Origin: Promethearchaeota archaeon
GTDB lineage: Archaea; Asgardarchaeota; Lokiarchaeia; Sigyniarchaeales; SOKP01
Length of the DNA stretch: 50,167 nt
Direction of reading: 5' to 3'
NCBI GenBank assembly: GCA_048940645.1
Contig: JBHLOI010000024.1
Coordinates: 1-50,167 of the forward strand
In this document: positions 1-50,167 of the stretch, one piece after another
Position numbering within the stretch: position 1 is the first letter of the stretch
How the letters are laid out: each line of letters opens with the position of its first letter
The notes under the pieces: generated by a model
What the model was told of the DNA's origin: nothing
Databases searched by the model: none
What the model saw: only the letters and a program-made list of their open reading frames with translations
Position numbers and translations under genes: made by a program

Positions 1-94
1 TAAATAATTCAAAGAACTCCTATTAAAAAATTTAGAGATTTTTTTTAGTTTAAAAAAATTCTTCTAAAGGAAAAATTCACTCTCTTCCATAAGA

Positions 95-661
95 TCACCT
101 GCTTTCCATCTTTTCAAGAGCTAATTCTGTAAGTAGTTCAAATGTTTTATTAACATTTTGTCCAGTTTTAGCAGAAACTTCTGCAAATCCTGAAAGGTTA
201 TTTTTTTCTGCTATTTGAATCCCAAAATCTCTTGATATCTTACGTTGAGTATTTAAATCTATTTTTGATCCCACAAGTAAAATTGGAATTCCACCAGCTT
301 TTTGTCTTATTATTCTTACCCATTCGGGTATATTGTCTAAAGTGGGAGGACGAGTGACATCATAAAGAAGGAAAGCAGCATTTGCTCCCAAACAATATGT
401 AGGGAGTAAAAATCGAAATCTTTCTTCTCTACCCACATCCCATATTTGCAATTTAATTATTTTTCCATGTAAATTTATTGTTCTAGCAAGAAAATCCACA
501 CCAATTGTTAGTCTTTCTGCGGGATTAAAAATATTATAACAATATCTTTTAGCAAAAGATTGTTTCCCCACAGATTTATCGCCGAGGAGAAGTATTTTGA
601 AATTAAAATCATAAATTGGCATTTTAGTATTTAATAATTCATTGAGGAGGTATGTATTCAC
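95..661 (-). CDS. Rab-like small GTPase (Asgard type)
   Basis: G1 GDKSVGKQS, switch I TIGVDF, KLQIWD..EERFR, G4 SKID, G5 EVSAK; no C-terminal prenylation Cys. Confidence 0.9.
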   Translation of the reverse strand: MNTYLLNELLNTKMPIYDFNFKILLLGDKSVGKQSFAKRYCYNIFNPAERLTIGVDFLARTINLHGKIIKLQIWDVGREERFRFLLPTYCLGANAAFLLYDVTRPPTLDNIPEWVRIIRQKAGGIPILLVGSKIDLNTQRKISRDFGIQIAEKNNLSGFAEVSAKTGQNVNKTFELLTELALEKMESR

Positions 662-856
662 ATCCTTCTGCTGAATTTATAGATGTGTAATTAAAAATGT
701 AATTGATTTCTAATTATTACTCTTTCCGTTATTAATATAAAGAACTAAGCATATAAATTTCACACTTCTGTCAGTTTTTCTGACACACAAGAACATACAA
801 GAATTTTATTAGTTTTTCACGGGACATACAAGAAGTTTGCATATCCGTTCATACTT

Positions 857-2383
857 TTAATCAACCTTCTTTCCACACAATTTACAATACTTCTGCTCCT
901 TTTTTAGTTTACTTCTACAATACTTACAATAGAGCTCAACTTCAGGTTCTTCTTCCTTAACAGATTTTTTCACTTGTAACTGAGTAGCAACTCCTAAGTC
1001 GCCTGGTGGTTTCGGAGGTTTGAAGATGTAAGGATATGGAAATCGATCTCCTTTATAACGTTTTCTATCTATATCTACTAATCGTGTGGGTATACCTGCC
1101 ATTAAACACGCTAAGATGTTAAAACAATCTTCTACTCCTGTCCCTTTTTTAGCTGATGTTTCTATATAATATAAATTGAATTTTCTAGTGAATTTATTTA
1201 TTTTTTCAATTGGAATTGCTCTTTGGTCTGTTAAATCGCTTTTATTTCCCACAAGTAAAATTGGAAGCTCTTTGTTAACGCGAGCCTTTAATTCTTCAAT
1301 CCATAATGGTAAATGCTCAAAACTTGAAGGATTAGTAAGATCAAAAACTAGAAATGCACCTAATAACCCGCCATAATACTTAGGTCTTAGAAAAGAAAAT
1401 CTTGCTCGGCAACCAGCGTCCCAAAGCTGTAATTTACATTTAATTTGACCCTTCGCAGTATTGATAGGTACAGTATTTACATGAAAATCTAAACCTATAG
1501 TCATTTTATAATCGTCTGTAAAGAACCCGTTTGAAAATTTATGGGCTAAAGCTGTCTTACCGACTTCACTATCTCCAAGCAAAAGACATTTAAAATTATT
1601 TGATAATTCAGGCTCAAATGTCATTTGTGCGATTTTTTCACAAATCCTTCTACAATCTAATAATATTAGCCCAAGTCGTTCATCTTTATCTGCTAAAACC
1701 ATTAATAAAGCATTGGGACCAGCTTGTAGAAATAAAAGATACCCATTGGAACCTTTTATATATAGTTGATCAAAGTCACCTCTTTTCATCTCAAAAACAG
1801 CTATTTCAGATAAGGAAAGAAGCGTAGGAGCTATAAGACCCATTATCATTTTATTAACATATTTCGGAATTATTGAAGTGATTGGCATCCCATTTTTTGA
1901 TATTACTACTGCAGTTTTCTTCATAGTAAAAGAAGGAAATAAAGAAGAAAATGGTGCAATATAGGGAAATGTTGTTGTAGGTTCATAGAATTCATTAGAT
2001 CCCAAACTTTCTGATGCAATTTTTTCACAAGTTCTTTTACAATCTAATAATATTTGCCCAAGTCGTACATCCTTATCTACAGATTTCATTAAAAATGCAT
2101 CACGCGCATCAATAACCAAAAGATAACCGTTAGAACCCCTGAGATATAGTTGATCAAAATCACCCTTTCCTGTCTCATTAATGGCTCGTTCAGATAAGGA
2201 GAGTAATGTAGCGGTCATCGCAGCGATCTTTTTTTCATCAATATCTTTTGGAAGACTTGAAGCAATAGGTAAACCAGTTTTATTCGCAATTAATGTGTTT
2301 TCAGTTAAGGAAATGACTCCAAAAGAATCTTCTCTTCTTTTTCTTTTAGCATCATCATAAGAATAAGGTTCCATAGAATTCAC
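857..2383 (-). CDS. Fusion: Roadblock-Roadblock-Rab-like GTPase-proline-rich motif-zinc ribbon
   Basis: Two repeats of GLPI..S...IAAMTATLLSLSE..GDFDQLY.KGSNGY (MglB/Roadblock); GDSEVGKT, TIGLDF, NKSD, ETSAK; tail FPYPYIFKPPKPPGDLG and CKYC..CKLC. Confidence 0.88.
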   Translation of the reverse strand: MNSMEPYSYDDAKRKRREDSFGVISLTENTLIANKTGLPIASSLPKDIDEKKIAAMTATLLSLSERAINETGKGDFDQLYLRGSNGYLLVIDARDAFLMKSVDKDVRLGQILLDCKRTCEKIASESLGSNEFYEPTTTFPYIAPFSSLFPSFTMKKTAVVISKNGMPITSIIPKYVNKMIMGLIAPTLLSLSEIAVFEMKRGDFDQLYIKGSNGYLLFLQAGPNALLMVLADKDERLGLILLDCRRICEKIAQMTFEPELSNNFKCLLLGDSEVGKTALAHKFSNGFFTDDYKMTIGLDFHVNTVPINTAKGQIKCKLQLWDAGCRARFSFLRPKYYGGLLGAFLVFDLTNPSSFEHLPLWIEELKARVNKELPILLVGNKSDLTDQRAIPIEKINKFTRKFNLYYIETSAKKGTGVEDCFNILACLMAGIPTRLVDIDRKRYKGDRFPYPYIFKPPKPPGDLGVATQLQVKKSVKEEEPEVELYCKYCRSKLKKEQKYCKLCGKKVD

Positions 2384-2485
2384 ATTTTTTATACTTTGGA
2401 TTTAATTTTTTAGTTAGTATTGTTTTTTAATTATCTATTTAACTTTTTTACCACATATTCGGCAATAATGGAACGCATGAAACAT

Positions 2486-3004
2486 CTATTTAGGCTTTTT
2501 TCTACAGTTATGAGAAAATTGCTCGTCTTTAGTAAGTTCCATGCCACAATATTGGCAATAAATTTTACTTTCTGGCTTTTTTTTAATAGGTATTTTTATT
2601 TGTGACTGTGATTCAGCTCCCAAATCTCCTGGAGGACCTGGAGGTTTGAATATATATGGGAATGGAAAAAAATCGTCATCGTCAAAAATTCCTATTAACC
2701 CAAGCCTAATATCATTGTCTGCTAATACTATTAATATAGCATTAAGTCCTGCTTGAAGGATTAATATATAGGAATCAGAGCCTTTAATATATAATTGATC
2801 AAAATCACCCCTCTGCATTTCAGTTATAGCTTTTTTTGATAAGGAAAATAGCGTAGCAGTCATCGCAGCGATTCTTGTATTATCAACATCACTAGGGAGT
2901 GCTAAAGCAATTGGGAGACCTTCCACTGAGACGATAGCAGCAGCTTTTATTCCGGGAATCCCCTTTAAAAGTTTGTTCAACCTTTCATCAGCAGCAGATC
3001 CCAT
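2486..3004 (-). CDS. Roadblock/LC7 (MglB-like) protein with proline-rich motif and zinc-ribbon tail
   Basis: AAAIVSVEGLPIA...RIAAMTATL...GDFDQLYIKG; FPFPYIFKPPGPPGDLG; CQYC...HNC. Confidence 0.88.
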   Translation of the reverse strand: MGSAADERLNKLLKGIPGIKAAAIVSVEGLPIALALPSDVDNTRIAAMTATLFSLSKKAITEMQRGDFDQLYIKGSDSYILILQAGLNAILIVLADNDIRLGLIGIFDDDDFFPFPYIFKPPGPPGDLGAESQSQIKIPIKKKPESKIYCQYCGMELTKDEQFSHNCRKKPK

Positions 3005-3130
3005 AGAAAAACCGGTTCCAATAATTTAAGTCATATTTTTAATATAGGTGAACATTTATTTATAAAATTATACGTAATTGTAAATATTAGAAAATATATT
3101 AAGTGACCAAATTTTGGTTGATCTATAATT

Positions 3131-4294
3131 TCAATAGAAGTAAAATTTTTCTGAACCCTTTTGTTCTGAGGATATTTTTCCCTTTTTTACTAGATTTGTT
3201 AAAATCTCCTCTATCATGTTAGGAGTCATCTTGGATTTTAATTGTTCATTAAATCCCAATTCATTAATTCTATGGTATAATGCTTGTACTGTAAATGCTT
3301 TACCTTCGTTTTCTTTAAAATAGTAATAAAGGTGATTCTCGTCTAGAAGCATGCTCTGCTCAAGTTGGGGTTTCTCTTCAGCACTCTCTTGAGATATCTT
3401 TAAATCATCTTCTCTTTTTACAATTATTTTCTTCGAATAAATTTCTTCTAAACAATTCAACAAAGAATTAATAGCTCTACCATGTTTTTTAAGAGGATAT
3501 GAAAATTGATCAATTTGAAAATAGGTTAGTTCTTTAAAAGGAATAAAAATTGTTGATACATCGATTTCACTAACGAATTTAGACATTACACCGTAACCTG
3601 TACCAAAATGAGGGATACTTTCCATAATATTTATTAAATCCTTCTTTTGATTTAGATAATCCACGAGAGCAGTTGTTTTTTTATTATATTTTACCTTTCT
3701 CGGCATTATGCTTAAAAGGTCCATAGTTTCTCTTGAGAATTTCATAAGACCAAATAAATCAATGAAAAGATCAAATTCGATTATTTCATAGGGGAAAAAA
3801 TTTGGCATAATTTTTTTAAATTTTTCAATTCTCTTAACGATTTCAGTTTCAACCGACTCAAACGGAGCAAAATAATACTTTCCCCCTCCATGTTTACTGG
3901 TTTTACACACTCGTCCAAATATAAAGGAACTTGGAATAGGGAAATCTAAAACACCTGTCCACATATAACGTGAAGTGAAATACATTGAGGTTTTCATTGT
4001 ATCACTTTTGTATACCATTCTCTTAAGGAAGTAATCCTTGAACTCAAAAACGACCTTGACAAAGTTTTGCGAATATCCTTGGATAAATTTAATCTCTTTA
4101 TCGATCTTTTTTATCTCTCTCCCATTTTTCCCGAATTTTTTATACTCTAATTTCGCAATTTCTTCATTTGAATTAAGTCCTTTAATAACATAATTTGGAG
4201 GGGGCTCTAATTGAAATCCGTTTATTACAGAGTCAATAGCTTTTTGAGCATTTTTTTGTTGGATTTTTGTCACAGTATTTTCATTATAAGACAT
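3131..4294 (-). CDS. Hypothetical protein, possible C-terminal winged helix
   Basis: 387-aa ORF; C-terminal FT.QALY....IEEILTNLVKKGKI resembles a wHTH. Confidence 0.6.
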   Translation of the reverse strand: MSYNENTVTKIQQKNAQKAIDSVINGFQLEPPPNYVIKGLNSNEEIAKLEYKKFGKNGREIKKIDKEIKFIQGYSQNFVKVVFEFKDYFLKRMVYKSDTMKTSMYFTSRYMWTGVLDFPIPSSFIFGRVCKTSKHGGGKYYFAPFESVETEIVKRIEKFKKIMPNFFPYEIIEFDLFIDLFGLMKFSRETMDLLSIMPRKVKYNKKTTALVDYLNQKKDLINIMESIPHFGTGYGVMSKFVSEIDVSTIFIPFKELTYFQIDQFSYPLKKHGRAINSLLNCLEEIYSKKIIVKREDDLKISQESAEEKPQLEQSMLLDENHLYYYFKENEGKAFTVQALYHRINELGFNEQLKSKMTPNMIEEILTNLVKKGKISSEQKGSEKFYFY

Positions 4295-4336
4295 TTTAAA
4301 TTCAACTCTTCATATCTATTTAAAACTTTTCTTAAT

Positions 4337-5200
4337 TTACTGAGTCAATATTTTAAGAAATTCTCCAAGAAGAATGGTTGTATGGTCAGAAATTTCATTT
4401 AGGTAATTCATCACTTTTGACTTATCCTCTTCTTTGATTATTTTTTCCACTAAATTTAAATCCTCTTGTGCAATTTTTTGTTGCAAATTTGAACTTAAAT
4501 CAAATGCTTGTTGGAAGTATTTTAAACCATCTTCAAGATGCTCGTAATCTCGAATCTCCGTAGATGTAAAAGTCAATTTTTCTCGTAAGAAATTGTAACC
4601 TTTAAGACGGAGTGAGATGGCTTCCAATTCGTTCTTCAATATCCTTTTTCCACTTTCTGAAAATTTTCTTGTTTCAATAATTGTTTTCAACATATTATAG
4701 ACTTTTTCTTGATGAACTTCTTTCTCTAATGGTTCACTATATAGTGAAGCTTTTCTTGCAATGAAGAAGGTTGGTACCATGAATGCTGCAGCAATAAATT
4801 GACCATATACAGCAAAAGATGGACTCAATAATGACCAAAACGATTCACTTGCATTAATAACAAAATATAATTCATAGGATATTAGGTAAAATAGCGTAGC
4901 TCCAAAAAGAATAAGAGGACTGATACCAGCTGAAATATGTGCATAATCACTCTTTCTTTTTACTTTTACAGCAGCGAATATACTTAAGCAATTCCCGATC
5001 ACTACAAATACAGTCGAAAAAATTGAGAATAAAGAGAGATAACGATTTGCTGTCCAAAAAATCTCTGTGCCAACTTCCCAATCATAAATGATATTATAAC
5101 CAAACATCCACATATCCCACGAATACAGATTTCCATAATGAAAACTGCCTGCGGGAGCAATCAATGAAAGTAACCCAATAATAGAGCCAAATAATAACAA
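4337..5200 (-). CDS. Membrane protein (about 4 TM segments) with a soluble helical C-terminus
   Basis: Hydrophobic N-terminal half, charged C-terminal half; the frame stays open upstream, so the true start may be earlier. Confidence 0.7.
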   Translation of the reverse strand: MLLFGSIIGLLSLIAPAGSFHYGNLYSWDMWMFGYNIIYDWEVGTEIFWTANRYLSLFSIFSTVFVVIGNCLSIFAAVKVKRKSDYAHISAGISPLILFGATLFYLISYELYFVINASESFWSLLSPSFAVYGQFIAAAFMVPTFFIARKASLYSEPLEKEVHQEKVYNMLKTIIETRKFSESGKRILKNELEAISLRLKGYNFLREKLTFTSTEIRDYEHLEDGLKYFQQAFDLSSNLQQKIAQEDLNLVEKIIKEEDKSKVMNYLNEISDHTTILLGEFLKILTQ

Positions 5201-5478
5201 AATCCAGCTATAATTTGACCCTTTCCTTTTTTTGGGTGCTGAATAATTCTGAATTTTTAACCCTCTTTTATAATCATTAAGAAAATATTATTTTATTATT
5301 ATATAAATGTTATAAAATGACAAACTCCAACCTAATTGAAGAATTTTCAAATTTTATTAAAATAGATTGGGTAGATAATCGTAATTATACGAAATATTTG
5401 TAAAAAATAATCGAAATGGTTATTAAATAATTGAAATAATTATAATTTAACAACAATTTCTCAAAAATTTAAAGTTAT

Positions 5479-5634
5479 ATGGCTACAATTGACCTTACTG
5501 ATATAGTAAAGAAAAAATTAAAGGAATACATGGATAAAAAAGGATGCAAAACGTATTCTGAATGTGTAAATTTACTTTTAGAATTCGCAGATGCTCGTGA
5601 CGGGACATTAAATAATATTCAAAATAATAAGTAA
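5479..5634 (+). CDS. Small ribbon-helix-helix (CopG/antitoxin-like) protein, 51 aa, not in ORF track
   Basis: Manual translation MATIDLTDIVKKKLKEYMDKKGCKTYSECVNLLLEFADARDGTLNNIQNNK; TIxL..beta-helix-TYS-helix RHH pattern. Confidence 0.6.
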   Translation: MATIDLTDIVKKKLKEYMDKKGCKTYSECVNLLLEFADARDGTLNNIQNNK

Positions 5635-5777
5635 AAATATATTGATAAATCAGTAATTCTATTCTCTATTTCTAAATGACTGATAAAAGAAATTCGATTA
5701 TTTTAGGAAAACTACATTGAATTTGTCTTTATAGATTCTATTTAAAATTTACATGATTTTTAATTATTACTTCTTCG

Positions 5778-6428
5778 CTATAACTCAACCTTATTTCCAC
5801 ATAAGCGACAAAATTTTTGTTCTTTTTTTAGTCTGCATCCACAATATTTACAATAAAATTCAATTTCCAATTCTTCTTCTTTAACAGGTTTTTGCACTTG
5901 TGACTGAGTTTCAACCCCTAAATCTCCAGGTGGTACTGGAGGCTTGAAGATGTAGGGATATGGATATCTATCATCATCCTCATTTGCTATACTTTTTAAT
6001 TCTTCAGCAGAACTTTTTAAAATAAGCCTAATCAAACCTATACTTATATCGGGTTCAGAAATGATCGTAAGCATCATTTTAGTTCCACAAGCTGATGTAA
6101 ATATTTTACCTCCTGAGAATTCAGTGGTGACGATTTCTAAGTCTCCAAGTTCAAGGCTTTTTCCTTGATCTTCCGATGCACAGTAAACAGCACTTGCTAT
6201 TGCTCCTATTCCATCGATATCAACTTGAAAATAATTAAATTTAGACACATTTGAGATTGTTAAACCCGTTCTATCAACCAAAATGACTTTTTTAATTCCA
6301 CTTTCTGACTTTATAATTTTACTTAAAATCTCTTTAAGTATTCCAATGTTATAATTAGCACCAAAAAATTGATTTCTCCTTCTTTTTCTTTTTATACCGT
6401 TGGCAGCATAAGGTTCCATAGAATGCAT
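5778..6428 (-). CDS. Roadblock/LC7 protein (second subtype) with proline-rich motif and zinc-ribbon tail
   Basis: LVDRTGLTIS...DGIGAIASAVY..EFSGGKIF; YPYPYIFKPPVPPGDLG; CKYC..CRLC. Confidence 0.85.
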   Translation of the reverse strand: MHSMEPYAANGIKRKRRRNQFFGANYNIGILKEILSKIIKSESGIKKVILVDRTGLTISNVSKFNYFQVDIDGIGAIASAVYCASEDQGKSLELGDLEIVTTEFSGGKIFTSACGTKMMLTIISEPDISIGLIRLILKSSAEELKSIANEDDDRYPYPYIFKPPVPPGDLGVETQSQVQKPVKEEELEIEFYCKYCGCRLKKEQKFCRLCGNKVEL

Positions 6429-6483
6429 GGGTTTTATCTCTGGATTTATTTAGTATATACAGATAATATCTAGCTTATCCAAG

Positions 6484-6693
6484 CTAGAATTGTATAACAG
6501 AATTTACATCTAATTGTTTCTCCCTTGAAAATTTTTTGACTGCAACAGTGGGAAGGTATTTCTCTTCGTATTGAGTGGATACAAATTTAGTTAATAACTT
6601 TGTCTTCTCTGAAGCAGGATCACCTATAACTATCACTTTGTATAATATATCTTCTAAAAGCTTTTTCCGCACTTCATCAGCGGCAGATCCCAT
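6484..6693 (-). pseudogene. Truncated, degenerate small GTPase
   Basis: YKVIVIGDPASEKTKLL...YLPTV is a degenerate G1/G2 only; N-terminus MGSAADE shared with 2486..3004. Confidence 0.7.
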
Positions 6694-7030
6694 AGAAAAT
6701 GCCTTTTCAATTATTTAAAGTGGTATTTTCAATTCAGGTGAAACTGTATTTATAAATTCAAACAGTAAATGTTAATTAAAAACAAGTAAAGAATTATATA
6801 TATAATATTTGTAGTTATTAAAAGAAATTAAAAGAATTATTAACTATTCCCATTATTAAATTAATACATTACTAAACCTACTTTTCTATTTTTGAAATAT
6901 AATAATTTATAAATATATCTCATCAAAGTCATTCATTTTGTAATATTATTCTGCAGATATGGTTTGAAATATTATCAGTATCAATATATAGTTTAATATT
7001 TTAGAGATTACAAAAAAAGGAGTTTTTAAA

Positions 7031-7402
7031 ATGGAAAAAATAAACAGACTACAAATAAACACCATTATAAAGATACCTGAGGGAAGACTAGAATTATTCA
7101 AGCAATTCGCAGTCGAGAGTATAAGACTCACAAGTGAAAGAGACACAGGAGTCCTTAAGCAAGACTGGTTTATTAGCAAAGGTCAGACAGAGGGCGTAAT
7201 TCATGAGGAATACAAGAATTCAGAAGCTGTGCTCGAGCATATGGCTAACATGAGCGAAATTCGAGAACTTGCTAGTAATTTCTCTATAGATCACGTGAAT
7301 GTGTACGGTGACCCCTCGCCGGAACTTCTAGAAATGACAAAAGGCGCTAATATGAGGGTGTATTCTTTCTTCCAAGGAGTGGAAGAAATGATTGAAGCCT
7401 AA
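7031..7402 (+). CDS. Antibiotic biosynthesis monooxygenase (ABM)-like protein
   Basis: IPEGRLELFK...GVL.QDWF...HEEYKNSEAVLEH...VYGDPS dimeric alpha/beta barrel pattern. Confidence 0.7.
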   Translation: MEKINRLQINTIIKIPEGRLELFKQFAVESIRLTSERDTGVLKQDWFISKGQTEGVIHEEYKNSEAVLEHMANMSEIRELASNFSIDHVNVYGDPSPELLEMTKGANMRVYSFFQGVEEMIEA

Positions 7403-7528
7403 TATTTTTTTTATTATATTTTTTAAAGGAATTTTCATTGAAATCAGACTCTGAATTATCCTTTTTTGTGGATTTTTTAAGATCTATACTTTTTTTTTTG
7501 ACGATTAATTTACTTAATTTAATTAAAA

Positions 7529-8110
7529 ATGAAGATTCCTGTACTCAAGAAATTTTCATCTATTGCCTGTTGCGGTATAGATTGTGGATTATGCCCAACT
7601 TATTATACAAAGGGATCTTCAAGATGTCCGGGTTGCGGGGGACCAGAGTTTTCCAACAAGCATCCTTCTTGCTCAATTCTAACCTGTGCTGTTAAAAAAA
7701 AAGGTCTTGAAACGTGTGCAGACTGTGAACAATATCCTTGCGAAAAGATTAAATTATGGGATAAGGCAGACTCTTTTGTTACCCATAAAGTATGTCTTCA
7801 AAACCTGAATGAAATCAAACAAAACGGATTGGAAAAATTTATTGAACAGCAAAATATTCGGGTGAAAATTCTTGGAACTTTACTGAATTCTTTTAATGAG
7901 GGAAGGTCAAAGAGTTTTTTCTGTATTGCTGCTACTCTACTTACGATTGATGATCTAAATGAGAGTATTAAAAAAGCACAAAAAAAAATTGGAGAGGAGA
8001 ATATTCGTACAAACGATTTAAAATCTAAATCAAAAATTGTAAAAGAGATACTAAATCAATATGCCAAAAGTAAGAACATTGAGTTAAAGTTAAGAAGGAA
8101 AACTAAGTAA
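7529..8110 (+). CDS. DUF3795-family Cys-rich protein
   Basis: CCGIDCGLCP...CPGC...C.ILTC...CADC..YPC. Confidence 0.8.
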   Translation: MKIPVLKKFSSIACCGIDCGLCPTYYTKGSSRCPGCGGPEFSNKHPSCSILTCAVKKKGLETCADCEQYPCEKIKLWDKADSFVTHKVCLQNLNEIKQNGLEKFIEQQNIRVKILGTLLNSFNEGRSKSFFCIAATLLTIDDLNESIKKAQKKIGEENIRTNDLKSKSKIVKEILNQYAKSKNIELKLRRKTK

Positions 8111-8199
8111 TATCTTCAATACGTAACGTAAAAAGTAAATATTTATATTCAAGGTTAGTTTAACCAACTTTTAATCTATATCAGACGGATCATTACCTT

Positions 8200-8760
8200 T
8201 TAGATAAAGAAGGGAACTACAAGTGCCACAAGAGAAACTATGAATGGCAAAATAGTCATAATTGACAAAATTAAACCAATTATCCCTCCAATCATTTCTA
8301 AAATGGGTATTTTCTCTTCTCTGAAACCTTTTAGACTATATATCATTCCAATTAATAGAAAAGGTATAGCAACCAAATTTAAGAGAACTCTATAATCCGT
8401 AGAGCCATAAACCCAAATATTGAAATACCCATACACGGCCGAAACGAGATCTGGTGGAGTAGATATCAAATAAATTACTAATGCAACTACCGCTGATACG
8501 ATCGAGATAATTGCATTTTTTCTGAAATAATCCCGAAATCTTCTTGATATCTCCCCCACAATTTCATTTTTCTTAATGAATAAAATCCAAATCCCACCTA
8601 ATATTGCTAAGAGAAATCCGACCAAAATCGTTGGAAATCCTTCAGAACTTAAAAGTCCTAAACTCACTATATCTGCTGCAATCAAAATTGCTCCTATAAG
8701 AATTATAACAAATGGGATTTTATACTTTTCTTCAATAAAAAGTCCAGTCATTATATTCAC
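8200..8760 (-). CDS. Hypothetical membrane protein
   Basis: About 5 hydrophobic segments. Confidence 0.65.
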   Translation of the reverse strand: MNIMTGLFIEEKYKIPFVIILIGAILIAADIVSLGLLSSEGFPTILVGFLLAILGGIWILFIKKNEIVGEISRRFRDYFRKNAIISIVSAVVALVIYLISTPPDLVSAVYGYFNIWVYGSTDYRVLLNLVAIPFLLIGMIYSLKGFREEKIPILEMIGGIIGLILSIMTILPFIVSLVALVVPFFI

Positions 8761-8765
8761 TCATT

Positions 8766-9230
8766 TCACAGATTCTGCTTCAGTTTTTGAGCAAATTCTT
8801 CTGCATGTTTGAGGTCTTCAGCATTTGGTCTACCCTTATTCATTCCCCCAAAATATTTCATAAAACTATTTGTGTTAAAACCTTTACACTGAAAGTCATC
8901 GAGAATTACATAACCTTTCGAATGCAGTTTTTCCCTAAGTAGCGAGTGATCCATGGCGACTTTGGCTTTTCCTGTCAATGCAGCGGTCGAAAAAATGAAT
9001 GCTTTCCTGTTGGTGATATGTGGTATAGTATCGGCAAGGTCAAGCAGAAGTTTATGGTGTTTTCCGCCATATATCCCTGAACCAAAGCCAGTTAGCCCAT
9101 ATTCTTGAAGCTCTTCAGCCTTAATTTGCTCTGGCGTTTTTATCTGTGCATCAAGTACTTTTGCGATGACGTTAGCGATCTTCTCGGTATTCTTGTGATG
9201 ATATGAAAACAAAACCAATAGAGATTTCAT
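8766..9230 (-). CDS. Flavodoxin family protein
   Basis: SYHHKNTEKIA, GFGSGIY, GRPNAEDL..AEEF. Confidence 0.85.
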   Translation of the reverse strand: MKSLLVLFSYHHKNTEKIANVIAKVLDAQIKTPEQIKAEELQEYGLTGFGSGIYGGKHHKLLLDLADTIPHITNRKAFIFSTAALTGKAKVAMDHSLLREKLHSKGYVILDDFQCKGFNTNSFMKYFGGMNKGRPNAEDLKHAEEFAQKLKQNL

Positions 9231-9324
9231 TGGTAACGAAACATTCTCTTATATTTAAGAATATCGAACTTAATAATCAGACCTAATTTTTAGATTCTAA
9301 TGGCTATCTATCCTTTAAGTTAAA

Positions 9325-10074
9325 TTACTTATTTAAAAATTCAATGAAACTTTTCATTGGAATCCCTGTTCCCATAAATATAATCGGCTTTTCGTCAGTC
9401 GAGTGTTTCTTAAATTCATCACTGTACCAATATTGACATAATTGGTTAAATTTTTCTGAAAATAAATTAAATTGACGAGGGGAAAGATATATATAAGCAG
9501 AAAGTAAGGGGAAGTCTTGGTTTTCATTATCTGTCAAAGTGTCCCTCGAATCATTGTCAGCAATATTACATCGAGGGTTAAATAATCCGTAAATTAGTTT
9601 TTTTGTAAGATTTATCATTTCTTCTGGGTTACTACCCATAATTTTATTTATTTTTTCAAAAAATTGCTGTTGGATTTTTAAATTTACAATGCGTATTTTA
9701 GTCATAAATAAAAATACATCAATTACAGTTTTGGCTTGTTCGAGAGTAAGTGATTCAGGATTAAGTCCAGGAAGAATGGCATTAAATTCAGTTTCAAAAT
9801 TAGGGTTAATAGCATACGTATTCTCAAATACTTTAGGCTTAGTTGATCCTGGATCTGAGTATACTGGTCTTTTTTCTTCTAATATAACATCAAATTCTTT
9901 CATTTTTTGTATATGTCCATGAATCGTTGATTTACTTTTATTTAGTTTTTCAGTGATTTCGGATAGGCTTAATTTACCGTAAATATTCAGAAAACTATAT
10001 ATTTGAAATTTTGTCTTACCTAAGAGATCAACAATCTCCGCCATTTTTTCTTTTCTCGAAGCTTGCTTTTCCAT
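9325..10074 (-). CDS. Winged-helix (ArsR/TrmB-like) transcription regulator
   Basis: LSLSEITEKLNKSKSTIHGHIQKM HTH; divergent from the MFS gene. Confidence 0.8.
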   Translation of the reverse strand: MEKQASRKEKMAEIVDLLGKTKFQIYSFLNIYGKLSLSEITEKLNKSKSTIHGHIQKMKEFDVILEEKRPVYSDPGSTKPKVFENTYAINPNFETEFNAILPGLNPESLTLEQAKTVIDVFLFMTKIRIVNLKIQQQFFEKINKIMGSNPEEMINLTKKLIYGLFNPRCNIADNDSRDTLTDNENQDFPLLSAYIYLSPRQFNLFSEKFNQLCQYWYSDEFKKHSTDEKPIIFMGTGIPMKSFIEFLNK

Positions 10075-10098
10075 TTTTTATCACTATAAATTATAATA

Positions 10099-10215
10099 TT
10101 CGAAATCATAATAACTGATCGAATTCGATTAATTATAACAAATACGAACATTTAAATATTATTGTTTTAATTTAATAAATATTGAATTCGAAATTATTAA
10201 TAAAAACCGAATTCG
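10099..10215. promoter_or_regulatory. Operator array: three TTCG-N17-CGAA sites plus a half site
   Basis: Sites at 10099-10123, 10124-10148 and 10187-10211, each with a 17-nt spacer; extra TTCG at 10212. Confidence 0.7.
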
Positions 10216-10247
10216 ACAAGCTTGATAAATAAAAAATAAGGTAAAAA

Positions 10248-11681
10248 ATGATGAATAAAAATAAAAATAATGTAATAAAAAATACCTGGCCTGCTTTTGT
10301 TTCAAAAGCTTCCTATGCGATGAATATCAGTGCGGTTTTTTTGAATATTATTATTATTTCAAACTTACTTTGGCCGAATGAGTCATTTCACAGCGCTGAA
10401 TTAGGTTTGATGGTAGCAAGTTCAATGTTTTCAACAGCATTTTCGGGGATTTTCTTTGGGTATTTGACTGATAAATATTCGAGGAAAAATCTATATGTCT
10501 TTTCCGTTACTTTTTATGGAATTGGATTAATTCTGACTGGATTCATTCCAATTGGATTAGGAAATATGTCATTCTATTTCTTTATTGCTACTTTAATAAT
10601 CCAGGGATTTTTTAGTGGAGCTTTTAATCCGATTGAGACCTCATTTGTAAATGACATGGTGGAACAATCAATGCGATCTAAATTCTACGGTTCGATAAAT
10701 GCGATCTTTCAATTAGCTCAAGTGATAGGAATGTTGTTTTCTTCACTTCTATTTCAGAATTTACTCTGGAGACAATTCTACTGGATATTGGGCACTATAA
10801 TTGTATTTGAGGGTATATTAATCTCATTTAAAGCCCAAGAACCTAAAAGAGGTATTCAACAGGAAGAATTAAAGGAAGTTTTAAATTCGTCCGATGTCGA
10901 ATATAAGTATCAACTCACTAAAGAGACTACTCGAATGACAATCTTAAGAAGCACGAATATTATTGCATTTATCGAAGGAATTTTTACGACTATTTTGCTT
11001 GCTATACCCGATTTCTTGTTAATAGCGTATGTAACAGGACCTCCCCATAATATTGCACCCTTTACAACGACAATTTTCATGCTAATGACAGGTTTACCTG
11101 GAGCGATAATTGGTTCTCTATGTTTTGCAAAAATATCTGATAGACTTGCAAAGAAAAATTTCAAATATCGCGTGTATCTGATTATCTTATCGATAGTTGG
11201 GATGTTTGGATCATTCTTAGTGATCTTCATGCTTCCGCTTCCAAATTTTAGTCCTAATGAAGGGAGGAATATAATGATAATTTTTACGAATCCAGAACTT
11301 CTAACTTTAGGTACTATGGCTTTCCTTGCAAAAATGATATTTACAATTTATTCAATTAACCAACCACCGATCCTACAGAAAATTAATCTTCCTGAGGCTC
11401 AAGGAAAAATAAGTTCAGCAAACCAATTTCTCGAGTTAATAGGATCAGGTCTAGGGCCGATGTTAGCAGGATTCTTATTAATTAATTTTAATCAAAACTA
11501 TCAACTGACGGTTCTTATTTCAGTGCTCATTGGTATGATTGGTTGTATGGTATGGCTTTTTGGAGCTAGATCAATAAACAAAGACATTCTAAGAATATCA
11601 TCAATACTAGATAATCGAGCAGCGGAACTAAAAGAAAAAAATCAAATTACCAATAAATTAAGCATAATAGCACATCATTAA
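10248..11681 (+). CDS. MFS transporter
   Basis: Motif A GYLTDKYSRK; about 12 TM segments. Confidence 0.9.
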   Translation: MMNKNKNNVIKNTWPAFVSKASYAMNISAVFLNIIIISNLLWPNESFHSAELGLMVASSMFSTAFSGIFFGYLTDKYSRKNLYVFSVTFYGIGLILTGFIPIGLGNMSFYFFIATLIIQGFFSGAFNPIETSFVNDMVEQSMRSKFYGSINAIFQLAQVIGMLFSSLLFQNLLWRQFYWILGTIIVFEGILISFKAQEPKRGIQQEELKEVLNSSDVEYKYQLTKETTRMTILRSTNIIAFIEGIFTTILLAIPDFLLIAYVTGPPHNIAPFTTTIFMLMTGLPGAIIGSLCFAKISDRLAKKNFKYRVYLIILSIVGMFGSFLVIFMLPLPNFSPNEGRNIMIIFTNPELLTLGTMAFLAKMIFTIYSINQPPILQKINLPEAQGKISSANQFLELIGSGLGPMLAGFLLINFNQNYQLTVLISVLIGMIGCMVWLFGARSINKDILRISSILDNRAAELKEKNQITNKLSIIAHH

Positions 11682-11798
11682 TTTCTAATTTTCTTCTCTC
11701 TTATATTATATAATAAAAAAAGATACTAATTAACAAAAAGTATAAAGTGAATATAATTATGAATAAAGGAGATTTTTTATGGGATATTGGTGGAAAAG

Positions 11799-13301
11799 TT
11801 ATATTCTAACCTTAATGTCATGTTTTAAGAGAAATAATTTTAGTTCATTTATGAAAATTGTTTTTCTATGAAATAGAGAAGCAGCTAAAACAGCCTCAGC
11901 TCCATGCTTAATCGCTTGGTAAAAATGTTCATAATTCCCGGCACCCCCCGAGGCAATAATCGGAACTGAAATAAGTTTAGAAAGAGTATTAATTAATTTC
12001 AAGTCATACCCTGTCTGAGTTCCATCTTTATCCATGCTAGTGACTAACAATTCTCCTGCACCCCTTTCTACCACTTCTTTAGCCCATTGTAGCCCATCCA
12101 ATCCTGTGGATTCTGTTCCAGATTTGATATATACTTCCCAGCTCTTAGCTTTTTTCTTTACATCAATGGCAACAACAATTGATTGGCTTCCAAACTTCTG
12201 AGAAGCCTCGTTGACTATTTTGGGATGGTCCACTGCTGCAGTGTTTATGCTTACTTTTTCTGCTCCCGCTTTTATAATATTAGTAATATCTTTCAAATTT
12301 TTTATGCCTCCTCCTACAGTAAGAGGAATGTAGACTTCTTCAGCCACATTTCTTATAATCTGTATCATACTTTCTCGATTTTCTAATGTGGCTGAAATGT
12401 CTAGAAATACTAATTCATCCGCACCTTGAAAGTTGTAAAATTTAGCTAATTCCACTGGGTCCCCGCTATCTTGTAAATTATTGAACTTAACGCCTTTTAC
12501 TACTCTTCCATCTTTAACATCAAGGCACGGAATTATTCTTTTCGCTAAATTAGTTGGATCATATTTTATTATCAAATCTTTTAAATTTTCATGGCTTATT
12601 TTATTGTTATATAGCGCTTTCCCTACAACTACTCCATCTGTATAGTGTAAAACGGACTTAATATCATTGACTTTGCTTATACCACCAGATGCTATTATTT
12701 TAATGTCGGGATTTTTAATTTTTGAAAGTCTCTTGTATAACATAGTATTAGGTCCGTTTAATGTACCGTCACGTGAAATATCTGTTATTATAAAGTGAGA
12801 AACTCCCTTTTGTTCTAAATTCGTAAAATGAGACTCTAAATTAATTTGAGTGTTTTTAATCCATCCTTTTATTCGTAAATTATCATCAAATGCATCTATT
12901 GCAACAATTATATCATCCTTGTATTTTTTTATTAAATCTTCGAAAAGAGCTTGATTTTCAATGGCGAGAGTCCCAATAATGACTTTATAAACTCCTAAAT
13001 CTAACAGTTCCTTAATTATTCTTTCTGTTCTAATTCCTCCTCCTAGTTGAATTTTACAACCGTATTTACTACTCTCTTTAATTAGAGATAGTATTACATC
13101 ATAATTAGGCCCACTAAAAAAGTCTCCTGATTTTGCTCCATTTAAGTTTATGATATGTATTTGGTCGGCCCCATGATCTATAAATCGCTTCAGAAGTTCA
13201 ACAGGTTTATTAGAGTAAGTCTGTAATTGCTGAAAATCTCCTTTATATAACCTAACAGCATTACCATCATAAAGATCGATAGCTGGAATTATCTTTTTCA
13301 T
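11799..13301 (-). CDS. hisAF: Fused HisA (N-terminal) and HisF (C-terminal)
   Basis: [32 protein letters not shown] (HisA) then [38 protein letters not shown] (HisF) in one frame. Confidence 0.93.
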
Positions 13302-13308
13302 AGTATAA

Positions 13309-13902
13309 TTACCTCTTAATTAGAAAGATGAAATATTTAATCACATCATCACCTGTGTTTTTACTTTTTTCTGGATGAAATTGAGTTCCCATTATATGAT
13401 CTTTTAAGATTATAACGGGGATAGAGATTCCGTGGGTAACATAAGAAATGATTATGTTTTTTTCATTAGGATTACAATAGTACGAGTGGTTAAAGTAGGC
13501 ATAGCTATAAAAATAAGGTTCTGAAATTGGGATTAACCTATTCCATCCTGTATGGGGAATTCTAATAGATTCTTTTTGTTTTAATTTAATCACCTTACCT
13601 GGGATGATATCCAATCCATTTACGTCCATAGATTCTTCAGAATATGAAAAAAGTAGTTGCATACCTAAACAAATGCCCAGAGTTGGGACACGTCTTATGA
13701 TAGTTTTTAATGGGTTGAATAAATCGTATTGTTTGAGTTCTTTGACAGCATCCCCAAATGCCCCCACCCCTGGAAGAATTAATCCTTCTGCTTTCTCTAT
13801 TATAGCTAAGTCTCTTGAAATAATCACTTCTGGATAAAATCTTTCAAAGCTTTTTTGTATTGATCGAAGATTTCCACTGCCATAATCTATTATTACGATC
13901 AT
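13309..13902 (-). CDS. hisH: Imidazole glycerol phosphate synthase, glutaminase subunit
   Basis: IDYGSGNL, LPGVGAFG, GICLGMQ, QFHPEKS. Confidence 0.95.
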   Translation of the reverse strand: MIVIIDYGSGNLRSIQKSFERFYPEVIISRDLAIIEKAEGLILPGVGAFGDAVKELKQYDLFNPLKTIIRRVPTLGICLGMQLLFSYSEESMDVNGLDIIPGKVIKLKQKESIRIPHTGWNRLIPISEPYFYSYAYFNHSYYCNPNEKNIIISYVTHGISIPVIILKDHIMGTQFHPEKSKNTGDDVIKYFIFLIKR

Positions 13903-13913
13903 CCAAATCCCCC

Positions 13914-14525
13914 CTATAGCATTCCTTTACTTGATGGAACTCTCTGATTTCGTTTTGAATCGATTCTTGACGCATAATCTAAAGCTTTTCCAAGAGCCTT
14001 AAATATTGCTTCTGCGATGTGATGGTTATTTTGACCATATAAAACTCTAACGTGGAGCGTTATTTGGGCATTAATTGAAAAGGTATATAAAAAGTGTGTT
14101 ATCAAGTCAACTGGTATCAAACTATCCTCCTTTGAACCTAAAAATGGGTTTACCCACTTTATTTCTTTCACGAAATATGGTCTTGATGAAATATCTACAG
14201 AAACAAACGCTAGGCTCTCATCCATGGGGAAAAAGCAATGTCCAACTCGAGCTATTCCAGATTTGCTTCCCAGGGCTTTATTGAAAGCTTTACCTAAAAC
14301 AATAGCTGTATCTTCAATAATGTGATGATTATCAATATTCAAATCACCCTCAGCAAATACATTCATATCAAAGGAACCATGAATTGCAATCTGGGTAAGA
14401 AGATGATCAAAAAAGCCTATGGATGTATTGATCTCAGAATCACCAGTTCCATCGATATTCAATTTGATTTTAACTTCCGTTTCCTTAGTTTTTCTAGCTA
14501 ACTCAGTTTTTCTTTCCGTTTTAAT
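13914..14525 (-). CDS. hisB: Imidazoleglycerol-phosphate dehydratase (start extended upstream of the track ORF)
   Basis: IDNHHIIED, PMDES, NNHHIAEAIFK, PSSKG; conserved RKTKETEV lies in frame upstream of 14462; start is ATT (14525) or ACG (14519). Confidence 0.92.
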   Translation of the reverse strand: MKTERKTELARKTKETEVKIKLNIDGTGDSEINTSIGFFDHLLTQIAIHGSFDMNVFAEGDLNIDNHHIIEDTAIVLGKAFNKALGSKSGIARVGHCFFPMDESLAFVSVDISSRPYFVKEIKWVNPFLGSKEDSLIPVDLITHFLYTFSINAQITLHVRVLYGQNNHHIAEAIFKALGKALDYASRIDSKRNQRVPSSKGML

Positions 14526-15669
14526 TCACCTCAAAATATAATTTTATTATTTCTATTACTTTTTTCATGTGCACACCTGTACCTATGGATATTCTTAGGC
14601 AATTTGGAAGGCCCGCCTCGAAGTTACGCACTTTAATTTGATTATTAAGAAAATATTGATAAAGAGATTTTGCTATTTCTGCCGATTGAAATCTTAACAA
14701 AATAAAGTTTGCCTCACTTGGATGAAAATAAAAAGCTTTACTTTTTCCTCTTAATTTAAGTAAATCCTTATAAAATTCTTCTCGAATTGACTTAATTTTG
14801 TTAATATTTGCCAAAACCTCCTCTTGCGTGTTTAACAATAAAGAACCGTAGAATAATGCTAGATTATTAACACTATACGGACCTTTTACACGAGTCACTA
14901 TCTTTTTTATGGAAGGGTTAGTTATTATATAGCCTAACCTTAAGCCCGCGAGAGAATGGGATTTACTAAATGACCGTAATATTATCAAATTATTGTAGCT
15001 TTTTGTTAAATCTTTTAAACTTGACTCATTGCTGAAATCTATATAAGCTTCATCAATAATTACCAACTTTTTAAGCTCTAATATTTTTTTAATAAAGTCA
15101 AGAGGTAATAGCATTCCGTCTGGGTTATTTGGCCTCGCTAAAATAATAATCTTTGAAGATTTAGCCATTTGCATAAACTTTTGCTGATCTAAATCATATT
15201 GTGCGATACCCATTACTTCATTAAGCTGTAGTTTTAGGGGTACTGATAAATATTTAGCACCGTTTATTTTCGCATAAAATTTATACATTGAAAAGCTTGG
15301 GCTCACACTTAATACTGCATTTCTTGATGAAGAAAAAATCCTAATGATAAGATCCAACAATTCATCAGAGCCAGAACCCGCAACTAGAAATGAAATAGGA
15401 ACGTTAATTTTCTCAGATAATAGTTTTAAGAAGGTATTAGCGCTTGGATCAGGATAATTTTTAACGAAACTTAACAGATTTAAAGATGCAAGATCTCCTA
15501 AGGGAGGTGTAAACGGATTTTCATTTTTATCTAAATATATTATATTATTTTGAATATGCTCATAATAGGATGGTGGAGTTAAATATTCCGAAGCTAAAAA
15601 CCTCTGAATGATTCTAGATGGTTTGATAGTGTGTGATTCTTTATTCAATTTTATCCCCTTCCTCCTCAA
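14521..15669 (-). CDS. hisC: Histidinol-phosphate aminotransferase
   Basis: LDKNENPF, GSGSDE, PNNPDG, DEAY, RSFSKSHSLAGLRLG; true start possibly TTG near 15648. Confidence 0.92.
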   Translation of the reverse strand: MRRKGIKLNKESHTIKPSRIIQRFLASEYLTPPSYYEHIQNNIIYLDKNENPFTPPLGDLASLNLLSFVKNYPDPSANTFLKLLSEKINVPISFLVAGSGSDELLDLIIRIFSSSRNAVLSVSPSFSMYKFYAKINGAKYLSVPLKLQLNEVMGIAQYDLDQQKFMQMAKSSKIIILARPNNPDGMLLPLDFIKKILELKKLVIIDEAYIDFSNESSLKDLTKSYNNLIILRSFSKSHSLAGLRLGYIITNPSIKKIVTRVKGPYSVNNLALFYGSLLLNTQEEVLANINKIKSIREEFYKDLLKLRGKSKAFYFHPSEANFILLRFQSAEIAKSLYQYFLNNQIKVRNFEAGLPNCLRISIGTGVHMKKVIEIIKLYFEVN

Positions 15670-16981
15670 TTCTGTTATAATATCCTCTTAAACTAGCTGC
15701 CTTTGCATGTCCTGTTAACTTTTCGGATTCTGCCATTTTTTCAGCGTATTTAGACAAGTTTAGTGCAACCTCTTTATTTAAGTATACCAAATTGATTCTC
15801 TTAACAAAATCGGAAACTGATAAAGCGGAGGAAAAACGAGCAGTTCCATTAGTGGGCATTACATGACTGGGACCAGCAATATAGTCACCTAATACTTCAA
15901 AGGAATTTTCTCCAATAAAAATGCCTCCAGCATTTTCTATTTGATTTAAAGCTGTCATAGGGTCTTTAACCATAAGCGATAGATGTTCAGGCGCAAACTC
16001 ATTTGAAATTTGAATTGATTCTTCTAATGAACTTGTTAAAATGATACCACCTTTGTTCTGAATAGAGTTCTCAATGATTTCATTTCTTTCCAGGTCCCTA
16101 ATTTGCCTTTTTAACTCATTTTTGATGTATGAAATTAAATTTCGATTGGAAGTAACTAATATGGGAATTGCTAAAGGATCATGTTCTGCTTGAGCCAGTA
16201 GATCGGAAGTAATAAGTGAAGGATTTGCTGTTTCATCAGCGATGATTATGACTTCAGTTGGCCCATATATTCCATCAATTCCTACGATTCCATATACTTC
16301 TTTTTTAGCTAAATTTACATAAATATTTCCGGGACCTACAATTTTATCTACTTTAGGAACCTGATCAGTTCCGAATGCCATGGCAGCAATAGCTTGAGCA
16401 CCTCCCATTTTAAATAGACGAATATTTACACCAAATTTTTTAATCAATCCACAAGTTGCTAGAATAATATTAGGCAAAGCTCCGTTTTTTTCTGGGGGAG
16501 AAGCAAAGATGATGTCTTTAGTTCCTGCTACGACAGCGGGTATGGCTGTCATTAATATTGAGGAAAACAAAGGAGTTTTACCTCCTGGAATATAAATTCC
16601 TATCTTTTTAATTGGTTTTATTATTTGACCTAATTGTCCTCCAAGATTGTAATTCATCCATGTTAGGATTGGTTGCGACTTGTGAAATTTATAGATTCTC
16701 TCGCTCGCTATTTCCAAAGCTACTTTTAACTCCGGATTAATAGTCGAGAGACATTCTTCAAAATCAATATCAACTATTTCAAATTGGTCTATATTCACTT
16801 TATCTAACTTTAAAGTCCAATCTTTGAGTGCTTGATCACCCCTTTCCTGGATATCTTTAACAATTTTTCTTACAATTTCCTCTGGGCTAATACTATTACT
16901 ACTGAATTCTGGATTTGAGAGGATAACTTCTCTTTTTAAAATTGTATTTCTTGCCTCATCCGGTGTGTATACTCTAATCAC
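15641..16981 (-). CDS. hisD: Histidinol dehydrogenase
   Basis: GGAQAIAAMAFG, KIVGPGN, GPTE, QAEHD, APEHL, GDYIAGPSHVMPT. Confidence 0.96.
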   Translation of the reverse strand: MIRVYTPDEARNTILKREVILSNPEFSSNSISPEEIVRKIVKDIQERGDQALKDWTLKLDKVNIDQFEIVDIDFEECLSTINPELKVALEIASERIYKFHKSQPILTWMNYNLGGQLGQIIKPIKKIGIYIPGGKTPLFSSILMTAIPAVVAGTKDIIFASPPEKNGALPNIILATCGLIKKFGVNIRLFKMGGAQAIAAMAFGTDQVPKVDKIVGPGNIYVNLAKKEVYGIVGIDGIYGPTEVIIIADETANPSLITSDLLAQAEHDPLAIPILVTSNRNLISYIKNELKRQIRDLERNEIIENSIQNKGGIILTSSLEESIQISNEFAPEHLSLMVKDPMTALNQIENAGGIFIGENSFEVLGDYIAGPSHVMPTNGTARFSSALSVSDFVKRINLVYLNKEVALNLSKYAEKMAESEKLTGHAKAASLRGYYNRIEEEGDKIE

Positions 16982-17993
16982 TATCCATCCCCAAATTCTT
17001 TAATAATTTTATATATCTCAATGGTTCTTCTTCAAAAATATAAAGTGCTGGAGCAACAACTACACCACTGCCACCAATTTCTCGGAGATTTCTTATCGCT
17101 TGTTGTAAATTTTTTCTTTCGACAATAACGTGAACTGCAAACATATTTTCTCTATTTTTGGTAAATACAGCAGATATTGTAGGTCCTTGTAGTCCTTCAA
17201 GCCCTTCTTTAGAGAAAATTGCCTTAGCAATTTCTTCACGACTTTCTCCTCTCATGTTTACGAATACTGATACAAATTTTTGGGCTCTTAAGGTTGCTTC
17301 GATATATTCAATCAATCCCCGAGCAGTTTTTAAAATAGTCTCATTCTTCAGTGATCTGCGATTACCTATAAGTACAGATTCAGAAGTCATTATTTGACCT
17401 CCATTTATCCTTTTTAAACGATTATCCTTTAATGTCTGGCCCGTTGACACAAGATCAACTATAATATCACTATACCCCAACTCTGGATATACCTCAAGAG
17501 AACCATTTCCCTCAATTAATTCATAAGTTATGTCAACTGAATTTAGGAACTGCTTAGTAAGCTTTGGAAATTTTGTAGCAACACGAATTAGCTTTTTATT
17601 CTGTTTAATCTCATCAATTGAATTTTCAGGCCATTCTTCAGGAATGGCTATTTCAAGGCTGCACTTTCCAAAATTTAGCGCATCATGTATAACTATTAAC
17701 TCATTATCATATTTGGGTAAATATTCACGAACTAAATCGTAGCCAACTATTCCCATTTCTAATGATCCATTTAATACCCCCCTAACAATATCTACTTGAC
17801 GTTGATAAACTAGTTGGAGATTAATGGGCCCCTCTATTGTTCCAATATATTGTCTGTTGTTTCTTTGTATATTAAATCCACAGGATCTTAAGAACTCCTG
17901 AGTTTCACTTTCCATTCTTCCCTTTGAAGGGATAGCTAGTCTTACCTTTCTTGATTTATACTTTGGAGATGATATTTGTAGCTCTTTTCTCAT
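16974..17993 (-). CDS. hisG: ATP phosphoribosyltransferase, long form
   Basis: LAIPSKGR, ATKFP, DIIVDLVSTGQTL..NRL; C-terminal regulatory domain GLQGPTIS...GGSGVVV. Confidence 0.95.
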   Translation of the reverse strand: MRKELQISSPKYKSRKVRLAIPSKGRMESETQEFLRSCGFNIQRNNRQYIGTIEGPINLQLVYQRQVDIVRGVLNGSLEMGIVGYDLVREYLPKYDNELIVIHDALNFGKCSLEIAIPEEWPENSIDEIKQNKKLIRVATKFPKLTKQFLNSVDITYELIEGNGSLEVYPELGYSDIIVDLVSTGQTLKDNRLKRINGGQIMTSESVLIGNRRSLKNETILKTARGLIEYIEATLRAQKFVSVFVNMRGESREEIAKAIFSKEGLEGLQGPTISAVFTKNRENMFAVHVIVERKNLQQAIRNLREIGGSGVVVAPALYIFEEEPLRYIKLLKNLGMDSD

Positions 17994-18898
17994 TTATTTC
18001 GCCTCCATAATTCATTTATAATTTCATCTGGCTGTATTTTATTTTTAGCCATTAAAACAAGGATAAAATATGTTAAGTCAGCAATTTCCCAGATTAAGTT
18101 ATCTCTATTAGTATAATTTATCAATTCCAGACTCTCTTCTTGAATTTTCGATAATAAATATTCATTATCTTCAGCGAGTCTTTTAGTATAGGATTCTCTT
18201 ATTCCATAGTTTTCAATGCGATCATTGATTAAATCATAAAGATACTTTATTGAAAATTTCACATTTCGAAAACAAGAATAAGATCCCGTATGACATGCAA
18301 CACCTATTTGCTTTACTCTAAATAACAATGAATCGGTATCACAATCATAAAAAATTCTTTTCACGATTTGAATATTGCCTGATTCTTCCCCTTTTATCCA
18401 AAGACAATTTCGCGATCTACTGAAGTAGGTCGCTCTTTTGGTCATAATAGTATGCTTTATCGATTCTTTTGATGAATATGCAAGCATTAAAACAATATTA
18501 TTTTGGTCTTGTACCACTGTTGGAATTAGTCCATTCGATTTTTCAAAATTTAAAATCGGTAACAATCGATTGTCTATGAATGAATAATCCATCTTTAGGT
18601 CGAAGTTTATTATCTCATTTTCATTATAAGATTCAAGTTCAAAACTATTTATCCCGTGCATTTTTAGTAGCGATTTTAGCTCTTTTTGGTTGGGCTCTAA
18701 ACTAATCCCTAATTCAATTTTTTTAGAAGCATCCTTGAGGGTTCCATCTTTTATCAGTGCTACAATACTGTTATTATTAGCCTTAAGAATAAGAGTAACA
18801 TATAAATCCCAACCTCGTTTTATAAATACTCCATCTATGAACTCCCTTAACCCTCCAATCTTTTCAAGTTCCTTCATATCTATTTTCAATATTAACAT
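17990..18898 (-). CDS. hisIE: Bifunctional PR-AMP cyclohydrolase/PR-ATP pyrophosphatase with N-terminal extension
   Basis: GLIPTVVQD, SRSR..LW.KGEESG, DCDTD, ACHTG..SCF (HisI); SYT..L, EIADL (HisE). Confidence 0.92.
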   Translation of the reverse strand: MLILKIDMKELEKIGGLREFIDGVFIKRGWDLYVTLILKANNNSIVALIKDGTLKDASKKIELGISLEPNQKELKSLLKMHGINSFELESYNENEIINFDLKMDYSFIDNRLLPILNFEKSNGLIPTVVQDQNNIVLMLAYSSKESIKHTIMTKRATYFSRSRNCLWIKGEESGNIQIVKRIFYDCDTDSLLFRVKQIGVACHTGSYSCFRNVKFSIKYLYDLINDRIENYGIRESYTKRLAEDNEYLLSKIQEESLELINYTNRDNLIWEIADLTYFILVLMAKNKIQPDEIINELWRRNK

Positions 18899-18904
18899 AT
18901 TATA

Positions 18905-18984
18905 CCCCCCAAACTGAAATAGTTCAGTTTGTTTAAATTCCGATGAACAATCAATAACAAATATTATTTTAGTTCGTCGGAATT
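18905..18984 (-). promoter_or_regulatory. Two RNA hairpins between the leader stop and the hisIE RBS
   Basis: 13-bp stem with 1 mismatch (18936-18948 / 18972-18984); 9-bp perfect stem with 4-nt loop (18910-18931) that includes the first G of the GGGGGG RBS (18905-18910). Confidence 0.65.
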
Positions 18985-18985
18985 A

Positions 18986-19147
18986 TTAATGATGTAGCCA
19001 ATGATGTACCACTGAATTAAAATATTTAAGAAAATTAACTGGTACATCTTGCGATCTAATAACAAGACAATTATTAGACTCTTCCATAAATGAGATACTC
19101 AATATAGTATAAATTAAGTTAAGATGATTATTTTCATAAAAAATCAA
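18986..19147 (-). CDS. Putative histidine-rich leader peptide of the his operon (53 aa from TTG 19147, or 33 aa from ATG 19087)
   Basis: Translates ...MEESNNCLVIRSQDVPVNFLKYFNSVVHHWLHH*; GGGTGA RBS at 19154-19159; stop codon about 90 nt upstream of hisIE. Confidence 0.65.
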   Translation of the reverse strand: MIFYENNHLNLIYTILSISFMEESNNCLVIRSQDVPVNFLKYFNSVVHHWLHH

Positions 19148-19301
19148 ACAAATTCACCCATATTGAGTTCTTTTTATTATAGCTAGTTTTACTAGCATAT
19201 TTTCAATTTATAACATATTCTATTATATGAGGACTAAAAAAGTTTTCTATAATAATCCTATTCGAATCTGAAAAATAAAAAAAAAAGTGAATTTAGATTA
19301 T

Positions 19302-19817
19302 TCATACTTCGTAAGGAAGCACCCAAAAATAACTAGTCCAAGTCCAGACAATTTGCTCACGATTAATCGTCCCTTGGTAGAAACTGATCTCGTGGTCCAT
19401 TCTATGCTCTCCAACTTCTAAAGAATATGGCTCGTAAATATGATAAAAAACTGTCCAATATACAGGTATACCATCACCAAATACCTCACCATTTTTATCG
19501 TACCACCCAAATTTACTAAATTCAACTTCAACCTCTTCATCTAAAAGGACAGACCAAGAATACGGACGTGACCATAAATGTTGCTGTTGTTCTTCTTTTG
19601 TGGCTCCGCTCGCAAAAATCATATAATTGGTGTCACCAACAAATACCTCAGCATTAGTATGTATTCTTTGTTCACCAGTGATGAGGGAGTTAATTATTAT
19701 TCGACGTCGTTGAGGATATCCCCCATTAGGATTAGCTTGAACAGAGATTATAGGAATTGATAATGTTATCGCGAGTAAGATGGCCAAAAGACTTATATTA
19801 ACTGTTCTTCTTTGCAT
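19302..19817 (-). CDS. Hypothetical secreted protein
   Basis: Signal-peptide-like N-terminus (QRR + hydrophobic + VQA); beta-rich aromatic body. Confidence 0.7.
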   Translation of the reverse strand: MQRRTVNISLLAILLAITLSIPIISVQANPNGGYPQRRRIIINSLITGEQRIHTNAEVFVGDTNYMIFASGATKEEQQQHLWSRPYSWSVLLDEEVEVEFSKFGWYDKNGEVFGDGIPVYWTVFYHIYEPYSLEVGEHRMDHEISFYQGTINREQIVWTWTSYFWVLPYEV

Positions 19818-19851
19818 TTTTATTTACCTCAATTTTTTTAAAAGATTTCTA

Positions 19852-19873
19852 GATCAATCAAATTTGATTGATC
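19852..19873. promoter_or_regulatory. Perfect 22-bp palindrome (candidate operator)
   Basis: GATCAATCAAATTTGATTGATC, about 35 bp upstream of 19302..19817. Confidence 0.6.
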
Positions 19874-19919
19874 AAAAAATAGGTATTTCTTTCGCAAATA
19901 AAAAGATTACTTCGAAAAT

Positions 19920-19990
19920 ATCTAGTAAAGTTGGAAGAAGTAGTAGTAAAAAATATATTTTAGTGGTAAAATTTACGAATTACTAGTAAA
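19920..19990. repeat. Four phased direct repeats T(A/G)GTAAA at 20-21 bp spacing
   Basis: Cores at 19923, 19944, 19964 and 19984. Confidence 0.55.
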
Positions 19991-20217
19991 ATTAAAATAG
20001 CTAATTTTTTTAACTCCAATTGATTCATTAGAAGTGCTGGTTAGTTCTTAACAATTTTAGGAATATGAACCATTAATTTCTTCTTATCGTACAATATTGT
20101 TAATATTTTTCGAAAAAAAGCAAATATATATAAACAAATTTAACAATTTAGAATAATACCTATGCTTATTTTTCCCATCAAGGTATTAAGTTATTATATT
20201 AGGAGGGAGATGAGTTT

Positions 20218-22581
20218 TTGACTTCATTAAATGTCAAATTAGAGAATTTTGAAGAAGAATGTATAAAAAGTATTGATTCAATATTCGATGCTTATTTTTT
20301 ACTCTCTAAAAAGAATATAATATTGGATTGTGGGATTAAAGATAGATTGCTTAATTCATATTTCGGATGGAAAAGTCTTCAAGGAAAAGATCTCATCAAG
20401 TTCTTCGAGACTCAAATTCAACAAGAGAGTAATAAAAGATTACTTCAAAAAATTTCAGAAAAAAAGCCTCAAATATTTGAAGTTAGTATAAAGGTAAATT
20501 ATCAAACTGGTTATTACAATGTATTTATTTTTATTTTAGCTAATGATCAAATGCTCATTAATTTTCAGAACATAGACAAACAGAAGAAAATTGAATTTGA
20601 ATTGGCTGAAGAGAGAAATACATTAAAAAATATAATCGAACTAAACCCTTATGCTATTGAAATAAAGGATGCTGAAGGTCGACACGTTAGTGCTAATAAA
20701 GCCTTCATTGATATGTTTAAATCTGTGGCTCCACCTGAATACTCTATCTTTACAGATCCTCATCTTAAAAAGAGAGGACTACTGGATAAAATTCTAAAAC
20801 TAAAGGATGGTGAGGTTGTAAAGATGGGAGAACATTGGTATGATGTTCGTGACTCTGCAAGAGAAGCTGGTCTTAATTTAGAGGATTATCCGAGCTCACC
20901 AATATGCCATAAAGCTGTTGCTTTTCCAATATTCGATAGAGAGGGCAAAATAAAGAATTACGTTATGATGCATGAAGACATTACTGCATATAAAAAAGCT
21001 GAGCAAAAGTTACGTGAGAGTGAAGAAAGATTTCGCTCTCTGGTTGAAACTACTAGTGATTGGATATGGGAAGTGGATGTGAACTCTGTTTTTACTTATG
21101 TAAGTCCAAAAGTTAGAGAATTATTAGGGTATGACCCAAAAGAAATCATTGGCAAAACTCCTTTTGATTTAATGCCTTTAGAGGAAGCAGAACGTGTGCA
21201 AAAAGTTTTTAAAACCATACTTGATTCCGATAAATCTTTTAAAATATTTGATAATACGAATCTCCATAAGGATGGAAGTTTAAAGATTCTTGAAACGAGT
21301 GGAGTACCAATTTTTGATGAAGATGGTAAACTTATAGGCTATCGTGGCATCAATCGTGACATTACTAAGCGCAAAAAGGCAGAAAAGAAATTAAAAGAGT
21401 CTGAAGAAATGTATCGGAATTTATTTAATAGTACACCCTATGCAATTTGGCTTGTAGATTTACAAGGAAAAATTATTGATTGTAATGAACCAATGGATAA
21501 ATTCATGTCAATATTTAAATACACCGATTTAATAGGAAAATCTTTCAGAGATGTACTTAAAATGTTTGCACGTGAAGGAGATCCCAGATTTGAAAATTTA
21601 GAAAAACGTTTGAAAGATAGATTTAAGATATTATTAAAAAAAGGCTATATCAAACCAATCGAATTTGAAATTTTTAGGGGTGATGGTAAAACATTTTGGA
21701 TAACTTTAGAATCTTCCTTTGTCAATATAGGCAAAAAAAGACTTATTCAAACATTTATTAAGGATATTACAGAGAAAAAGTTAGCTGAAATTGAATTAGA
21801 GGATTTAAGGAAAGAGTTAGAAACTAGAGTAAAAGAGAGAACAATTAAGCTGGAAAATTCGGAAAAAAAGTATCGGAAGGCATATAACAGGGCAAATTGT
21901 TATAAAGGACTGTTTACTCACGATATATCTAATATGTTTCACACTATTGGAAATTCTATAGAATTATGTGATACATTATTGAAAGAGGGAGTGAAAAATA
22001 GCGATATGATTGAATATTTTGATGTAATTGAACAACAAATTAATCGGGGGAAAAAGTTAATAAATAATATTAGAAATTTATCAGAAATTGAAGAATCCGA
22101 AATGCCCTTAGTGCCTACAGAGGTTTTTAATAAGTTGAAAAACGCTATCCAATTTGTTAAGGTAAATTTCCAGAAACGAGATATTAATTTCAATATTGTA
22201 TCTGATTTAGATGAGATTTACGTACTTTCTAATGATTTATTACTTGATGTCTTTGAAAATATTCTTATTAACTCTGTACTTTACAATAAAAATGAATCTA
22301 TAAAGATTGAAATTAATATTTCAAGATTGAAAGAAAATGAGAAATCATATATTAAATTAGAATTTAAAGACAATGGTATTGGTATAAATGATAATAGAAA
22401 AAGACTCATATTCATGGAGAATTACAAGAAAAGAACAGGATCTAAAGGTATGGGGCTTGGACTTTCTCTTGTCGCTAAACTTTTAGACCTTTGTCAAGGA
22501 AAAATCTGGGTTGAGGATAGAGTTAAAGGAGATTATACTCAAGGAAGTAATTTTGTTATTTTAATACCAGAAGCAGAATAA
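20218..22581 (+). CDS. Multi-PAS sensor histidine kinase
   Basis: At least 3 PAS/PAC repeats (DIT.RK.AE..L.ESE), H-box FTHDISN, N-box ENILINS, DNGIGI, GMGLGL. Confidence 0.93.
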   Translation: MTSLNVKLENFEEECIKSIDSIFDAYFLLSKKNIILDCGIKDRLLNSYFGWKSLQGKDLIKFFETQIQQESNKRLLQKISEKKPQIFEVSIKVNYQTGYYNVFIFILANDQMLINFQNIDKQKKIEFELAEERNTLKNIIELNPYAIEIKDAEGRHVSANKAFIDMFKSVAPPEYSIFTDPHLKKRGLLDKILKLKDGEVVKMGEHWYDVRDSAREAGLNLEDYPSSPICHKAVAFPIFDREGKIKNYVMMHEDITAYKKAEQKLRESEERFRSLVETTSDWIWEVDVNSVFTYVSPKVRELLGYDPKEIIGKTPFDLMPLEEAERVQKVFKTILDSDKSFKIFDNTNLHKDGSLKILETSGVPIFDEDGKLIGYRGINRDITKRKKAEKKLKESEEMYRNLFNSTPYAIWLVDLQGKIIDCNEPMDKFMSIFKYTDLIGKSFRDVLKMFAREGDPRFENLEKRLKDRFKILLKKGYIKPIEFEIFRGDGKTFWITLESSFVNIGKKRLIQTFIKDITEKKLAEIELEDLRKELETRVKERTIKLENSEKKYRKAYNRANCYKGLFTHDISNMFHTIGNSIELCDTLLKEGVKNSDMIEYFDVIEQQINRGKKLINNIRNLSEIEESEMPLVPTEVFNKLKNAIQFVKVNFQKRDINFNIVSDLDEIYVLSNDLLLDVFENILINSVLYNKNESIKIEINISRLKENEKSYIKLEFKDNGIGINDNRKRLIFMENYKKRTGSKGMGLGLSLVAKLLDLCQGKIWVEDRVKGDYTQGSNFVILIPEAE

Positions 22582-22666
22582 TTTAAGTATTACAATTAAA
22601 TTATTTATTTAATCAAAACATAATTCTATTAATTATAAAATCAATTATCTTAAATGGTATTCAATT

Positions 22667-23494
22667 ATGAATGGTAAGATTCCAAAAGAAACAAAAAAAT
22701 CAAAAAAAGATGTAAAATGGTATACTTATGTAGATTCAGAACTCGATACTAAATTAAAGGAGTTCATGGAACTATATAACATTAAAAAACAAGCAAAAGT
22801 AATAAGAGACTGCGTTAATTACTATATTGATTATGTAAAACAAGTATTACAAAAGCAAACTGAAAAAAAAGAATATAACGACAAATTTATTGATGATTTT
22901 ATCAGAAAAGCTATTAATGTTTATGAATTGAACATGACTTATTATGAAGAGCTGAAACAGAAACTTTCACCTCTTAAAATATCAATTCTGATGTTAGATA
23001 ATTTTTTAAATGAACCTAATAAACTTACTGAAAACATTGAAAATGTAAAAAACGCTCTTTTTGAATTAGAAAATTTAATAAAACGGCGTTTTGAGGAACC
23101 AAAACTAATTAGACATATAAAAAAATTCGATATTCTGTATATTGAAGATAATGAATTAGAACGAAAAACAGTTGATACATACTTCAATAGAAAAGGAGTA
23201 GATATTATATCTATAGAGACATCCGAAGAGGGACTTGATATTTTAAAAGTTTCTACTCCTCGAGCTATTTTATTGGATATAGATTTAAAAACTAGTAATA
23301 TCAATGGAGATAAATTATGTCAAATTTTAAAATCCACACCACAATACAGTACAATTCCAATAATATTAATCTCTGCTGTTGTTTCAGAAATAGAAAAAAG
23401 GGAGATATTAACATCTACTGGAGCAGATGATATAATTATTAAACCTATTGAAAAGCTAGCAGATTTGGATGTATTATTTAAATATCTCAAGTAG
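22667..23494 (+). CDS. Response regulator: N-terminal RHH-like domain plus C-terminal receiver
   Basis: ILYIEDN, ILLDIDL (phosphoacceptor Asp), IIKP; N-terminal WYTYVDSELDTKLK..KQAKVIRDCV. Confidence 0.85.
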   Translation: MNGKIPKETKKSKKDVKWYTYVDSELDTKLKEFMELYNIKKQAKVIRDCVNYYIDYVKQVLQKQTEKKEYNDKFIDDFIRKAINVYELNMTYYEELKQKLSPLKISILMLDNFLNEPNKLTENIENVKNALFELENLIKRRFEEPKLIRHIKKFDILYIEDNELERKTVDTYFNRKGVDIISIETSEEGLDILKVSTPRAILLDIDLKTSNINGDKLCQILKSTPQYSTIPIILISAVVSEIEKREILTSTGADDIIIKPIEKLADLDVLFKYLK

Positions 23495-23749
23495 ATTATT
23501 AAATTCTTAATTATATTAGTTTTAACGATTCTTAATATTCTTTTTCGCATTATTAAAATTTGGGTATTTCCATATGAATTAAAAAGATTATCTTGTATCA
23601 AAATTATATATTAAAAATTTATTCCAATAAAGCCAAATCATCTATAAGGCTTTCGAAATCCATACAAATATAATATAATCAGTACATTTTTGTAGTGAAT
23701 CCAAGGTTCAACTTTACTAGAACGAAAATTATAAAAATGGGAAAATAAA

Positions 23750-24997
23750 ATGTCTAAGGAAAAATTTGTGAGGGACAAGCCTCACGTGAACATTGGAACT
23801 ATAATATTAACTTTATTTGTTATTATTTCTATGGGTTCCCTCGGAATGATGATATACTCTGATATCATGGAAACGCGTGATAGTGATGGCGATTCAATCC
23901 CGGATCTTGAGGAGGACATTGCGAGTAGTGCTTTATTTTTCGACATCTCGGACGATACTCTATTTTTTCGTACATATGAGACTGGGACTAGTGGTCATGA
24001 AGTTGGTCATAATTTAGGTCTTTCTCATGATGGACTTAGTTCGCACGTAAATGTACGATTGGGTCTATTTGATGATGTTTCGGCAGGTATTCCGATTCTT
24101 GATTTTAATATTAAATATGACTCACTAATAGAGTTTGTGGATAGTGATAGTAATGGATTTTTTGACCCTGCAATAGATACGATCATAGGAAAAACAACAT
24201 TAGATAATATGCTACGATTAGGATTTGGATTTGGGGTTGAAGGAGAGCCTGCCTATTATTCAAGCTATTCTACAATTGATGGTGTATTCCACGTTGATTT
24301 CTATACTGCTAGAGAACATGTATTACTCGGTCGTCAAGTTGGACTATTGAGCCCATCTGAATTAAAATCTTATATAACATTTACTGAATATACACCGATA
24401 ACTGGAGGAACCCAATTGGCTTTAAATCTTTCATTAAGTTCGAGTCATGATATAACATTTTCAGGAACAACTTTATCGGCAATTTCATCAATTGGAAATT
24501 ATAAAGTGGAGTATGAATGGTATAATTGGGCAATAATTGATGATGTTGAAACAAAGGTAAATACAACAGTACCATCGTCCCCTATACCTTTAAATATTGG
24601 ATCAATTTATATCAATTTTGGCGAAGTAATCAATGGTACTTATGACCCGAAATTATATTGGCAAATTCCAAGACCAACTAGTTTTACTATTACCGATCTA
24701 CCTTGGTCGTATATTACAATTGGTTCAATTGGGGTAATAGCGGTAGGTGCGGCGGCGAAAATTCAAAGAGGGAAAAAAAAATCCAAAGAAAAACCAAAGC
24801 CAAAGCCACCAACAAATAAATTTGATATGATTGCCACTTCTGTTCAATCTACAGCCGAATCGGAAGATCATATTCCTAGGAAAAGACCTGGGCGCGTAAA
24901 ATATGGTGACATTCCTCCATCGCCAAAAGACTCACCTGAAAAGTCTACTAAATCTGAAAAGAGAATTCCAAGCACTTTACGTCATAGAAACCGCTAA
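23750..24997 (+). CDS. Membrane-anchored protein with a mosaic of short foreign-looking motifs
   Basis: N-terminal and C-terminal TM segments; see findings. Confidence 0.8.
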   Translation: MSKEKFVRDKPHVNIGTIILTLFVIISMGSLGMMIYSDIMETRDSDGDSIPDLEEDIASSALFFDISDDTLFFRTYETGTSGHEVGHNLGLSHDGLSSHVNVRLGLFDDVSAGIPILDFNIKYDSLIEFVDSDSNGFFDPAIDTIIGKTTLDNMLRLGFGFGVEGEPAYYSSYSTIDGVFHVDFYTAREHVLLGRQVGLLSPSELKSYITFTEYTPITGGTQLALNLSLSSSHDITFSGTTLSAISSIGNYKVEYEWYNWAIIDDVETKVNTTVPSSPIPLNIGSIYINFGEVINGTYDPKLYWQIPRPTSFTITDLPWSYITIGSIGVIAVGAAAKIQRGKKKSKEKPKPKPPTNKFDMIATSVQSTAESEDHIPRKRPGRVKYGDIPPSPKDSPEKSTKSEKRIPSTLRHRNR

Positions 24998-25060
24998 AAA
25001 ATAAAAGAATCTCAAAAATATATAAATTTCCACTTTTTTATGTTTTAATTACTGTTAGTA

Positions 25061-25669
25061 TTAATTATTTAGGAATACCATCAGACCAAGAACGAAGTAG
25101 TAGAGTTCATAGGGAGTGACCCCTATTCTTTCGAGTAATCCCCTGTAATTACTTGTGGCGAAGATACCTGAGATAATTACAAGGACTAAAGAAACGATAG
25201 CTGAAATGAGTGAATATGTAGCAAACGCACTCCACACTGCTACTAACTGTAATCGAAACCAAAGTGCTACCATCCCTGCAATTGTTAAGATTCCTGACGC
25301 TGCCACAAGGATTAGGTGCATTTTTCCTCTAATAGTTTTTATTTCACCCCCCGCATCAAGAGGGAAAAAGAGAGCCACGAGTATGCCTAAAACTGAACTA
25401 ATCAAAAATAAACTCGGTCCTAAAATTGACCCTCCTCCATCTTTTATACCCTCCTGTAATCCAATATAGAATACAAACAACAAAACACTAGATATAATAA
25501 TTAATGATTGCGATAAGCGCCTGTTAGGAGCGCCAACTGCAAACAGTGAACTTATATCAGTTCGAATATGACTATAATCCGCTTGTAAACTTCCGCATAA
25601 AATCCACATCGCAGTATATACGATTGGACTTAACATTCCGCAAATTGCCAAAATTTGAAATACATTCAT
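25061..25669 (-). CDS. DUF998-like membrane protein
   Basis: YSH...ISSL.A.GAP, FPLD..G.MH, GLLER. Confidence 0.75.
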   Translation of the reverse strand: MNVFQILAICGMLSPIVYTAMWILCGSLQADYSHIRTDISSLFAVGAPNRRLSQSLIIISSVLLFVFYIGLQEGIKDGGGSILGPSLFLISSVLGILVALFFPLDAGGEIKTIRGKMHLILVAASGILTIAGMVALWFRLQLVAVWSAFATYSLISAIVSLVLVIISGIFATSNYRGLLERIGVTPYELYYFVLGLMVFLNN

Positions 25670-25670
25670 A

Positions 25671-25999
25671 ATTTTCTGGTTTTGTATTTAAAAAGTGATT
25701 TAAAATTAAAGCTTTATTTTTCTCCAGAATAAAATAAAAAAACCTTCTGCTGTTCCAGTTTTTATAAAATTAATATCAAATATTTCATATTCTGGGTTTT
25801 CTTCTTTAAACTCATAAACGTTTTTATTCAATTCCTTTTGCATAATTTTCATATCATTTTGATTCAAATATCGGGTTTTTGTTAATTTAAATTCTGGATA
25901 TTCGTCATTTTTCATTTCATATCTCTTTCTTTCTTCAATATTTTCTGGTTTTGTTCTTTAAAAAATGCTTTAAAATAAAAGCTTTACTTTTCTGCGAAT
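25671..25999. repeat. Imperfect ~60-bp direct repeat (25671-25730 and 25940-25999)
   Basis: attttctggttttgt..tttaaaaa.tg.tttaaaat.aaagcttta.ttttct..gaat in both copies. Confidence 0.75.
25706..25915 (-). CDS. Small hypothetical protein
   Basis: 69-aa ORF with upstream purine-rich RBS, bracketed by a direct repeat. Confidence 0.5.
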   Translation of the reverse strand: MKNDEYPEFKLTKTRYLNQNDMKIMQKELNKNVYEFKEENPEYEIFDINFIKTGTAEGFFILFWRKIKL

Positions 26000-26058
26000 T
26001 ATTATAAATCAAGAAATATTAATATGTTAAATCCAAGGATGATTAAAAATAAGTTGAT

Positions 26059-26862
26059 GTGAAGTTGCCAAAAGTTAAGGTTGATGGAGTAAATCTTTAT
26101 TATGAGACTCATGGTGATGGTTCTCCTCTTTTAATGATTCAGGGCTTATCTGAGAATGTATATTGGTGGGATCGCCCCATGATTGAAGAGCTTTCAAAGC
26201 ATTTCAAGACAGTCATATTTGATAATAGAGGTGTTGGGAGGAGTGATGATCTGGATGAAGATATCTCGATAGAAATGATGGCTACTGATGCTTTAGGATT
26301 GATGGATGCTTTAAGTATTAATCAAGCTCATATCCTTGGTCATTCGTTAGGAGGAATGGTCGCGCAGGAGCTAGCTATCAAATTTCCCGAGCGAATTAAA
26401 AAGCTTGTTCTGTGTTCAACAAGTTGCGGAGGATCAAAGGCAGAAATCCCTTCAATAGAGACACAAAAATTATTAACTAAGTTATCAATAAGAAAACACA
26501 CACGAGATTTAACCGAGGAAGGAATGACCCATATATTTACTAAGACGTTCTTGGATGAAAATTCTGAATTTATGGAAAAAAAAGTTGACGATATTTTGAT
26601 TATTCCTACAGGACCAACTACCTTTAAAGCCCAAATGGCTGCATGGATGAGATACAATTCATGTAGAAAATTAAAAAACATAAATATACCCACTTTAATA
26701 CTACATGGCAAGCAGGATATTCTTGTTCCACCTAGCAATGCTGAATTATTAGCTGAAAAAATGCCAGGGGCAGAAATCATATACTTCGATTCAAATGCTC
26801 ATATTATTCACACAGAGGAACCTGATAAGTTTATCAAAACATTACTTAAATTTCTGAAGTAA
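26059..26862 (+). CDS. Alpha/beta hydrolase
   Basis: DNRGVGRS, GHSLGG nucleophile elbow, HGKQD, AH. Confidence 0.92.
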   Translation: MKLPKVKVDGVNLYYETHGDGSPLLMIQGLSENVYWWDRPMIEELSKHFKTVIFDNRGVGRSDDLDEDISIEMMATDALGLMDALSINQAHILGHSLGGMVAQELAIKFPERIKKLVLCSTSCGGSKAEIPSIETQKLLTKLSIRKHTRDLTEEGMTHIFTKTFLDENSEFMEKKVDDILIIPTGPTTFKAQMAAWMRYNSCRKLKNINIPTLILHGKQDILVPPSNAELLAEKMPGAEIIYFDSNAHIIHTEEPDKFIKTLLKFLK

Positions 26863-26872
26863 GGCTTTTGAG

Positions 26873-27766
26873 TTGATGAGAATGCCATGGATAAATGATG
26901 CAGGAAAATTTAATAAAAACATTACTCTCATAGACGCAAACATGTTAGGCACGCCAAAAGATACGTGTATTTATTTAATCGAAGGTACTGAAAGAACGGC
27001 GTTAATTGATGCTGCAGGACCTCAAGAGGCAGAAAATTTTACGAAAAAGTTGGAAAAAATGGATATAACACCGGATATACTTATATTAACGCATGCACAT
27101 TGGGACCATGCTGCTGGTACCCCCGTATTTCAGGAAAAATATACAAACATAAAAGTAATGATTGAAAAACATGGAATTGAAGCTCTTAAAAATCCAAAAG
27201 AATTTAACGAACCATTTAGTGAATTCCCATTTTTACCAGAGTTAGAAAAAATCGATGGTTTAACCCCTATAAGTGATGGCGATAAGATAGATTTGGGGGG
27301 ATTAGAATTAGTGATTATAGAAACTCCTGGTCATACGAATTGTTGCATTTCCATTTTTGAATCAAATCATAAAGTGTTATTTATAGGAGATAGTTTAGGT
27401 AATATATGGACATTGAACCTCATCATGCCATTAATTATGCCTCCGGAATTTTCAGAAGAAAAATACCTTAAAACAATTAATAGGATTAAAAATTTAGATT
27501 ACAATTCTCTTGCCCTTGCCCATTATGGAGTTTTAACTGAGTCAATTGCCCGTAAGTTTCCCGATTTAGTAAAATCCGCTTATTCTGATTGGAAAGATTT
27601 TTTCATAACCACATGGAACAAAAATCAAAATGAAGACTTCATAATCAAAAAATTTGTTAAAAGAATGAATGAAAGGGGAATATATAATCAAGCTGAGAGT
27701 AAATTCACGCTAGAACTATTTGGAGCCTGGATGTTGGATGGTTTAAGATCGGGCAATTTAATTTAA
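26873..27766 (+). CDS. Metallo-beta-lactamase-fold hydrolase
   Basis: THAHWDHAAG, TPGHT, GD, AHYG. Confidence 0.92.
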   Translation: MMRMPWINDAGKFNKNITLIDANMLGTPKDTCIYLIEGTERTALIDAAGPQEAENFTKKLEKMDITPDILILTHAHWDHAAGTPVFQEKYTNIKVMIEKHGIEALKNPKEFNEPFSEFPFLPELEKIDGLTPISDGDKIDLGGLELVIIETPGHTNCCISIFESNHKVLFIGDSLGNIWTLNLIMPLIMPPEFSEEKYLKTINRIKNLDYNSLALAHYGVLTESIARKFPDLVKSAYSDWKDFFITTWNKNQNEDFIIKKFVKRMNERGIYNQAESKFTLELFGAWMLDGLRSGNLI

Positions 27767-27790
27767 TTTTTTAATTCATTCATATGTAAA

Positions 27791-28339
27791 TCAAACATCT
27801 AAATCATTATCAACACCGATCATAAGACAACTAATAATATAAAAACAATCATTTACATGATTTCCTGTTTTAGCTGAGGTTTCTATATAGCGCAAGTTGA
27901 AGTCTTTTGCAAAATCATTTACTTCTTCGATAGAAACGGCTCTTTGGTCAGTTAAATCGCTTTTATTACCAACTAATAAAAGAGGGATTTCAATATTTAT
28001 ATTTTTTCGCACTTCTTCTATCCATTTGAAAAGATGCTCAAAACTAGCATAATTTGTTAAGTCAAATACTAAAATTGCTCCAAGAGCACCTCGATAATAC
28101 ATAGGTCTTATAGCACCGAATCGTTCTTCTCCACCTGTGTCCCATACTTGTAACTTGCACCTAATAACTCCCTCATCTGTATCTATGGATATAGTTTTAA
28201 CGTTAAAATCTACTCCAATGGTCATTTTATAATCTTCAGTAAAAATCCCTTTTGAAAATCTGATAGTTAAAGCTGTTTTACCTACCCCACCATCTCCTAT
28301 AACAATCGTTTTAAAAAGATACTCATACTCCTGAGCCAT
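27791..28339 (-). CDS. Rab-like small GTPase
   Basis: GDGGVGKT, TIGVDF, WDTGG, YYRGA, NKSD, ETSAK. Confidence 0.93.
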   Translation of the reverse strand: MAQEYEYLFKTIVIGDGGVGKTALTIRFSKGIFTEDYKMTIGVDFNVKTISIDTDEGVIRCKLQVWDTGGEERFGAIRPMYYRGALGAILVFDLTNYASFEHLFKWIEEVRKNINIEIPLLLVGNKSDLTDQRAVSIEEVNDFAKDFNLRYIETSAKTGNHVNDCFYIISCLMIGVDNDLDV

Positions 28340-28570
28340 TTTCTATCAACTATTGAGATTTTCTTTTGTTCTATATTTCGATTTTTAATATTCTATTAAA
28401 TGAAGATTTATAAGAATCTAGTTATTTTTAATTTGATAATTTGTGTTAAATTAGTAATTAATATCCTATAAAACCCGCTAATCCGACTCTAATGGATGGC
28501 TTGGTATTCTCTCTTTAAACAAAGAGTCTATTTAAACAAATGAAATTCTAAGCCGAATTTTCAAAATAGC

Positions 28571-28711
28571 ATGAAAATTAGGGGAGGTAATAATAGCATT
28601 ATCCACCTTGATGTTATGATTGGTTCGGGAGAAATGAATGTAGATGGAATATTAGAAGATAAGACCGTAGAACCAATAATGCGAAACGGAGTTTGGGCTT
28701 TTAATGTATAA
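28571..28711 (+). pseudogene. C-terminal remnant of an M29 (AmpS-like) aminopeptidase
   Basis: Manual translation MKIRGGNNSIIHLDVMIGSGEMNVDGILEDKTVEPIMRNGVWAFNV resembles the M29 terminus N.S..HxD.MIGS.EM.VDG.....EP..R.G.W. Confidence 0.75.
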
Positions 28712-28781
28712 TTTAACCTTTAACTTAGATATTTTCTAATTCTGGAAGTTCTTGATCTCTTTTGTGAACAATTAATTACAA

Positions 28782-29150
28782 TTAGAATAAATTCAAGATT
28801 GCTAGGCTAACTGAAGCAATAAGAATTATTCCGAACATAATCACAAATGTCCATTGTTTTCTTTGTCCATAATAACCTGCTGCATTGATCACTGCATAAA
28901 TTACTAATCCCATTGCTAGAATAAAGAAATAAGGTGCCCAAGAGAGACCAAAAAGAAGAAGTATTCCGCTTAATAGAGAGAGAATCCCCATTATAATTTC
29001 AGCAGTTAAATGAAATGCTATTGCTACAGGTTCTGTTTTTAATTCTGGTACCTGTTTTGTTAAAAGCAACATTGTCCAAAGTCCTAAAATCCCTATTCCT
29101 ATCACTATTGCGTATATTCCACTAATTATTAAAAGAACCATATCTCTCAT
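28782..29150 (-). CDS. Small 4-TM membrane protein
   Basis: Hydrophobic; FHLTAE and AGYYGQ motifs. Confidence 0.7.
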   Translation of the reverse strand: MRDMVLLIISGIYAIVIGIGILGLWTMLLLTKQVPELKTEPVAIAFHLTAEIIMGILSLLSGILLLFGLSWAPYFFILAMGLVIYAVINAAGYYGQRKQWTFVIMFGIILIASVSLAILNLF

Positions 29151-29403
29151 GTTTTTACAAAGTTTTATTAAAGAAGATAAGACTTAATTAGATAAAAGAT
29201 TTTTGGTTCTTAACTTTTTATTACTTCATGCGATTTAACTCACAGAAAGAACGAGTATATTGATCCGCAGAAAATGAAATATTATTAAATGTCTATAGGA
29301 TAGTTTTAGATTTATTGATTTTCAAAAATTGGACTATATTATTTTCATATATCGCATTTTCTTCTTTTTTCTTACAAATATATTTTACAAAAAAATTGGA
29401 TAA

Positions 29404-31374
29404 ATGTTAATCATGAAACTTAAACGAAAAAGCTTAAATGTTTCTTTTATAGTAGGATTAACTCTGACGCTATTATTAGGAGGATTATTCTCATTTAATT
29501 CAAATCAACTAAATAATTTATCAGAACCAAAATATATCGACTTGAATCCAATCTCATCACCATATGAAGAATTTAAAAAAGGGAATTTTACAGGATATGA
29601 ATTTTCCTTTTACAATTTATCTGTTTACTTAGATGAAGATACAAGTACCGTAGCGGGGAATTTAATTGTTGATTTTTACAATAATGATCCTGTAAACTTC
29701 ACTCAGATACCTTTCCATCTTTATGCATCTGGGATGCGATATGATACAAGACCGGGTTATATTGAAATATTAAATGTAACTACATTAGCCGAGCCTAAGG
29801 AGGAACTGTCCTACGAAGTCTTTAATAGCACTCAATTAATGTGGGTAAACTTAACCACTGAATTAGAACCTACTAATCGGACTTCATTCATTATCTCTTT
29901 TAATACAACTCTACCAGATGGAGGAATTGATCGAGCAAATGAGCATGGGTGGGATCATAATGAGTCTCGCATTTTTAAATTTGCAAATTGTTATCCTCAA
30001 CCATGTGTGTATGATGAATTTGATGGATGGAATATTGATCCTTATTTTTTAGTAGGAGATCCTTTCTATTTTGACATGGCCTACTATGATTTAATCATAA
30101 ACGTTCCAGAAAATATGACTGTAGCAGCTACAGGTGCATTAATTGATAATAAAACAATCGGAGATAGAACAATATTTCATTATAATCCACGTCTACCTGT
30201 ACGGGAAGTGACATTTTCAGCATCTCGTTATTTTGTCGTAGAATCTGTAATCGTTTCTAATGCAAATGTTACCGTTTCGACTTACTTTCTTCCAAAATCT
30301 GATTGGTTATGGCACGAATTTGCTCTTGAGTCTATAAGCCCTGGTGGTTTATTTAATCTTACATTTGGGGATTATCCATATCCTACATTAAATGTCGTTC
30401 AAGAATATACTCATTATGGGGGAATGGAATATCCCTGCCAAGTCTATGCTTCTGAACAAGCAGATAGTGCTGATAATCCATGGGTATATCTTGAGACTGT
30501 TATAGTACATGAAGTCGGGCATCAATGGTTCTATAATTTGGTTGGGATTGACGAGGTTGATTGGGGCTTTTTAGATGAAGGTATTGTATGCTGGATTACA
30601 GATTGGGCAAAGGATTTTTTTCATCCTGACTGGAATCTTTTTGAACCATATTGGTTAATGGATTATGTATGGAATTATTCTTTGAATTATGGATTACCTA
30701 ATAGAATTAATCAATCTATCCCTGATTGCCTGAGTAGTAATACAGACTATTGGTACACAGCATATAGAAAAGCTCCAGTTGTACTTGAAAATTTACGGCG
30801 TATTATAGGAACCGATAAGATTCTTGAAGGTCTAAGAATCTTTACCCATGAATTTTACTTTGAAATTGCAACATTTACAGACTTTATTCAATCAATTGAA
30901 TCTGCAGTAGGTGAATCTCTAGATTGGTTTTTTAATCCTTGGTTTAATAACCCTTATCTTCCCAAATATAATTTTGTTGATGTAATATATGATGCTACAA
31001 GTAAATTACTCAATATTACAATTGAAGATGTTAACGAAGGTTTAAATCCATATAGTTATTCGCAACCAATCCCTCTCGAAATTTATAATAATAGCTTGAA
31101 CTTAGAATTCAATGGTGATACATGGGTTAATGGTACAACTTCTATTATCGTTCCAATAGAAACGGTACCAGTGCGTGTTGTTTTAAATTATTCTAATAAT
31201 ATTCCTGTTCAATTGTCACAGTATGGTTTAACCTATTTAGAAACTACAAATATCACAATTGTGAATATTCCATCTCAAGGGATCGCAGGATACGATATTT
31301 TAATTATCGTTTTCTGTTTCTGTGCTTTAGGATTGATAACTATCTATAAGAAGAATCGATCTTCTCATAAATAA
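29404..31374 (+). CDS. Membrane-anchored M1-family zinc aminopeptidase
   Basis: GGMEYP, HEVGHQWF-x-LDEG; N-terminal signal/TM; C-terminal IAGYD + TM + basic tail (Loki-CTERM-like). Confidence 0.9.
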   Translation: MLIMKLKRKSLNVSFIVGLTLTLLLGGLFSFNSNQLNNLSEPKYIDLNPISSPYEEFKKGNFTGYEFSFYNLSVYLDEDTSTVAGNLIVDFYNNDPVNFTQIPFHLYASGMRYDTRPGYIEILNVTTLAEPKEELSYEVFNSTQLMWVNLTTELEPTNRTSFIISFNTTLPDGGIDRANEHGWDHNESRIFKFANCYPQPCVYDEFDGWNIDPYFLVGDPFYFDMAYYDLIINVPENMTVAATGALIDNKTIGDRTIFHYNPRLPVREVTFSASRYFVVESVIVSNANVTVSTYFLPKSDWLWHEFALESISPGGLFNLTFGDYPYPTLNVVQEYTHYGGMEYPCQVYASEQADSADNPWVYLETVIVHEVGHQWFYNLVGIDEVDWGFLDEGIVCWITDWAKDFFHPDWNLFEPYWLMDYVWNYSLNYGLPNRINQSIPDCLSSNTDYWYTAYRKAPVVLENLRRIIGTDKILEGLRIFTHEFYFEIATFTDFIQSIESAVGESLDWFFNPWFNNPYLPKYNFVDVIYDATSKLLNITIEDVNEGLNPYSYSQPIPLEIYNNSLNLEFNGDTWVNGTTSIIVPIETVPVRVVLNYSNNIPVQLSQYGLTYLETTNITIVNIPSQGIAGYDILIIVFCFCALGLITIYKKNRSSHK

Positions 31375-31397
31375 TCAATTTTTTTTTTTATTGAGTT

Positions 31398-31610
31398 TTA
31401 CTTTTCACATAAAATTGCATGATTCATCATTCTGGAACCAACAAAACAATCTAAAATTAACCTTTTATTAGTGACACTTACACTAAGGCATCTTTTTATT
31501 GCATCAATCGATTTAGGGTGACCAAATTCATTACTACTAAAGAACTATCTTAAAATACTTGTTTCATCTTCAATTAGCATTGAGACATCAAATAGAGTTG
31601 ATCTTAACAA
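31398..31610 (-). pseudogene. Degenerate DNA amino-methyltransferase (type III Mod-like) fragment
   Basis: LLRSTLF...ILR*FFSSNEFGHPKSIDAIKRCL....LILDCFVGSRMMNHAIL resembles F..PKP..LIKR....ILDFFAGSGTTAHAV; internal stop. Confidence 0.6.
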
Positions 31611-31712
31611 AAATTAAAAAAAAAGTGTTTTAAATAGTTTATTTGAAATATTCCCGTCTTATCAAATAGATTTTGTGCTATATCTAAGTGTCTACACACG
31701 CAATACTTGTTT

Positions 31713-31847
31713 TTATTCACAACAATCTTCATTTAATGTTGTCTCTCTTTTATTAGCGCTCTCATTTGAGCTCACGCAAGTGCAAAAACAATTCTTATCT
31801 TCCTTAACGGGTTCCAAATCTTTAATTTGTTTTAGCTTATTAGACAT
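31713..31847 (-). CDS. Small Cys-rich peptide, 44 aa, not in ORF track
   Basis: MSNKLKQIKDLEPVKEDKNCFCTCVSSNESANKRETTLNEDCCE; divergent from the HxlR regulator. Confidence 0.55.
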   Translation of the reverse strand: MSNKLKQIKDLEPVKEDKNCFCTCVSSNESANKRETTLNEDCCE

Positions 31848-31990
31848 TTCTTTATGTCATCCGAAATTTTGTTTTCAATAAATTTTTAATAGATTGCTAT
31901 ATATTATATATTAAGTATAAATTGTAAAGTATTTAAATTGGTAAGTGTATAATAGCATAGTAAGTAAAAATAAGGTGATTTACTATCAAT

Positions 31991-32353
31991 ATGAATACTA
32001 ATTCAGAATGTAGCAATACAGAGCAAAATGGAATATGTTTTTGCCCGATTGAAGGAGTTATCGAAGTTTTAAGCAAAAAATGGGCATTAGTAATTATCGG
32101 TACAATAAGTAATCATAAACGAATTAGATTTAATGAACTTATAAAAGATTTAACTGGAATAAGTCCAAGAACCTTATCAATGAGATTAAAAGAATTAGAA
32201 AAAGCAGAGCTTATAAAAAGAGAAAGTTTCCCAGAAATTCCACCAAGAGTCGAATATACATTGACGCAAGATGGCATAGAAGTTAAAGATGCTATGATAC
32301 CTCTCATGGAGTGGGCTCATAAAAAGTCAATTCAATCAGAAGCAGAAAAATAA
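31991..32353 (+). CDS. HxlR/DUF24 family transcription regulator
   Basis: CPIE....LSKKW, RFNEL, ISPRTLS.RLKELE, PPRVEYTLT. Confidence 0.92.
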   Translation: MNTNSECSNTEQNGICFCPIEGVIEVLSKKWALVIIGTISNHKRIRFNELIKDLTGISPRTLSMRLKELEKAELIKRESFPEIPPRVEYTLTQDGIEVKDAMIPLMEWAHKKSIQSEAEK

Positions 32354-32377
32354 AATAATTTAGCTATTTATAATTTT

Positions 32378-32556
32378 AATTCGTGTATTAGATTACATAT
32401 TTTTTGTGAGTTTCTTGTAGAGAAAAGAAATGGCCTACCAGATTGAAAGGTTAATTTTACAGCCTCTCCGAAATCTGTGTTACAAGCCCATGATCCATCT
32501 AACCCGAATCAAATTCGTACTCCACCATAAGCCCTAAAACGTGCTTTAGTTATATC
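32378..32556 (-). pseudogene. Degenerate copy of the 3' part of 38526..39038
   Basis: Near-identical to 38536-38714; an Arg codon CGA has become TGA. Confidence 0.85.
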
Positions 32557-32706
32557 GTTGGGGGAGAACGGTTTAAGTGTACTTAAAAATATCTAGTTTA
32601 GTTCTTATGTTCATAAAAATTAGATTATTTTATTATCAAATTTTTAGGGTTTATTAGAAATTGAAATCCACGATTAATTAAAAAAAAAGATAATAAGATT
32701 TCTTAA

Positions 32707-34797
32707 TTATTTTCTCTTCCTTAAAGGATATTCCCAAATACTCAAACCTGCTATGAATATTAAACTCACGGGAAGAACATGAATCCAAGGGATAGTCGAT
32801 TTTACTGATTGACTTTCTAAATAAATTTTAATTTCATGAGAGCTATGCGTGTATTCAAAATGAATTAAAATACCTATTTCTCCAACACTCAAAGTAAAAG
32901 GGATCTGTATTCCATCAATGGATACTCCGTATGGGCTAAGTAAAACAGCTTTGGGAATTAAAACATCACAATATCCTGTCGTTCCAGCTCGACCATAAAT
33001 CTCAAAGCTAATTTCATTCCGCGATTCATTAAACACAAGCCCAAAATCGGAGGAATTAGATTTTACAGTTATTGTGTAAGGGGCATCGTCTTTTATTATT
33101 AAATAATTAGTAGTAGTTAAGATTAAAGGCTCAATTTGGAACATCTTTGCATCAACCCAACTTTCACACGTTCTCTGAAGTGCCCAAATATAGTCTCCAT
33201 CCCAAGCAATTGCCCATGTCCCATCAGCCACTGGATAAATTTGCCCTACAACTTGCCAATCATGAGAATATTTAGTTAGATTACCTCCTCCGGTAACTGC
33301 CCAGAAATGTGAGCCTGTCCAAACTAAACCTCCGCTAATACCTTCTCCAGGAACTTGAATTTCTTCAATAATTGCCCCAGTTTTATTTATTTTCCTTACT
33401 AAAGCACCCCCCCTACTAGGAATATAGAGAAAGTCTCCAACACAAGTTAATCCTTGTATACCACCTTCATCTTTTTTTGGTAGATCAAATGAATCATTTA
33501 CTACTATTGCATTCCCAGAAATTAAAAACTTGAAAATTTTGAGTTGACTATGATCATAAGCAAAAAAGTACTCTCCATCCCATGCTAAACCTCGGGCATT
33601 TTCAATAACATCATTTTGAATTTCAATATAATCTCCTGTATCTGGATTCATTCTTATAAAGTTTAAAGCACTCCCTATCTGAGCATTCCAAAAATCAAAT
33701 CGCCAAATATAGCCCATAGCATGCTCTAATGCCCACCCAAAACTTAATCCCAATCCAATTCTTTTTACAACCCTCCTTGTTTCATCTACTGAATCATATA
33801 CATATGGATATTGATCCTCTGAGTCACCCGGAACATAATCTAATGAATAGTTTTTAACATCTTGATAATCAAATACCGGAATCGGTAATGTCATGGTCCC
33901 ATTATCATTATTGATTAGGGTTACATTTGAATTTGGAGTTATAGTAATATGTGGAGGAGATAATGACGGATCAAAAATGTTTTCTTCTATAGTCGCATTT
34001 GTGTGAGCAGCAATCGACACAATATCACCACTATAATTAGTAAAGTAATTTCGTTTAAGATAAACTTCCGAATTTTCTGAATGAAACGCCACAGTTCCAT
34101 TTTTAAATATATTCCTCCTAATAGTAGCATTATTAAACTGTTCTAAAGCAATCTCATGATACCCATTTCCGTATAATGTATTGTTTACATAATCCACATT
34201 GGAATATTCTGCGTACAGTCCTTCTGTATTGACCCACCTCACTATTGAATTCGCAACTGTAGATTCAGAGTAAAATTGGACAATTCCTACGAGTCCATAT
34301 TCTATAATAGTATAATTAAATGTAGAATCTGTAGTACCATTCATATAGATGCCATCCCAATCCCCGTTGATTGGCGGTTCAGCATCAGAAGTAAACCAAA
34401 TCTGCTGATCTGGTGCTCCTAGCGCGTTTATAGTTCCAGCTATAAAAAGGCTTAACCGAGCATCAGGAATTTTGTACCCCCTATAATGCTTAAATTTAAC
34501 AATTGTTCCGGGTAATATAGTAAGTGTTGCATTCTTAGAGACTGTAATGCTTCGAGTTACAAGAATATTTCCACTCCATGTCTCATCACTATTAATTGTT
34601 TCATTTTTTATCTGCATTGGGGGATTACTCGATTTTATCTGCGGTTTAAATTCTTTTTTTTCTATAATGCCATTAATCTTATTAGGATCACTATTAGAAA
34701 AGTCACCAAGAAAAATACTAGCAAAAATCAAGCCAAAAAATAAGAGAGGCAATATAGGGATAAACAGTTTATTTGATTTTAACATTCTCAACCCCAT
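32707..34797 (-). CDS. Large secreted/surface protein: right-handed beta-helix, beta-propeller-like repeats and C-terminal anchor
   Basis: LTILPGTIVKF, G.DWDGI, Asn-rich beta-helix repeats; GLAWDG/GLVWTG/AIAWDG repeats; C-terminal TM + RKRK. Confidence 0.75.
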   Translation of the reverse strand: MGLRMLKSNKLFIPILPLLFFGLIFASIFLGDFSNSDPNKINGIIEKKEFKPQIKSSNPPMQIKNETINSDETWSGNILVTRSITVSKNATLTILPGTIVKFKHYRGYKIPDARLSLFIAGTINALGAPDQQIWFTSDAEPPINGDWDGIYMNGTTDSTFNYTIIEYGLVGIVQFYSESTVANSIVRWVNTEGLYAEYSNVDYVNNTLYGNGYHEIALEQFNNATIRRNIFKNGTVAFHSENSEVYLKRNYFTNYSGDIVSIAAHTNATIEENIFDPSLSPPHITITPNSNVTLINNDNGTMTLPIPVFDYQDVKNYSLDYVPGDSEDQYPYVYDSVDETRRVVKRIGLGLSFGWALEHAMGYIWRFDFWNAQIGSALNFIRMNPDTGDYIEIQNDVIENARGLAWDGEYFFAYDHSQLKIFKFLISGNAIVVNDSFDLPKKDEGGIQGLTCVGDFLYIPSRGGALVRKINKTGAIIEEIQVPGEGISGGLVWTGSHFWAVTGGGNLTKYSHDWQVVGQIYPVADGTWAIAWDGDYIWALQRTCESWVDAKMFQIEPLILTTTNYLIIKDDAPYTITVKSNSSDFGLVFNESRNEISFEIYGRAGTTGYCDVLIPKAVLLSPYGVSIDGIQIPFTLSVGEIGILIHFEYTHSSHEIKIYLESQSVKSTIPWIHVLPVSLIFIAGLSIWEYPLRKRK

Positions 34798-35073
34798 TTA
34801 AAAAGTGAATATTAATATATACAATTTATTTATATAAAAATATTATTTTCAACAATTCTTCGAGCCAATAAGTCTATTTGTTTGTAGAAAATTAATTAAG
34901 CCAAAAACAGAAAAATAGATCAATTTAGCTATTAATAATTTTAATTTACCAATTCAAAATCCAATTTTTCTTACTTTTATGATTCTAATAAATATCAAAT
35001 ATATTTTTATAATATAACTCGATTATTAGGTAAGAAAGCTTAATTTTTTAATGATGGATAAGGGGCATTATAT

Positions 35074-38000
35074 TTGAGAATTTTAGTATTAAGCCACCGG
35101 AATCTGTTTTTTCCTCCATATATATTTTTAAAAGTTCCTGAAACAATTGAAAGGGATGATCTTAAACAGGTTCCCACTTTAATAGAGCTTTATGAAGATG
35201 GTTTTTTTAAACATATGTTTGGAACTTTTAAAACAGCTAATTTGTTGTTTGATATTCCGAGTAAGTATTCAAGAACGAAAAAGGAGCGCCTTTTAATTTC
35301 AATAATAGTTGATAATAAAAACAAAATTAACACTACTTTAGCACAAGAACTTTTAGAAGGATTTGTTGAAGAATTTAAAAAAATTAAAAAAGCCTATAAG
35401 GCTTTTTATGTGGACTCTCAATTTTATCAAGGAGATATAGGTAAGCTACAGGAAATTAGAACACTATTAGAAACATTTAATACATCTTTTCCAGAAGAAA
35501 GAGTCATATTTGAACAAAAAGAGGCAAAAGTGCTAATTTTTGGACTTTCGATGGCGGGGAAAACAACTATTATTAAGACAAGAAGAAAATCTGTATTAAA
35601 AACAATATTTCCAACCATAAATGTAGATATTTCTAGAATCTTAGTTAATAATGTATCTCTATTAACTTATGATACACCTGGACAAGTAAAATTTAAGGAA
35701 ATATGGAAACCATATCTGAAAAAACAAGACGGTTTGATTTTTGTTTTAGATGTTTCGGATAAGTTAAAATTCCCAGATGCACGTGCATTATTACATGAAA
35801 TAGTAGGAATGCCGGAGCTAAGTGAATTACCACTTCTTATTCTTTTCAATAAGATTGATTTAGAAGAACCGAATATAAATGATCTAGAAGACGATATGGG
35901 ATTAGAAAAGCTTGGAAAAATGCCAATGAAATCTTTTTTAACAAGTGGAATTAATAATATAAATATTGATGAAGCATTTAATTGGCTTTCACTTAAAATA
36001 GCCGAGAGAATTGAAACATATACCCCAAGAACAGATATTGGGATAATATTTTGTCGATGGGACGAAAATCTTGGCGTTAAAATCGAAGCAGTTCATCCTA
36101 AAGATGCTTTCGAGAATCCAGAATTGATTTCTATAAAAAGTTTTTCAATTTCGCAATATATTTTTGGAGGAGGAGAATTTAAACGTGCCTCAGTAATTTT
36201 ACCATTTCCTCATTTAAATTCAAATGCTGCAATTTATTTTGATTATGTATCTGATGAGAGTATTAGAGGGGGTTTATTACCATTATCACTAATAATTTAT
36301 TACAATGATAAGATTCCTAAGAGTATAGTTAACCAATTTAGTTATTTCATTCTTAAACAATTTGATAACATAAAAAATAATTACTTGAATAATATTCAAG
36401 TATTAGAAATTCTAAGAGAGATTCATAGTACAATAACAAATCAAATTGATTTATATAAACCATCAATTGAAGCCCTTAAAATTGCTGAATTACGTTATGA
36501 AGCTTTATTTAAGGCTGCTCGAGATGCGATTTTGATTATTGATAAAAAATCAGGAATTATAATGGATGCTAATGAACAAGCAGAGGAGTTATTTCAACTC
36601 CCTTTTGAAGATTTTATCGGATTCCATTCAAGTCAATTATTAAATGAAATTATAAATATCGATTTTAATGAAGAAATATTTGATCAGCTTAATAGTTCCT
36701 TTCCTTTAAGATTAGATGTCATTGATAATTCAGGTAATCTTATTCCAGTTGAAATTAATGTAAATGACGTACAAATGGGAGGACAGGTCTTTACTCAATA
36801 TATTATTCGAGATGTCAGTAAGAGATTAGAGGCAGAAATTAAATTAAAGAATTCTGAAATAAAATATCGTCATCTTTTTAAAGATTCACCATTTTCTATT
36901 CTTTTAATTAATCCTAATGGTTCTATAGTTGATTGTAATCCTGCATTAGAAAAGTCTTTAGGATATACAAGAGAAGAATTATTGGGGAGGCAGTTTGTGG
37001 ATCTTTCATTAATTCATCAAGATTATTTAGTAGAGGTTCTTAAGAGATTTAGAAAAGAAGAAAGGGGCAGAATTTTTCCATCATTAGAAATTCAACTTTA
37101 CCAGAAAAATGGGAATCTCATTTGGGTGAATATGCTATCTTCTTTTGTTGAAATTGGTGATGAAACTTTTTATCAAATAATTTGTCATGATGTAACAGAG
37201 CAAAAAAAAACAGAACTGGATTTAAAGAAAATTTCAAAATTAGAAGGCATTATTGCGAGAACTATTTCGAGATTTATAGGTATAAAAGATTTTAATCAAG
37301 CAATTTATGATTCTCTTAGAGAGATTGGGGAATTAGTTAATGCTAATCGAGCTTCTATTTACATTTTTAATAATAGTTATAATTTTATGAAGAGAAATTA
37401 TATTTGGTATGGTAAATTAACTTATCCACAAATTGATTTGCCTCAATTTATATCAATTAACAATTTTCCATGGGTAATTGAGAAATTAAAAACATCTGAT
37501 TATTTTTGCATTAATGATGTTGCTATGCTTCCTAAACAAGCAATAAACTTTAAATATTTTCTTGAAATGCAAAAAGTTGAAAATATTTTAGTATTTGCAA
37601 TAAAAATTAATGATTTATTAGAAGGAATCATATGTTTTGATAATCTATCGGAAAAAGATTATTGGAAAGAAGAAAATCTTGAAACGTTAGGAATTTTCTC
37701 AGATATACTAAAAAATGCGATATTGCGTAAATTAGCTGAAAACAACTTACGCATAAGCGAAGAATCTTTCCATGAAGAATTTGATAGAGAATACTTCTAT
37801 AAAGAACTATTCATAAATGATATAAATAATATAATAAATAGCCTTCAATCATCATTAGACAAATATATCAAGCAAAACAGTCAATTTATATCAAAATCTT
37901 TAAGAGAATTATTAGATAATGTAAAAAGCGAATGTATTAACGCCCAACTTTTAATATATACAATACAAAAATTAACAGTACTTAATGAAACAAAAATTGC

Positions 38001-38445
38001 AATTGTAAAAGTAGATTTAAATAATGTAATTAATGACGTTATAGATTTTATAACTAGTACATACACCAACAAAAAAATTAATATAATTGTTGAAAATCCC
38101 AGTAAGGAGTTATACGTGAAGGCTGATAAGTTTCTAATAGATGTTTTAGTTAATATACTCATTAGTTCGATAAGATATAGTAAAAAACCCTCAATTGAAT
38201 TGAAGATTATTATCTATAGAAGTAAAGAGAATAATTTAAATTATGTTAAAATAAAATTCATCGATTATAAAAAAGAAATCTTAAATATAGAGAAAGATAT
38301 GATTTTCAAAAAGGAGAGAGAAAAAGATAGTAAAATTAAAGAAATAATTTTAGGATTTCTTCTAGTTGAACGAATCTTAAATAATTATAAAGGAAAAATA
38401 TGGGTAGAAGGAAATAATTTTGTTATCTTAATACCTGAAGCTTAG
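35074..38445 (+). CDS. Fusion: uDENN/longin-like, Arf-like GTPase, uDENN/longin-like, PAS, PAS, GAF, degenerate histidine kinase
   Basis: GLSMAGKT, FPTI, DTPGQ, NKID; FCRWDENLGVKIEAVHP; two PAS/PAC; GAF (NANRASIYIF...GIICFD...W); LFINDINN where an H-box is expected. Confidence 0.85.
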   Translation: MRILVLSHRNLFFPPYIFLKVPETIERDDLKQVPTLIELYEDGFFKHMFGTFKTANLLFDIPSKYSRTKKERLLISIIVDNKNKINTTLAQELLEGFVEEFKKIKKAYKAFYVDSQFYQGDIGKLQEIRTLLETFNTSFPEERVIFEQKEAKVLIFGLSMAGKTTIIKTRRKSVLKTIFPTINVDISRILVNNVSLLTYDTPGQVKFKEIWKPYLKKQDGLIFVLDVSDKLKFPDARALLHEIVGMPELSELPLLILFNKIDLEEPNINDLEDDMGLEKLGKMPMKSFLTSGINNINIDEAFNWLSLKIAERIETYTPRTDIGIIFCRWDENLGVKIEAVHPKDAFENPELISIKSFSISQYIFGGGEFKRASVILPFPHLNSNAAIYFDYVSDESIRGGLLPLSLIIYYNDKIPKSIVNQFSYFILKQFDNIKNNYLNNIQVLEILREIHSTITNQIDLYKPSIEALKIAELRYEALFKAARDAILIIDKKSGIIMDANEQAEELFQLPFEDFIGFHSSQLLNEIINIDFNEEIFDQLNSSFPLRLDVIDNSGNLIPVEINVNDVQMGGQVFTQYIIRDVSKRLEAEIKLKNSEIKYRHLFKDSPFSILLINPNGSIVDCNPALEKSLGYTREELLGRQFVDLSLIHQDYLVEVLKRFRKEERGRIFPSLEIQLYQKNGNLIWVNMLSSFVEIGDETFYQIICHDVTEQKKTELDLKKISKLEGIIARTISRFIGIKDFNQAIYDSLREIGELVNANRASIYIFNNSYNFMKRNYIWYGKLTYPQIDLPQFISINNFPWVIEKLKTSDYFCINDVAMLPKQAINFKYFLEMQKVENILVFAIKINDLLEGIICFDNLSEKDYWKEENLETLGIFSDILKNAILRKLAENNLRISEESFHEEFDREYFYKELFINDINNIINSLQSSLDKYIKQNSQFISKSLRELLDNVKSECINAQLLIYTIQKLTVLNETKIAIVKVDLNNVINDVIDFITSTYTNKKINIIVENPSKELYVKADKFLIDVLVNILISSIRYSKKPSIELKIIIYRSKENNLNYVKIKFIDYKKEILNIEKDMIFKKEREKDSKIKEIILGFLLVERILNNYKGKIWVEGNNFVILIPEA

Positions 38446-38525
38446 AAATTTTTGATATAAAAACCCCCGTGCAAGTTCTGACCTACATATATGGCAAGAT
38501 TAAATTTAATCATTGATATGTAATT

Positions 38526-39038
38526 TTAATTTGATAATTCGTGTATTAGGTTGCATATTTTTTGTGGGTTTCTTGTAGAGAAAAGAAATGGTCTCCCAGA
38601 TTGAAAGGTTAATTTCACAGCCTCTCCGAAATCTGTGTTATAAGCCCATGAGCCATCTAACCCGAATCGAATTCCTACTCCACCATAAGTCCTAAAATGT
38701 GCTTTAGTTATATCACAACTGGTTATTTTGTTTAGAGGAATCCTTTTATGATTAAATATTCCATAGGACACTTTAAGTTGATTTCTGGTTAAATTAATTT
38801 TTAGTCCTCTGTAGTTCCAATAAAAAAGAAAAATGAGTAGACTTACAACACCAAAAATGATACCTACAAACCAAAGTTCTTCTGGATTGATAAGAGGAAT
38901 GATTATACCGAGAGAGAGAATTAACAAAAATGCAAACAGGATTACAGCCTTAACAAATTTTCCCGCAGGAACCCATTCTGCATATACTATATCATCATGA
39001 TTTTGGATATTATTTTCTTTAATTATATTAATCACCAA
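38526..39038 (-). CDS. Two-TM membrane protein with bacterial PH-like domain
   Basis: 2 TM segments then RIPLNKI..YGGVGIR...AVKL......FSTRNP. Confidence 0.7.
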   Translation of the reverse strand: MVINIIKENNIQNHDDIVYAEWVPAGKFVKAVILFAFLLILSLGIIIPLINPEELWFVGIIFGVVSLLIFLFYWNYRGLKINLTRNQLKVSYGIFNHKRIPLNKITSCDITKAHFRTYGGVGIRFGLDGSWAYNTDFGEAVKLTFQSGRPFLFSTRNPQKICNLIHELSN

Positions 39039-39162
39039 TTTAATTTTGTGTCTTTCAACATGCTCACCAAAAATAAAATGGGATTTAAATTTTTTTAATC
39101 TTACTATAAGAGAAAACCTTAATTTAAGAAATATTTATAACTAAAAGGAGAGAAATAAAAAT

Positions 39163-39501
39163 ATGAATGATTATGATTTTGACAAAGAAAGGAAGCAATT
39201 AATGGATCTAATGAAAAATACAGATAATTTCTTCAAAGATTTTGGAAGAGTTGATGATGATGCATTTTCTGAGGGAGCGATTCCAAAAAAATATAAAGAA
39301 TTAGCAATGGTTGCTGTATCAATTGTTTCAAAATGCGAAGAATGTATTGAATATCATATCAAGGAATGTCTAAAAGTGAATTCGAGTGCACCAGAGATTA
39401 TTGATACAATTAAGATGGGAATGATGGCTGGTGGTTCACTTAGTTATCCATATGTAAGACATTCATTTAAAATGTTAAAAAAATTAAAAATTATAAACTG
39501 A
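39163..39501 (+). CDS. Carboxymuconolactone decarboxylase/AhpD family protein
   Basis: KYKEL..VAVS....CEECIEYH. Confidence 0.88.
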   Translation: MNDYDFDKERKQLMDLMKNTDNFFKDFGRVDDDAFSEGAIPKKYKELAMVAVSIVSKCEECIEYHIKECLKVNSSAPEIIDTIKMGMMAGGSLSYPYVRHSFKMLKKLKIIN

Positions 39502-39502
39502 A

Positions 39503-40339
39503 ATGACTAAGAAAGAAGAAATTATCGGTTCATATAAAATATCTAAATTCCCTAAAGATAGAATTCCTACTCTAGATTTTCTTGCAGTTGGAGACAATAA
39601 ACATTATGTAAAGGGATTAATTGAAGTTGATGTTACCAATGGACAGCAAATCATTAATAATTATGAAAAAGAGACTACTATAAAGATCTCTTTTACTGCT
39701 TGGTTATTAAAGTGTATAGGAAAGGCAGCAAGTGAATACAAAGAAGTTCACTCACTTATGAAGGGTAAAAAGAATATCATATCTTTTGATGATGTTGATA
39801 TCTCTGTTCCTGTTGAAAGGTTAGCTAAAGGATTGAAAGTTGTGATACCGCTAGTAATAAGAAAAACAAATATAAAAACTGTCAAAGAAATTCATGAAGA
39901 AATTAGATCAGCACAATTAGAGAAAGTTGAAGGAGCTACTGTCCTTGGAGAGAATCCACTTAAAAGACGGGTTAAATTTTATACGAAACTTCCGAAATCA
40001 ATAAGGAGATTTTTAATAAAAAAGTTATTGAAAAATCCCTTAAGAGTTAAGAAAATAATGGGTACAATTATAGTAACCGCAGTTGGAATGTTTGGAAAAC
40101 TCTATGGATGGCCAATTCCGACTACTACTCATCCACTAGCATTCGCGATTGGCGGAATTACAAAAAAGCCGGGAGTTATAAATGATAAAATTGAGATTAG
40201 AGAATATTTAACCATTACTGTTTTAGTTAATCACGATGTAGTAGATGGTGCTCCTGCTACTCGTTTTATTAATAGACTAAAAGAATTAATTGAATCAGGT
40301 TATGGATTAACGGAATTAGAAAAGAATGTTTTCAGATGA
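39503..40339 (+). CDS. 2-oxoacid dehydrogenase E2-type acyltransferase, catalytic domain only
   Basis: NHDVVDGAPATRF active-site motif; no lipoyl domain. Confidence 0.85.
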   Translation: MTKKEEIIGSYKISKFPKDRIPTLDFLAVGDNKHYVKGLIEVDVTNGQQIINNYEKETTIKISFTAWLLKCIGKAASEYKEVHSLMKGKKNIISFDDVDISVPVERLAKGLKVVIPLVIRKTNIKTVKEIHEEIRSAQLEKVEGATVLGENPLKRRVKFYTKLPKSIRRFLIKKLLKNPLRVKKIMGTIIVTAVGMFGKLYGWPIPTTTHPLAFAIGGITKKPGVINDKIEIREYLTITVLVNHDVVDGAPATRFINRLKELIESGYGLTELEKNVFR

Positions 40340-40351
40340 ATTTAACAAAAT

Positions 40352-41029
40352 TTAAAGCGAATAAGGTTTACCCCTTACTTTTTTTGTACCATATTTGCGT
40401 GCTTGTAATCTCCAACCTAAGTTAACAAATATATTATAGAGAGAATTTGGTATAAATCTCTTTGAAAATAAGTTGACCGCTTCTTGAGGGACTTCTTTAC
40501 CAGCCACTAAAGCTTGAGCTGTAATATCTAATCCTTTTACGACATTTCTGACCATACCTCCTCTTTCAAGTAGAGGTACTCCACCAATTGAGCCTCCCTG
40601 ACCAAGAGCAAGCCCACCCTTCCATATAAAGCCACAATCTTCGGCAAAAATTCTACAAATGCGAAGTGCGGTATGATTTTGGTAAAATTCAGGGAAACCA
40701 TTATTAGAAATAGCAATGAAATTTTTAGATTTTTTAGATTCTAATCGATCTCTTTCTTCTTTAATAAGTTCCATTGCTTTAACAACGGGAGCTGGTAAAC
40801 TATCAACATATAAAGGAAATGAAAGGATAATTAAATCTGCCCTATTAATCATTTCAAAAAGACTTTGAATTTTTTCTTCTCGATTTACAAGCCTATGGAT
40901 AAATCCTTTCTCAATAATCATCCCAAACTCTTCTAATTTTGAGACTAAATAATTTCCTAGAGATGCTGAAGTACTTTTTTCTCCTTTTGGGCTACCGACT
41001 AATAAGAGTGCTTTTTTATCTGTGCTCAT
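40352..41029 (-). CDS. Flavodoxin-fold NAD(P)H-dependent oxidoreductase
   Basis: GSPK..STS, FPLYVDSLP, NNGFPE. Confidence 0.8.
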   Translation of the reverse strand: MSTDKKALLLVGSPKGEKSTSASLGNYLVSKLEEFGMIIEKGFIHRLVNREEKIQSLFEMINRADLIILSFPLYVDSLPAPVVKAMELIKEERDRLESKKSKNFIAISNNGFPEFYQNHTALRICRIFAEDCGFIWKGGLALGQGGSIGGVPLLERGGMVRNVVKGLDITAQALVAGKEVPQEAVNLFSKRFIPNSLYNIFVNLGWRLQARKYGTKKVRGKPYSL

Positions 41030-41625
41030 GCCAGGACCTCCAATTTTTCTAATATATTGGCAAATTCATTAATAAAATCATTTTTGTTAAGGTTCTTAGT
41101 ATATATTATAGCTTCATGAACAGGGGCACCCATATTGAGCGAATTACGATAAACTAATTCTTTAAATACAGATTCTTTTTCCTCATTGGGTGTATCTAAG
41201 ACTCCAACTGCAATAATCGAGCTTCTTTTTTCATAGCGATACTTATGATGAGTTTCTCCATTTCTTTTTGTAAAGAACGGTAGTATATCTGGAATAAACC
41301 TATCTAATACTTTTTTCAACTCCGAAGAATATCCTCCAAATGTAATAGGAGTAAAATGTATAATTAGATTACTCTGAACCATCTTTTTAGTGACCTCTCG
41401 ACCGTAATCTACTATTTTGCATTCCCCTGGTGTCTTTAACCAGCAATCAAAAAGGCCTTGACAGGCAGCAATTTTAAAATCTTTTAATAAGATTTGTTCT
41501 ACCTCAAATCCATCTCTTTCAAGTAATTCTACTATTAAAGAACATATTGTACTGAAATCATGATCATTCTTTAAACTTCCATTTAATAGAAGCGCTTTCA
41601 TTTCATTATAACCTTTTAACAGCAA
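41026..41625 (-). CDS. Flavodoxin/iron-sulfur-flavoprotein-like protein
   Basis: LLNGS, CQGLFDCW.KTPG.C, TPITFGGYSSELKK.LDR; likely start at MKALLL. Confidence 0.8.
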   Translation of the reverse strand: MLLKGYNEMKALLLNGSLKNDHDFSTICSLIVELLERDGFEVEQILLKDFKIAACQGLFDCWLKTPGECKIVDYGREVTKKMVQSNLIIHFTPITFGGYSSELKKVLDRFIPDILPFFTKRNGETHHKYRYEKRSSIIAVGVLDTPNEEKESVFKELVYRNSLNMGAPVHEAIIYTKNLNKNDFINEFANILEKLEVLA

Positions 41626-41679
41626 TATTTTTGTATTAATTAAGAATTAAAATTAAGAAGAGTCTTTTTAAATTATAAG

Positions 41680-41726
41680 TGCTAAATTTGCATCTCTTTT
41701 CAAAAAAGAAAAATGCTAAAATTGCA
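41680..41726. promoter_or_regulatory. Two TGCTAAAWTTGCA sites in a divergent promoter
   Basis: 41680-41692 and 41714-41726; third copy at 49832-49844. Confidence 0.6.
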
Positions 41727-41789
41727 TTTTCTTTTTTATATAAATTAAAAATACTTATATCAATTTAAAAAATTTAGTGAAGTCGTATC

Positions 41790-42575
41790 ATGAATGTAAT
41801 AAAAAACCATCCATTGACTAGTTTCTTTATCATAGCTTATATCTTAACGTGGATTTTTACTTTACCCTTCATTCTAACAGGTTTAGGGTTAATATCAGTA
41901 GATTTGAATTGGCACTTTTTAGGTGCATTAGGTCCTACTCTTTCAGCTATAATAGTGGTTTATTTAGCTAAAGGAAGAATTGGATTAAAAGAACTCAAAG
42001 AAAGATGTCTTAAGTGGAAAGTTGGACTTTTTTGGGTTATTTTTTCGGCCTTTATAATGCCTTTCTTCCTTATTCTAACAATTTTATTGAACTTCCTTTT
42101 TACAGGAAATATAATTGATTTGACTGCATACATGATTAACAACGGATTAGTAGATATAGGTTCAATTTTGTTATGGATTTGGGTTGGTGCGATTTCTTAT
42201 GGCACCTTTGAAGAAATTGGATGGAGGGGTTACGCATTACCTAAATTACAAGAAAAATATAACCCTTTAATCGCAACGCTTATATTATTCCTTGGTTGGA
42301 GTCTTTGGCATGCACCTTTCTTCTTTTATAGATTTTCTATAACTATACTTTTTGGATGGCTCTTTGGTCTATTCATGGGTGCAATTCTTATGACATTTAT
42401 TTACAATAGTTCAGGAGGGAGTGCCTTAATGGCAATTATATTCCACATTTCCAATAATATTGTCTGGTTATTTAATATCGCTGAAATTCAAATGTATATT
42501 TCTATTATGATGTCGATTTTGGTTGTATTTATATTAATAATCTGGAGAAAAACACTTTCCACAAAAAAAAATTGA
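41790..42575 (+). CDS. CPBP (CAAX/Abi) intramembrane metalloprotease
   Basis: EEIGWRGY, WSLWH, AIIFH..NN. Confidence 0.92.
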   Translation: MNVIKNHPLTSFFIIAYILTWIFTLPFILTGLGLISVDLNWHFLGALGPTLSAIIVVYLAKGRIGLKELKERCLKWKVGLFWVIFSAFIMPFFLILTILLNFLFTGNIIDLTAYMINNGLVDIGSILLWIWVGAISYGTFEEIGWRGYALPKLQEKYNPLIATLILFLGWSLWHAPFFFYRFSITILFGWLFGLFMGAILMTFIYNSSGGSALMAIIFHISNNIVWLFNIAEIQMYISIMMSILVVFILIIWRKTLSTKKN

Positions 42576-42625
42576 GAATTTAAAATGATTTAGAAATTTA
42601 TCTAACTTTAGATGTAGAATATATT

Positions 42626-43519
42626 TTAATCGGAAGCATTACTTTTAATTAACTTATCAATCCAGTTCTCGAAATAAAACATTTTAGTAGGCACAAAACT
42701 GATTACTTCTTTAACATATGGAATTTTTTCAATTTCCTTCACTTGCTCATCAATTTCTCTTAACTTATTTATAAATACAGTGAATATGAATGCTTCTTGA
42801 TTAGCAACTCTCCACACGTAAAAATAATTTTTTACTATTTTCATAACTTCGCTATAAGATTCAGACGCAATTCTTTGAAATTTAACAATTAATAGGTAAG
42901 AGAGGAAGTCGGCTGCGCTTGTATCAAGGTCGATCATGAAAAGAATAATGTTATTTTCCCTCAGATAGCTTAACCTTCTTTTGACAGTTTTAGTTGAGAT
43001 TCCTAACTCATTTGAGATTTCTTTATCGGTTCTTCTGCAGTTATCTTTAATAGAATTAATTATTTTCCAATCTGTTTTGATCAATCTTTTATTTTTAAAG
43101 TCAAGGTCTGGAGGAATGAGTAAGATAAAGTTTTCGGTGTTTTGGATATCTTCAAATTCCATCAATTTTTCAAGATTTTTTTTGAATTCATAATCATCAG
43201 AGTATATATGAATAATCTGCATCCTATTTTGGAGAGAAATAGCCCCTCCGCTAACTTCATCTAGTTGTCCAATACGTTCAATTAATTCTTGTTGATCTGT
43301 ACCTTGTTTTACCTCAGCAAGAGTATAACACACAGATTTTTGAAACATTAAAAAATTGAGATTGGTTGTAAATTTCATTATTACTCCCAGATCCACAAGA
43401 TTATTAATCCTTTTTTTGACTAAGTAGGGAGTTAACTCAACTTTCTTCGCAATTAATTCATAAGGCATTCTTCCATCAAAAAGCAGCAATTTTAGAATTT
43501 CTAAGTCTTTATGGTCCAT
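42626..43519 (-). CDS. Tandem (double) Lrp/AsnC family regulator
   Basis: Two units: D..IL..L..DGR.....IA..V....VKKRI and DWKII.......R....ISNELG....TVKRRL. Confidence 0.85.
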   Translation of the reverse strand: MDHKDLEILKLLLFDGRMPYELIAKKVELTPYLVKKRINNLVDLGVIMKFTTNLNFLMFQKSVCYTLAEVKQGTDQQELIERIGQLDEVSGGAISLQNRMQIIHIYSDDYEFKKNLEKLMEFEDIQNTENFILLIPPDLDFKNKRLIKTDWKIINSIKDNCRRTDKEISNELGISTKTVKRRLSYLRENNIILFMIDLDTSAADFLSYLLIVKFQRIASESYSEVMKIVKNYFYVWRVANQEAFIFTVFINKLREIDEQVKEIEKIPYVKEVISFVPTKMFYFENWIDKLIKSNASD

Positions 43520-43740
43520 TTTAAAGTGAGTAACAATTTCTTTTATACTAATTAATGTCCGATTTCCTTATTTATTTTTATGAAACTGTACAGTTTTCAA
43601 AAAAAAATTGTCCAGTTGATAGGATTGAAATCGCCACACTCTTTAAATATTTCAAATATTTCTTAATGTATGAGAAAAACTGAGTAGTGATAGTCTGTTT
43701 TTCTTAATAAATTACAAATAATTAAAAGGAGGTAAAAAGT

Positions 43741-44403
43741 GTGAAAGAAATAATAATGTTGCATCAAAGTAAAAACTCAAGTTGGTATAAACCTTGGGAT
43801 AAACGATCCATGGGTTTAAATATCATCGGTTTCATGAGTATAGCTGTTTTAACAGCTGTATTTACCGTGTTTTTTGATATTATAATGATAGAAATAGGGT
43901 ATATTTATTTGTATTTTGTTATGGTTTTTCTGATGATGGTAACGTATTTTTTCTGTATTTATTTGAAGACAAAGGGTACAGCTCTTTTCTTTTTCGGATT
44001 ATGTGGAATTATCGGAATTCCGATTGAACTTATAATAGAATGGCAGATAGAGAATACGTTAAAGTCTCCATGGGGTTCTGTATATTGGGCTTTAATTTAT
44101 ATTGCATATGGATTGTCTATAGATCTATCATTATGGTTATTAAAACCTGCTAAAAATGAGAGAAAAGCAGTTTTATTTTCCTCTCTAATCTCTTCAGTCT
44201 GCTTTGTCCTGCTAAGTATTGTATCTGGATCTTTTTACAAATCTGGATTTTCTGTTCCAGGTGTTGATGATTTTCTTACATACGGCTACTTTTTGATACC
44301 ATATTCAATCATTCAGGGAGTGATGGGGGGGTTTATAGGTTGGTATATTGCGAATTCTATACTTAAAAATAGAATTCAGAAGGAAAATTTAATTATGAAA
44401 TAA
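43741..44403 (+). CDS. Membrane protein (about 6 TM; possibly ECF S-component-like)
   Basis: Hydrophobic pattern; size consistent. Confidence 0.6.
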   Translation: MKEIIMLHQSKNSSWYKPWDKRSMGLNIIGFMSIAVLTAVFTVFFDIIMIEIGYIYLYFVMVFLMMVTYFFCIYLKTKGTALFFFGLCGIIGIPIELIIEWQIENTLKSPWGSVYWALIYIAYGLSIDLSLWLLKPAKNERKAVLFSSLISSVCFVLLSIVSGSFYKSGFSVPGVDDFLTYGYFLIPYSIIQGVMGGFIGWYIANSILKNRIQKENLIMK

Positions 44404-44407
44404 AAAA

Positions 44408-44644
44408 ATGGTGATAAATATAATGAGTGAATTAAGACTAGAATTTGATGAAGCTTTGGAGTTATGTGAGCAAATTCGCGCAAAGAATAAGAAAAAATCG
44501 ATTTCTTTTAATAAATTATGGTGTTGGGGCTGTGCAAAGTTCACTAAAGTTCCTGAGAAGAGATGCTTCGCAAATGCTGAAGATGGAAGCAATACGGGAT
44601 GTGTTCAAATTAATAAATTATATAAAAAGCTGAAAAACCAATAA
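44408..44644 (+). CDS. Small Cys-rich hypothetical protein
   Basis: C..CWGC..C..GC.QIN. Confidence 0.6.
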   Translation: MVINIMSELRLEFDEALELCEQIRAKNKKKSISFNKLWCWGCAKFTKVPEKRCFANAEDGSNTGCVQINKLYKKLKNQ

Positions 44645-44759
44645 TATTTTTTTTGTTTTTTTTTTTGGCATTATTAAATAATCGACTTTTAGACATAATT
44701 TTAGAATCTACAAAATTTTAAAAGATGAATTCTTTTAATAAAAAATTAATGTGATATAA

Positions 44760-45092
44760 ATGAAGTTAAACAGGTTAAAATCAGTAGTGAACCAGGTAAT
44801 AAGAGAATCGTCTGGTGATTCACAAGGATATATGGTGGATCCATTTTATCATTATACTCCTGAAAATGAGCTAATAATTGATTTAAAAACGGGCAAATTC
44901 ACACCTGAATTGGAGGGAGATGATGTGGAGAGGTATTATAAATCTATTATCGATTGGTTTCATAATGTATTACCAAAAGAAGGTATCCCAATTGACGTTA
45001 TAGATAAGGCAGTTTTAAAAATAACTCCTCAAGGTAAAGAGTGTATTATTGAAGCTCAAGGACGTAAATTTTCTTCTTTTTTAAAATTTTAA
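44760..45092 (+). CDS. Hypothetical protein
   Basis: 110-aa ORF with plausible composition. Confidence 0.6.
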   Translation: MKLNRLKSVVNQVIRESSGDSQGYMVDPFYHYTPENELIIDLKTGKFTPELEGDDVERYYKSIIDWFHNVLPKEGIPIDVIDKAVLKITPQGKECIIEAQGRKFSSFLKF

Positions 45093-45289
45093 CATTAAAT
45101 TTTCATACTTTACCCAAGGATTCTCTTAGCTCCTTCAATATGGTATTTTCTAATTAATCATGTTTAATATAGAAACTATAACTTATGTTTGGTTTTTATT
45201 TTATAATTAATGGTAAAAAAAATTAAATAAAATATTACAGAAAGTTTCTAAAACCCACGTTTTAATTCTTTGAATATAACAGAAGTAGA

Positions 45290-46120
45290 GTGATATTAAT
45301 TATTAAAGATAAAGTTATTTTAATCACAGGGTCTACAGATGGCATAGGATATCAAACAGCAATAGAGCTTGTTAAATCTGGTTATCATGTAATTGTACAT
45401 GGAAGAAATCGGGAAAAAGCGCAATTAACAACCCAAAGAATTCAAAAGATAACTAATAAAAATAAAGTAAATAGCGTCTATGCTGATCTTAATTCTTTTA
45501 ATGAAATAAAAGAAATGGTCAATGATATTTATGATCATTTTGATAGATTGGATGTATTAATTAATAATGCTGGAGTTTATAAATCAAAACGGCAAATAAA
45601 TCAAGAAGGATTAGAAGAAACTTTTGCCATAAATTATATAGCCCCATTTCTCCTCACTAATCTTTTAATCGATTTATTGAGAAAAGCAGAATCAAGTAGA
45701 ATAGTTAATGTAGCTTCGCGAGTCCAATCAAACCATTTGGATATCAATGATCTTCAATTTAAAAAGGACTATACTGGAGTAAAAGCTTATGCTAGATCAA
45801 AAACAGCTCTTATATTATTTACTTATTTCCTCGCAAATAAATTGGAAAATACAGATATAACTGTAAATTGTCTTCATCCAGGAGTGATAAATACAAAATT
45901 ATTGAGATCTGCTTATGGATCAGGTGGCGCTTCATTATTAGACGGTGCTAAGACCTTAATTTTTGCTGCTCTAGCACCACAACTAGAAACAGTAACTGGA
46001 AAATATTTTGTAAATAATCACCAAGCACCCTCGAAAGATATTACGTACAATAATGAGATTCAGAAAAGACTCTGGAAGAAAACAGAAGATATTTTAGGGA
46101 TAGAATTTGGAAATTTTTAA
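45290..46120 (+). CDS. Short-chain dehydrogenase/reductase (retinol-DH/WWOX-like)
   Basis: TGSTDGIG, NNAG, YARSK, HPG. Confidence 0.93.
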   Translation: MILIIKDKVILITGSTDGIGYQTAIELVKSGYHVIVHGRNREKAQLTTQRIQKITNKNKVNSVYADLNSFNEIKEMVNDIYDHFDRLDVLINNAGVYKSKRQINQEGLEETFAINYIAPFLLTNLLIDLLRKAESSRIVNVASRVQSNHLDINDLQFKKDYTGVKAYARSKTALILFTYFLANKLENTDITVNCLHPGVINTKLLRSAYGSGGASLLDGAKTLIFAALAPQLETVTGKYFVNNHQAPSKDITYNNEIQKRLWKKTEDILGIEFGNF

Positions 46121-46420
46121 GTGAAAACACTTTACTTTAATCCTAGAATCAGAATTATGTTCAAATTCTAGAATCTTCTAAAAATAAAGAGTTAAATTAA
46201 TTTTGGGAATTTTATATGTTTAAAATCGAATCTAAAATTGAAATTTAGTCATAAGATGGAACTAAAAATAGCTAATTCGTTCGAAATTCCTACATTCAGT
46301 AAATCTTATAAACTATTTAGACATTTCTAATATTTAAGAAGACATCAAAATTTAAGTAATAAAAACAAATAAAATGATAAAGTTATCTAAAAATTCGGAA
46401 ACGGAGGTAAACTTTGTTTA

Positions 46421-46654
46421 ATGATAAATCAAAAATTAGAGTACGGGTTCAAAATAACTGATTTTGGTGAGATTAATAATGATAGTCTTAATGATTTCGG
46501 TTTCTCTCTAAAGGAATTTTTCTCAAAGAAAGAAAATTCTGTATATGACTCTTTTTTAATTAAAAGTTTTGAATTTAAGAAACATGGTAGGAATGGTAAT
46601 TCTTTTCTTCTAGAATTTGAAAAATTGTTAGAAAATTTTATTGCTAGCGTTTAA
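46421..46654 (+). CDS. Small hypothetical protein
   Basis: 77-aa ORF with upstream GGAGGT. Confidence 0.4.
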   Translation: MINQKLEYGFKITDFGEINNDSLNDFGFSLKEFFSKKENSVYDSFLIKSFEFKKHGRNGNSFLLEFEKLLENFIASV

Positions 46655-46720
46655 TATTGACGAAAAAGTACTTAAAAATAAATATTTAATTCCTAAAATT
46701 AAAATAGAGAGGCATTTAAA

Positions 46721-46807
46721 ATGTATTGTCCGAACTGTAAGGCGGAGCTTAATGATATTAATTTTTTTAATTTAAAATCAATTGATAAAATTTTAAGATT
46801 TAATTAA
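46721..46807 (+). pseudogene. Truncated zinc-ribbon gene start
   Basis: GAGAGG RBS then MYCPNCKAEL...; second CxxC knuckle absent. Confidence 0.45.
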
Positions 46808-46816
46808 TAGGCTCTT

Positions 46817-48112
46817 TTATAACGTAAAGATTTTATTTAAATCTTTTCTAAGTTGATCACGAAAATTAGGATGGGCAATATTAATCAAAGCGTTTGCTCG
46901 TTGACGTATTGTGTTCCCACGTAAATTTACAATACCATATTCAGTCACTACATAGTGCACGTCATTACGTGAGGTTGTTACACATGCTCCTTCATTCAAT
47001 TTAGTAACTATTCGACTTATTGTCCCCTTTTTATTTGATGAGGGAAGAGCAATAATAGATTTACCTCCAGGAGATAAACTAGATGCTCGAACAAAATCTA
47101 CTTGACCACCAACACCTGAATATTGTTGATACCCCAGTGTATCCGCACATACCTGGCCAAATAAGTCAACTTCGAGGGCAGAATTAATTGAAATTAGATT
47201 TTTGACTTTACCAGCTATCATAACATTATTGGTGTAATCAACAGTATGCATTTCAACATTAGGGTTATTATCAACAAATTGGTAAAGTTTCTTAGTACCC
47301 ATTAAAAAGGTAGCGATAAATTTACCGGGATGTAAGTTATTATATTTATTTGTAATAACTCCTTTTTCATATAATTCCACTACTCCATCAGAAAACATTT
47401 CGGTATGAATTCCTAAATCTTTTTTTTCTTGAAGAAACTTTAACGCAGCATCAGGAATTCCACCAATGCCTAATTGAAGATTTGCCTTATCTGGGATTAA
47501 TGAAGCGATATTACGGCCGATCTTTTCTTCAACATCCGTAATTTTTGGAAGAGGGATTTCTATTAAGGACCTGTCAGTCTCAACGATGTAATCGATGTCT
47601 GAGATATGGATATTCGCACCCTTGGTTCTAGGCATTTGCCTATTTACTTCAGCAATGACAATTTTCGAAGATTTAGTAGCTTGCACGGTATAATCCACAG
47701 ATACGCCATAACTCATGAAACCTTCTTCGTCTGGTGGGGAAAGTTGAATAAGCGCGACATCTACAGCTAAAATGTTGTCTCTAAAAAGGCGCGGAATTTC
47801 AGAAAAATATGTTGGAGTATAATCAGCTCTTCCTTCACTTATTGCTTGTCGTGTTCCCGCTCCTGCAAATAAAGAGTTATGGCGAAAATGTGGTTTCATT
47901 TCAGGTAAGCAATATTGACATTCTCTAAGAGGGACCATATGAACGATTTCGACATTTTGGAGGCGATCTTTTTGTCTTACAAGTTCATCTACTAAAACAA
48001 TTGGTTCCCCAGCTGCATGTCCAAATACTACTCTATTTCCAGATTCTATATTCAAGATTGCCTCCTCTTCTGAGCTACATTTTTGAGAATAATCATCTTT
48101 CCAATCTTTCAT
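46817..48112 (-). CDS. Acetyl-CoA hydrolase/4-hydroxybutyrate CoA-transferase family protein
   Basis: LQLGIGGIP, HTEMFSDG, GVGGQVDF, VVTEYG, IAHPNFR. Confidence 0.93.
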   Translation of the reverse strand: MKDWKDDYSQKCSSEEEAILNIESGNRVVFGHAAGEPIVLVDELVRQKDRLQNVEIVHMVPLRECQYCLPEMKPHFRHNSLFAGAGTRQAISEGRADYTPTYFSEIPRLFRDNILAVDVALIQLSPPDEEGFMSYGVSVDYTVQATKSSKIVIAEVNRQMPRTKGANIHISDIDYIVETDRSLIEIPLPKITDVEEKIGRNIASLIPDKANLQLGIGGIPDAALKFLQEKKDLGIHTEMFSDGVVELYEKGVITNKYNNLHPGKFIATFLMGTKKLYQFVDNNPNVEMHTVDYTNNVMIAGKVKNLISINSALEVDLFGQVCADTLGYQQYSGVGGQVDFVRASSLSPGGKSIIALPSSNKKGTISRIVTKLNEGACVTTSRNDVHYVVTEYGIVNLRGNTIRQRANALINIAHPNFRDQLRKDLNKIFTL

Positions 48113-48162
48113 ACTAATTACACCATATACTTATAAAAATTGTATCACCTAATCATAAACTA

Positions 48163-48972
48163 TTATCTTTTTAAAAATTCGATCACTTTCTGGGTCCAAA
48201 GCTTATATTCTTGAATAATCAAACCATGGCCCGTATTCTTAAATAACATTAATTCGGCGTTAGGAATGCTTTCAGCCAGAATTTTAGCATTCTCAGCTGG
48301 TAATATTCTATCCTCTGTTCCATGTAAAATTAAAGTTGGAATATTTATCTCTGATAACCTATCATAAGTTTCAAATGTATCAACGTATGCTGATTGGCCT
48401 TCAAAACCTTTGGGGGTTGGAGGATGAGCCATATAATTTTCGACTACTTTTTCAATAATGTGAGGATTTCTTTTTTTATAATCCTCAGGAAATAAAGAAT
48501 TAGTGAGTATTCGGGCCATTTCTTCGAATTTACCCTCCTTCATAAGAGGTAGCATCTTTGGGAATGGGTTTTCTTCGGGGATAGGAGTAACAATCCCATG
48601 AGAAGGACCACACCAAGAAGAGGTGAGTATCAATTTAGTCACTCTATTAGGGTAATTAAGTACTAATTCTTGGGCTATACAACCTCCCATCGAGAACCCT
48701 AATAAAAAAGTTTTGCTAAGATCCAAAGCATTCATTAAACCAATAGTGTCATCAGCCATCATTTTAGCATTATAATTTCCATCTGGGATATCAGTTCTCC
48801 CTGCACCTCTATTATCAAATAATACTGTTTTAAAAGATTTGGAAAATTGCTCAATACTATACGGTGGCCAACTATCTAATGAGCTGCTAAGTCCACGAAT
48901 CAAAATAAAAGGATTTCCATCCCCATGAACTTTATAATAAATATTAATATTATTAACTTGAACTTTTGGCAA
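48163..48972 (-). CDS. Alpha/beta hydrolase (paralog of 26059..26862)
   Basis: DNRGAGRT, GFSMGG, HGTED, GH. Confidence 0.92.
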   Translation of the reverse strand: MPKVQVNNINIYYKVHGDGNPFILIRGLSSSLDSWPPYSIEQFSKSFKTVLFDNRGAGRTDIPDGNYNAKMMADDTIGLMNALDLSKTFLLGFSMGGCIAQELVLNYPNRVTKLILTSSWCGPSHGIVTPIPEENPFPKMLPLMKEGKFEEMARILTNSLFPEDYKKRNPHIIEKVVENYMAHPPTPKGFEGQSAYVDTFETYDRLSEINIPTLILHGTEDRILPAENAKILAESIPNAELMLFKNTGHGLIIQEYKLWTQKVIEFLKR

Positions 48973-49128
48973 TTAATTTTTCACAAAAGAGCTTGTTGCT
49001 ATTTTTTTATTTATAAGGCTTTAATACAATTATTTTTAAAAATTTTTTGTTATACCCTCTAAATAAAATTTTTGATGGCTATTTTTACGATTATTGTTTA
49101 ATACGACATATTAAAAAGATAAAATTGT

Positions 49129-49746
49129 TTATTTGTCTCGAACGCCTATTTTTTCACCGATTGGACATGTATATTTTGCGTGACAGTGTAAACATGCTAT
49201 TTTAGGGAAAATAACAAAGAATCGAAATACCAACAAACCTAAGACAATCAGAAACATAACTAATAGAAGTAAAGAGAAATTTAAAATTAAAGCGGGGACT
49301 GAAGCCACGATTGGGAAGAATAAAGCAGCCATATAGATATTATTATAGCAAAATAACCCCTCAGCCCTTTTTGGAAAATCTTCCGGATTCCCTTCCTTTG
49401 CTAATTTTCTTGAGATTTTATTTAAACCAGATACACAACATGAATCTTCCATTCTGTAATACACACAATTTGGGCACACACTCAATGGCATAAGTACGTA
49501 CATCTGCAGAAAGGCAAAAATAATATAAATTGAACCAATTAAATACCCCAACCATAAAAATGTATACCCTATAATTAATCCTATTCCTCCTATTATATAA
49601 TGTAGAACCGTTGAAAACTCATAAATAAATACTCGAAAAAATGAATAGCTTTGATACAACTTAGCTCTTTGTCTGGATTTTTTAATTTCTGACGAGGATC
49701 CATAAATTTTTTCACTCATGTAATTAATCAACCTACTTTCTAGCAA
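49129..49746 (-). CDS. Membrane protein with Cys clusters
   Basis: 4 TM segments with CPNC.YY..CC and CLHC....CP. Confidence 0.7.
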   Translation of the reverse strand: MLESRLINYMSEKIYGSSSEIKKSRQRAKLYQSYSFFRVFIYEFSTVLHYIIGGIGLIIGYTFLWLGYLIGSIYIIFAFLQMYVLMPLSVCPNCVYYRMEDSCCVSGLNKISRKLAKEGNPEDFPKRAEGLFCYNNIYMAALFFPIVASVPALILNFSLLLLVMFLIVLGLLVFRFFVIFPKIACLHCHAKYTCPIGEKIGVRDK

Positions 49747-50167
49747 AATTTTTCTTTATTTCATTAAATTTCATGAATTCCATATTAACTCTAATTTTGC
49801 TAGACAGAGTAGAGTCCTTTTTAATAATAAGTGCTAAATTTGCATTTGCAATAGTATTTTAATATCTTAATAATTCGGAATTTGTGGCTTTTTTGGGATT
49901 TCAATTCAAAAAATTACGAAAAGTCGGTGATTTCTATTTAGAAGAATATTTATTCACGGGGATTAAAGAACCACTTGGAATGTCCTATATTGCGAGCTAT
50001 AATCAATTTATTGTCTTTATCAATAACATATTATTTAAATTTAAACGTTTTTGTAAAATTTATCGACAACTGGACTTTTACTAAATAATTTTATTATTTA
50101 GTCTCAATTTGGAAGCATCTCATTGAGATAGATCCATGCTGAAATCCTTCGTGAATAAATTTAACGG

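Follow-up and report, generated by a model that had tools for sequence, protein, structure and literature searches.

Two neighboring Roadblock/GTPase gene pairs with shared ends and differing cores in a Promethearchaeota genome

In Asgard archaea, small GTPases and Roadblock/longin proteins number in the dozens, and we know of no account of how regulators and GTPases are paired in these organisms or how they are localized without lipid anchors. Fusions of Roadblock domains with GTPases are regarded as forerunners of Rag-type proteins. In Asgard archaea, multidomain small GTPases joined to a Roadblock or longin domain have been described; these fusions are mostly Rag/Arf-like, Roadblock dimers are thought to be GTPase platforms, and GTPase genes generally lie outside operons with Roadblock genes (Tran et al. 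2024, PMC10933270). Also described is a small (CxxC)2 "Zn domain" that is strictly C-terminal on the Lokiarchaeal two-domain gelsolin and on unrelated multidomain Loki proteins; the linker preceding it can be rich in proline repeats, and a binding feature has been proposed (Akil et al. 2022, PMC9433394).

Here we analyzed a window of 50,167 nt (the whole stretch of contig JBHLOI010000024.1 studied) in which two gene pairs lie on the minus strand, namely, cassette A (857-3085; genes A1 and A2) and cassette B (5785-6776; genes B1 and B2). Comparison of 5700-6900 with 800-3200 by blastn revealed three collinear same-strand blocks linking the cassettes at 76-79% nucleotide identity, with unrelated DNA between the blocks. 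Block 1 (6776-6655 against 3085-2966; 77% over 122 nt, E = 1e-20) covers 81-83 nt upstream, which in copy A is the promoter-proximal 81 nt with the TTTATAAATA box and TTCACCT, and runs on through codon 13 of gene 1; it is restricted to this genome among the 42 genomes of the genus compared. Block 2 (6451-6374 against 2407-2330; 76% over 79 nt, E = 2.5e-9) spans positions -23 to +54 of gene 2, comprising 24 nt of upstream DNA and the first 18 codons of A2 (the head MEPY..KRKRR) in cassette A and the 5' flank and start of B2 in cassette B. Block 3 (5972-5785 against 1048-861; 79% over 188 nt, E = 1.6e-43) lies at the 3' end of gene 2, where it takes in the final 63 codons; the tail of A1 (2684-2512) gave an additional match at 72%. 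An earlier sequence-only reading of this DNA had pointed to common upstream DNA and shared starts in both gene pairs, including the second genes, which start at 2383 and 6428; the three blocks bear this out.

A1 (2486-3004, minus strand) encodes 172 aa, which Pfam, alignment, and an AF2 model identify as an MglB-type Roadblock without its last helix, followed by a C2HC tail. Robl_LC7 (PF03259) matched with 66.8 bits (E = 1.5e-18; cut-off, 23), the model shows a helix-strands-helix-strands order at a pLDDT of about 70-75 with the C-terminal helix absent, and the ..LLDCRRxCEKIAQ segment is missing from the alignment. The MGSAADE start, previously taken as a tag, aligned with the native N-terminal helix of MglB-type Roadblocks. 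We also dropped it as an N-myristoylation-like signal, since residue 6 is D, and we know of no N-myristoyl transferase in these archaea. Directly after the A1 stop, at 2441-2485 on the minus strand, what is left of the end of a 4-Cys tail can still be read in frame (..YCRICGKKVK and stop).

A2 (857-2383, minus strand; 508 aa) consists of the head, two Roadblocks, a Rab-like GTPase, and a 4-Cys tail (860-1048). Pfam reported Robl_LC7 in two stretches (87.8 bits; cut-off, 23) and Ras (PF00071, 147 bits) in the order Roadblock-Roadblock-GTPase, with no match to PF04670 (Rag/Gtr). The Roadblocks are repeated in tandem and in frame, the repeat unit measuring about 384-387 nt, and, like that of A1, they are MglB-like by sequence. 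G1, G4, and G5 of the Rab-like domain are intact, and G3 reads DAGC instead of DxxG. A similarity search found no second full-length match to this architecture. The Rab domain had been called a close paralogue of the stand-alone Rab-like GTPase at 27791-28339 (minus strand); the two are related but only 60-61% identical, and a nearer match (64-68%) is the Rab head that relatives carry on a conserved family of 550-615 aa proteins. The stand-alone GTPase itself shares 79% identity with the Rab head of a 583-aa protein of G019, the closest relative. The gene for the 550-615 aa protein is absent from this assembly, which might suggest that a relocated copy of it became the A2 Rab domain; its syntenic region, however, falls at a contig end (C7) and the neighbors are missing too, and we set this possibility aside. 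We also rejected the linker between the A2 Roadblocks (..FPYIAPFSSLFP..) as a decayed tail, because it found no tail HMM support even without filters.

B1 (6484-6693, minus strand) encodes a 69-aa remnant in which, according to Pfam, alignment, and motifs, the 13 codons of the Roadblock N-terminal helix are joined to a GTPase start. The GTPase part begins with the first strand, continues with a P-loop that is broken (GDPASEKT), and stops after switch I; its Pfam match is limited to positions 1-46 of the Ras model. Its closest full genes are G000:C122 (58%) and that for a 461-aa double GTPase in G045. What had been read as a GTPase gene starting at 6693 is a dead remnant; ending 55 nt short of the B2 start and about 33 nt short of block 2, it may now be only a promoter and leader for B2.

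B2 (5778-6428, minus strand; 216 aa) carries the head, a LAMTOR3/MP1-like Roadblock core (5973-6344), and a 4-Cys tail (5781-5972). It matched Robl_LC7 (PF03259) with 35.3 bits (cut-off, 23), along with a weak Zn ribbon, and reached 25.1 bits on MAPKK1_Int (PF08923), barely over the cut-off of 25 (E = 1.6e-5). Its core is 79% identical to the stand-alone housekeeping Roadblock G000:C61, a LAMTOR3-like gene conserved in 41/41 relatives, and to the orthologues of that gene; identity to the Roadblock of A1 is 27%, pointing to another Roadblock subfamily. Third-position identity between the core and the housekeeping copy is 0.51, which is near saturation, and the copying was thus not recent. No trace of a LAMTOR3-like core was seen in cassette A.

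The same tail had been ascribed to three proteins, and we found it on all of them, in the 4-Cys form (CxxC..CxxC) on A2 and B2 and in the C2HC form (CxxC..HxC), common to many relatives' tails, on A1. It is about 65 aa long and runs from an acidic stretch through P[YF]P[YF]IFKPPxPPGD and a K/E linker of fixed length to a small zinc ribbon of about 25 aa. In a profile of 18 tails from different cores, the columns P, P, P, D and C, C, C do not vary. AF2 models, based on shallow alignments and of low to moderate confidence, show an extended segment and a small zinc ribbon. When 301 genomes of the phylum were searched, the full tail was confined to two genera of one family, g1 (13/27) and g12 (8/22), where it follows Roadblock, single or double Ras, Arf/MglA-like, receiver plus coiled-coil, membrane, and unknown cores. 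All complete terminal tails stop 1-7 residues from the C-terminal end, and one protein of G004 carries a second, degenerate tail internally besides its terminal one, a sign of gene fusion. The profile retrieved only chance-level zinc fingers from all PDB chains, and a protein atlas search with the tail returned no usable match. The tail is a lineage-specific module. Within the 3.8-Mb assembly, a search for the tail and both N-terminal pieces, as the sequence-only reading had suggested, found none outside this locus. This counts against its picture of a fixed expression frame receiving repeated copies, as do tails that are lost or replaced, and such an absence is part of what the reading itself had named as its refutation; the many kinds of core across the two genera support the turnover of domains that it proposed.

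The head of gene 2 (MEPY..KRKRR..FFG) is carried by four different cores in four species, among them an unrelated core in G049. Identities at the three codon positions between the A2 and B2 tails are 0.84/0.87/0.65, which indicates purifying selection on the tail; head and tail appear to be selected in their own right, independently of the core, and they are probably docking or targeting peptides through which various switch and regulator domains reach a common partner or place. This selection signature and the conservation of tail and head across species would also fit an ordinary paralogous family whose ends are kept by shared function, selection, or gene conversion, with no raised turnover at the locus. 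We regard that explanation as improbable, since both positions hold different kinds of core in G019 although the flanks are 89% identical, and since the dead chimeric B1 and the tail leftovers beyond stop codons are structural scars rather than divergence.

The locus is no artefact of assembly. The genome bin comprises 126 contigs and the G019 contigs break exactly at the tails, both of which could suggest a chimera formed at repeated tail sequences; we nevertheless hold such a chimera to be barely conceivable, because the repeats, at 72-79% identity, are too diverged for mis-joining. The four cassette proteins, moreover, recur on 3-6 contigs, short contigs of nearly the same sequence, obtained in two other studies, run across the key junctions, and a 6.9-kb contig, which may derive from the source sample, covers 531-7400.

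Clearly homologous loci were found in three species only, two of them on short, broken contigs, and a metagenome scan with the 387-aa neighbor gave one locus at 59% in which the cassettes are absent. The two genes between the cassettes (3131-5200, minus strand), encoding that 387-aa protein with a weak winged-helix end and a 287-aa membrane/coiled-coil protein, are syntenic with G019, where flanking genes are 89% identical at the nucleotide level. Downstream, a degenerate Rab-like GTPase identified by Pfam (95-661, minus strand) anchors the A2 position by synteny in both G019 and G045. At the A1 position G019 has a 328-aa coiled-coil core before a tail 92.5% identical to that of A1, the tail being the sole common part; at the A2 position it has the head, one Roadblock, and the tail. 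G045 carries a head and Roadblock without a tail. That the locus is a hotspot of domain turnover, as proposed from the sequence, is thus supported by the differing cores at matching positions in these two relatives and by the head on another core in G049.

We consider it probable that a segmental duplication came first and that paralogues with common end modules then turned over through recombination and indels. One two-gene unit, each presumably co-transcribed, would have arisen by duplication of the other. We propose that, because neighboring paralogues share their ends, recombination, both homologous and illegitimate, could together with indels have driven repeated replacement, duplication, fusion, and deletion of cores and even of tails; the direction given here to each event is likewise presumptive. 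B2 would derive from a copy of the housekeeping LAMTOR3-like Roadblock, and A2 would have gained the tandem Roadblock and the Rab domain, or the sister species would have lost both. A1 and its G019 counterpart would have retained the same tail behind unrelated cores, and B1 would be a dead by-product in which the promoter and 13 codons of a Roadblock gene were joined to a GTPase stub. One observation counts against this explanation as unaccounted for: the block 2 copy of B2 and the head of the G045 gene are 95.7% identical over 70 nt, which exceeds what the divergence of the flanking genes would give.

Deletion did contribute at this locus, as a decayed in-frame 4-Cys tail piece also lies right after the stop of the head-Roadblock gene of G019, as it does after A1. 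It could be argued that a single duplication of a multidomain ancestor, followed by differential deletion alone and with no core imported, accounts for the whole pattern. These remnants would fit, as would the tail-less G045 gene, where the 3' flank of A2 is kept at 97%, and the G045 gene order of GTPase-tail and then head-Roadblock, which mirrors B1-B2. A possible fourth collinear block, in which 5740-5776 (minus strand) matches 690-726 upstream of the 95-661 gene, would suggest a whole-unit copy, but this match (81% over 37 nt) is weak, near chance level, and similar in size to chance matches of the same list. We find deletion alone unlikely given the B2 core, which resembles a stand-alone gene of all relatives and nothing in cassette A, the unrelated cores joined to the head in G049 and to the tail at the A1 position, and G008, which independently fused a copy of its own housekeeping Roadblock. 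The per-domain trees were star-like, with 5/9 inner branches unsupported for the LAMTOR3-like core and 12/17 for the MglB-type Roadblocks; only the G008 duplication was supported (95/91).

Sharp junctions at module borders, and a head nearly identical between species in front of different cores, might also be expected of programmed cassette exchange, that is, site-specific recombination or a diversity generator swapping cores between fixed ends. This we consider very improbable: a repeat comparison at the locus found no inverted or direct repeats around the cores other than the coding modules, no silent cassettes or further tagged genes occur in the 3.8-Mb assembly, no recombinase-like open reading frame was evident between 1 and 9230 (part of these frames were Pfam scanned), and strain-level contigs show one fixed arrangement. 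Since close relatives show quick gain, loss, and fusion of cores, we conclude that the locus is a real, moderately new case of modular evolution, without a dedicated shuffling machine.

A tentative possibility is that head and tail together make up an "address" system specific to the lineage: the acidic/proline/zinc-ribbon tail, and the polybasic-aromatic head perhaps as well, would direct a small set of Roadblock, GTPase, and receiver proteins to a single scaffold or membrane site, and the shared ends would serve as recombination arms too. To our knowledge, Asgard Rabs lack prenylated hypervariable tails, and under such an address reading the tail would stand in for them, the lineage could quickly try new regulator/GTPase combinations via the shared ends, and partners of archaeal small GTPases could be identified through one peptide. 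A short conserved tail on a handful of proteins per genome offers a handle on a common partner, and the locus shows Roadblock-GTPase fusions being made and unmade between species about 11% diverged in flanking genes.

As in MglA/MglB and Rag/Ragulator, a Roadblock-fold regulator is paired here with a small GTPase, and B2 scores marginally on the LAMTOR3/MP1 model; the resemblance drawn earlier to these systems holds for the domain families and does not extend beyond that level. In the Pfam scan, no G domain of the cassettes came out as MglA-type or Gtr1/RagA-type; neighboring G domains match Ras/Roc/Arf models only, the models used including none specific to MglA. Compared with Rag, the domain order is reversed (Roadblock before GTPase), and no counterpart of the LAMTOR1-like anchor of Ragulator was identified here. 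Several G domains here have degenerate motifs (DAGC in A2; GDPASEKT in B1; GKQ, DVGR, and SKID in the 95-661 gene). The 550-615 aa Asgard Rab proteins (annotated "GTP-binding protein") combine the Rab head that resembles the A2 domain with a long Pro/Glu linker and a C-terminal Zn ribbon; the ribbon spacing, C-x2-C-x10-C-x2-C, is that of the tail, and the Y..PPVPEPP repeats of the linker recall the tail motif. In contrast to the cassettes, their linker extends over hundreds of residues, they have neither Roadblock nor head, and the tail profile did not detect them.

The tail resembles the Zn domain of Akil et al. in its C-terminal place on unrelated proteins and, in A2 and B2, its two CxxC pairs, but it also occurs as a C2HC variant and, in the G004 protein, as an internal degenerate copy; the ribbon always follows the fixed proline motif and is found in two genera only, and the profile of 18 tails did not match the gelsolin PDB entry at E values up to 10. 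Because Roadblock-GTPase fusions and promiscuous C-terminal Loki Zn modules are already published, the gain is incremental. The fusions of Tran et al. likewise place a Roadblock and a GTPase on a single polypeptide of a Loki-type archaeon. That study (PMC10933270) contains no description of the tail or head; here, Roadblock and GTPase genes are adjacent, and A2 joins two Roadblocks to a Rab-like (Ras family) domain with an extra head and tail.

On the minus strand of the window (contig C30 of a 3.83-Mb, 126-contig bin with 30% GC), genes run in the order B1 (6484-6693; 69 aa, Pfam match to the first 46 positions of Ras only), B2 (5778-6428; 216 aa, Roadblock plus MAPKK1_Int [LAMTOR3/MP1] and a weak Zn ribbon), a membrane/coiled-coil gene (4337-5200), a 387-aa gene (3131-4294), A1 (2486-3004; 172 aa, Roadblock), A2 (857-2383; 508 aa, two Roadblocks plus Ras) and a degenerate Rab-like GTPase (95-661). 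The 387-aa protein is present in only 5/42 genus genomes, and its C-terminus gave a weak Mnd1-type winged-helix match (E 7e-4, under the cut-off). A sequence-only reading had described two gene pairs with common ends and differing cores, and blastn of cassette B against cassette A confirmed this, yielding three collinear blocks: 6776-6655 with 3085-2966 (block 1; 77%, E 1e-20), 6451-6374 with 2407-2330 (block 2; 76%, E 2.5e-9) and 5972-5785 with 1048-861 (block 3; 79%, E 1.6e-43). The sequence between the blocks is non-homologous, and the C-terminal tail of A1 gave a further match (72%). Likeness ends at the stop codons, the sole exception being a weak 37-nt block directly 3' of the B2 stop that resembles DNA upstream of 95-661. 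Block 1 aligns as a TATA-like TTTATAAATA box plus 13 codons; this promoter/helix block of A1 and B1 is absent from every other genome of the genus. An assembly artefact was ruled out, since proteins of the locus were found again on 3-6 contigs and near-identical short contigs from two other studies span the Roadblock2/Rab, Rab/tail, A1/A2, 387-aa gene/A1 promoter and B2 head/core junctions.

Alignment with relatives showed that MGSAADERLNKLL, previously taken for an N-terminal tag on the first genes, is the helix with which MglB-type Roadblocks ordinarily begin (..LDDLLKKLL). B1, previously read as continuing into a GTPase, is a remnant: block 1 promoter and Roadblock helix are followed by strand 1 of a GTPase, the P-loop reads GDPASEKT, and the frame closes past switch I, leaving 55 nt to the start codon of B2 and about 33 nt to the beginning of the shared head block. 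In the alignment, A1 lacks the last Roadblock helix. The two Roadblocks of A2 repeat in tandem and in frame at a period of about 384-387 nt, and are 83% identical in their 3' parts. Non-canonical motifs in the A2 Rab (1064-1609, minus strand; G3, DAGC) and the 95-661 GTPase (G1, GKQ; G3, DVGR; G4, SKID) mean that both may be pseudo-GTPases or unusual switches.

The head (MEPY..KRKRR..FFG), which opens the second gene of each cassette, is strong only in this genome (twice), its closest relative G019 and G045, with a weaker copy in G049. It precedes four kinds of core: one MglB-type Roadblock (G019, G045), Roadblock-Roadblock-Rab (A2), a LAMTOR3-like Roadblock (B2) and an unknown core (G049). 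Over 70 nt, comprising 20 nt upstream and about 17 codons (window 6379-6448; G045:C54 6687-6754), the B2 head is 95.7% identical to that of G045, whereas the B2 and A2 heads share only 76%. Compared with the about 79% identity of the neighbouring orthologous GTPase gene in the same two species, this suggests strong nucleotide-level constraint, or recent transfer or conversion.

The tail is a C-terminal module of ~65 aa, with an acidic run, a proline motif and a zinc ribbon. A profile built from 18 tails has fixed spacing and invariant P, P, P, D and three C columns. Searching 301 genomes of the phylum with it detected complete tails, at one to four copies per genome, in 13/27 genomes of genus g1 and 8/22 of g12, both in one family, and none outside these genera. 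The commonest core before the tail is an MglB-type Roadblock, including a conserved 191-198 aa gene adjoining thiolase genes; others are Ras domains (single or double), GTPases of Arf/MglA-like type, a receiver with a coiled coil, a membrane protein and several cores without Pfam match. There are two zinc variants, CxxC..CxxC and CxxC..HxC, the latter ending ..CRKKPK. Between the tails of A2 and B2 most differences fall at third positions (identity by codon position, 0.84/0.87/0.65), indicating purifying selection. AF2 predicted an extended proline segment, with low-to-moderate confidence, and a small zinc ribbon. In relatives (G044:C116 1514-3745 and 4661-6815; G019:C67 881-2686), neighbours of tail-bearing genes include a 743-aa protein in which the motif ..EFWGHCSN.. 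occurs and a 601-aa CDC48_N-only protein ending in a partial proline motif. The breaks of two G019 contigs (C255, 3769 nt; C178, 1612 nt) lie no more than tens of bases from a tail; short-read assemblies are probably fragmented by this repeated sequence, concealing such loci in other bins. In motif scans of this genome, both exact and loose, and in tblastn, the proline part of the tail and both N-terminal pieces turned up nowhere outside this locus, generic zinc ribbons being the sole matches elsewhere. The proposed search for further tag-framed genes thus returned none, and the genome has no wider set of them.

The B2 core is 79% identical to a stand-alone housekeeping LAMTOR3-like Roadblock, nearly invariant across the genus and present in 41/41 relatives searched, and 27% to the A1 Roadblock. 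Head and tail enclose the entire housekeeping domain, of which only the acidic C-terminus is replaced. Third-position identity to the own-genome copy (0.51) is lower than between orthologues of this genome and G019 (0.61), so the copy is not recent. The LAMTOR3-like core tree did not place the B2 core; in the same tree a fused copy in G008 groups with that species' stand-alone gene (support 95/91), indicating independent fusion into a 496-aa GTPase protein (G008:C50 4657-6147; N-terminal unknown domain, GTPase domain, Roadblock copy). This genome's own housekeeping gene (G000:C61, about 128-583) has no ATG/GTG/TTG where orthologues start (MSIDTK..), the frame reading ..KISLDTK..; the gene may start at ATT or TTA, or the sequence may contain an error. 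The three MglB-type Roadblocks are each 59-76% identical to an untailed gene on G000:C88 and 50-55% to one another, and their tree is a star. The A2 Rab, considered earlier a close paralog of 27791-28339, is only 60-61% identical to it, versus 64-68% to the Rab head of a conserved 550-615 aa family with a long Pro/Glu linker (Y..PPVPEPP repeats) and a terminal Zn ribbon sharing the tail's Cys spacing. This family was not found in this assembly, where a contig ends at the syntenic region, and its absence therefore carries no inference.

In G019 the two intervening genes recur at 89% identity and are directly followed by a 328-aa coiled-coil protein with a tail 92.5% identical to that of A1 and an unrelated core (junctions at window 2669/2670 and about 3137). 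Adjoining its 95-661 orthologue, G019 carries head, one Roadblock and C2HC tail. G045 has head and Roadblock without tail, the A2 3' flank nonetheless being kept at 97%; upstream lie a coiled-coil gene fragment and a tailed 461-aa double GTPase whose first G domain resembles the B1 stub. A contig of another sediment has head, Roadblock, tail and 3' flank. In frame past two stops of the G019 head-Roadblock gene, ..CGSKLIKELEFCRLFGKKVD and a stop represent a decayed 4-Cys tail continuous with A2-type 3' flank; past the A1 stop the frame reads ..YCRICGKKVK and a stop, more decayed in G019. Together with a G004 protein bearing an internal degenerate and a terminal tail, these pieces show deletions and fusions among tail-bearing neighbours. 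Deletion only does not fit, because core replacement is needed to account for the LAMTOR3-type core, the core in G049 and the switch between coiled coil and Roadblock. Nor does a dedicated shuffling device fit: there was no sign of recombination sites, silent cassettes or population variants. The domain-shuffling reading is partly supported: relatives bear out turnover of cores at this locus, but not a fixed expression frame used across the genome.

The data agree with segmental duplication of a unit of two genes, after which paralogues with common short, selected end modules would have turned over through recombination and indels. The core-independent conservation of these modules, their strictly terminal position and their combination of short linear motif and zinc knuckle point to a role in docking or targeting that a small group of Roadblock/GTPase switch proteins would share.

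Roadblock-GTPase fusions have been published for a Loki-type archaeon, in a paper noting that GTPase genes as a rule do not share operons with Roadblock genes (PMC10933270). Unrelated Loki proteins have likewise been reported to carry a Zn domain confined to the C-terminus (PMC9433394); the present tail has no detectable homology to it. Such fusions and a C-terminal Zn domain in Loki were already known; in the papers searched, neither this particular tail nor the head nor the turnover at the locus appears to have been described.

Follow-up and report, generated by a model that had tools for sequence, protein, structure and literature searches.

The histidine biosynthesis operon of this Promethearchaeota archaeon is preceded by an unannotated small reading frame with histidine codons clustered at its end, which lies among conserved RNA hairpins, and we suggest that this leader is probably a stalling-based His sensor, read by the ribosome in cis, that raises his expression when His is short. 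The window, by which we mean the whole 50,167-nucleotide stretch that was analysed, is AT-rich (about 30% G+C), and the leader and the operon are both encoded on its minus strand. The operon that would be regulated (11799..18898) consists of hisIE, hisG, hisD, hisC, hisB, hisH, and a hisA-hisF fusion, with strong Pfam matches for all seven. Its first gene, hisIE (17990-18898), matches the Pfam families PRA-CH and PRA-PH as well as NCBIfam NF002747, and its last, the hisA-hisF fusion (11799-13301), encodes one 500-aa protein with two Pfam His_biosynth stretches; the first four genes, hisIE, hisG, hisD, and hisC, overlap stop to start. The closest relatives of the HisIE protein, at no more than 90% identity, are found in metagenome-assembled genomes (MAGs) labelled Promethearchaeota or Promethearchaeia, in which the contigs concerned reach 1 Mb; this is the phylum that constitutes the Asgard group in the NCBI taxonomy.

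The leader reading frame (uORF, 18986..19147) has 53 codons plus a stop. It begins with a TTG (19147-19145), with a Shine-Dalgarno sequence (SD), GGGTGA (19154-19159), 6 nt 5′ of this start, and it closes with Val-Val-His-His-Trp-Leu-His-His-stop, so that His makes up four of the last six codons. The His cluster itself, CAT CAT TGG CTA CAT CAT (18989..19006), is the proposed stall site. A second in-frame TAA (18983-18985) follows the stop codon (18988-18986), which is separated by 87 nt from the hisIE ATG (18898-18896), and the hisIE SD, GGGGGG (18905..18910), lies 6 nt before that ATG. The first-pass annotation of this DNA had already pointed to the frame with its TTG and GGGTGA, and to a His-rich end about 90 nt before hisIE, and all of this is present as described; where it had hesitated between TTG 19147 and ATG 19087 as the start codon, the TTG is to be preferred, since it aligns with the ATG of relatives, and the ATG at 19087 was set aside.

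A scan of this genome covered 2302 upstream regions with 4014 small ORFs, of which the uORF is the most enriched in His codons (p ~2e-6), and the operon that it precedes is the only his operon that the genome has. The pattern is not due to chance. The leader RNA is also predicted to fold far more stably than shuffled versions of itself (−64.2 kcal/mol versus −44.8 ± 4.1 for 200 shuffles; z = −4.7). Searches of the uORF peptide gave no Pfam family match, and no tRNA gene was found in the window; a repeat or mobile element was ruled out, as the spacer of 403 nt before hisIE occurs only once in the genome.

Upstream of the leader and on the same strand lies a 171-aa ORF that belongs to no family (19302-19817), and a T10-A-T5 tract (19271..19286, minus strand) can be read in the sequence 3′ of its stop. 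Oligo-T tracts work as archaeal terminators, and this tract likely ends the upstream unit, so the leader should have a promoter of its own. A conserved box, AACTTTTTTAG (19234..19244, minus strand), is located approximately 85–95 nt before the uORF start and recurs at the same distance, either exactly or with 1–3 changes, at 15/15 loci with enough upstream sequence. This box could be the BRE/TATA of the leader promoter or else the site of a regulator, which would add a second control layer. A TATA-like element had been proposed at 19206-19213, with a transcription start near 19180, and it is the box at 19234-19244 that turned out to be the conserved upstream element instead. The genome contains 30 copies of the box, 8 of them intergenic and some 59–64 nt before genes; a general promoter motif was rejected because the box is rare in the genome.

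Relatives of the leader were sought with the HisIE protein, with the leader DNA, by protein alignment against all GTDB species, and with a covariance model of the three helices nearest hisIE (P3-P5, described below). A leader followed by a hisIE-first his operon was identified in 16 species, including that of the window, which belong to two genera of one Promethearchaeia (Asgard) family, and the leader is restricted to these two genera; as the 16 species are related, counts across them overstate their independence. The covariance model matched 15/151 genomes of the order, at these loci only, and 0/20 genomes from other families. No His leader was found within 1.5 kb upstream of hisIE at 64 other loci from other Asgard archaea, DPANN, methanogens, and bacteria, where hisIE is often not the first gene, which makes such loci uninformative. 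Four loci from the same genus (L015-L018, in genomes G001, G002, G014, and G011) likewise have no His leader; their hisIE, of about 400 aa, has a different N-terminal part, and the 450 nt upstream of it look coding.

The frame is open in all 16 species, with a length of 36–62 codons, and it has been kept open despite the AT-richness of the DNA, in which about 8% of random codons are stops; all indels within it are multiples of three. Every locus carries 4–8 His codons within the last 6–11 codons, most commonly as two His pairs with two codons between them, and one member has eight His codons in a row. The six bases of the first His pair are invariant in 14/14 species of a 14-sequence alignment, in which the second pair is 86–100% conserved, and the His cluster is the best-conserved coding feature of the leader. 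Elsewhere the picture is different for the peptide, which diverges freely between species outside the helices and the His cluster. Codon third positions outside the helices (0.72 conserved) are as conserved as first and second positions (0.65 and 0.71, respectively), and the alignment therefore indicates that selection preserves the open frame together with its His codons and the helices and is not maintaining a peptide. The first-pass annotation had advised checking whether other genomes share His-rich uORFs and stems that covary, and both were found in the 16 species. The frame relation of the uORF to hisIE varies by species, on which ground frameshifting or read-through into hisIE was rejected.

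Five helices are shared by the aligned leaders: RNAalifold returned a consensus with P1, P2, P4, and P5, and P3 was added by hand from columns aligned in register. P1 (19097..19168) is a perfect 9-bp helix with arms at 19160-19168 and 19097-19105, and the SD and start codon of the uORF lie in its loop. P2 (19054..19079) lies within the leader frame. P3 (19003..19048) is also a perfect 9-bp helix (repeats 19003-19011 / 19040-19048), extendable to 16 nt at 88%, and its 3′ arm covers the first His pair. P4 (18936..18984) is a long imperfect hairpin whose 13-nt arms (18936-18948 / 18972-18984) are 92% complementary, and P5 (18910..18931), with arms at 18910-18918 / 18923-18931, is again a perfect 9-bp helix, the last G of which is the first G of the hisIE SD. 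Three inverted repeats had been reported at the outset (19003-19011/19040-19048, 18936-18984, and 18910-18931), and all are present, as P3, P4, and P5, respectively.

The comparison among species supports all five helices as RNA structures. The fraction of cells that are paired is 93% in P1 (three pairs with double changes), 90.5% in P2 (four such pairs), 81% in P3 (five, in alignment A2), 97% in P4 (five, with many G-U pairs), and 97% in P5, where a G-C to A-U double change is found in three species, and each helix thus shows compensatory changes, with at least one double change. In P3, for example, A-U is replaced by G-C in step with the base after the His pair; P3 is missing in one species, which has a 42-nt in-frame deletion. 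Over P1-P5 together, 91.6% of cells are standard-paired, compared with 25–46% when the partners are slid by 1–3 columns, and 18 pairs show double changes, compared with 6–7 in the slid controls, which retain the relatedness of the species and still fail; 0/500 shuffles reached the observed pairing or double-change values. The frequent G-U pairs on the mRNA strand further argue for RNA helices and not DNA palindromes.

The position of P4 relative to the end of the frame recurs among the relatives. Its 5′ arm starts 1 nt past the stop in the window, and in most relatives it starts within the stop codon itself; all members of the common layout have this codon in or beside the first P4 base pairs, and the last His codon is 4 nt from P4 in most species. 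Both P4 and P5 are conserved in sequence beyond the needs of pairing, and a G-rich run is present at the hisIE SD in all species. Within the frame, a T5–T8 run in the P3 loop, 10–25 nt before the first His codon, is seen in 7/16 leaders (L037, L011, L031, L030, L041, L014, and L076), the window having only a T4. At such runs the polymerase might pause and give the ribosome time to close the gap, though the runs are too poorly conserved to carry much weight.

Further searches of the same genome identified two sister leaders, both outside the window. The strongest Trp enrichment among the 4014 small ORFs belongs to a frame of 17 codons, four of them Trp (contig C117:33886-33939, minus strand; L059:4887-4940), located 148 nt before trpB2, a gene for a TrpB-like PLP enzyme (NF009057), and Trp-rich frames are found at the same place at 19/30 family loci. 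Most of these Trp leaders have a U-rich tract after the frame, plus a second hairpin module that is also conserved; no usable consensus structure was obtained with RNAalifold for the Trp leaders, which align poorly. The other is a 29-codon frame with five Leu at its end (contig C126:51366-51455, plus strand; L185:167-256), which lies 140 nt before leuS (NF008957) and is kept at 8/8 family loci found. This Leu leader is unrelated, and here too the stop codon is in the base of a conserved hairpin, the loop of which has an invariant U5. Because a TATA-like tract is located about 25 nt before the ATG, the Leu-run frame may be leaderless. No LeuA-type leu operon was found in this genome, and nine other enriched small ORFs were dropped as cognate leaders because the genes after them are unrelated. 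That a single genome pairs His, Trp, and Leu frames with their cognate genes is difficult to account for unless ribosomes sense the matching charged tRNA.

To compare ribosome positions, the RNA was folded with ribosome-masked nucleotides in two ways, once over the full leader and once over the region from P3 to the hisIE start with ensemble averaging (14–15 orthologs). The mean pair probability of P4 in 15 orthologs was 0.87 in the free RNA, 0.89 when the ribosome occupied the invariant His codon, and 0.02 when it was at the stop, while that of P5 was 0.78, 0.76, and 0.79, respectively. Ensemble folding of the 15 orthologs found no conserved alternative helix that replaces P4, and P4 is, in these predictions, the sole conserved structural difference between a His-parked ribosome and one at the stop codon. 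Approximately 50 nt of AU-rich RNA are exposed only with P4 open. The P4 loops are only moderately U-rich, with a U fraction of 0.33–0.56 and a longest U run of 2–7, and they are partly self-paired; the loop was rejected as a clear factor site for being no more U-rich than this.

These features suggest a model for how the leader would work. Transcription would begin upstream of the small frame, as the box at 19234-19244 and the upstream oligo-T terminator imply, and the frame would be translated, to judge from its conserved SD and start and its being open in 16 species. When charged tRNA-His is scarce, the ribosome would, by analogy with bacterial leaders, park where the His codons are clustered, at the end of the frame; it would then halt just short of P4, which would stay closed, whereas a ribosome that reached the stop would have to unzip P4, whose base contains or adjoins the stop codon. 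Under His shortage, closed P4 together with P5 would take up nearly all of the RNA from the leader stop to the hisIE SD, and the operon would be expressed. With His plentiful, the open P4 would expose the approximately 50 nt of AU/U-rich single strand behind the terminating ribosome as a potential substrate for FttA/aCPSF1-type cleavage and termination, or for another single-strand nuclease, and operon expression would go down. The sign of this P4 model is the one to be desired, with His shortage turning the operon on.

FttA, the archaeal termination nuclease, requires single-stranded U-rich RNA that trails the polymerase by about 23–36 nt, and it is regarded as a competitor of a coupled ribosome (PMC11616081). 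Besides the modest U content of the P4 loops, two points count against the proposed read-out: P4 would re-form once the ribosome leaves the stop, possibly making the vulnerable window short, and by the FttA spacing rule the 3′ arm of P4 may still be inside the polymerase at the time when FttA could act. Protection by P4 from factor-dependent termination or cleavage is our favoured guess for the read-out, offered as a tentative one that is somewhat more apt to be wrong than right, and what is left over among read-outs would fall to mRNA stability or to something unforeseen.

The main competing read-out is translational attenuation of the ermC/cat kind, in which a His-parked ribosome would remodel P4 and P5 and so free the hisIE ribosome-binding site, or in which P5 would be a regulated standby or stacking element. 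This was the output preferred in the first-pass annotation, as RBS access or re-initiation, and the geometry speaks for it, with P5 ending exactly at the SD, P4 starting at the stop, and the last His codon 4 nt from P4 in most species; furthermore, control of hisIE initiation could spread by coupling through the stop-start overlaps of hisIE, hisG, hisD, and hisC. A recurrent 5-bp complementarity between the 3′ end of P4 and the loop plus 3′ arm of P5 can also be counted in its favour. Against it, the hisIE SD and AUG are outside all helices of the RNAalifold consensus, and the SD is mostly unpaired in every predicted state. The ribosome-masked folding that had been recommended as a check, run in both versions on 14–15 orthologs, showed no consistent shift in SD or AUG pairing among free, His-stalled, and stop-codon states, nearest-neighbour folding being weak evidence on this point. 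P5 stays at 0.76–0.79 in all states and no conserved alternative helix is seen, and a relay in which the freed 3′ arm of P4 pairs with P5 was rejected on the constancy of P5. Re-initiation after the leader stop would also have the wrong sign, as it would give more enzyme when His is plentiful. We consider translational attenuation unlikely as the output of the leader.

Classical transcription attenuation of the trp/his type, with mutually exclusive antiterminator and terminator hairpins and intrinsic termination at a U-tract, shares an identical sensor half with the P4 model, and some U-rich elements do occur: one species has a U7 run in the P4 loop, another has two U4 runs, the sister Leu leader has its invariant U5 in the equivalent loop, and U-rich tracts follow most Trp leaders. 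Yet no T run of at least 5 occurs between the stop and hisIE in the window, as had been noted at first for the stretch after the last hairpin, and none in that interval is conserved across the 16 leaders, 4 of which are without any such run anywhere; a promoter/terminator scan of the window found no minus-strand terminator. Nor was a conserved alternative pairing found, and an Rfam cmscan of 17500-20500 at E up to 10 returned four chance matches only, with no His_leader (RF00514), T-box, or riboswitch among them. Intrinsic termination in archaea moreover requires no hairpin. Altogether, the classical scheme appears very improbable here.

Equally remote is a functional His-tailed micropeptide, for instance a metal-binding helper for the zinc enzyme HisI, with the hairpins being those of an ordinary structured UTR. 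In its favour, the frame is conserved with an SD of its own, His-rich tails are metal binders, and HisI is a metalloenzyme, but the third positions are as conserved as the first and second, the peptide diverges outside the helices and the His cluster, its length ranges over 36–62 codons, and it matches no Pfam family; metal binding also fails to explain the Trp and Leu frames before trpB2 and leuS. Finally, the sequence conservation of P4 and P5 beyond pairing needs, together with the conserved upstream box, which suggests that a DNA-binding factor also acts, could be taken to mean that the frame is incidental to a protein-, tRNA-, or metabolite-binding RNA (of a riboswitch- or T-box-like kind) or to DNA operators formed by the repeats, and we give this little credence, since Rfam showed no match to T-boxes or known riboswitches, the many G-U pairs of the mRNA strand favour RNA helices over DNA palindromes, and 16 species would not have kept an incidental frame open with its His codons invariant.

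In bacteria, leader-peptide attenuation is a textbook form of gene control; it depends on the coupling of translation to transcription and on termination at hairpins. The archaeal polymerase is eukaryote-like, and its termination requires no hairpin. The sensor half of the His leader resembles hisL-type leaders. Like enterobacterial hisL (RF00514), trpL, leuL, and pheL, it is a short upstream frame that ends in codons for the end-product amino acid, and as in hisL-type leaders the frame lies within conserved hairpins directly before the biosynthetic operon, the relative with eight consecutive His codons being an especially close parallel. It differs from hisL in having no RF00514 match, in a frame that is three times longer (36–62 versus 16 codons), in the placement of the His codons in the 3′ arm of a hairpin, in the lack of a GC-rich terminator hairpin with a U-tract and of a conserved antiterminator/terminator alternative, and in an archaeal host with a polymerase that terminates differently.

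By analogy, the logic of the His leader would be nearer to that of tnaC-tnaA of E. coli, in which Rho is kept from its loading site by a ribosome that has stalled at the leader end. In both, the outcome would be set by whether the ribosome is parked or released at the end of the leader, an untranslated spacer precedes the first gene, and termination would be factor-dependent and not intrinsic, which for the His leader is a proposal. tnaC responds to free tryptophan, whose target is the nascent peptide at the stop, whereas a shortage of charged tRNA at His codons is the trigger proposed here, and the factor is Rho there, whereas FttA/aCPSF1 with P4 as a protecting hairpin is proposed here. The ermC/cat leaders are alike in that the ribosome stalls in a leader frame that runs up to a hairpin, with the downstream gene's own SD near a helix; they differ in that their SD is sequestered and freed by stalling, whereas the hisIE SD is unpaired in all predicted states, and in that their trigger is an antibiotic. 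For the Leu-run leader before leuS the nearest parallel is pheM-pheST, which is also a leader before an aminoacyl-tRNA synthetase operon, albeit bacterial, with an intrinsic terminator, and for another amino acid.

A full-text literature search, of incomplete coverage, found no published report of an archaeal amino-acid-sensing leader peptide. If the proposal is correct, the His leader would bring ribosome-based amino-acid sensing to archaea, and specifically to the Asgard archaea, the closest prokaryotic relatives of eukaryotes, and would imply a functional coupling of the ribosome with the polymerase, or with RNA fate, in these organisms. It would also provide a compact, mutable element for testing how archaeal termination or RNA decay reads the position of the ribosome. 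More speculatively, and with slightly more doubt than attaches to P4 protection at the his locus, the His, Trp, and Leu leaders may represent an Asgard family of ribosome-read cognate-codon leaders in which a hairpin with the stop codon in its base, formed only when a ribosome is parked upstream, shields the nascent RNA from FttA/aCPSF1. Such a family would be an archaeal invention, an anti-terminator hairpin in a system without a terminator hairpin. The small frames themselves are unannotated and were missed by the genome annotation of these MAGs.

The HisIE protein of the leader-bearing loci has features of its own. An N-terminal extension of about 115 residues (18545-18898, minus strand) is predicted with confidence to adopt an alternating beta-alpha fold (pLDDT 80–88). 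Searches with Pfam and Foldseek did not reveal its identity, the PDB matches being to the HisIE part only. The extension is common to all leader-bearing loci, and three relatives (384–398 aa) have a further insertion. The HisIE of L037, from a genome assigned to the other genus (G078), is 90% identical to that of the window, and the leaders of the two are nearly identical, whereas the HisIE proteins of the window's own genus are only 50–62% identical to it; this similarity suggests either that the operon was transferred recently or that one of the MAGs is assigned to the wrong genus. Elsewhere in the window, large proteins with small-GTPase domains are encoded at 857-2383 (minus strand) and 35074-38445 (plus strand), the latter also with PAS and histidine-kinase parts, and multidomain small-GTPase proteins of this sort are typical of Asgard genomes.

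Follow-up and report, generated by a model that had tools for sequence, protein, structure and literature searches.

Short bacterial-like peptides in frame within a GLMP-fold membrane protein of Asgard archaea

Introduction

How short signature peptides of unrelated proteins come to stand together in one archaeal reading frame is the question raised by a membrane protein gene of a Promethearchaeota archaeon, located in a stretch of 50,167 nucleotides that is referred to here as the window. An initial annotation had recognized in the encoded protein the N-terminus of bacterial EF-Tu, a TSP3-like DxDGD loop, a metzincin zinc motif and a motif of contractile-injection tubes, and had proposed that pieces of foreign genes were written into a host scaffold by an undescribed process of capture, diversification or mimicry.

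The gene and its scaffold

The whole gene (23750..24997, + strand) encodes a 415-aa Asgard membrane protein with a GLMP-fold domain between two hydrophobic helices. All motifs lie in this single, uninterrupted frame at the positions originally given. The gene is flanked by a PAS kinase with a response regulator and by a DUF998 gene, and the GC content at the locus is ordinary. Other genes in the window are, by sequence, ordinary neighbours, i.e. a HisI/HisE-type gene (17990-18898), a Rab-like small GTPase (27791-28339) and an M1-type aminopeptidase with a membrane anchor (29404-31374). A clear EF-1alpha gene was not seen in the genome assembly (G000, 89.6% complete) and is probably unassembled.

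In the structure model (pLDDT 76, pTM 0.65), a helix at residues 15-42 is followed by a beta-sandwich at about 60-306, a second helix at 319-337 and a disordered tail. The first hydrophobic helix (23798..23869, + strand; aa about 17-40 by hydropathy) is a predicted signal anchor or signal peptide, and the second (24698..24760, + strand; aa 317-337) has a hydropathy of 1.55. The sandwich domain (23921..24667, + strand; aa 58-306), which contains three N-glycosylation sequons, matches the GLMP luminal domain (6nyq) with a Foldseek E-value of 4.6e-10 and a structural alignment Z-score of 19.7 (rmsd 3.5 over 232 residues), the next unrelated entry reaching a Z-score of 14.2. No match to Pfam PF15065 was obtained up to E 10. 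Judged by its modelled fold, the protein appears to work like a GLMP-type membrane glycoprotein and is neither a PF15065 member nor an EF-Tu, a metzincin or a tube protein. The topology that we infer has the GLMP-fold domain on the extracellular side and both the N-terminal leader and the C-terminal tail in the cytoplasm.

About 90 close homologs (41-78% identity) and about 50 distant homologs (20-32%; full HMMER search) were identified. The close homologs form an Asgard clade of about 90 proteins inside a broad archaeal GLMP-fold family, and their records, where named, are from Loki/Prometheo-, Hod-, Heimdall-, Thor-, Odin- and Bathyarchaeota. The broad family is present in 117 of 301 Asgard genomes, frequently as tandem pairs, and its widespread motif-free genes make it a candidate eukaryotic-signature family. 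Proteins of the motif-bearing clade have a patchy distribution: they occur in 11 of 400 genomes, which belong to several families, and their gene neighbours are unrelated. G000 contains the motif-bearing copy only. The gene neighbourhood of motif-bearing homologs is not conserved and includes no candidate MFSD1-type transporter partner. In one homolog (P0090), the first 123 family residues run into an unrelated Cys/His-rich, HNH-like sequence, reflecting either a mobile-gene insertion or a misassembly.

Two EF-Tu peptides

The leader (23750..23803, + strand) corresponds to EF-Tu residues 1-18 and would be cytoplasmic; aa 1-16 are kept throughout the family. When aa 1-18 were compared with PDB, all 53 matches were EF-Tu (best E 1.9e-5), and a search of NCBIfam returned EF-Tu only (E 6.5e-5). 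The segment is identical at 17 of 18 positions to a Myxococcota EF-Tu (L002), and its initial identification as an EF-Tu N-terminus is thus confirmed. In several homologs (L059, L064, L076, L078, L058, L061, and L062), leader codon 1 is ATC, ATT, ACG, TTG or GTG, which points to non-ATG starts or short extensions.

Comparison with the same Myxococcota EF-Tu revealed a second EF-Tu peptide, absent from the initial annotation, at 24311..24343 (+ strand). Its aa 188-198 correspond to EF-Tu positions of about 116-127 and are identical to residues 117-127 of the Myxococcota protein (11/11), and the longest exact EF-Tu match in 5000 shuffles was 7 residues. In an unbiased PDB search, 24 of 24 matches were EF-Tu (10/11 to E. 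coli) at a whole-bank E-value of 0.37, a match that by itself is weak but is telling in a protein whose start is already that of EF-Tu. The full EF-Tu form of this piece occurs in 68 of 83 homologs and a less EF-Tu-like variant in the other 15. A third candidate, GKTTL (aa 147-151), was rejected: approximately 12% of shuffles match at least 5 residues, and the segment is not conserved.

Zinc-motif and tube peptides

The metzincin zinc-motif peptide (23996..24034, + strand; aa 83-95) contains the HExxHxxGxxH motif and matches metzincin families weakly, with E-values of 0.0008-0.016 for Pfam Reprolysin_3. The motif is present as first recorded, with profile scores below the Pfam cut-offs. It is 12/13 identical to the motif in a 661-aa Myxococcota protein, a best-case value because this donor was retrieved by a pattern built from the motif. 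The three His residues are kept in 83 of 86 homologs, and the full metzincin spacing with Gly in 47 of 86.

The contractile-injection tube peptide (gp19-like, TIGR02241; 24878..24913, + strand) is located in the disordered tail (pLDDT <50), on the predicted cytoplasmic side. The window's own motif alone gave no profile match. Compared with a tube protein confirmed as TIGR02241 (E 1.6e-34), the window's motif is identical at 11 of 12 positions and the homolog P0087 at 15 of 18; both are best-case values, as this donor too was retrieved by a motif-built pattern. Homologs extend the motif to 18-22 residues and match Pfam gp19 (E 0.009-0.016) and TIGR02241 (E 0.01-0.05), which bears out the resemblance first noted. 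For the tube and protease pieces, profile E-values thus lie only in the range of 0.001-0.05. The tube pattern occurred 61 times in 52 of 201 Myxococcota genomes, versus 1 occurrence in the control, and 14 of 15 Myxococcota loci that were read are tube-like. Homolog tails carry one to three copies of the piece.

The tail contains further segments. Its variable part (24821..24877, + strand) includes FDMIAT and EDHIP, which had been listed as weaker candidates; each is exact in 1 of 89 homologs, i.e. private to the window's sequence, without family match or donor, and neither was retained as a foreign piece. A C-terminal motif (24956..24994, + strand) is common to most homologs, and no donor for it or for other tail pieces was found in donor searches and in NCBIfam and Pfam profile searches.

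A second scaffold with related pieces

Besides the GLMP-fold family, the leader profile finds small two-helix proteins in eight Thorarchaeia genomes. These proteins (about 45 clusters, 83-102 aa; P0152-P0196, with members at L034:3152-3427, L035:438-689, L036:4418-4696, and L037:478-753) carry the EF-Tu leader and are unrelated to the GLMP-fold family, and they resemble archaeal two-helix structures over residues 16-91, i.e. without the leader. One subfamily has a baseplate-like end: the tail of P0190 matches positions 16-34 of TIGR02243 (E 0.002), and the plasmid matches to this tail are baseplate genes. The other subfamily ends in the 8-residue motif KGKKILQN, shared with the GLMP-fold protein P0100 and putatively a VgrG-like end; no match to it was found in viral contigs, 201 Myxococcota genomes or NCBIfam. 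Because the two-helix family carries both the leader and a baseplate-like end, pieces of EF-Tu and of injection systems are found again on membrane proteins unrelated to each other, at ends that would face the cytoplasm. In the divergent GLMP-fold proteins P0094 and P0100, the stretch after the domain resembles by eye the start of a baseplate protein (L083), without a profile match, and is suggestive only.

Several other features were observed in Asgard genomes. A near-palindrome (core ACTATAGT and variants), possibly a regulator site, lies approximately 20 bases before the starts of two-helix genes and is conserved in L047, L050, L051, L056, L059, L061, L063, and L064. Zinc-ribbon proteins of 80-450 aa in Thorarchaeia genomes (L093-L104) contain one or two TIGR02243 pieces of 35-70 residues without the remainder, a third instance in which fragments, here larger ones, have been reused. 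An apparently complete extracellular contractile injection system locus, with sheath, tube, spike, baseplates and a DUF4157-like protein, is present in a Thorarchaeia genome (L115-L116; G260:C12, about 9300-38000), and contractile-tail virus or provirus regions were found on Asgard contigs (L113-L114 and L117 in G104; L118 in G041; L119 in G181; and L120 in G289).

An alternative explanation is that only the leader is foreign, serving the signal anchor as its charged n-region or as a translation leader, and that the other motifs are native or due to chance. In both families the leader is invariably followed at once by a hydrophobic helix, as this explanation would have it, and the zinc motif, which is weakly significant and degenerates, and the window's tube motif, which lacks a profile match, are also compatible with it. 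We nevertheless consider it unlikely. The second EF-Tu piece (11/11), a tube motif that reaches 15/18 in homologs and has a pN/pS of 0.10 within a disordered tail, and the baseplate piece that ends a two-helix protein are all left unaccounted for, and an n-region needs no 90% identity across 15 residues. A role as expression enhancer is opposed by the several homologs that lack ATG as the first leader codon.

Native and added segments

The DxDGD acidic loop (23879..23905, + strand) had been counted among the foreign pieces as TSP3-like. It is a single loop without a Pfam match and is native, because it is in register in distant relatives, of which 28 of 53 show a like pattern; judged by its sequence, it is probably Ca-binding. 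The four foreign-like motifs, on the other hand, were found in none of the 53 motif-free distant relatives. In the alignment with these relatives, the leader and the tail piece are extra sequence, and the two pieces inside the domain stand in place of scaffold strands and are 2-5 residues longer, the zinc motif replacing the third strand and the second EF-Tu piece a hairpin. The suggested placement at the terminus, in loops and in the tail therefore holds for the two ends, whereas the two in-domain pieces take the place of strands. It also holds that the pieces continue the reading frame of a host scaffold and lack the domains from which they would derive; they are absent from these relatives and recur on a second scaffold.

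The two motifs inside the domain are in register with the strands that they replace and have the same hydrophobic pattern, and a partial variant exists. These features would be expected if the motifs had evolved stepwise from the scaffold sequence, by selected resemblance or structural constraint and without DNA transfer. Such convergence is improbable in view of the near-exact identity to three donor families and of the leader and tail pieces, which have no counterpart in the relatives; in addition, the partial variant turns up at scattered places of the tree and not at its base (quick tree, with a root for drawing only).

Conservation and selection

The motifs are conserved in 81 of 81 (EF-Tu leader), 85 of 86 (HExGH), 83 of 83 (internal EF-Tu piece) and 84 of 84 (tube) homologs. 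The homolog alignment that had been suggested as a check thus placed each motif at one and the same position in nearly all close homologs. Among 19 genes, pN/pS was 0.09 for the leader, 0.10 for the tube piece, 0.19 for the internal EF-Tu piece and 0.23 for the zinc motif, as compared with 0.35-0.40 for the core, a comparison that favours conserved windows because the pieces were chosen as recognizable; the native DxDGD loop is equally constrained (0.18). In the same genes, pS of the motifs equals that of the core and GC3 is similar, and constraint at the DNA or RNA level was rejected on the basis of the equal pS. Synonymous distances in the motifs track those of the core (Mantel rho 0.40-0.51, p <=0.002), and homoplasy does not exceed the level seen in native windows of equal conservation (7.3 versus 8.6). 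Since the pieces are fixed, with low pN/pS, equal pS, core-like synonymous distances and no raised homoplasy, they are old, have been inherited with the gene, and are under purifying selection at the protein level. No trace of donor DNA is visible, the synonymous sites being saturated and GC3 host-like.

Gains of the motifs look stepwise. The divergent proteins P0094 and P0100 carry only the EF-Tu leader of the four pieces, and P0086 and P0087 have an HU-like start (Pfam E 0.036 for P0086).

The repertoire thus varies between deep branches (the HU piece, baseplate-like pieces, and tube copies), and motif variants stay within donor-family variation, as would be the case if an active, reverse transcriptase- or recombinase-driven system were still rewriting the motif positions. 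This possibility, the active diversification favoured at first, is also improbable: the sites and motifs are the same in nearly all homologs, synonymous sites follow the gene genealogy, homoplasy is not in excess, and the neighbourhood is not conserved. No RVT_1 (PF00078) match was found in G000, about 90% complete, nor was any other motif-bearing protein found there under the patterns and donor set tried. Neither of the two patterns searched in IMG/VR was found in viruses. Because the pieces are old, vertically inherited and under purifying selection, no ongoing shuffling is seen.

Improbable alternatives: genuine enzyme, decayed fusion or chimera

The protein could also be a real zinc metalloprotease, or a decayed fusion with EF-Tu or a tube protein. 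The three His and the Glu of the zinc motif are retained in most homologs, with Gly often lost, and the two EF-Tu matches follow the same order as in EF-Tu itself. In the model, the zinc-motif peptide forms a loop and a strand (residues 86-93) of a GLMP-like fold, and neither a metzincin fold with the motif on an active-site helix nor a score above Pfam cut-offs was found; modelled in this way, the motif cannot form a metzincin site, and it may be a plain metal-binding site. For EF-Tu, 18 of 394 profile positions match, without the G domain with its P-loop or domains 2 and 3, and for the tube, 18-22 residues match in homologs only, rather than a 140-residue domain in an injection or tail locus. 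Moreover, the stretches that separate the pieces can be aligned with relatives lacking the motifs. A real protease or a decayed fusion is therefore very improbable. The chance of a chimeric assembly is negligible, because the identical protein sits on eight contigs, some of them from two further MAGs and from two assemblies of sequencing runs, where its neighbours are unchanged, and the approximately 90 homologs come from many sources.

Origin and possible function

No shuffling is seen in the protein. Its additional EF-Tu piece, the tube match that homologs extend, the evidence for selection and the two-helix family mark it as a mosaic by origin. The best explanation, which we hold somewhat more readily than not, is stepwise capture of bacterial gene pieces that were later kept by protein-level selection. 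An old archaeal GLMP-fold membrane protein would have gained bacterial pieces of 11-18 codons in one Asgard lineage: first the EF-Tu leader, also seen on the divergent P0094 and P0100; next the internal EF-Tu, zinc-motif and tube pieces; and, in P0086 and P0087, an HU N-terminus. The two in-domain pieces would have been substituted for similarly patterned beta-strands through short-patch substitution at microhomologies, from which replacement with 2-5 extra residues is expected. All pieces have since been passed on as part of the gene, and selection at the level of the protein has maintained them. The foreign, horizontal origin of the pieces is likely; the short-patch mechanism is plausible, at somewhat less than even chances. 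Of the initial inference, the in-frame presence of short bacterial-like pieces stands, and the ongoing diversification, the foreign nature of the DxDGD loop and the placement in loops are not supported.

Fifteen residues of the leader and nine in the disordered tail are nearly invariant, a degree of conservation that exceeds the needs of charge and topology and suggests, from sequence comparison, specific binding. The pieces might thus act as binding handles, i.e. membrane-held baits or mimics that engage proteins recognizing bacterial EF-Tu or injection-system parts, a role that we rank first among possible functions and yet regard as rather unlikely; no candidate binding partner was found. 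In their parent proteins, the two internal pieces are helices. Structural mimicry by these two pieces is doubtful, because they are modelled as strands, on the inferred outer side. A slightly less likely, broader reading is that Asgard archaea possess a repertoire of membrane proteins displaying captured peptides of 11-20 residues from abundant bacterial proteins (EF-Tu, HU, injection-system tube and baseplate, and metalloprotease). The peptides would serve to catch or detect weapons of bacteria or effectors that bind EF-Tu, in a peptide-scale integrated-decoy strategy whose scaffold is related to a lysosomal protein.

No description of multi-donor peptide mosaics of this kind was found in the literature, chiefly openly accessible papers. 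The pattern would represent gene transfer between domains in pieces of roughly twelve codons; it would have happened more than once on one protein and again on an unrelated second protein, and the pieces have come under strong selection since. Because they score under the cut-offs of every family library, annotation misses them. Should the pieces be baits, they would point to an undescribed kind of conflict or recognition between archaea and bacteria. Separately, the scaffold provides an Asgard fold relative of the lysosomal GLMP, and no paper naming GLMP together with Asgard was found, again chiefly among openly accessible ones.

Comparison with known systems

The protein shares with bacterial EF-Tu (TIGR00485) near-identical residues 1-18 and about 116-127, but has neither a P-loop nor the GTPase fold, and its second piece is modelled as a far-side hairpin. 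Similarly, a 12-18-residue motif of the contractile-injection tube (TIGR02241 and PF06841) is found in a GLMP-fold family without the tube fold, in a genome where no tube or baseplate gene was found, and the likeness to the baseplate (TIGR02243) consists of a 19-residue motif in P0190 of the two-helix family. With GLMP/NCU-G1 (PF15065; PDB 6NYQ and 8R8Q), the protein has in common the outer-domain fold, a membrane helix after the domain and N-glycosylation sequons, whereas it is about 10% identical, has no PF15065 match and lacks a conserved transporter neighbour. GLMP is not known to carry foreign peptides. GLMP/NCU-G1 is an accessory subunit of the lysosomal dipeptide transporter MFSD1 (PMC6819133, PMC11252000).

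Reverse transcriptase-driven diversifying systems (DGR and RT-Cas1) have hypervariable target positions, whereas the motifs here are among the most conserved parts of the protein. Short-patch double illegitimate recombination, a rare mutation in which 3-100 bp are replaced by foreign DNA at microhomologies in Acinetobacter (10.1101/2023.11.22.568220), fits the size and replacement pattern of the pieces, but was demonstrated in that genus and not in archaea, and leaves their retention unexplained. Ancient shared peptides are likewise sub-domain fragments common to unrelated folds, but represent remote, pre-fold similarities (PMC4739770), whereas the Asgard pieces are nearly identical to their donors and confined to one clade.

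Integrated decoys of plant NLRs and short-motif mimicry by viruses resemble the Asgard protein in that pieces of another protein are displayed on a scaffold. The NLR decoys are whole domains of host origin, and viral mimicry motifs are mostly short and convergent. The Asgard protein differs in that bacterial pieces of 11-18 residues from several donors are set into a membrane protein of the cell that has no signalling domain.

Follow-up and report, generated by a model that had tools for sequence, protein, structure and literature searches.

An Arf-like GTPase between two predicted longin folds, joined to PAS domains and a degenerate histidine kinase in one Lokiarchaeial family

The window analysed here is a stretch of 50,167 nucleotides from a Promethearchaeota archaeon (contig JBHLOI010000024.1, assembly GCA_048940645.1). 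It holds a long plus-strand gene that encodes, in order, a longin, an Arf-like GTPase, a second longin, two PAS domains, a weak GAF domain and a histidine kinase core (Table 1). Domains were called with Pfam and NCBIfam scans, and the folds of the two segments flanking the GTPase were assigned by comparing AlphaFold2 (AF2) models using Foldseek and VIA-align. The gene stands alone between two minus-strand genes. Operon partners were considered and rejected, the adjoining genes having neither a receiver domain nor another signalling role. The N-termini of orthologues coincide with the first residue of the protein (M[KR]ILVLSH). The fusion described in an earlier note on this DNA is real: it lies in one open frame, and more than 100 protein clusters and dozens of species genomes carry it intact. 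The product is probably a soluble, expressible and dimeric signalling protein.

Table 1. Features of the 1123-residue protein and the paralogue used for comparison (positions in the window)
Feature	Residues	Coordinates	Strand	Basis or remark
Whole gene	1123 aa plus stop	35074..38445	+	Open frame, TTG start
N-terminal longin	1-146	35074..35511	+	AF2 model, Foldseek, VIA-align
R67, strand 4-5 loop of N-terminal longin, candidate arginine finger	67	35272..35274	+	Family alignment
Arf-like G domain	147-312	35512..36009	+	Pfam Arf; PDB phmmer
P-loop GLSMAGKT	157-164	35542..35565	+	Motif
Switch II DTPGQ, Gln204 kept in this copy	200-204	35671..35685	+	Motif
Guanine-specificity motif NKID	259-262	35848..35859	+	Motif
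Middle longin	318-445	36025..36408	+	AF2 model, Foldseek, VIA-align
W329-D330-E-N-L-G334, strand 1 end/strand 2 start of middle longin	329-334	36058..36075	+	Alignment
R398-G399-G400, strand 4-5 loop of middle longin	398-400	36265..36273	+	Alignment
Long helix joining middle longin to PAS domain 1	446-472	36409..36489	+	Continuous helix, model residues 129-158
PAS domain 1	about 474-585	36490..36843	+	Pfam, NCBIfam
PAS domain 2	about 598-711	36859..37218	+	PAS_9 aa 607-709, PAS aa 598-705; TIGR00229 121 bits
GAF-like domain, weak	741-883	37294..37722	+	Pfam GAF E 2e-3, 18.9 bits, cut-off 22.4
DHp-like helical domain, dead H-box		37756..38103	+	LFINDINN at 37807-37830
CA (HATPase_c-like) domain	1020-1122	38104..38442	+	21.2 bits, cut-off 26.4
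Intact PAS histidine kinase, paralogue used for comparison		20218..22581	+	

By its sequence the G domain belongs to the Arf family of small GTPases (PF00025; Asgard ArfR sensu Vargova et al.). The Pfam Arf model matches aa 147-307 with E 4e-34 and 117.9 bits (cut-off 22.3); the Ras model scores lower, at 49.9 bits, and Gtr1_RagA has no match on the protein in the Pfam scan. The best PDB sequence matches found by phmmer are Arf1 (E 7e-24) and Sar1 (E 3.5e-21). The G motifs that had been described as intact, including the catalytic Gln of switch II, are all present. An N-terminal amphipathic helix is absent, the Arf match beginning at model position 11, after the 146-residue longin. The genome as a whole contains 83 matches to the Arf family model, 82 of them besides this gene.

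Both flanking domains are, on their AF2 models, longin folds of topology b-b-a-b-b-b-a-a without an N-terminal helix. The N-terminal model (pLDDT 93.3, bb-a-bbb-a-a) and the middle model (pLDDT 89.1, same topology) each start with a strand. Their structural neighbours are led by NPRL2, FLCN, FNIP2, Lst4, Npr2 and SMCR8/C9orf72, together with a Lokiarchaeal longin. For the N-terminal domain, Foldseek returns NPRL2 at E 2.5e-5 as well as Lst4 and 8yqg, and VIA-align gives Z 12.8 to 8yqg_B, 12.7 to 6nzd_H and 12.5 to 8fw5_B. For the middle domain, Foldseek returns NPRL2 at E 2.6e-4 and 8yqg at E 4.5e-4, and the VIA-align match to 8yqg_B reaches Z 15.8 (rmsd 2.4 over 135 residues). A Roadblock/LC7 identity was ruled out, since the models lack the N-terminal helix and Roadblock chains align to the middle domain at Z 8.7 or less, compared with 11-16 for longins.

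The flanks had been proposed to be longin or uDENN domains, and only the longin half of that proposal stands. DENND1A/B rank under NPRL2, FLCN and Lst4, which on structure places the flanks with the GAP-type longins and not with DENN. The uDENN model PF03456 has no match anywhere in the genome at E<=1, and Pfam scans of the protein return no DENN family, cDENN and dDENN included. The weak likeness that had been seen between the two flanks is structural; at the sequence level it is marginal (hhalign E 0.018, probability 2.5%). Sequence searches beyond the family return little. Pfam finds nothing on the isolated flanks or their paralogues in the same genome, phmmer of each flank against PDB sequences gives chance matches, and a profile of 26 diverse middle-longin sequences retrieves from the PDB only designed 'Pizza' proteins. 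Genome-wide scans with the NPR2 (PF06218) and Folliculin (PF11704) models leave this gene unmatched. In the ESM Atlas, Promethearchaeota clusters of 141-196 aa score up to 0.91, and NPR2 is assigned to 19% of one cluster, which serves as a lead only.

Two motifs stand out on the longins. The first is a hairpin between strands 1 and 2 of the middle domain, in which W329 is conserved in 117 of 118 rows, D330 in 115 and G334 in all 118. Distant relatives read WDExxGP here; this copy has G334-V335, so that the G is invariant and the P is found in distant relatives. In the N-terminal longin, P14-P15, just before strand 2, occupies the site of the relatives' GP motif, which reads G-P in 33 rows of the family and almost throughout the wider relatives. 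The second motif is an arginine loop between strands 4 and 5. R398 is kept in 115 of 118 rows and the adjoining G in 116, and ARGG is near-universal at the R67 position in the wider longin-GTPase family. The AF2 models place both R67 and R398 in strand 4-5 loops, which from the sheet topology would adjoin the strand 1-2 hairpin. According to a 2025 survey of longin GAP complexes, these GP and Arg motifs (WD-x3-G, RGG) occur only in GAP-type longins and are absent from the longins of TRAPP, adaptins and DENND; the W-D-x3-G spacing of the middle longin equals that of W33-D34/G38-P39 in human C9orf72 (PMC12290439).

The tail was expected to hold PAS-PAS-GAF and a dead kinase. Both PAS domains are confirmed, with PAS_9 at 100.5 bits, above its cut-off, while the GAF is sub-threshold in this copy and leans on GAF matches in the relatives P0078, P0089, P0115 and P0123. 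The kinase core is homologous to kinases, as judged from its sequence, and lacks the catalytic His, the N-box Asn and the G1 and G2 boxes. Matches to NCBIfam kinase models span aa 925-1113, and Pfam HisKA has no match on the protein. Aligned with the intact paralogue (32% identity over 241 columns), the tail has the substitutions previously pointed out: LFINDINN for LFTHDISN, with Asn915 in place of the phospho-acceptor His, DYKKEI for DNGIGI and ILGFLL for GMGLGL. To these we add an N-box Asn replaced by Ser (ISSIRYS against INSVLYN). Across the dead clade the CA domain has a mean pairwise identity of 75%, on a par with the longin and PAS domains, which indicates that it is kept for some role.

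As an orthologue the fusion is restricted to one Lokiarchaeial family. Kinase decay is graded across the wider family: the tree shows at least 8 losses of the His, and H, N, G1 and G2 are all retained only in forms of about 830 aa. These carry the longin-GTPase-longin core N-terminal to a complete-motif kinase (HATPase_c 50-64 bits) that looks live from its sequence. Elsewhere the same core is followed only by PAS arrays, ends in a zinc-ribbon tail or has no tail. The kinase is thus dispensable. In relatives of 630 aa the tail has no similarity to the longin profiles; it is a CxxC...CxxC zinc-ribbon-like region. This distribution does not bear out the earlier idea that the output was rewired from phosphotransfer to a GTPase switch. 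The core is already present in apparently live-kinase relatives and in kinase-less PAS forms, so the GTPase module is older than the kinase decay and did not replace the kinase.

The loop arginines can be compared with the state of switch II. R67 is kept in all 59 family rows with a switch-II Gln or His. In a sister clade of 52 rows the Gln is replaced by Lys except in P0018 and P0022, both Gln; where it is Lys, the R67 position holds R in 10 rows, K in 23, N in 12, G in 4 and T in 1, and both arginines are kept in 10 of 50 rows. Among 48 longin-GTPase-longin rows, both arginines are found in 37 of the 38 with switch-II G[Q/H] and in none of 10 sampled degenerate ones, and the RGG loop is gone in 5/5 distant relatives of this layout with a degenerate G domain. 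All five independent contrasts go in the same direction, switch-II Gln loss coinciding with loss of one arginine (p 0.0625, post hoc). The arginine lost differs: the shallow Lys and Tyr clades lose R67 and mostly keep R398, and the reverse holds in deep degenerate lineages. This covariation is suggestive of a tendency for loss of the switch-II Gln to accompany loss of R67 or R398. The assignment of R67 as a finger for its own G domain was not upheld. The pattern is perfect within the PAS-kinase family yet represents 3 independent changes only, and it is not reproduced in two-domain longin-GTPase proteins, where the ARGG loop persists despite a clearly degenerate G domain (21 rows). That the loop persists in such proteins suggests that its role extends past the G domain of its own chain.

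Among the closest known systems is the C9orf72-SMCR8(-WDR41) GAP for ARF1, which also combines two longins, an Arf-family GTPase and an arginine on a longin loop. There the longin pair cups ARF1, with SMCR8 Arg147 as the finger (PMC8213707). The flanks match the C9orf72-SMCR8 structures 7o2w and 6lt0 at VIA Z 9.4-10.9, and homology between the complex and this protein is not detected at the sequence level. In contrast to C9orf72-SMCR8, everything here lies on a single polypeptide, DENN domains and WDR41 are absent, and the GP site reads G-V or P-P. The best structural matches of both flanks come from the longin-pair Rag GAPs FLCN-FNIP2/Lst7-Lst4 and GATOR1 NPRL2-NPRL3 (VIA Z for the N-terminal and middle flank of 12.7 and 11.6 to FLCN, and 10.6 and 11.5 to Lst4). 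Those systems also connect sensing with a small GTPase; they differ in that the GTPase here is Arf-like and not Rag, the sensors are prokaryotic PAS and GAF domains, and the NPR2 and Folliculin models are unmatched.

Relatives are also known within Asgard archaea. AArf proteins with N-terminal longins have been described (PMC11914678), the longin/roadblock GTPases of MK-D1 dimerise by way of those domains in published AF2 models (PMC10933270), and solved Asgard entries include LokiRagM (9m28/8zla), LokiRagO (8yl2) and the Loki Roadblock-Longin 8yqg, to which VIA-align matches both flanks best. Unlike the Asgard longin/roadblock-fused GTPases, the present protein has a longin as its C-terminal flank and carries the PAS-PAS-GAF and pseudo-kinase extension, which goes unmentioned in the searchable portions of the texts on those GTPases. 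Asgard NPRL2-like longins fused to two-component signalling domains were reported by Liu et al. (bioRxiv 10.1101/2020.10.19.343400); the available part of that text has no mention of a PAS-GAF-pseudokinase chassis carrying a GTPase flanked by two longins. The component fusions have been described, by Liu et al. (2020) as well as by Tran et al. (2024), and the fusion class is outlined in print. Our literature search found no explicit description of an Asgard GTPase-PAS-histidine kinase fusion.

A precedent for the tail is DivL of Caulobacter, a multi-PAS pseudo-histidine kinase with reverse signalling through its PAS domains. In it, too, a DHp/CA core without the phospho-acceptor His follows the PAS domains and is retained for docking and signal relay (PMC4211667). 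Tyr replaces the His in DivL, whose CA domain can otherwise be recognised and which has no GTPase or longin; the present protein has also lost the N, G1 and G2 boxes.

We interpret the protein as a sensor-coupled Arf-like GTPase held between two GAP-type longins of the FLCN/NPRL2/SMCR8-C9orf72 class, with the dead kinase as a scaffold, a reading whose chances we put at about even. Together the two longins would enclose the GTPase in a regulatory pocket, built within one chain or between the chains of a dimer. R67, R398 or both may supply an arginine, and the W329-D330...G334 hairpin may keep the switch in place, on the pattern of the ARF1 complex of C9orf72-SMCR8. PAS-PAS-GAF would sense a cytoplasmic ligand or redox state, which the long linker helix would relay to the longin-GTPase unit. 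The role of the dead DHp/CA module would be, as in DivL, that of a scaffold for dimerisation and docking rather than of a phosphodonor. The termini of Ras-like folds sit away from the switch regions, and both longins are attached to the G-domain termini by short linkers, which could make it sterically difficult for them to act in cis. A more ambitious form, a self-contained ligand-gated Arf cycle in which PAS/GAF control a longin-pair GAP acting on the embedded ArfR via a C9orf72-like WD-x3-G hairpin and an arginine finger at R67 or R398, is a doubtful extension.

Signal flow could also be conventional, with longin-GTPase-longin as input (a sensor of nucleotide state or of a partner) and the kinase core as output, changed in the dead clade into a module that binds or sequesters a response regulator or another kinase without catalysis. 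The relatives of about 830 aa have the core in the usual sensor place of histidine kinases, conservation of the dead CA domain matches that of the other domains, and the DivL pseudo-kinase binds response regulators (PMC4211667). Against this, many relatives have the core with PAS and no kinase, or no tail at all, so the kinase cannot be the family's general output, and no receiver-domain gene adjoins the gene. We regard this arrangement as unlikely.

Rather less probable still is that the longins take no catalytic part and serve only as structural platforms that dimerise or dock, as the C-terminal roadblocks of Rag GTPases do. The conserved Arg, Trp and Asp would then serve folding or binding of a partner, possibly among the other Arf-model matches with which the genome abounds. 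The short tethers near the G-domain termini, the dimerising MK-D1 models and the ARGG loop that outlasts dead G domains all agree with such a role. It sits poorly with the reported restriction of WD-x3-G and RGG to GAP-type longins, to the exclusion of the platform longins of TRAPP, adaptins and DENND, and with the two arginines, which persist together where switch II is competent and are usually lost where it is not.

The majority of longin-containing regulators are GEFs. A built-in GEF like DENN, Mon1-Ccz1 or TRAPP, in line with the earlier uDENN idea, would follow that precedent, and DENND1A/B and Mon1-Ccz1 are among the structural matches (Z 7.5-9.3). They rank under the GAP-class longins (Z 11-13), uDENN, cDENN and dDENN are all missing, and the GP and Arg motifs are those reported absent from DENND and TRAPP longins, which leaves a GEF very improbable. 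That the gene is a functionless decaying relic, as the lost kinase motifs and a sister clade also without the catalytic Gln might suggest, is scarcely credible given stop-free frames of about 1125 aa across dozens of species, mean domain identities of 58-80% and invariant G motifs.

The survey of longin GAP complexes asked whether ArfR or Rag are the partners of GP-motif Asgard longins (PMC12290439). In the present protein an ArfR is flanked on each side by a covalently attached longin, probably of this kind, which points to ArfR as a client. Regulator, switch and sensor are combined in one expressible soluble protein, and natural variants provide ready controls: live, half-dead and dead kinases, a switch-II Gln, Lys, His or Tyr, and longins with or without the loop arginines. 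The family places eukaryote-type GTPase regulation in Asgard archaea, wired into prokaryotic PAS/two-component scaffolds, along the lines proposed by Liu et al. If the ligand-gated cycle were true, ArfR would be the named client of GP-motif Asgard longins, and the protein would be a single-chain prokaryotic counterpart of the GATOR1-Rag, FLCN-Rag and C9orf72-Arf nutrient-sensing modules, and might be related to the ancestor of those eukaryotic modules.

The gene encoding the longin-Arf-longin-PAS-PAS-GAF-pseudokinase protein stands alone: inspection of the adjacent genes revealed neither a receiver domain nor any other signalling gene beside it (see the table). Its TTG start agrees with the N-termini of the orthologues, M[KR]ILVLSH; the names that these orthologues bear in the databases point to Lokiarchaeia/Promethearchaeota. 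A 93-aa frame antisense to the gene has in all likelihood arisen by chance in this AT-rich DNA. The host genome (3.83 Mb, about 30 % G+C) contains 83 matches to the Arf family model, which mark it as that of an Asgard archaeon; three of these, besides the one in the fusion gene, fall within the 50-kb window.

Features of the window discussed in the text
Feature	Coordinates	Strand	Description
Longin-Arf-longin-PAS-PAS-GAF-pseudokinase gene	35074..38445	+	one open frame, 1123 codons
Upstream neighbour	32707..34797	-	NosD-like beta-helix protein
Downstream neighbour	38526..39038	-	protein without known family
Antisense frame	37881-38162	-	within the fusion gene
Paralogous intact PAS histidine kinase	20218..22581	+	reference for the kinase tail
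Arf family model match	27896-28324	-	
Arf family model match	1112-1603	-	
Arf family model match	128-622	-	

Searches against Pfam place an Arf domain at aa 147-307 (117.9 bits), together with two PAS domains; GAF (18.9 bits against a cut-off of 22.4) and HATPase_c (21.2 against 26.4) fall below threshold and HisKA gives no match. The kinase models of NCBIfam still align to aa 925-1113, and the kinase tail of the protein is 32 % identical over 241 columns to the intact paralogous kinase, relative to which the phospho-acceptor His has become Asn, the N-box Asn has become Ser, G1 has changed from DNGIGI to DYKKEI and G2 from GMGLGL to ILGFLL. The earlier note had described a GTPase with intact G motifs (GLSMAGKT, DTPGQ and NKID, all of which we find) fused to a kinase that had lost its His, G1 and G2, and this observation is correct because the Pfam domains, the G motifs and the alignment of the kinase tail all agree.

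Kinase decay was followed across the family in a motif table, which sets 120 sequences beside the paralogous reference kinase, and in a tree built from 113 family rows. Throughout the clade of the window's protein (69 rows) the His is replaced by Asn (or Lys, Ser, Thr), several other lineages carry Gln, Asn, Tyr or Thr instead, and the tree requires at least eight changes of the His. H, N, G1 and G2 survive together only in P0101, P0106 and P0110, the forms of about 830 aa, which score 50-64 bits with HATPase_c. In a set made up of the window's own protein and 63 complete sequences from the dead clade, mean pairwise identity for the CA domain is 75 %, on a par with the 70-78 % of the longin and PAS domains; GAF and DHp stand at 58-59 %. 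Judged by its sequence, the DHp/CA module is catalytically dead but kept.

Neither the N-terminal nor the middle flank of the GTPase matched any Pfam family or PDB sequence. AlphaFold2 models were built for each separately, with 38 family members in the alignment. For the N flank (aa 1-149, pLDDT 93.3) the modelled order is strand-strand-helix-strand-strand-strand-helix-helix; the middle flank (aa 312-470, pLDDT 89.1) repeats this topology and ends in a long helix leading into the first PAS domain. Foldseek against the PDB ranks NPRL2, Lst4, Npr2, FLCN and the Lokiarchaeal longin 8yqg at the top for both. Across 48,161 chains compared by VIA-align, the N flank reaches Z 12.8 with 8yqg, 12.7 with FLCN and 12.5 with NPRL2, and the middle flank 15.8 with 8yqg, 11.6 with FLCN and 11.5 with Lst4, while DENND1A, Mon1-Ccz1, TRAPP and adaptins score around 8-9. 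The models thus identify both flanks as longins of the FLCN/NPRL2 kind. In sequence the two barely resemble each other (hhalign E 0.018). A Roadblock identity is rejected, as Roadblocks reach at most 8.7 against 11.5-15.8 for the leading longin matches. The interpretation offered in the earlier note, which expected longin/uDENN folds, is therefore supported by structural matches in its longin half, whereas the uDENN label fails every test that could be applied: the uDENN HMM gave no match, and cDENN and dDENN are absent.

Five proteins of the same genome (246-386 aa; contigs C117, C113, C46, C94 and C29, loci L004-L006 and others) are paralogues of the N-type longin; none has a Pfam family, and in one, on C29 (367 aa), a G domain follows the longin. 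Outside the window, at C94:72717-73457 (-), an Arf-family match of 79.6 bits lies in a 473-aa frame; directly N-terminal to this match, Pfam Folliculin scores weakly (E 0.008, 17.1 bits). The frame may encode another longin-GTPase fusion, one of FLCN type.

The middle longin carries a strongly conserved motif where strand 1 ends and strand 2 starts (W329 in 117/118 rows, D330 in 115/118, G334 in 118/118), which reads WDExxGP in distant relatives, and another in the loop between strands 4 and 5 (R398 in 115/118 rows, G399 in 116/118). A GP motif directly ahead of strand 2 and adjoining the arginine finger is reported as specific to C9orf72, SMCR8, FLCN and NPRL2; it is not found in the longins of FNIP2, NPRL3, adaptin, TRAPP or DENND but occurs in some Asgard longins, for which the authors ask if the partner is an ArfR or a Rag GTPase (PMC12290439). 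In C9orf72 the motif is G38-P39 and adjoins the essential W33-D34 (PMC12290439), a W-D-x3-G-P spacing identical to that of the middle-longin family described here. The longins of C9orf72 and SMCR8 cup ARF1, with Arg147 of SMCR8 as the finger (PMC8213707). In the N longin, most relatives read G-P ahead of strand 2, where the window's copy reads P-P; the strand 4-5 loop of this domain carries R67, at a site that reads ARGG in the wider family. Judged by topology, a longin sheet of strand order 2-1-5-4-3 should bring hairpins 1-2 and 4-5 to the same edge, on neighbouring strands, so that the arginines would adjoin the GP/WD hairpin.

The P-loop, switch-I Thr and NKxD are conserved family-wide in the motif table of 120 sequences, but the switch-II Gln is not. 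It is kept in the window's own subclade (9 rows), while a sister clade of 52 rows (P0011-P0072) has Lys (DIPGK, equivalent to window positions 35671-35685), with Gln in two rows, and further lineages have His or Tyr; P-loop and NKxD remain intact where the Gln is replaced. Lys at this position is uncommon in small GTPases. R67 is present in 59/59 rows with switch-II Gln or His. Both rows that bear Gln within the Lys clade have it. Among 50 sequences with switch-II Lys, position 67 is R in 10, K in 23, N in 12, G in 4 and T in 1, and the Tyr lineage has Leu or Pro. With only three independent switch-II changes, this association cannot attain significance. Shallow and deep lineages show opposite behaviour of the two arginines: in 16 distant longin-GTPase-longin representatives R398 is present in 11/11 with G[Q/H] and lost in 5/5 with a degenerate G domain, where R67 is retained. 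Two-domain longin-GTPase proteins retain the ARGG loop even next to clearly dead G domains. In a 48-row tree, the presence of both arginines, a trait set after the data were seen, tracks a competent switch II in 5/5 independent contrasts (sign test p 0.0625, the lowest attainable with five), the Lys-clade sample leaving out the 10/50 rows that keep both arginines. Coupling of the arginines to the active site of the G domain is suggestive only.

The fusion is no assembly artefact. The region aa 1-470 is shared by more than 120 protein clusters, most of them 1103-1126 aa long and with the architecture of the window's protein. In a survey of 400 genomes from the phylum, the middle longin has close orthologues (E < 1e-40, in stop-free frames of about 1125 aa) only within the window's own family (71/134 family genomes), including 13/41 genomes of its genus and 38/54 of a sister genus; weaker relatives, whose frames measure 300-360 aa or 650-700 aa, are spread over the order, the class and one other class. 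HMMER, run against 1.84 billion cluster representatives, returned 43 two-domain longin-GTPase proteins (about 310-330 aa), 16 further longin-GTPase-longin proteins and 26 proteins with an N-type longin ahead of other things. Among these 16, the core either lacks a tail (473-483 aa) or is followed by a pair of PAS domains (about 700-720 aa), by long arrays of PAS or PAS/GAF that may or may not include a kinase (up to 2317 aa), or by a CxxC...CxxC tail (about 630 aa); in P0118-P0122 (623-641 aa, other genomes), a tail of about 180 aa with this zinc-ribbon-like motif replaces PAS and kinase. Such varied tails on a shared core mark longin-GTPase-longin as a portable module, habitually PAS-coupled, to which the kinase is optional. 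P0173, P0182, P0203, P0214, P0218 and P0226 (642-1915 aa), long proteins of the representative library in which no G domain was detected, likewise begin with an N-type longin (40-49 % identity with aa 1-140).

The component parts of the fusion are already in print (Liu et al., Tran et al., Zhu et al.): Zhu et al. (PMC11914678) noted N-terminal longins on Asgard Arf proteins, and Lokiarchaeal Rag-like GTPases and a Roadblock-Longin protein are present in the PDB. Our literature search found no description of the full protein, its graded kinase decay, the clade with switch-II Gln changed to Lys or the WD-x3-G/RGG motifs.

The domain anatomy of the 1123-aa protein is secure, and several readings of its function compete. 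Signal flow could be conventional, N to C, with the pseudo-kinase as a binder; the longins could be purely structural; or the longin pair could be a GEF. The most economical reading is a sensor-coupled ArfR switch in which the longin pair would be a built-in regulator of GAP type, although the tethers from the longins to the termini of the G domain are short, which counts against simple action in cis. A rigid helix would join the PAS/GAF array to the longin-GTPase unit, and the dead DHp/CA, for which DivL (PMC4211667) provides a model, would serve as a scaffold for dimerisation and docking.
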